A stretch of 6,111 bases of DNA, taken from positions 1 through 6,111 of the IMG/VR virus record IMGVR_UViG_2778261182_000003; one strand, written 5' to 3'. The notes beneath the pieces are model-generated. The model saw only the letters and a program-made list of their open reading frames with translations. It was not told the DNA's origin and made no database searches. This document shows, piece after piece, positions 1 to 6,111 of this stretch (within the stretch, counting starts at the first letter, position 1; every line of letters begins with the position of its first letter). The translations under genes were made by a program, and so were the position numbers. The stretch comes from a virus (lineage: Duplodnaviria; Heunggongvirae; Uroviricota; Caudoviricetes).

Positions 1-81
1 TCACTTTAAAAAGGGCGGACATCAGCCAGCAATGAAAACTGATGCCGCCAAAGGTACAAATCAACATGGAGTGTTGTAGCG

Positions 82-118
82 GGGTTGTCACTTAAGCGTA
101 TGGTCAACCTGACAACCC
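82..118. repeat. Perfect 9-bp inverted repeat GGGTTGTCA / TGACAACCC separated by 19 nt
   Basis: Read directly: 82-90 GGGTTGTCA and 110-118 TGACAACCC are exact reverse complements. The following sequence GGCGCATTTTCT has only a short T-run set 6 nt from the stem, so it is a poor intrinsic terminator; a protein-binding site or RNA hairpin is equally possible. Confidence 0.4.
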
Positions 119-298
119 GGCGCATTTTCTGGAGCAATGGAGGAAACCCCAGCCATACTTACCGCCGCGCCATTTCGCGGATTGCCACAACCGGAAGCGC
201 ACGGTCGAATTAAATTTAACGACACTACGAACTTCGCCGTGCACTTTCGTGTTGTGTGCCTGCTTTTAACCACGTCAGGCGAGGTGGTTCCTGTCATT

Positions 299-346
299 CC
301 CCAACAACAAGAAATTTGTATAATCCGGATACCCCAACAACGAGAA
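299..346 (+). promoter_or_regulatory. Candidate promoter for the downstream + strand gene: TATAAT -10 (319-324) bracketed by two 15-bp direct repeats CCCCAACAAC[A/G]AGAA
   Basis: TATAAT at 319-324 with TG immediately 5' of it (317-318). Direct repeats at 299-313 (CCCCAACAACAAGAA) and 332-346 (CCCCAACAACGAGAA) match 14/15. No good TTGACA-like -35 was found at 16-18 bp spacing, so promoter strength and identity are uncertain. Confidence 0.3.
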
Positions 347-381
347 GAGTGCTCAACGTGATAGCAGAACTGTCAGCGGCT

Positions 382-870
382 ATGGCTGCGATAAAGGAGA
401 CAGCTGGCCTCGCAAAGGTTATTAATGACGCAAAAACGGATGCAGAAGTTAAAGCCGCAACTATTGAACTTCAGAACAAACTAATCACGCTTCAGGCGGA
501 GTGCTTCTCTCTTGGCGATGCGATCCGTCTTCGTAACGAAGAGATAATGCTTCTCAAAGCAAAAATTGCAGAATTCGAAAACTTTCAGATTCAGACTGAA
601 GGTTATGTTCTTAACCAACTCGAATCGGGTGCTTTTGTATACTCGAAGGAGGAAACGGTGAATGGAGGCACTGTTACTATGCATCTTTGTCCAAAATGTT
701 TTGGACAAAAGACAGTATCTATACTCCAGCCATTCCCGGTTAGCGAAGATGCGCCTTTTCATGAAAGTAAGTGTCTCCACTGTGAAAACAAGTTTCTGAT
801 GAACAAAAATCCGGATTACATACCGCTGTCTTTTGATGAGATAGCGAGAACACTGGGCAGTAATCCGTAG
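382..870 (+). CDS. Hypothetical protein, ~162 aa: N-terminal coiled-coil-like region and C-terminal CxxC-x24-CxxC zinc-ribbon; no transmembrane segment
   Basis: Long ORF in the six-frame track (256..870); first in-frame ATG is at 382 (MAAIKETAG...). Alternative starts are GTG 358 or GTG 256; no convincing Shine-Dalgarno precedes 382, so the start is uncertain. Cys pairs CPKC and CLHC are 24 residues apart. I recognise no family. Confidence 0.55.
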   Translation: MAAIKETAGLAKVINDAKTDAEVKAATIELQNKLITLQAECFSLGDAIRLRNEEIMLLKAKIAEFENFQIQTEGYVLNQLESGAFVYSKEETVNGGTVTMHLCPKCFGQKTVSILQPFPVSEDAPFHESKCLHCENKFLMNKNPDYIPLSFDEIARTLGSNP

Positions 871-996
871 GTTATTGCTGTTGTGGATATCCAGATTGTT
901 AAAGAACATGCCGGATTCTTATCCGTGTCCGGCGCACGACCAAACGCTGTCACGTGTGGTCTCCATTCTCAACCAGTAACCTCAATGGAGGATAAA

Positions 997-1206
997 ATGC
1001 CAAACAAGCCAATACATCCGCTTATTGAAAAACAGATTGAATGCCTAGTTAATCAACTCAGGCAATCAGGGTTATTAAAAACTCATTCAGAGCTAGGGCT
1101 CACAGAATCGGCATTCGACGATAAATTAAATAATGCGCTTTATAATGGCATCATTGATTACAATCGTGGCGCTGGTCGTCGTGGCCCTGCTGGTACAGCT
1201 TTGTAA
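997..1206 (+). CDS. Hypothetical small protein, 69 aa
   Basis: ATG at 997 preceded by GGAGG (987-991) with 5-nt spacing; in frame with track ORF 883..1206 (which begins at a GTG). Stop TAA at 1204-1206. Alternative start ATG 985 lacks an SD. I recognise no family. Confidence 0.5.
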   Translation: MPNKPIHPLIEKQIECLVNQLRQSGLLKTHSELGLTESAFDDKLNNALYNGIIDYNRGAGRRGPAGTAL

Positions 1207-1857
1207 TTACCAGTTAATCCATAGCGGATAGTGTTCAGCATAAATATAACTATACACATCCAGGTTGTATTTGCGGTCTGTCCTTAGCAGGTCGCAAATA
1301 CAGGCCGCAGCTTCCAGGGCAGCAGCTTTGTTGCTGAATAACCATGTAGCAACATTCCAGCGATTATCTGTATCCCACTCTTTTGCGAGAGTTGACACCA
1401 CGAAGGAGCCGTTGGTATTGCCATCAAATACTTCCGTTTCCAGATTTTTACGTAATGCCTGGTGAATTCTTGCCAGATATTCAGTCGGAATTTCGCCACG
1501 AATTCGGATAAGGTTGTCATAAACAAACATGTTCCCCGCATATGGCGATTTTTCTTTCCTGCATTTTAAGCCAGCATCACGGGTAAACTGGTCAATTTCT
1601 TCTTCGGTTTGTTTCGTATTGATGTTTTGCGTTATCGTTTCTGCAATGGGCTTTGCTTTATTTTCTACACAATGATTGTTTGTGAACGAATCTGAATACA
1701 GTCCGGTAAAAGAATTGCGGACATGATTTGATAAATTTCTGATGAACACCTTATCTACTAATATCATTGGGTTCCGCGCCAGTTGCGAGCGAATCACATC
1801 AGCGGCCATTTCCTGTATTGGTAGTGGTAAATCTTTAAATTCCATCGTCAGCCTCAT
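1207..1857 (-). CDS. Hypothetical protein, 216 aa, soluble, unknown function; second gene of the leftward early operon
   Basis: Uninterrupted 651-nt ORF on - strand. Start ATG (1857-1855) overlaps the TGA stop of the upstream small gene by 1 nt (TGATG), indicating translational coupling. Alternative start 4 codons downstream (ATG 1845-1843) has a GAGG SD. No Walker motif or hydrophobic segment; no family recognised. Confidence 0.7.
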   Translation of the reverse strand: MRLTMEFKDLPLPIQEMAADVIRSQLARNPMILVDKVFIRNLSNHVRNSFTGLYSDSFTNNHCVENKAKPIAETITQNINTKQTEEEIDQFTRDAGLKCRKEKSPYAGNMFVYDNLIRIRGEIPTEYLARIHQALRKNLETEVFDGNTNGSFVVSTLAKEWDTDNRWNVATWLFSNKAAALEAAACICDLLRTDRKYNLDVYSYIYAEHYPLWINW

Positions 1858-2009
1858 CAGTCAGTGTTTCTTGCTAACCAGCGACGTGCGCCAGATTCGG
1901 TTTTAAACGTTTTGCTTTTGGTATACGTCATCGCGGTGAACGTACCGTCCTGGTTGGGGAACACGCCGCACACCAGAGATTCACTGTTGCCAAGATCGAT
2001 AGTATCCAT
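1857..2009 (-). CDS. Hypothetical small protein, 50 aa (MDTIDLGNSE...ARRWLARNTD); first gene of the leftward operon
   Basis: In-frame ATG at 2009-2007 preceded by GAGG at 5-nt spacing and AAGGGG further upstream. The track ORF extends upstream to GTG 2063, which I consider less likely. Stop TGA (1859-1857) overlaps the next gene's ATG. Confidence 0.5.
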   Translation of the reverse strand: MDTIDLGNSESLVCGVFPNQDGTFTAMTYTKSKTFKTESGARRWLARNTD

Positions 2010-2085
2010 GTTGACCTCATTTCCCCTTAACGCTGGGGTAGCGGAACTGTTTGCTGAGAACACCGTGCGGTGTCTTGATGAGTAG

Positions 2086-2139
2086 AATTTAGAATAACCT
2101 AAGAATTGCGGTCAAGCTTTTTATGTAGAAAAACCTAAG
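2086..2139 (-). promoter_or_regulatory. OL/PL-like region: leftward promoter (-35 TTGACC at plus 2115-2110; -10 CTAAAT/TAAATT around 2092-2086) overlapped by two TTAG-N6-CTAA operator-like palindromes
   Basis: Palindrome TTTAG-aataac-CTAAG at 2088-2103; imperfect GTAG-aaaaac-CTAAG at 2124-2139. The same TTAG-N6-CTAA motif recurs in the repressor/Cro intergenic region. The promoter hexamers were read by eye and TSS is not determined. Confidence 0.4.
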
Positions 2140-2150
2140 TTTTTTGATGT

Positions 2151-2179
2151 AAAAAACACAAGTATTTGAAAGTTTGTGC
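2151..2179 (-). terminator. Weak terminator-like hairpin downstream of the repressor gene (- strand RNA: GCACAA-loop-UUGUGU followed by U6)
   Basis: On the - strand, plus 2174-2179 pairs with plus 2157-2162 (6 bp including one G-U, AU-rich), followed by a U6 run (plus 2151-2156 = AAAAAA). Low stem stability, so speculative. Confidence 0.25.
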
Positions 2180-2212
2180 TTTTTATTACAGGGAGTGGCG
2201 AAAAAAGGGGGG

Positions 2213-2620
2213 TTATTTATTTGCGCTTCTTTTGCGAGCTTTGAGTAGTTCTTCAAAAAGTTTGTTGAAATTCTCAACTCGAGCACGCATCTCTGACAAC
2301 AGAGCCTTTTGCTCTGACTCAGGCAGTGCGTCGAACAGTTGAAGCAACTCTTTTTGATCTTCTGTCAGATTGACTGGCTGATTATCTGGGATCGGTTCGC
2401 CTGGTTGCTTATCTTCATCTCCAAAAAGAAGCCAAGTCGGCGAGCACTGAAGCGCCTGGCTCAGTGCGAATAATCTCTTCCCCGCTGGCTGTGTTTCATC
2501 TCTTTCCCATTGAGAAATTGTTACGTGAGCCACTTTGACCAGCTTACCTAATGCGGCCTGAGACAGTTTTAATTTTTTACGCCTGTATAAGAGGCGAGCA
2601 CCGAAGGTTTCGTTTTTCAT
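2213..2620 (-). CDS. dicA: Prophage repressor, DicA family (XRE-type HTH), 135 aa
   Basis: 135-aa ORF whose N-terminal HTH (LSQAALGKLVKVAHVTISQWERDET) and C-terminal segments (LFALSQALQCSPTWLLFGDEDKQP; ALPESEQ...EMRARVENFNKLFEELLKARKR) closely match E. coli DicA as I recall it. Divergent arrangement with a Cro-like gene. The symbol denotes family resemblance, not proven orthology. Confidence 0.9.
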   Translation of the reverse strand: MKNETFGARLLYRRKKLKLSQAALGKLVKVAHVTISQWERDETQPAGKRLFALSQALQCSPTWLLFGDEDKQPGEPIPDNQPVNLTEDQKELLQLFDALPESEQKALLSEMRARVENFNKLFEELLKARKRSANK

Positions 2621-2690
2621 ATTAGGTAATTCTAATTTTTCTTGACTTAGGTTTCTCTACGATCTAGTTTCCTTAGGAAAATCTAAGGAG
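2621..2690. promoter_or_regulatory. OR-like divergent promoter/operator region with three TTAG-N6-CTAA sites; rightward promoter TTGACT(2642-2647)-N17-TAGTTT(2665-2670); leftward -10 TAGAAT (plus 2634-2629) ending 8 nt before the repressor ATG
   Basis: Sites: ATTAG-gtaatt-CTAAT 2621-2636 (perfect), TTAG-gtttct-CTAc 2647-2660 (imperfect), CTTAG-gaaaat-CTAAG 2672-2687 (perfect); centres about 25-26 bp apart. AAGGAG RBS at 2685-2690 lies 6 nt before ATG 2697. No SD precedes the repressor ATG. Confidence 0.5.
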
Positions 2691-2696
2691 TTCGAT

Positions 2697-2924
2697 ATGT
2701 TGAAAATTGATGCTATAGCGTTTTTTGGCAGCAAAACAAAGCTTGCCAATGCCGCAGGAGTTAGGCTGGCAAGCGTTGCTGCATGGGGGAAACTGGTTCC
2801 TGAAGGTCGCGCGATGCGCCTGCAAGAGGCATCCGGCGGGGAACTTCAGTACGACCCCAAAGTTTATGACGAATATCGTAAGGCAAAGCGGGCGGGGCGG
2901 TTGAACAATGAAAATCACCCCTGA
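2697..2924 (+). CDS. dicC: Cro-like small regulator of the DicC/YdaS family, 75 aa
   Basis: Divergent from the DicA-like repressor; AAGGAG RBS; sequence (GRAMRLQEASGGELQYDPKVYDEYRK) matches DicC/YdaS-type proteins as I recall them. The symbol denotes family resemblance. Confidence 0.8.
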   Translation: MLKIDAIAFFGSKTKLANAAGVRLASVAAWGKLVPEGRAMRLQEASGGELQYDPKVYDEYRKAKRAGRLNNENHP

Positions 2925-3459
2925 ACAGGTTTGTGAGGCTCTGGATGCCTGGGTATGCCGACCAGGAATGACACAGGAGCAGGCGACGATATTAATCACG
3001 GAAGCATTCTGGGCTCTGAAAGAACGCCCGAACATTGATGTTCAACGCGTCACGTTTGATGATGGCGCGGTTGATCAACGGGCACTGGGCGTTAACCGGG
3101 TGAAGATATTCGAACGCTGGAAAGCTATCGACACCAGGGATAAGCGTGAAAAATTCACGGCGCTGATTCCGGCAATTATGGAGGCTATCCGGATCAGTGA
3201 TTTCAGGTTGTATCGTGAAATTACTGACGGAAAAAGCATTACGTACATGATCGCCGGGTTAAACAAAGAATATGGCGATGTGGTGGAGTCCGGGCTGCTT
3301 TTTGCGGATCCAGCTGTTGTGGAACGTGAGACTGACGAGCTTATAGAAAAAGCTATTGCTTTCAAGCATGCGTATCGTCAGCAATACAAACATTACTTTG
3401 CAGATAAACAAATATCTGTCTGGGGTTCGTATGAGTATCGATGCACTACGATGGGCTAA
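2908..3459 (+). CDS. YdaT-family protein (CII-like regulator analogue of Rac-type prophages), 183 aa
   Basis: ATG 2908 overlaps the upstream gene by 17 nt. Segment IFERWKAIDTRDKREKFTALIPAIMEAI resembles the conserved core of Rac YdaT as recalled; position immediately after the Cro analogue fits. Confidence 0.7.
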   Translation: MKITPEQVCEALDAWVCRPGMTQEQATILITEAFWALKERPNIDVQRVTFDDGAVDQRALGVNRVKIFERWKAIDTRDKREKFTALIPAIMEAIRISDFRLYREITDGKSITYMIAGLNKEYGDVVESGLLFADPAVVERETDELIEKAIAFKHAYRQQYKHYFADKQISVWGSYEYRCTTMG

Positions 3460-4471
3460 AAAGGTGAAAACCGGCAGTTCATCCAGTAAGTCAGTATTGA
3501 CCTGGCTTGCTGATATGTGCGGTGCCGATTTGTGTGCATACCCGTCTGTATCTGCACTGGCAGAAGTAACGGAACTGAACAAAAAGACTGTGCAGGACAG
3601 CTTACGACACCTGATGGAGATTGGGTTAATTGTTGATACCGGTGAGAGAAAAGGCCGAACAAAGCAAATTGTGGTGTACCGACTTATCGGTGTAGAAGAA
3701 AGCGTTGCCGAGCCTGAATACACCCAAAAACGGGAGTCTTTAAAGGTGAGTAAAATTGGTGCTGTTAATAAAAACAGTACCGAAAATGGTTATGTTTCAG
3801 CACAAAACAGACCCAAAAACGAAACTCTTAGTTGCATGGAAAATAACCAAAGACACCCAAATTTTCCATCAAAGACACCCAAAAACGGATCACGGAACCC
3901 AAAGGAACCCAAAGATCTAAACCCCACACATAACGCACGCGAGAGTGCTCCGACCAGTGAGCAGGAAGTTTTGTCGTTACAGGCAGCACCCCCTGTATTC
4001 CTGGATGGCCTGAGCGAACCCATCGGAAAATTTCCGATGACCGATAGCTGGTATCCGTCACGGGATTTTCGACGACGTGCTGCGTTGTGGGGGATGGCTT
4101 TGCCGGAGACAGAATTCACACCTGCTGAACTTGCCGCCTTCCGGGACTACTGGGCAGCGGAGGGGAAAGTGTTTACGCAGATTCAGTGGGAGCAGAAATT
4201 CGCCCGTCACGTAAATCACGTCAGGGCGCAGGTTAAACCAGTCAGCAAGGGGGTAAACCATGCAGCAGCACCAGGTGACACCGCATCACGGGCAGTTCAG
4301 GAGATTCGGGCAGCACGTGAGCAGTGGGAACGTGAAAACGGATTTATCAGCGACGGAAACGGCCTGGAAGCTGTGGGAACTCATGGGGGAGGTTTATTCG
4401 AACCGCTGGATCCAGAAGAACGGGGCCGCACCTTCGAAGCTCTGGATTGCACAGATTGGTGCGATGACTGA
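3431..4471 (+). CDS. Replication initiation protein (lambda O analogue): N-terminal winged-helix replication-protein domain and DnaT-like C-terminal region; 346 aa as read
   Basis: Start ATG 3431 (MSIDALRWAKK...) gives the typical N-terminus of phage HTH replication proteins (...YPSVSALAEVTELNKKTVQDSLRHLMEIGLI...). C-terminal FPMTDSWYPSRDF...YWAAEG resembles DnaT-type domains. The track ORF begins at an upstream TTG (3356) inside the preceding gene. The last ~72 codons overlap the next gene in another frame (see findings). Confidence 0.75.
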   Translation: MSIDALRWAKKVKTGSSSSKSVLTWLADMCGADLCAYPSVSALAEVTELNKKTVQDSLRHLMEIGLIVDTGERKGRTKQIVVYRLIGVEESVAEPEYTQKRESLKVSKIGAVNKNSTENGYVSAQNRPKNETLSCMENNQRHPNFPSKTPKNGSRNPKEPKDLNPTHNARESAPTSEQEVLSLQAAPPVFLDGLSEPIGKFPMTDSWYPSRDFRRRAALWGMALPETEFTPAELAAFRDYWAAEGKVFTQIQWEQKFARHVNHVRAQVKPVSKGVNHAAAPGDTASRAVQEIRAAREQWERENGFISDGNGLEAVGTHGGGLFEPLDPEERGRTFEALDCTDWCDD

Positions 4472-4925
4472 GCAGCAAATCCGACAGGTCTGCCGCCAGT
4501 GCATGGACCGCTGCCGGGCGGGTGAAACATGGCCTCCGGACCTGGCTGAGTTTGTGGCGCTGATTTCTGAAAGCGGAGCCAATCCATTCGGTCTGACGGT
4601 GAATGCCGTGATGGAGGAGTACCGCCGCTGGCGCAACGAGTCCTGGCGATACGACGGGAGCGATAAATACCCGTGGTCTCAGCCTGTGCTGTATCACATT
4701 TGCCTCGAGATGCGTTCAAAGGGGATTGAGCGGCAGATGACCGAAGGGGAGTTAAAACGGCTTGCAGAACGGCAGCTGACGAAATGGGCAAAGCATGTTG
4801 GTGACGGCTTCAGCGTTCCGCCCGTACGGCGGCAACTGGCAGCACCAAAACGCCCGTCGGGGCCAACACCAATTGAGTTGCTGAAACAGGAATATGAACG
4901 CCGGAAAGCGGCTGGTTTTGTTTGA
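4260..4925 (+). CDS. Replication protein P-like (putative DnaB helicase loader), 221 aa
   Basis: ATG 4260 preceded by AAGGGGG (4247-4253) at 6-nt spacing. Protein aligns by eye with lambda P as recalled (SNRW...LWIAQIGAMTEQQ vs ...RRQWVLAFRENGITTMEQV; YPWSQPVLY vs YPWKSNAHYW; similar overall length). In-frame alternative starts at 4383 and 4464 would truncate the conserved N-terminal region. Confidence 0.65.
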   Translation: MQQHQVTPHHGQFRRFGQHVSSGNVKTDLSATETAWKLWELMGEVYSNRWIQKNGAAPSKLWIAQIGAMTEQQIRQVCRQCMDRCRAGETWPPDLAEFVALISESGANPFGLTVNAVMEEYRRWRNESWRYDGSDKYPWSQPVLYHICLEMRSKGIERQMTEGELKRLAERQLTKWAKHVGDGFSVPPVRRQLAAPKRPSGPTPIELLKQEYERRKAAGFV

Positions 4926-4958
4926 GTTGATAAGTAATTTTACCGGGAGGAAATTTTA

Positions 4959-5720
4959 ATGGAGACTGTTTTTGACGCACTGAAAGCAATGGGAAAAGCC
5001 ACGTCGGTAGAACTCGCTGCGCGACTTGATATCAGTCGTGAAGAAGTGCTGAACGAGCTGTGGGAACTGAAAAAGGCTGGCTTCGTTGATAAAAGCGTAT
5101 ACACCTGGCGTGTGGCTGATAACAACGTTCAGCAGGAACAGCCAGCGCTGGCAGAACTGCCGGAAGAAACTACCACGGCAACAGTCGCTAAAATTTCGGA
5201 GAGCGATTTAACTGCGACGATTGAACAACGTGGACCACAAACGGCGGATGAACTGGCTACGCTGTTCGGTACCACATCCCGCAAAGTGGCTTCAACGCTG
5301 GCAATGGCAATCAGCAAAGGTCGTCTGATTCGTGTAAACCAGAACGGTAAATTTCGTTACTGCATACCGGGTGATAATTTACCAGCAGAGCCGAAAGTTG
5401 AATCGGTAGCGGAAACCGATGGTAAAGCCTTTCCTCAGCCAGCAGGTGTTGCGTTACCAGTACAGGAAGCTGCAACACAGGAAGATATTAAAACAGAAAC
5501 TGTGGCTGATATTGTGCAATCGTTGCCATCGTTTACTGAAACGCGAGCGGATGACCTGGTTTTACCATCGCTGCATATGGCAAACCGCGAATTGCGTCGG
5601 GCGAAAAGTCATGTCCAGAAGTGGGAGCGAGTCTGCGCCGCGCTGCGGGAGCTGAACAAGCACCGGGATATTGTTCGACAGATTACTGATTTTTCCCGCC
5701 GTGTTGCATCGGAAAAGTGA
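4959..5720 (+). CDS. Conserved hypothetical prophage protein, 253 aa, with two winged-helix-like segments and an acidic linker
   Basis: ATG 4959 with GGGAGG (4945-4950) upstream. HTH-like segments at the N-terminus ([30 protein letters not shown]) and mid-protein ([30 protein letters not shown]). Family assignment not verified. Confidence 0.7.
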
Positions 5721-5735
5721 TTGCCGGAGGCGCTT

Positions 5736-6111
5736 ATGGCAAAAGTATTTACACAAGAAGAGCGGGAAAAAATTAAGGGGCAGATTGTTGAACTTGTACG
5801 TCTGAGCGGTCGCGAGACGTTACGGCAACTGGAAGCGAAAACAGGTGCGACAAGATATCTGATGAGTGTTCTCGCCAGAGAGCTGGTTGCCAGTGGCGAT
5901 GTATACAATTCTGGCTACGGGTTATTTCCGTCTGAACAGGCTCGTAAGGACTGGCAAAACGCCCGCATAAAACTATCGAGGGCAAAGGCGAAGAAACCGG
6001 TTATGGTTGATCCGGACCTTATCTGGTCATTACCAGACGGAGAAATACGCCGCTACGACAGGCGTCAGAACATGATTTGCCGTGAGTGCCGGGAAAGCGA
6101 AGTTATGCAGC
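5736..6111 (+). CDS. Hypothetical protein, 5' portion only (at least 125 aa, continues beyond the window); N-terminal winged-helix-like segment
   Basis: ATG 5736 preceded by GGAGG (5726-5730) at 5-nt spacing; frame open to the window end (not in the ORF track because no stop is reached). Begins MAKVFTQEEREKIKGQIVELVRLSGRETLRQLEAKTGATRYLMSVLARELVASG. Confidence 0.6.
   Translation, partial: MAKVFTQEEREKIKGQIVELVRLSGRETLRQLEAKTGATRYLMSVLARELVASGDVYNSGYGLFPSEQARKDWQNARIKLSRAKAKKPVMVDPDLIWSLPDGEIRRYDRRQNMICRECRESEVMQ

What the first reader, a model, noticed from the sequence alone, without database searches (positions are those of the whole stretch)
299..1206. Convergent, probably lysogen-expressed module: coiled-coil/zinc-ribbon protein (~162 aa) plus 69-aa protein, at the position where lambdoid prophages carry superinfection-exclusion genes
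This gene pair is transcribed opposite to the PL-like operon and has a candidate promoter of its own (TATAAT 319-324). That is the arrangement of moron/exclusion genes such as sieB-type loci in Rac, P22 and lambda. The first protein combines a long predicted helical region with a CxxC-x24-CxxC zinc ribbon and has no membrane segment, unlike SieB. The 69-aa partner has its own strong RBS. I recognise neither as a described defence or exclusion family.
Basis: partly seen in the sequence, partly recalled or inferred. Interest (0 to 1): 0.65.

Follow-up and report, generated by a model that had tools for sequence, protein, structure and literature searches.

The report
Rip1-type prophage defence gene plus unrelated small gene
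The larger gene is a new member of the recently described Rip1 family of prophage anti-phage pore-forming proteins and sits behind the same promoter that drives the classic sieB exclusion gene of phages P22 and lambda, while the 69-codon gene next to it is a real but separate gene of unknown function.

Summary
The sequence features are real. ORF1 (358-870, +) starts at GTG 358 and encodes 170 aa, not about 162. ORF2 (997-1206, +) encodes 69 aa. Both run against the leftward early operon of a Qin/Rac-like E. coli prophage, between a ydfC-position gene and the DicF sRNA (13-62, -).

ORF1 is not an unknown family. It is a homologue of Rip1 ("ring interacting pore 1", Patel et al., Nature 2026). 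A family profile matches HK446 Rip1 (PDB 9OOX) at E=2e-20 over nearly the full length. The AlphaFold model (pLDDT 90) matches 9OOX by Foldseek (E=1e-7). All four zinc-ribbon cysteines are invariant.

The region upstream of ORF1 (258-357) is homologous to the mapped P22/lambda sieB promoter and sas antisense-RNA region. This supports TATAAT 319-324 as the -10 and predicts a transcript start near A331.

The "pair" is not a conserved module. ORF1 and ORF2 are adjacent in only 6 of 5,426 E. coli genomes, and each occurs alone elsewhere. ORF2 is under purifying selection (dN/dS 0.21) but has no recognisable fold or family.

Verdict: ORF1 is a new member of a known kind, and the defence interpretation is largely right. 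The two-gene-module idea is not supported.

The parts
13..62 (-). DicF sRNA (context). It shows that the target genes lie inside the leftward ydfA-...-dicF-dicB operon, antisense to its transcript.
   Evidence: Rfam RF00039 at 44 bits (gathering score 48), E=5e-8, full model length. dicB is annotated just left of the matching region in L001, L007 and L008.
225..910 (+). Rip1 cassette as a mosaic unit: promoter/leader, ORF1 and a 40-nt 3' flank.
   Evidence: blastn map. O157 and STEC316 loci match window 1-224 and 909/911 onward but lack 225-910. L007 and L008 carry the cassette without ORF2.
258..287 (+). Conserved 30-nt element GCCTGCTTTTAACCACGTCAGGCGAGGTGG, upstream of the -35 position. On the minus strand it corresponds to the 3' stem-loop part of the P22 sas antisense RNA.
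   Evidence: Nearly invariant in the alignment of window, E. coli, Klebsiella, HK446, P22 and lambda leaders (A3). The reverse complement of the published P22 sas RNA sequence (PMC13397905) equals the P22 row. Found in at least 120 IMG/VR contigs ahead of about 35 different ORF families.
289..312 (.). Hairpin enclosing direct repeat 1 (CCCCAACAACAAGAA, 299-313). The stem pairs 289-293 with 308-312, and the loop carries the repeat motif.
   Evidence: RNAalifold on 22 antisense-strand leaders. Pair counts show 4 of 5 pairs with compensatory changes and 85% of cells paired, against 18-54% in slid controls for the whole structure.
319..324 (+). -10 hexamer TATAAT of the sieB-type promoter. The predicted transcript start is about A331.
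   Evidence: Aligns with the -10 (TAAACT) of the annotated P22 sieB promoter (NC_002371 29690-29720). The annotated P22 RNA start at 29727 aligns with window A331. Not tested experimentally for this locus.
332..346 (+). Direct repeat 2 (CCCCAACAACGAGAA), at the predicted 5' end of the ORF1 mRNA. A weak Shine-Dalgarno-like GAGAAGAG lies at 342-349.
   Evidence: Sequence. The duplicated motif differs between cassettes but is always present twice: CCCCAACAAC, CCCCTACAG, TTCCACAGTCAA, CCCCCACAA and CCCCAATGCAA.
358..870 (+). ORF1, a 170-aa Rip1-family protein. It has N-terminal Ala/Gly-rich amphipathic helices (1-80) and a C-terminal beta-rich four-Cys zinc-ribbon domain (81-150) followed by a short tail helix.
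   Evidence: phrog_1244 at E=5e-55. Profile against 9oox_L 'ring interacting pore 1 (Rip1)' gives E=2e-20 over query 5-151 and chain 15-160 of 164. BLASTP gives 26% identity to HK446 gp37 (E=7e-16) and 29% to JBD30 gp30 (E=1e-21). AF2 pLDDT is 90. Foldseek to 9oox_M gives E=3.5e-7, TM 0.58/0.74.
911..996 (+). Conserved structured 5' leader of ORF2, with hairpins at about 910-933 and 938-961, then GGAGG. ORF2's native -35/-10 is missing here.
   Evidence: Alignment A6 and sequences. In O157 the leader is preceded by TTTTCA-17-TAAACT. In the window, ORF1's 3' flank occupies that place. Fold is -27.6 kcal/mol, z=-2.3.
997..1206 (+). ORF2, a 69-aa two-helix protein of unknown function. It is an independent accessory gene.
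   Evidence: phrog_4274 at E=5e-42. dN/dS is 0.21. More distant homologues have 42-55% identity. AF2 gives pLDDT 82.5 with helices 8-24 and 37-60. No fold or family match was found.
1207..1857 (-). 216-aa leftward gene (phrog_2151, at the ydfC position). It is context: in E. coli it travels tail-to-tail with ORF2.
   Evidence: phrog_2151 at E=7e-96. It is adjacent to ORF2 in L001, L009, L010 and L021-L024 but not in Salmonella L019/L020.

Best explanation
ORF1 is a prophage-encoded, single-protein abortive-infection defence of the Rip1 family. In the lysogen it is transcribed rightward from a sieB-type promoter (-10 at 319-324, start near A331), against the repressed leftward dicBF-type operon.

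By analogy with characterised Rip1 proteins, the idle protein is harmless. When a superinfecting phage reaches late gene expression, the C-terminal zinc-ribbon domain binds a ring-shaped phage oligomer, either the small terminase or the portal. About twelve copies assemble around the ring. Their N-terminal amphipathic helices then form a membrane pore, and the cell dies or lyses before progeny are made.

ORF2 is a separate small accessory gene of unknown function. Its own promoter was displaced when the Rip1 cassette came to lie upstream, so here it is probably co-transcribed with ORF1. The pair is a fusion of two independent cassettes in a hypervariable hotspot, not a two-component system.

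Shown: homology, fold, conserved cysteines, promoter homology, and independent distribution of the two genes.

Inferred: expression in the lysogen, the trigger, pore formation, and co-transcription.
For: Family membership:
- Profile against PDB sequences gives E=2e-20 to HK446 Rip1 over nearly the full length.
- Pairwise BLASTP gives E=7e-16 and E=1e-21 to HK446 gp37 and JBD30 gp30.
- The AF2 model has pLDDT 90.
- Foldseek ranks the two 9OOX Rip1 chains first (E=1e-7 and 3.5e-7), and the next hit has E=0.3.
- The four Cys plus L38, Q46, L66, Y83, V94, Y95 and L123 are invariant from Pseudomonas to E. coli members.

Mechanism known for the family: the review PMC13434031 section 5, summarising Patel et al. 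2026, and the PDB title of 9OOX.

Domain pattern: the N-terminal 80 residues are more conserved than the C-terminal domain (mean pairwise identity 0.64-0.69 against 0.50). The halves are also shuffled between alleles, for example P0004 at N 61% / C 94% and P0115 at N 86% / C 31%. This fits a conserved effector joined to a diversifying sensor.

Arrangement: a lone gene on the opposite strand inside the early-left or late operon, seen in HK446, HK620, JBD30, PhiR49_1 and Klebsiella Rac-like prophages.

Promoter: homology to the P22 sieB promoter with a mapped RNA start.

Independence of ORF2.
Against: - Identity to the characterised members is only 26-29%, so trigger specificity cannot be transferred.
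- No expression data or phenotype exists for this allele.
- The -35 is poor and the start codon is GTG with a weak Shine-Dalgarno sequence.
- The N-terminal amphipathic moment is moderate (0.31-0.34).
- Net charge is -7, against +3 for HK446 Rip1.
- I could not read the primary Rip1 paper, only a review summary and the PDB entry.
- ORF2's function is entirely unknown, so a role linked to ORF1 in this particular prophage cannot be excluded.
Confidence: 0.75

Rival explanations
1. ORF1 and ORF2 form a two-component system. ORF2 would act as partner, regulator or antidote of ORF1, as anti-Tab does for Tab or Esc for SieB.
For: They are adjacent, on the same strand and probably co-transcribed in this window. 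ORF2 lacks its usual promoter here. Prophage defences sometimes carry a self-immunity partner (Tab/anti-Tab, PMC10884400).
Against: They are adjacent in only 6 of 5,426 E. coli genomes. ORF1 homologues stand alone in L007, L008, L011-L016, HK446, HK620 and JBD30. ORF2 stands alone in about 590 E. coli genomes and in a different Salmonella element. The review describes Rip1 as a single-protein system.
Confidence: 0.08
2. ORF1 is a Rip1-like relic that is not expressed or no longer functional in this Qin/Rac-like, possibly defective, prophage. It would be silenced by convergent transcription or by its weak translation signals.
For: The -35 is poor, the start is GTG and the Shine-Dalgarno sequence is weak. 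The generic promoter scan did not list the site. The gene lies antisense to the dicBF-type operon.
Against: The reading frame is intact and 99% identical to copies in other genomes. The family shows conserved residues, and homologues share the GTG start and the leader. The leader is homologous to a promoter shown to be active in P22 lysogens. The leftward operon is repressed in the lysogen by the DicA-like repressor, which is established for Qin.
Confidence: 0.1
3. ORF1 has a different function. It could be a zinc-ribbon nucleic-acid-binding regulator or a SieB-like membrane exclusion factor that happens to share the Rip1 fold.
For: Zinc ribbons often bind nucleic acids. Identity to the tested Rip1 proteins is low (26-29%). 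The locus is the sieB locus.
Against: There is no similarity to P22 SieB (BLASTP E=7.6) and no transmembrane segment. The similarity to Rip1 is full-length, covering both the helical and the zinc-ribbon halves. No DNA-binding family hit was found.
Confidence: 0.05

Closest known systems
Rip1 (ring interacting pore 1) of Escherichia phage HK446 (gp37; PDB 9OOX, in complex with T6 small terminase). Patel et al., Nature 2026, as summarised in PMC13434031.
   Same: The architecture matches over the full length: an N-terminal Ala/Gly-rich amphipathic helix, a long helix, and a beta-rich four-Cys domain. It is a single gene on the strand opposite to the PL operon. It sits behind the same sieB-type promoter/leader with the same 30-nt upstream element.
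   Different: Only 26% identity. ORF1 has a 19-residue C-terminal tail with an extra helix, a net charge of -7 rather than +3, and a conserved Cys49. The leader repeat motif is CCCCAACAAC rather than CCCCTACAG. The host element is a Qin/Rac-like prophage, where the gene lies between a ydfC-position gene and dicF rather than between N and cIII. The trigger is unknown.
Pseudomonas Mu-like phage Rip1-type gene (JBD30 gp30, D3112 orf25, DMS3 homologue)
   Same: 29% identity over 157 residues with the same cysteines. It is a lone opposite-strand gene. [quoted passage not shown]
   Different: It lies in the late operon of a transposable phage, not the early-left operon. There is no sieB-type leader. 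Escape mutations for the Pseudomonas system map to the portal protein.
SieB / Esc / sas of P22 and SieB of lambda and Rac
   Same: Same genomic position and orientation. The promoter/leader DNA is homologous, including the region that encodes the sas antisense RNA in P22. Both are abortive-type defences expressed from the prophage.
   Different: The proteins are unrelated. SieB is a membrane protein (Pfam PF14163), and ORF1 has no transmembrane segment. An Esc-like internal isoform has not been shown for ORF1. The in-frame ATG 382 (M9) exists but is not invariant in the family.
Tab / anti-Tab of Pseudomonas phage JBD26 (PMC10884400)
   Same: Tab is an opposite-strand, own-promoter prophage defence gene in the same terminase hotspot where the Pseudomonas Rip1-type gene sits. 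It acts late, on virion morphogenesis proteins.
   Different: Tab is an 83-aa protein reported to have no known similarity, and it needs a partner (anti-Tab) for self-protection. ORF1 has no conserved partner.

Membership tests
Rip1 (ring interacting pore 1) | Significant full-length sequence similarity to an experimentally characterised Rip1 | tested here: met
   The profile of 33 homologues against 9oox_L gives E=2e-20, covering query 5-151 and chain 15-160 of 164. BLASTP gives E=7e-16 to HK446 gp37 and E=1e-21 to JBD30 gp30.
Rip1 (ring interacting pore 1) | Same fold as the solved Rip1 chain: N-terminal helices plus a C-terminal ring-contacting domain | tested here: met
   AF2 pLDDT is 90. 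Foldseek against the PDB gives 9oox_L and 9oox_M at E=1.2e-7 and 3.5e-7, with TM 0.58 (query) and 0.74 (target) and rmsd 3.5 over 123 columns. The next hit has E=0.3.
Rip1 (ring interacting pore 1) | N-terminal amphipathic helix with no classical transmembrane segment | tested here: met
   Helices at 2-24 and 28-79. The hydrophobic moment is 0.31-0.34 for windows 7-30 and the highest KD19 is 1.06. Values are similar for HK446 Rip1 and JBD30 gp30. The measure is crude.
Rip1 (ring interacting pore 1) | Single-gene system with no obligate partner, prophage-borne, on the opposite strand with its own promoter | tested here: met
   A lone opposite-strand gene in six different prophage contexts. ORF2 is not a conserved neighbour.
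Rip1 (ring interacting pore 1) | Binds ring-shaped phage oligomers (small terminase 11-mer or portal) as a roughly 12-mer and forms a membrane pore, giving abortive infection | not testable with these tools
   Known for HK446 and Pseudomonas Rip1 from the review PMC13434031 and PDB 9OOX.
SieB (Pfam PF14163) | Sequence similarity to SieB and a membrane-spanning N-terminal region | tested here: not met
   BLASTP against P22 SieB gives E=7.6. There is no Pfam SieB hit and no transmembrane-grade segment.
sieB-type promoter / sas antisense cassette (P22, lambda) | DNA homology to the P22 sieB promoter and leader, with the -10 and RNA start in register | tested here: met
   blastn of window 240-360 hits P22 'sieB: promoter' and lambda 34396-34481. 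In alignment A3, P22's -10 aligns with TATAAT 319-324 and the P22 RNA start aligns with A331.
sieB-type promoter / sas antisense cassette (P22, lambda) | An antisense RNA is actually made and switches translation of the downstream gene | tested here: inconclusive
   The minus strand of 246-363 is homologous to the published P22 sas sequence (A5). A hairpin around repeat 1 shows compensatory changes. No sigma-70-like minus-strand promoter was found inside ORF1. The whole-strand fold is not better than shuffles (z=+0.56).
Known defence systems in PADLOC 2.0 / Pfam / NCBIfam (for ORF2) | A profile hit above threshold | tested here: not met
   No hit for ORF2 in PADLOC, Pfam or NCBIfam. There is only the unannotated phrog_4274. 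No structural neighbour was found.

The most novel reading that the evidence does not exclude
The 30-nt element plus duplicated-motif leader upstream of ORF1 may be a portable expression and antisense-control platform that carries interchangeable, lysogen-expressed cargo genes. It is shared with P22/lambda sieB and HK446 rip1, and precedes about 35 cargo ORF families in at least 120 viral contigs.

Under this reading, leftward transcription on induction, or from a superinfecting relative with the same leader allele, would produce a sas-like RNA. The loop of that RNA carries the anti-repeat and would kiss the repeat at the 5' end of the mRNA. That would shut off the defence gene and so give self-immunity.

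The co-varying duplicated motif would then be the specificity determinant. ORF2 and the roughly 30 unannotated cargo families would be undescribed anti-phage or host-modifying genes.
Probability: 0.3. Interest if true: 0.65.

Novelty: new member of a known kind. Interest (0 to 1): 0.35.

Why it matters
It gives a function to a gene annotated as hypothetical. DNA relatives of that gene are present in 735 of 5,426 complete E. coli genomes, including O157:H7. The assigned function is a Rip1-type sensor-effector that should abort infection by phages whose terminase or portal rings it recognises.

The allele is only 26-29% identical to the tested proteins, and its sensor half is shuffled between alleles. 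It is therefore a ready candidate for mapping how Rip1 specificity diversifies.

The gene shares the sieB promoter/sas region. This links a 1993 antisense-control paradigm to a 2026 defence family and marks a hotspot in which most cargo genes are still unknown. ORF2 is one of those unknowns.

Tried and rejected
- Pfam, NCBIfam and PADLOC scans of ORF1 and ORF2 gave nothing above threshold. PADLOC 2023 predates Rip1. Only unannotated PHROGs matched.
- Rfam at gathering thresholds found nothing. DicF appears only in E-value mode, 4 bits below the gathering score.
- ORF2: tblastn against phage genomes found nothing. An exhaustive HMMER search found only 5 other proteins below E=1e-3; three are small homologues of similar length, one (P0158) looks like a frameshifted copy, and the repeat protein P0160 is probably spurious. 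The profile against PDB sequences, and Foldseek against PDB and BFVD, gave no significant match.
- ORF2 as a partner of ORF1 was rejected on distribution.
- ORF2 as a partner of the 216-aa phrog_2151 gene holds in E. coli and E. albertii but not in Salmonella, so it was left open and not claimed.
- SieB homology of ORF1 was rejected.
- A dedicated minus-strand promoter for a sas-like RNA inside ORF1 was not found.
- Folding the antisense strand or the ORF1 5'UTR gave energies no better than shuffles.
- The strand preference of the repeat-1 hairpin from G-U against A-C counts was not decisive: 12 against 8 cells, my count.
- The primary Rip1 paper (doi 10.1038/s41586-025-10075-1) and Tsao et al. 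2018 are not in the library. Statements about the Rip1 mechanism therefore rest on the review PMC13434031, a meeting report (PMC12908700) and the PDB entry.
- A literature search for hkaP gave only unrelated hits.
Full report
**Context**

The window is the immunity and early region of a Qin/Rac-like lambdoid prophage of E. coli. Its best match is the ompW-integrated prophage of strain RM9088.

The genes run in this order, left to right:
- DicF sRNA at 13-62 on the minus strand (Rfam RF00039, 44 bits, E=5e-8). dicB lies just outside the window.
- ORF1 (358-870, +).
- ORF2 (997-1206, +).
- A 216-aa leftward gene (1207-1857, phrog_2151).
- A DUF1391/ydfA-like gene.
- A DicA-like repressor (2213-2620, -).
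- A Cro/DicC-like gene, a YdaT-like gene and DnaT-like replication genes.

The two target ORFs therefore lie inside the leftward ydfA...dicF-dicB operon and are antisense to its transcript.

**Observation check**

The main correction is the start of ORF1. Thirty-two homologues align from MIAEL..., some with ATG at the position where the window has GTG 358. RefSeq annotates the 99%-identical copy as 170 aa.

The CxxC-x24-CxxC motif is C111/C114/C139/C142. No segment reaches transmembrane hydrophobicity.

ORF2 has GGAGG seven bases before its ATG. It shows purifying selection in its own frame only. Against the O157 allele there are 15 synonymous and 13 non-synonymous changes, giving dN/dS 0.21. 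The other frames give 0.44 to 1.8.

**What ORF1 is**

Pfam, NCBIfam and PADLOC give nothing, and PHROGs gives the unannotated phrog_1244. A homologue search finds more than 200 proteins, all labelled 'hypothetical'. They span Enterobacterales, Plesiomonas and Shewanella.

A tblastn search against phage genomes finds distant relatives:
- HK620 hkaP, annotated 'putative superinfection exclusion protein'.
- HK446, HK629 and HK630.
- The Pseudomonas Mu-like phages JBD30, DMS3, D3112 and MP38.

An AlphaFold model built on 33 sequences has pLDDT 90. It shows a helix at 2-24, a long helix at 28-79, a beta-rich domain at 84-150 and a tail helix.

Foldseek against the PDB returns only two significant hits. 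Both are chains of 9OOX, 'HK446 Rip1 in complex with the T6 small terminase' (E=1.2e-7 and 3.5e-7, TM 0.58/0.74). The next hit has E=0.3.

The family profile matches the 9OOX Rip1 sequence ('ring interacting pore 1') at E=2e-20. The match covers residues 5-151 of ORF1 and 15-160 of 164 in Rip1.

Pairwise BLASTP gives 26% identity to HK446 gp37 (E=7e-16) and 29% to JBD30 gp30 (E=1e-21). The four cysteines and seven other residues are invariant from Pseudomonas to E. coli members. ORF1 is unrelated to SieB.

**What is known about Rip1**

I could not obtain the primary paper (Patel et al., Nature 651:1060, 2026). The following comes from the review PMC13434031, section 5, a meeting report and a preprint:
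- Rip1 is a single prophage protein that is both sensor and effector.
- It is not toxic alone.
- Escapers map to the portal in Pseudomonas phages and to the small terminase in E. coli phages.
- Twelve Rip1 monomers ring an 11-mer small terminase.
- The C-terminal half contacts the ring, and the N-terminal amphipathic helices form a pore.
- The pore releases dye from liposomes and makes holes in cells, so phage maturation is cut short by premature lysis.

I infer that ORF1 works the same way. The trigger for this allele is unknown.

The conservation pattern fits a fixed effector joined to a diversifying sensor. The N-terminal 80 residues average 0.64-0.69 pairwise identity and the C-terminal domain 0.50. 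The halves also recombine independently, for example N 61% / C 94% in P0004 and N 86% / C 31% in P0115.

**Arrangement and promoter**

In every context examined, the Rip1-type gene stands alone on the strand opposite its neighbours:
- Between N and cIII/ral in HK446 and HK620.
- Next to cI in PhiR49_1.
- Between kilR and the repressor, or next to a cI-like gene, in Klebsiella prophages.
- Between dicB/dicF and ydfA in E. coli.

The roughly 110 bases upstream of ORF1 are far more conserved than the protein. They are shared with HK446 rip1 and HK620 hkaP, where protein identity is only 26%, and with the sieB genes of P22 and lambda (alignment A3).

P22's record annotates the sieB promoter at 29690-29720 and the sieB RNA start at 29727. 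In the alignment, these fall on the window's TATAAT (319-324) and on A331. It has not been tested for this locus.

**Antisense control (inferred)**

The published sequence of the P22 sas antisense RNA (PMC13397905, Table 2) is the exact reverse complement of the P22 row of that alignment. The conserved leader is therefore also the sas region.

In P22, sas pairs with the sieB mRNA and switches translation from SieB to its inhibitor Esc (PMC12197685). My own recollection of Ranade and Poteete 1993, not checked here, is that this lets P22 escape its own exclusion.

In the window, the minus strand of about 246-363 is the homologous stretch. A motif is present twice: CCCCAACAAC at 299-308 and at 332-341. 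One copy lies in the promoter spacer and the other at the predicted 5' end of the mRNA. Other cassettes carry a different motif, but always twice.

A hairpin that presents the first copy in its loop has compensatory changes in 4 of 5 pairs across 22 leaders.

A plausible reading, which is inference only, is this. A leftward transcript made on induction yields a sas-like RNA. Its loop nucleates pairing with the repeat at the mRNA 5' end and shuts off ORF1, protecting the prophage's own lytic growth.

Two results count against a dedicated RNA. I found no sigma-70-like minus-strand promoter inside ORF1. The strand as a whole does not fold better than shuffles.

**ORF2 and the 'pair'**

A blastn map shows three mosaic blocks:
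- 1-224: the dicF side, common to all.
- 225-910: the Rip1 cassette.
- 911 onward: the ORF2 leader, ORF2 and the 216-aa gene.

ORF1 and ORF2 are adjacent in 6 of 5,426 complete E. coli genomes. Some genomes carry ORF1 without ORF2. About 590 genomes, including O157:H7, carry ORF2 without ORF1. A Salmonella integrative element carries ORF2 in yet another context, again on the opposite strand.

Wherever it occurs, ORF2 keeps an 85-nt structured leader (two hairpins, z=-2.3). In O157 the leader is preceded by TTTTCA-17-TAAACT. In the window, ORF1's 3' flank occupies that position. No terminator lies between the ORFs. ORF2 is therefore probably read from the ORF1 promoter here.

ORF2 is a two-helix protein (pLDDT 82.5). 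It has a few 42-55% homologues and no fold or family match. Its function is unknown. The best guess is another stand-alone lysogen-expressed accessory gene.

**Hotspot**

In 103 of these, an ORF of at least 40 aa starts 33-151 nt downstream. These ORFs fall into about 35 clusters:
- Rip1-like: 12.
- SieB: 10.
- A 144-148-aa family: 12.
- A 106-107-aa membrane family: 12.
- A small zinc-ribbon family: 10.
- An 81-aa family: 8.
- The rest are small clusters and singletons.

Only SieB hits Pfam or PADLOC. I do not know whether this has been described before.

**Verdict**

ORF1 is a new, divergent member of the Rip1 family and sits at the sieB locus behind a sieB-type promoter. DNA relatives of ORF1 occur in 735 of 5,426 complete E. 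coli genomes, and this allele (at least 99% identity) in 8.

Noticed in passing
window 258-287; loci L025-L143 (IMG/VR): A nearly invariant 30-31-nt element (GCCTG(N)CTTTTNNNCACNTCAGGCNNGGTGG) precedes about 35 different same-strand ORF families in at least 120 viral contigs. Only SieB among them is a known family. There are two leader classes. In the short class, TATACT-like -10 sequences directly follow GGTGG, and a TTCACC/TTAACC -35-like hexamer lies inside the element. In the long class, a duplicated motif flanks a downstream -10.
   Followed up: partly
window 299-313 and 332-346; alignments A3 and A5: The direct repeat flanking the -10 differs between cassettes (CCCCAACAAC, CCCCTACAG, TTCCACAGTCAA, CCCCCACAA, CCCCAATGCAA), but both copies always carry the same motif. 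The first copy sits in the loop of a hairpin supported by compensatory changes. This may be the recognition loop of a sas-like antisense RNA.
   Followed up: partly
L002 (PPompW_14040) 6067-6104: The same 30-nt element occurs between two leftward genes (ydfC and the next gene) with no annotated rightward gene after it. The short-class cargo of L039 (a 68-aa zinc-ribbon ORF) has an identical leader, so an unannotated small ORF may be present there.
   Followed up: no
window 911-996; L002 5060-5184; L009 3412-3537; L019 3375-3500: There is a second portable leader. The hairpin GCCGGA...TCCGGC at the predicted 5' end is shared by ORF2 and by an unrelated 77-aa rightward gene of PPompW phages, with a TTTTCA-17-TAAACT promoter. 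The second hairpin of the ORF2 leader exists in two forms whose loop and inner stem are inverted relative to each other: cgctgtcacg in the window and L010, cgtgacagcg in O157.
   Followed up: partly
window 63-224 (-): The stretch upstream of DicF on the leftward transcript is conserved wherever dicF is present. It contains a long inverted repeat (GGGGTTGTCA...TGACAACCC, about 80-120). It is presumably part of the DicF precursor that is processed by RNases. This was not examined.
   Followed up: no
window 1207-1857 (-): The 216-aa leftward gene (phrog_2151) has no Pfam or PADLOC assignment. Its N-terminal 50-90 residues are shared with several other PHROGs (1363, 6937, 9419), which suggests a common N-terminal module joined to variable C-termini at the ydfC position.
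   Followed up: no
L079 (IMG/VR), ORF 71 nt after the element: This is a 136-aa cargo protein with a Gly/Ala-rich N-terminal helix, a coiled coil and a C-terminal CxxC...CxxC motif. It has the same architecture as Rip1 but no BLAST similarity to it, so it may be a very distant Rip1-like protein.
   Followed up: no
window 382-384: An in-frame ATG (M9) lies 8 codons into ORF1. P22 sieB makes an inhibitor (Esc) from an internal start, so a shorter isoform is conceivable. M9 is common but not invariant in the family.
   Followed up: partly

Follow-up and report, generated by a model that had tools for sequence, protein, structure and literature searches.

A conserved two-frame overlap joins the replication initiator and helicase loader genes of a prophage

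The window analysed here is a stretch of 6,111 nt, positions 1 to 6,111 of the Caudoviricetes record IMGVR_UViG_2778261182_000003. Its replication genes follow the gene order and operon layout of phage lambda, in which Cro-like and cII/YdaT-like genes precede an initiator and a helicase loader. The initiator and loader genes overlap on the same strand in different frames, and the features that define the junction are as follows.

3431 to 4471, plus strand: O-like replication initiator, 346 aa; an open reading frame (ORF), with the same 1041-nt CDS annotated in RefSeq and GenBank relatives
4031 to 4231, plus strand: DnaT-domain segment of the initiator, single-coding, used as the O-only control (O-frame pN/pS 0.30; AF2 pLDDT 80-89)
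4247 to 4253, plus strand: AAGGGGG, the loader Shine-Dalgarno (SD) sequence, which includes the G5 run, lies 6 nt 5' of ATG 4260 and is read Lys-Gly-(Val) in the O frame
4254 to 4256, plus strand: TAA in the P frame, the stop that the O frame would reach with one G fewer; the P frame is open from 4257
4260 to 4925, plus strand: P-like helicase loader, long model of 221 aa, from the sole start codon kept family-wide (PF06992; PHROG 109; AF2 fold)
4260 to 4471, plus strand: dual-coding overlap of 212 nt with the P frame at O frame +1; both frames are open wherever an initiator lies upstream (recoding tests, stop-bearing controls)

The original prediction placed the G5 run at 4249-4253 in an O-like frame that stays open to the TGA at 4469-4471, and a P-like ORF from ATG 4260 that overlaps this frame by 212 nt (4260-4471). 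Both sets of coordinates match the sequence, as does the predicted length of 72 residues for the O-like tail (4253-4468). Starting at ATG 3431, the O-like frame reads GTC AGC AAG GGG GTA AAC CAT across the run. It also holds that with one G removed this frame would read AAG GGG TAA and stop 3 nt before ATG 4260. This stop-then-start geometry is coincidental. The TAA at 4254-4256 is the stop that closes the P frame 5' of ATG 4260, and it is not kept in relatives, which have GTG AAC, GGG GAA or GGT AAC there.

The initiator comprises a putative N-terminal HTH region, a repeat-rich linker, a DnaT DNA-binding domain and the 72-residue C-terminal tail. Residues 201-267 match Pfam PF17948 (DnaT) with 61.6 bits (cut-off 25), the gene lying directly upstream of the loader, and RefSeq names the protein "DnaT-like ssDNA-binding domain-containing protein". 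The HTH_36 score is 20.9 bits, under the cut-off of 25. Like lambda O, the initiator gene contains iteron-like repeats (3717-3913), with three copies each of ACACCCAAAAACG and CAAAGACACCCAAA. Like E. coli DnaT, the protein has the C-terminal DNA-binding region, which residues 194-282 match (PF17948; NF002770 positions 82-170). Unlike E. coli DnaT, it scores only 94.5 bits against NF002770, for which the equivalog cut-off is 201 bits, and it has a different N-terminus and the additional 72-residue tail. By these profile matches it is a phage initiator with a borrowed DnaT domain and not a DnaT orthologue. The tail alone has no Pfam match. A homologue search with its 72 aa returned only eight short fragments, and full-length carriers surfaced in an exhaustive representative search. 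In the AF2 model of the initiator C-terminus, a tail helix is predicted at model residues 87-102. The tail would presumably be stable in the cell, and its frame encodes the peptides GVNHAAAPGDTASR, AVQEIR, ENGFISDGNGLEAVGTHGGGLFEPLDPEER and TFEALDCTDWCDD.

The loader matches Pfam PF06992, the family of lambda P, with 59.1 bits (cut-off 26), but this alignment starts only at residue 60. PHROG 109 ("P-like helicase loader") matches residues 19-220 with an E-value of 1e-61. Residues 1-68 alone had no match in Pfam, and NCBIfam provided no loader model. A profile of the loader (A2) matches the lambda P chains 8v9t and 8v9s (E-value 8e-6), and its AF2 model (mean pLDDT 76) aligns over 219 columns with the solved structure of lambda P bound to DnaB (9oa1_Z; E-value 4e-6) at a TM score of 0.50, a moderate similarity for a model that is itself a prediction. 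Binding and loading of the host DnaB is a putative function of the loader. In the model, the helices between residues 25 and 67 have a pLDDT of about 87 and residues 1-25 of about 32; residues 1-24 are unconserved and predicted to be disordered. The family alignment contains the invariant residues M42, W50, K53, N54, G55, P58 and W62, all of which lie upstream of Met69, the start of the RefSeq model in E. coli. P homology had been expected to begin well upstream of 4471, and both these residues and the PHROG 109 match from residue 19 bear this out. Loader peptides encoded upstream of Met69 are FGQHVSSGNVK, TDLSATETAWK, LWELMGEVYSNR and NGAAPSK.

Start signals at 4260 are conserved. An ATG equivalent to 4260 was found in every locus, Vibrio phages included, and the O-frame codon spanning it is always NAT (CAT, AAT, TAT or GAT), never NAC. 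The duplex of AAGGGGG with the anti-SD sequence has an energy of -11.8 kcal/mol. At the equivalent ATG, all enterobacterial relatives have an SD of -7 to -12 kcal/mol (GGAGGT, GAGGAG, AGGAG, AAGGAG), and the Vibrio phages have a weaker one (-3.5 to -5.2). The site at Met42 reaches about -4 kcal/mol here and up to -9.8 in a few relatives, and that at Met69 -3.1. From these signals we infer that the loader is translated from ATG 4260. The universal ATG and conserved SD favor the gene model of the original prediction, which had this start and AAGGGGG as its ribosome-binding site, contrary to most database annotation.

The openness of both frames exceeds what chance would give. Every related locus with an upstream initiator has two open frames for 191-239 nt, except for one lineage (L020) in which the tail stops after 113 nt. 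Such loci include those of E. albertii, Salmonella, Citrobacter, Klebsiella, Pluralibacter, Enterobacter and three Vibrio phages, and the P frame is always O +1. Among 82 distinct segments (104 loci), the O frame is closed only in an orphan P gene without an upstream initiator. When segments were recoded synonymously, given the P protein, the probability of an open O frame was 0.0015-0.16 per lineage (median about 3%), and the frame is open in 14 of 14 diverged lineages. In the reverse test the probability of an open P frame was 0.06-0.52, again with 14 of 14 lineages open. Because the lineages are related, these per-lineage probabilities are not simply multiplied. For the second half of the overlap alone, the probability of an open O frame was 0.03-0.39 per lineage. 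For the first half, a test of P-frame openness is powerless, since the O protein by itself leaves that frame open with a probability of 0.3-0.99, and it is therefore not counted as evidence. Taken by itself, this first-half test would be compatible with a loader start somewhat downstream of 4260, as would the lack of conservation in residues 1-24. Two natural controls carry stops in the frame equivalent to the initiator: five in the orphan P gene and four in the P gene of phiV10. An IMG/VR scan with the loader alignment yielded 80 loci, all 95-97% identical, which are informative only on the absence of frame-breaking variants.

Constraint is divided between the two frames, and the following segments within the overlap are referred to below.

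4280 to 4342, plus strand: first half, dominated by the O frame; tail segment TASRAVQEIRAAREQWERENG, a predicted helix, with the disordered leader residues 7-28 in the P frame
4332 to 4463, plus strand: second half, dominated by the P frame; loader helices 25-46, 48-54 and 60-67 (AWKLWELMGEVYSNRWIQKNGAAPSKLWIAQIG), with a low-constraint, mostly disordered acidic tail in the O frame
4400 to 4423, plus strand: acidic O-frame motif E-P-L-D-P-E-E-R over P-frame S-N-R-W-I-Q-K-N; the glutamates need G at P wobble positions

The pN/pS of the O frame rises from 0.30 in the O-only region to 0.53 at 4260-4361 and 1.97 at 4362-4468, and that of the P frame falls from 0.80 at 4260-4361 to 0.18 at 4362-4468 and 0.20 in the P-only region. 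Purifying selection is thus detected in each frame, for O in the first half (0.53) and for P in the second (0.18). The P-frame phase of the O-only control has a pN/pS of 1.50, compared with 0.80 in the first half, and the second-half O-frame value of 1.97 is close to that of an unselected control frame (2.24). In the DnaT-domain segment, codon position 3 is the most variable (0.447 versus 0.19 and 0.20), and within the overlap the most variable phase shifts midway from O3 to P3.

As regards wobble bases, O-frame signals in the second half hold only site by site. Glutamates E129 and E130 do not vary in the tail alignment. Of 15 lineages, 14 have G as the last base of P codon 47, 11 of them through the rare codon TCG; 13 have G as the last base of P codon 52, even though five amino acids are encoded there; and 14 encode K53 with AAG. 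In the orphan control, codons 47, 52 and 53 are AGC, ACA and AAA. The wobble constraint imposed by the O-frame E..EE is absent from this control, and also past the early O stop in L020. Across all conserved loader residues, global wobble conservation does not differ significantly inside and outside the overlap (0.518 versus 0.567, p = 0.33). We dropped a D..D[WR] motif in the distal tail as independent evidence of selection, since its conservation is dictated by the conserved codons of the loader residues W-I-A-Q-I-G.

The tail and the loader behave as a module. The tail forms the extreme C-terminus of initiators with HTH+DnaT, DUF1376+DnaT, unknown+DnaT, Phage_rep_O and other N-termini. The tail is consistently present in homologous initiators from independent genomes, with substitution patterns of dual coding, an outcome named beforehand as decisive. 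Together with the five initiator architectures that carry it, this upholds one of the two alternatives in the original prediction, a true initiator tail of about 72 residues encoded where the P-like N-terminus is read in its other frame. Modules of phiV10 and TL-2011b resemble the one in the window in that a PF06992 loader comes straight after a DnaT-domain initiator, and in TL-2011b the DNA of the DnaT domain is 81% identical to positions 3919-4226. They differ in that their genes overlap canonically or briefly (4 nt in phiV10, 29 nt in TL-2011b), their initiators end in a short, different acidic-aromatic tail, and their loaders have another type of N-terminus (27-31% identity). A mosaic breakpoint lies just 5' of the overlap, with TL-2011b being 81% identical at the nucleotide level up to 4226 and then continuing into a different short tail and a different P type. 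Since the similarity of such modules to the window ends just before the overlap, the tail and loader are exchanged together.

Taken together, these observations make it likely, in our view, that the initiator and loader genes overlap genuinely on one strand, with divided constraint, that the arrangement is ancient, and that the tail would be a docking peptide for the loader. The maintenance of both frames, the conserved start and SD, the invariably C-terminal position of the tail and the breakpoint just upstream are direct observations. On this explanation, the initiator would be translated through the G5 run to the TGA at 4469-4471, and translation of the loader, a lambda P homologue, would begin within the initiator gene, at ATG 4260 in frame +1, with AAGGGGG as its SD. 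Over the first ~100 nt, the initiator frame would encode the conserved helix, and the loader frame a disordered, freely evolving leader. Over the next ~110 nt, the loader frame would encode the three helices with which its N-terminal domain begins, and the initiator frame a low-constraint acidic tail, probably selected to be stop-free and to be acidic at a few positions (EP.D.EE). The tail may act as a loader-specific docking peptide by analogy with lambda, in which the C-terminus of O is thought to bind P and the N-terminus of P to bind O, domain assignments that are themselves termed "suggested" or "assumed" (PMC6022878). As the docking tail and the loader N-terminus share the same DNA, recombination would be unable to split a matched pair.

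The original prediction had weighed a genuine tail against a frameshift mutation, slippage site or sequencing error in the homopolymer. The tail stood, and these other readings did not. If an error in the G5 run, or a frameshift, had fused a short initiator ending in ...VSKG to the out-of-frame loader, the tail would be an artefact or a pseudogene product. Homopolymers are prone to error, one G fewer gives AAG GGG TAA 3 nt before the ATG, and the related DnaT-type initiators of phiV10 and TL-2011b lack this tail. Against this, the segment is present with the same frame in 1,253 of 5,426 complete E. coli genomes and the frame recurs in the 82 related distinct segments. Run-length variants with G4 or G6 had no match in IMG/VR, compared with at least 119 matches of the correct length. 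Differences in the run among relatives are substitutions and not indels (AAAGGGG, G7, GAGGGGG, GGAGGT, GGAGGA), and they leave the frame intact. The tail is kept as far as the Vibrio phages and over five initiator architectures, its first half has an O-frame pN/pS of 0.53, and RefSeq sets no pseudogene flag on these genes. On such comparative data we regard this reading as already refuted. Programmed slippage at G5 (or A AAG GGG) would instead yield a truncated initiator by a +1 slip into the TAA at 4254-4256, a tail-less isoform, or, at a slip further 3', a fusion of initiator and loader. A +1 shift anywhere in the overlap would meet no stop, as both frames are open, and would give a fusion product of about 480-500 aa. 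The initiator matches positions 163-347 of the PHROG 15931 profile (482 positions in all) and the loader positions 288-482, which implies a fused ORF in at least one deposited phage. However, fused ORFs among the homologues are rare assembly singletons (P0077), no slippery motif is conserved (other genera have GGAGGT, GGAGGA or GAGGGGG), and neither is the out-of-frame stop. The conserved ATG and SD account fully for the G-rich motif, and we consider slippage very improbable.

Two further readings concern where the loader starts and what maintains the distal tail, and both involve the following codons.

4383 to 4385, plus strand: Met42 codon of the P frame, the NCBI start of 180-181-aa models in Salmonella, Klebsiella and Citrobacter; weak SD in most loci
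4464 to 4471, plus strand: ATGACTGA, in which the P-frame Met69 codon overlaps the O-frame stop TGA (4469-4471); RefSeq start in E. coli, 153-aa model

Should the databases be right, the loader would begin at Met69 (4464; an 8-nt overlap at ATGACTGA) or at Met42 (4383; 89 nt), and the P frame upstream would be untranslated and open through the composition of the tail. RefSeq and GenBank list loaders of 153 aa in E. coli and of 180-181 aa in Salmonella, Klebsiella and Citrobacter. Given the O protein, chance suffices for an open P frame at 4260-4361 (0.3-0.99), the first 24 loader residues are unconserved and disordered, and ATGACTGA is a classic termination-reinitiation layout, kept from E. 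coli to Enterobacter. Neither methionine is conserved throughout, however: codon 69 encodes Leu (TTG, CTG, CTA, TTA or CTT) in more distant loci (Salmonella salamae, Symbiopectobacterium, Vibrio phages), and Vibrio phage D67 has CTG at codon 42. The invariant W50, K53, N54, G55, P58 and W62 precede Met69, and the conserved W36 and W39 precede Met42. A start at Met69 would also drop three confidently predicted helices that align with the N-terminal domain of lambda P. Only the ATG equivalent to 4260 is universal, with its strong, conserved SD and NAT O codon, and even from Met42 an 89-nt two-frame overlap persists. We therefore find a late start quite improbable, and the 153-aa (Met69) and about 180-aa (Met42) database models are probably truncated at the N-terminus. 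Alternatively, the overlap may be real without the distal tail being selected as a peptide, if ribosome traffic tunes loader initiation or terminates and re-initiates at Met69, so that only openness and the stop position are constrained. Consistent with this, the second-half tail has a pN/pS of 1.97 versus 2.24 in the control and is yet kept open (0.03-0.39 per lineage), its stop lies within the motif ATGA[CG]TGA that is conserved from E. coli to Enterobacter, and the loader SD and ATG lie inside translated initiator sequence. Conversely, the O stop shifts position in distant lineages without Met69 (L019, L021, Vibrio phages), the acidic positions of EP.D.EE are held by specific wobble bases, a constraint that loosens in the orphan control, and selection on the first-half helix clearly acts at the peptide level. 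This reading is compatible with the docking explanation for the first half of the overlap, and for the distal tail we judge it unlikely.

Going beyond the genuine overlap with a docking tail, the arrangement might be an evolved linkage device, in which lambdoid phages swap origin-recognition heads freely by mosaic recombination and the docking pair, encoded on one shared stretch, stays inseparable, and ATGACTGA may also give a short Met69 isoform in the E. coli to Enterobacter clade. We put this forward tentatively and find it rather doubtful. The proposed isoform, arising by termination-reinitiation, would lack the initiator-docking domain.

In lambda, O and P share only 4 nt (ATGA), unlike the 212-nt dual-coding overlap described here. 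The HTH/DnaT architecture of the initiator also differs from the Phage_rep_O of lambda, yet one lineage (L106) combines a Phage_rep_O initiator with the same tail and a 209-nt overlap. Same-strand overprinted pairs include A/B and D/E of phiX174 and Rz/Rz1 of lambda, and a familiar pattern in overlapping viral genes is that constraint is split between the frames, with the less constrained product of each segment being disordered. Like those pairs, the overlap would yield two proteins from one stretch in different frames. Rather than placing a small gene within a larger one, it joins the ends of adjacent genes whose products are expected to touch through those ends. Our literature search for a description of this initiator/loader overlap found nothing relevant. 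As overlapping genes are well known in phages, this is not a new kind of mechanism, and the overlap adds to a known phenomenon one instance that had not been described before.

When prokaryotic genomes are annotated, a long overlap on one strand is usually put down to a misplaced start codon. This locus seems to show the reverse, with pipelines cutting the loader from 221 aa to 153 or about 180 aa to avoid an overlap that is real by the comparative evidence. Over a thousand E. coli genomes and many other Enterobacteriaceae have such shortened loaders. As a result, three N-terminal helices are missing from the catalogued protein, in the part that corresponds to the presumed initiator contact of lambda P. 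The overlap is also a clean natural case of divided constraint with built-in controls, namely the loader gene that has no initiator upstream and the sister modules that lack such an overlap. Tail and loader move together behind at least five initiator heads, and the locus offers a concrete, testable example of how interacting protein ends may be kept together in highly mosaic phage genomes.

We determined how the initiator and loader genes share their junction by checking the reading frames on the window sequence. The coordinates originally predicted for the G5 run, both ORFs and their overlap proved exact:

3431 (probable start ATG) to TGA 4469-4471, + strand: initiator ORF, O frame
ATG 4260 to 4925, + strand: loader ORF, 221 aa, +1 frame (P frame)
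4254-4256, + strand: TAA in the P frame, a stop upstream of ATG 4260

The initiator frame reads ...GTC AGC AAG GGG GTA AAC CAT... through the G5 run (4249-4253) and stays open to its TGA, and the two ORFs have 212 nt in common. Because of the P-frame TAA, deletion of one G would end the initiator at 4254-4256, 3 nt before the loader ATG, as had been pointed out. Both proteins are ordinary members of known families. In Pfam, the initiator matches the DnaT DNA-binding domain PF17948 (residues 201-267, 61.6 bits) and has a weak N-terminal HTH, while the loader matches PF06992 (59.1 bits), the lambda P family of helicase loaders. Since the initiator scored 94.5 bits against the NCBIfam DnaT equivalog profile, below its 201-bit cut-off, profile evidence identifies it as a DnaT-domain lambdoid initiator and not a DnaT orthologue.

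The window is a lambdoid early-right region, where a CI/DicA-like repressor gene (- strand) is followed by Cro-like, YdaT-family, initiator, loader and DUF1627 genes. The YdaT-family gene (2908-3459) overlaps the initiator start (3431) by 29 nt and the Cro-like gene (2697-2924) overlaps the YdaT-family start (2908) by 17 nt, both on the same strand and with identical geometry in the RefSeq annotation of the closest relative. Two ORFs upstream of the immunity region, 256-870 (+) and 1207-1857 (-), of 204 and 216 aa, had no Pfam match at E <= 0.001. The linker of the initiator gene contains iteron-like direct repeats (3717-3913), in which ACACCCAAAAACG occurs three times (3722, 3811 and 3877; the observed count was reached in 0/200 shuffles), CAAAGACACCCAAA three times and GGAACCCAAA twice in tandem. 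These repeats mark a candidate origin of replication; the lambda origin likewise lies within the initiator gene.

The original prediction left open whether the G5 run reflects a frameshift mutation, a slippage site or a homopolymer sequencing error. A 501-nt query spanning the junction had matches in 1,253 of the 5,426 complete E. coli genomes, most of them 95-99% identical, and RefSeq gives both genes as intact. Exact-pattern scans of IMG/VR found zero G4 and zero G6 junctions, while the correct length occurred at least 119 times. Among relatives, the run is altered by substitution with the frame kept: it is AAAGGGG in PPompW/Stx2a phages, G7 in Rac-SA53, and GAGGGGG, GGAGGT or GGAGGA in Salmonella, Citrobacter, Klebsiella, Pluralibacter and Enterobacter. 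Considering that the run changes by substitution and that the out-of-frame TAA is not conserved, there is no conserved slippery motif. Together, the genome counts, the missing G4 and G6 forms and the substitution-only variation rule out a sequencing error, a recent indel and a slippage site. The G-rich element is instead accounted for by its position 5-8 nt upstream of the conserved ATG and its pairing with the anti-Shine-Dalgarno (anti-SD), with energies of -7 to -12 kcal/mol across all enterobacterial loci.

The remaining reading, an initiator carrying a tail of about 72 residues translated from the other frame, is supported by aligned homologues. From E. albertii to Enterobacter, all nine genome loci compared (46-95% identity across the DnaT domain plus tail) have the tail and end at the same stop. 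In more distant loci it follows initiator heads of quite different kinds. The S. salamae head is distinct and Pfam-less (239-nt overlap), that of another Salmonella is of HTH/DnaT type (224 nt), and DUF1376 heads occur in Symbiopectobacterium (113 nt) and, in the overlap arrangement, in E. coli. A further head is Phage_rep_O (lambda O type), lacks a DnaT domain and comes with a 209-nt overlap and the SD AAGGAG. Three Vibrio phage lineages with 'O-like' initiators have overlaps of 212, 200 and 191 nt, with the loader frame always initiator +1. An exhaustive search of 1.84 billion representatives found the 72-aa tail nowhere but at the very C-terminal end of proteins of 317-360 aa. Its common pattern is [ST]-A-S-R-A-V-Q-x-I-R-x-A-R-E-x-W-E-R, then a Gly-rich stretch, then H-G-G-x-x-x-E-P-x-D-x-E-E. 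An AlphaFold2 model from a shallow alignment (12 sequences) predicted that the DnaT domain is followed by a disordered linker, a single helix over SRAVQEIRAAREQWER and a remainder of low confidence. As judged from this conservation, the tail is real and a C-terminal module.

We compared the openness of both frames with chance by recoding the loader protein with random synonymous codons at local codon usage in 14 diverged lineages. The O frame was open in 0.15-16% of trials (median about 3%) and is actually open in 14/14 lineages, although the per-lineage probabilities are not independent because the lineages are related; the most distant (E. coli, Klebsiella, S. salamae and Vibrio phages) are saturated at synonymous sites. 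Restricted to the second half, recoding left the O frame open in 3-39% of trials per lineage. Conversely, given the initiator protein, the loader frame was open in 6-52% of recodings for the whole overlap and in 30-99% for the first half alone, so the latter sub-test has no power. Natural controls have stops in the initiator-equivalent frame, as expected: five in an orphan loader gene with no initiator upstream and four in the phiV10 loader gene. The overlap is kept in all 82 distinct segments (104 loci) except the orphan loader. This 189-aa homologue (46% identity; 2501-3070 in locus L017, 380-949 in L018) has PTS/molybdopterin genes on one side and a LysR regulator on the other, has neither an initiator nor any other phage gene nearby, and is possibly a prophage remnant or a domesticated loader.

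Constraint is divided along the overlap in 14 enterobacterial sequences.

Most variable codon phase (mean pairwise difference) and pN/pS, by region
DnaT domain (O only): O3, 0.447-0.449 vs about 0.19-0.22; O-frame pN/pS 0.30
Overlap first half, 4260-4361: O3, 0.327; pN/pS O 0.53, P 0.80
Overlap second half, 4362-4468: P3, 0.325 vs 0.113, 0.090; pN/pS O 1.97, P 0.18
Loader only: P3, 0.456 vs 0.151, 0.100; P-frame pN/pS 0.20

Non-coding-frame controls were 1.50 (P-frame phase in the O-only region) and 2.24 (O-frame phase in the P-only region). The initiator frame therefore dominates the first half, where the loader frame is weakly constrained (0.80 vs 1.50), and the loader frame dominates the second, where the initiator frame is almost as unselected as its control (1.97 vs 2.24). 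A global wobble-conservation test at conserved loader residues was not significant. At single sites, G ends loader codon 47 in 14/15 lineages (TCG, a rare Ser codon, in 11) and codon 52 in 13/15, even though codon 52 specifies five different amino acids, and Lys53 is AAG in 14/15; jointly they yield the invariant O-frame glutamates of EP.D.EE. The orphan loader has AGC, ACA and AAA there. In L020, one of the exceptions, whose tail ends after 113 nt, the site comes after the lineage's own early initiator stop. The fixation of these wobble bases is explained by the initiator frame only. The distal-tail D..D[W/R] was dropped as evidence for selection because it follows automatically from the conserved loader W-I-A-Q-I-G. 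Selection on the distal half of the tail is weak and site-specific. The substitution pattern expected of dual coding is present in the O-frame constraint of the first half, the P-frame constraint of the second and the EP.D.EE wobble bases.

All GenBank and RefSeq records keep the initiator with its full tail and differ in the loader start. E. coli records start it at Met69 (ATG 4464; 153 aa; 8-nt ATGACTGA overlap) or even at 4503, NCBI models in Salmonella, Klebsiella and Citrobacter at Met42 (180-181 aa), and other gene callers at the ATG 4260 equivalent (212-223 aa). Conservation places the start of the loader upstream of Met69, as predicted from homology beginning well before 4471. Among 24 family members (46-78% identity), the invariant residues are M42, W50, K53, N54, G55, P58 and W62; conservation extends to W36 and W39, and many members have Leu at position 69. 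The alignment to PHROG 109 ('P-like helicase loader') starts at residue 19. Codon 69 is TTG, CTG, CTA, TTA or CTT in S. salamae, Symbiopectobacterium, a second Salmonella lineage and Vibrio phages, and codon 42 is CTG in Vibrio phage D67. The 4260-equivalent ATG is the only universal start codon among the compared loci. In the O frame, the codon across it reads CAT, AAT, TAT or GAT (for His, Asn, Tyr and Asp); the synonymous NAC form is never used and a G always follows, as selection on the ATG itself predicts. An AlphaFold2 model from the shallow 24-sequence alignment has a disordered leader (residues 1-25, pLDDT about 32) and helices at 25-46, 48-54 and 60-67 (pLDDT about 87), and resembles full-length lambda P in its DnaB complex (9oa1_Z; E 4e-6, TM 0.50, 219 columns). 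By this model, a Met69 start would cost the N-terminal domain three helices. In phiV10, the homologous N-terminal region is encoded with no overlap at all. Support for the predicted start at ATG 4260 behind AAGGGGG comes from the conserved ATG and SD; the openness test does not provide it. ATGA[CG]TGA is conserved in the E. coli to Enterobacter clade; termination-reinitiation there at Met69, and hence a short loader isoform, is speculation.

At least five initiator heads are followed by the tail together with this loader subfamily. Escherichia phage TL-2011b (L107, 1185-1597) is 81% identical in nucleotides to window 3919-4226 and not beyond, which places a sharp mosaic junction just upstream of the overlap. 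Past it, TL-2011b has an unrelated 30-residue acidic-aromatic tail and a lambda/phiV10-type loader overlapping by 29 nt, so tail and loader are exchanged as one unit. PHROG 15931 (482 profile positions, unknown function) matches initiator residues 161-345 at profile 163-347 (E 3e-107) and loader residues 11-221 at 288-482 (E 3e-102). The matches (window 3911-4922) overlap in profile coordinates, which implies a fused initiator-loader ORF in at least one deposited phage; any +1 indel within the overlap gives a stop-free fusion. A DUF1376-loader fusion occurs as a singleton (P0077) among the loader homologues. In L002 (PP818812.1, 'Actinobacillus phage vB_Apl-pPE4'; recorded host Actinobacillus pleuropneumoniae), the module is 93% identical in nucleotides to the window; such closeness is surprising in a phage of Pasteurellaceae, and the record may stem from a contaminating E. 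coli prophage or name the wrong host.

The above comparisons show, at the level of sequence, one 212-nt stretch read as two genes, with the conserved SD and ATG of the loader inside translated initiator sequence. Each protein has its ordered part, as modelled, where the other is disordered or under low constraint. Same-strand gene overlaps in which constraint is divided are a familiar feature of phages. Our literature search found no description of this conserved 190-240-nt overlap at the initiator/loader junction. The other new element is that a widely propagated annotation probably truncates the loader; the proteins themselves are of known families. In lambda, the C-terminal region of O is thought to bind P, and the N-terminal region of P to bind O (PMC6022878). 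By analogy, the tail helix would be the loader-specific docking peptide of the initiator. Encoding this peptide on the same DNA as the loader N-terminus would keep the matched pair together in modular recombination.
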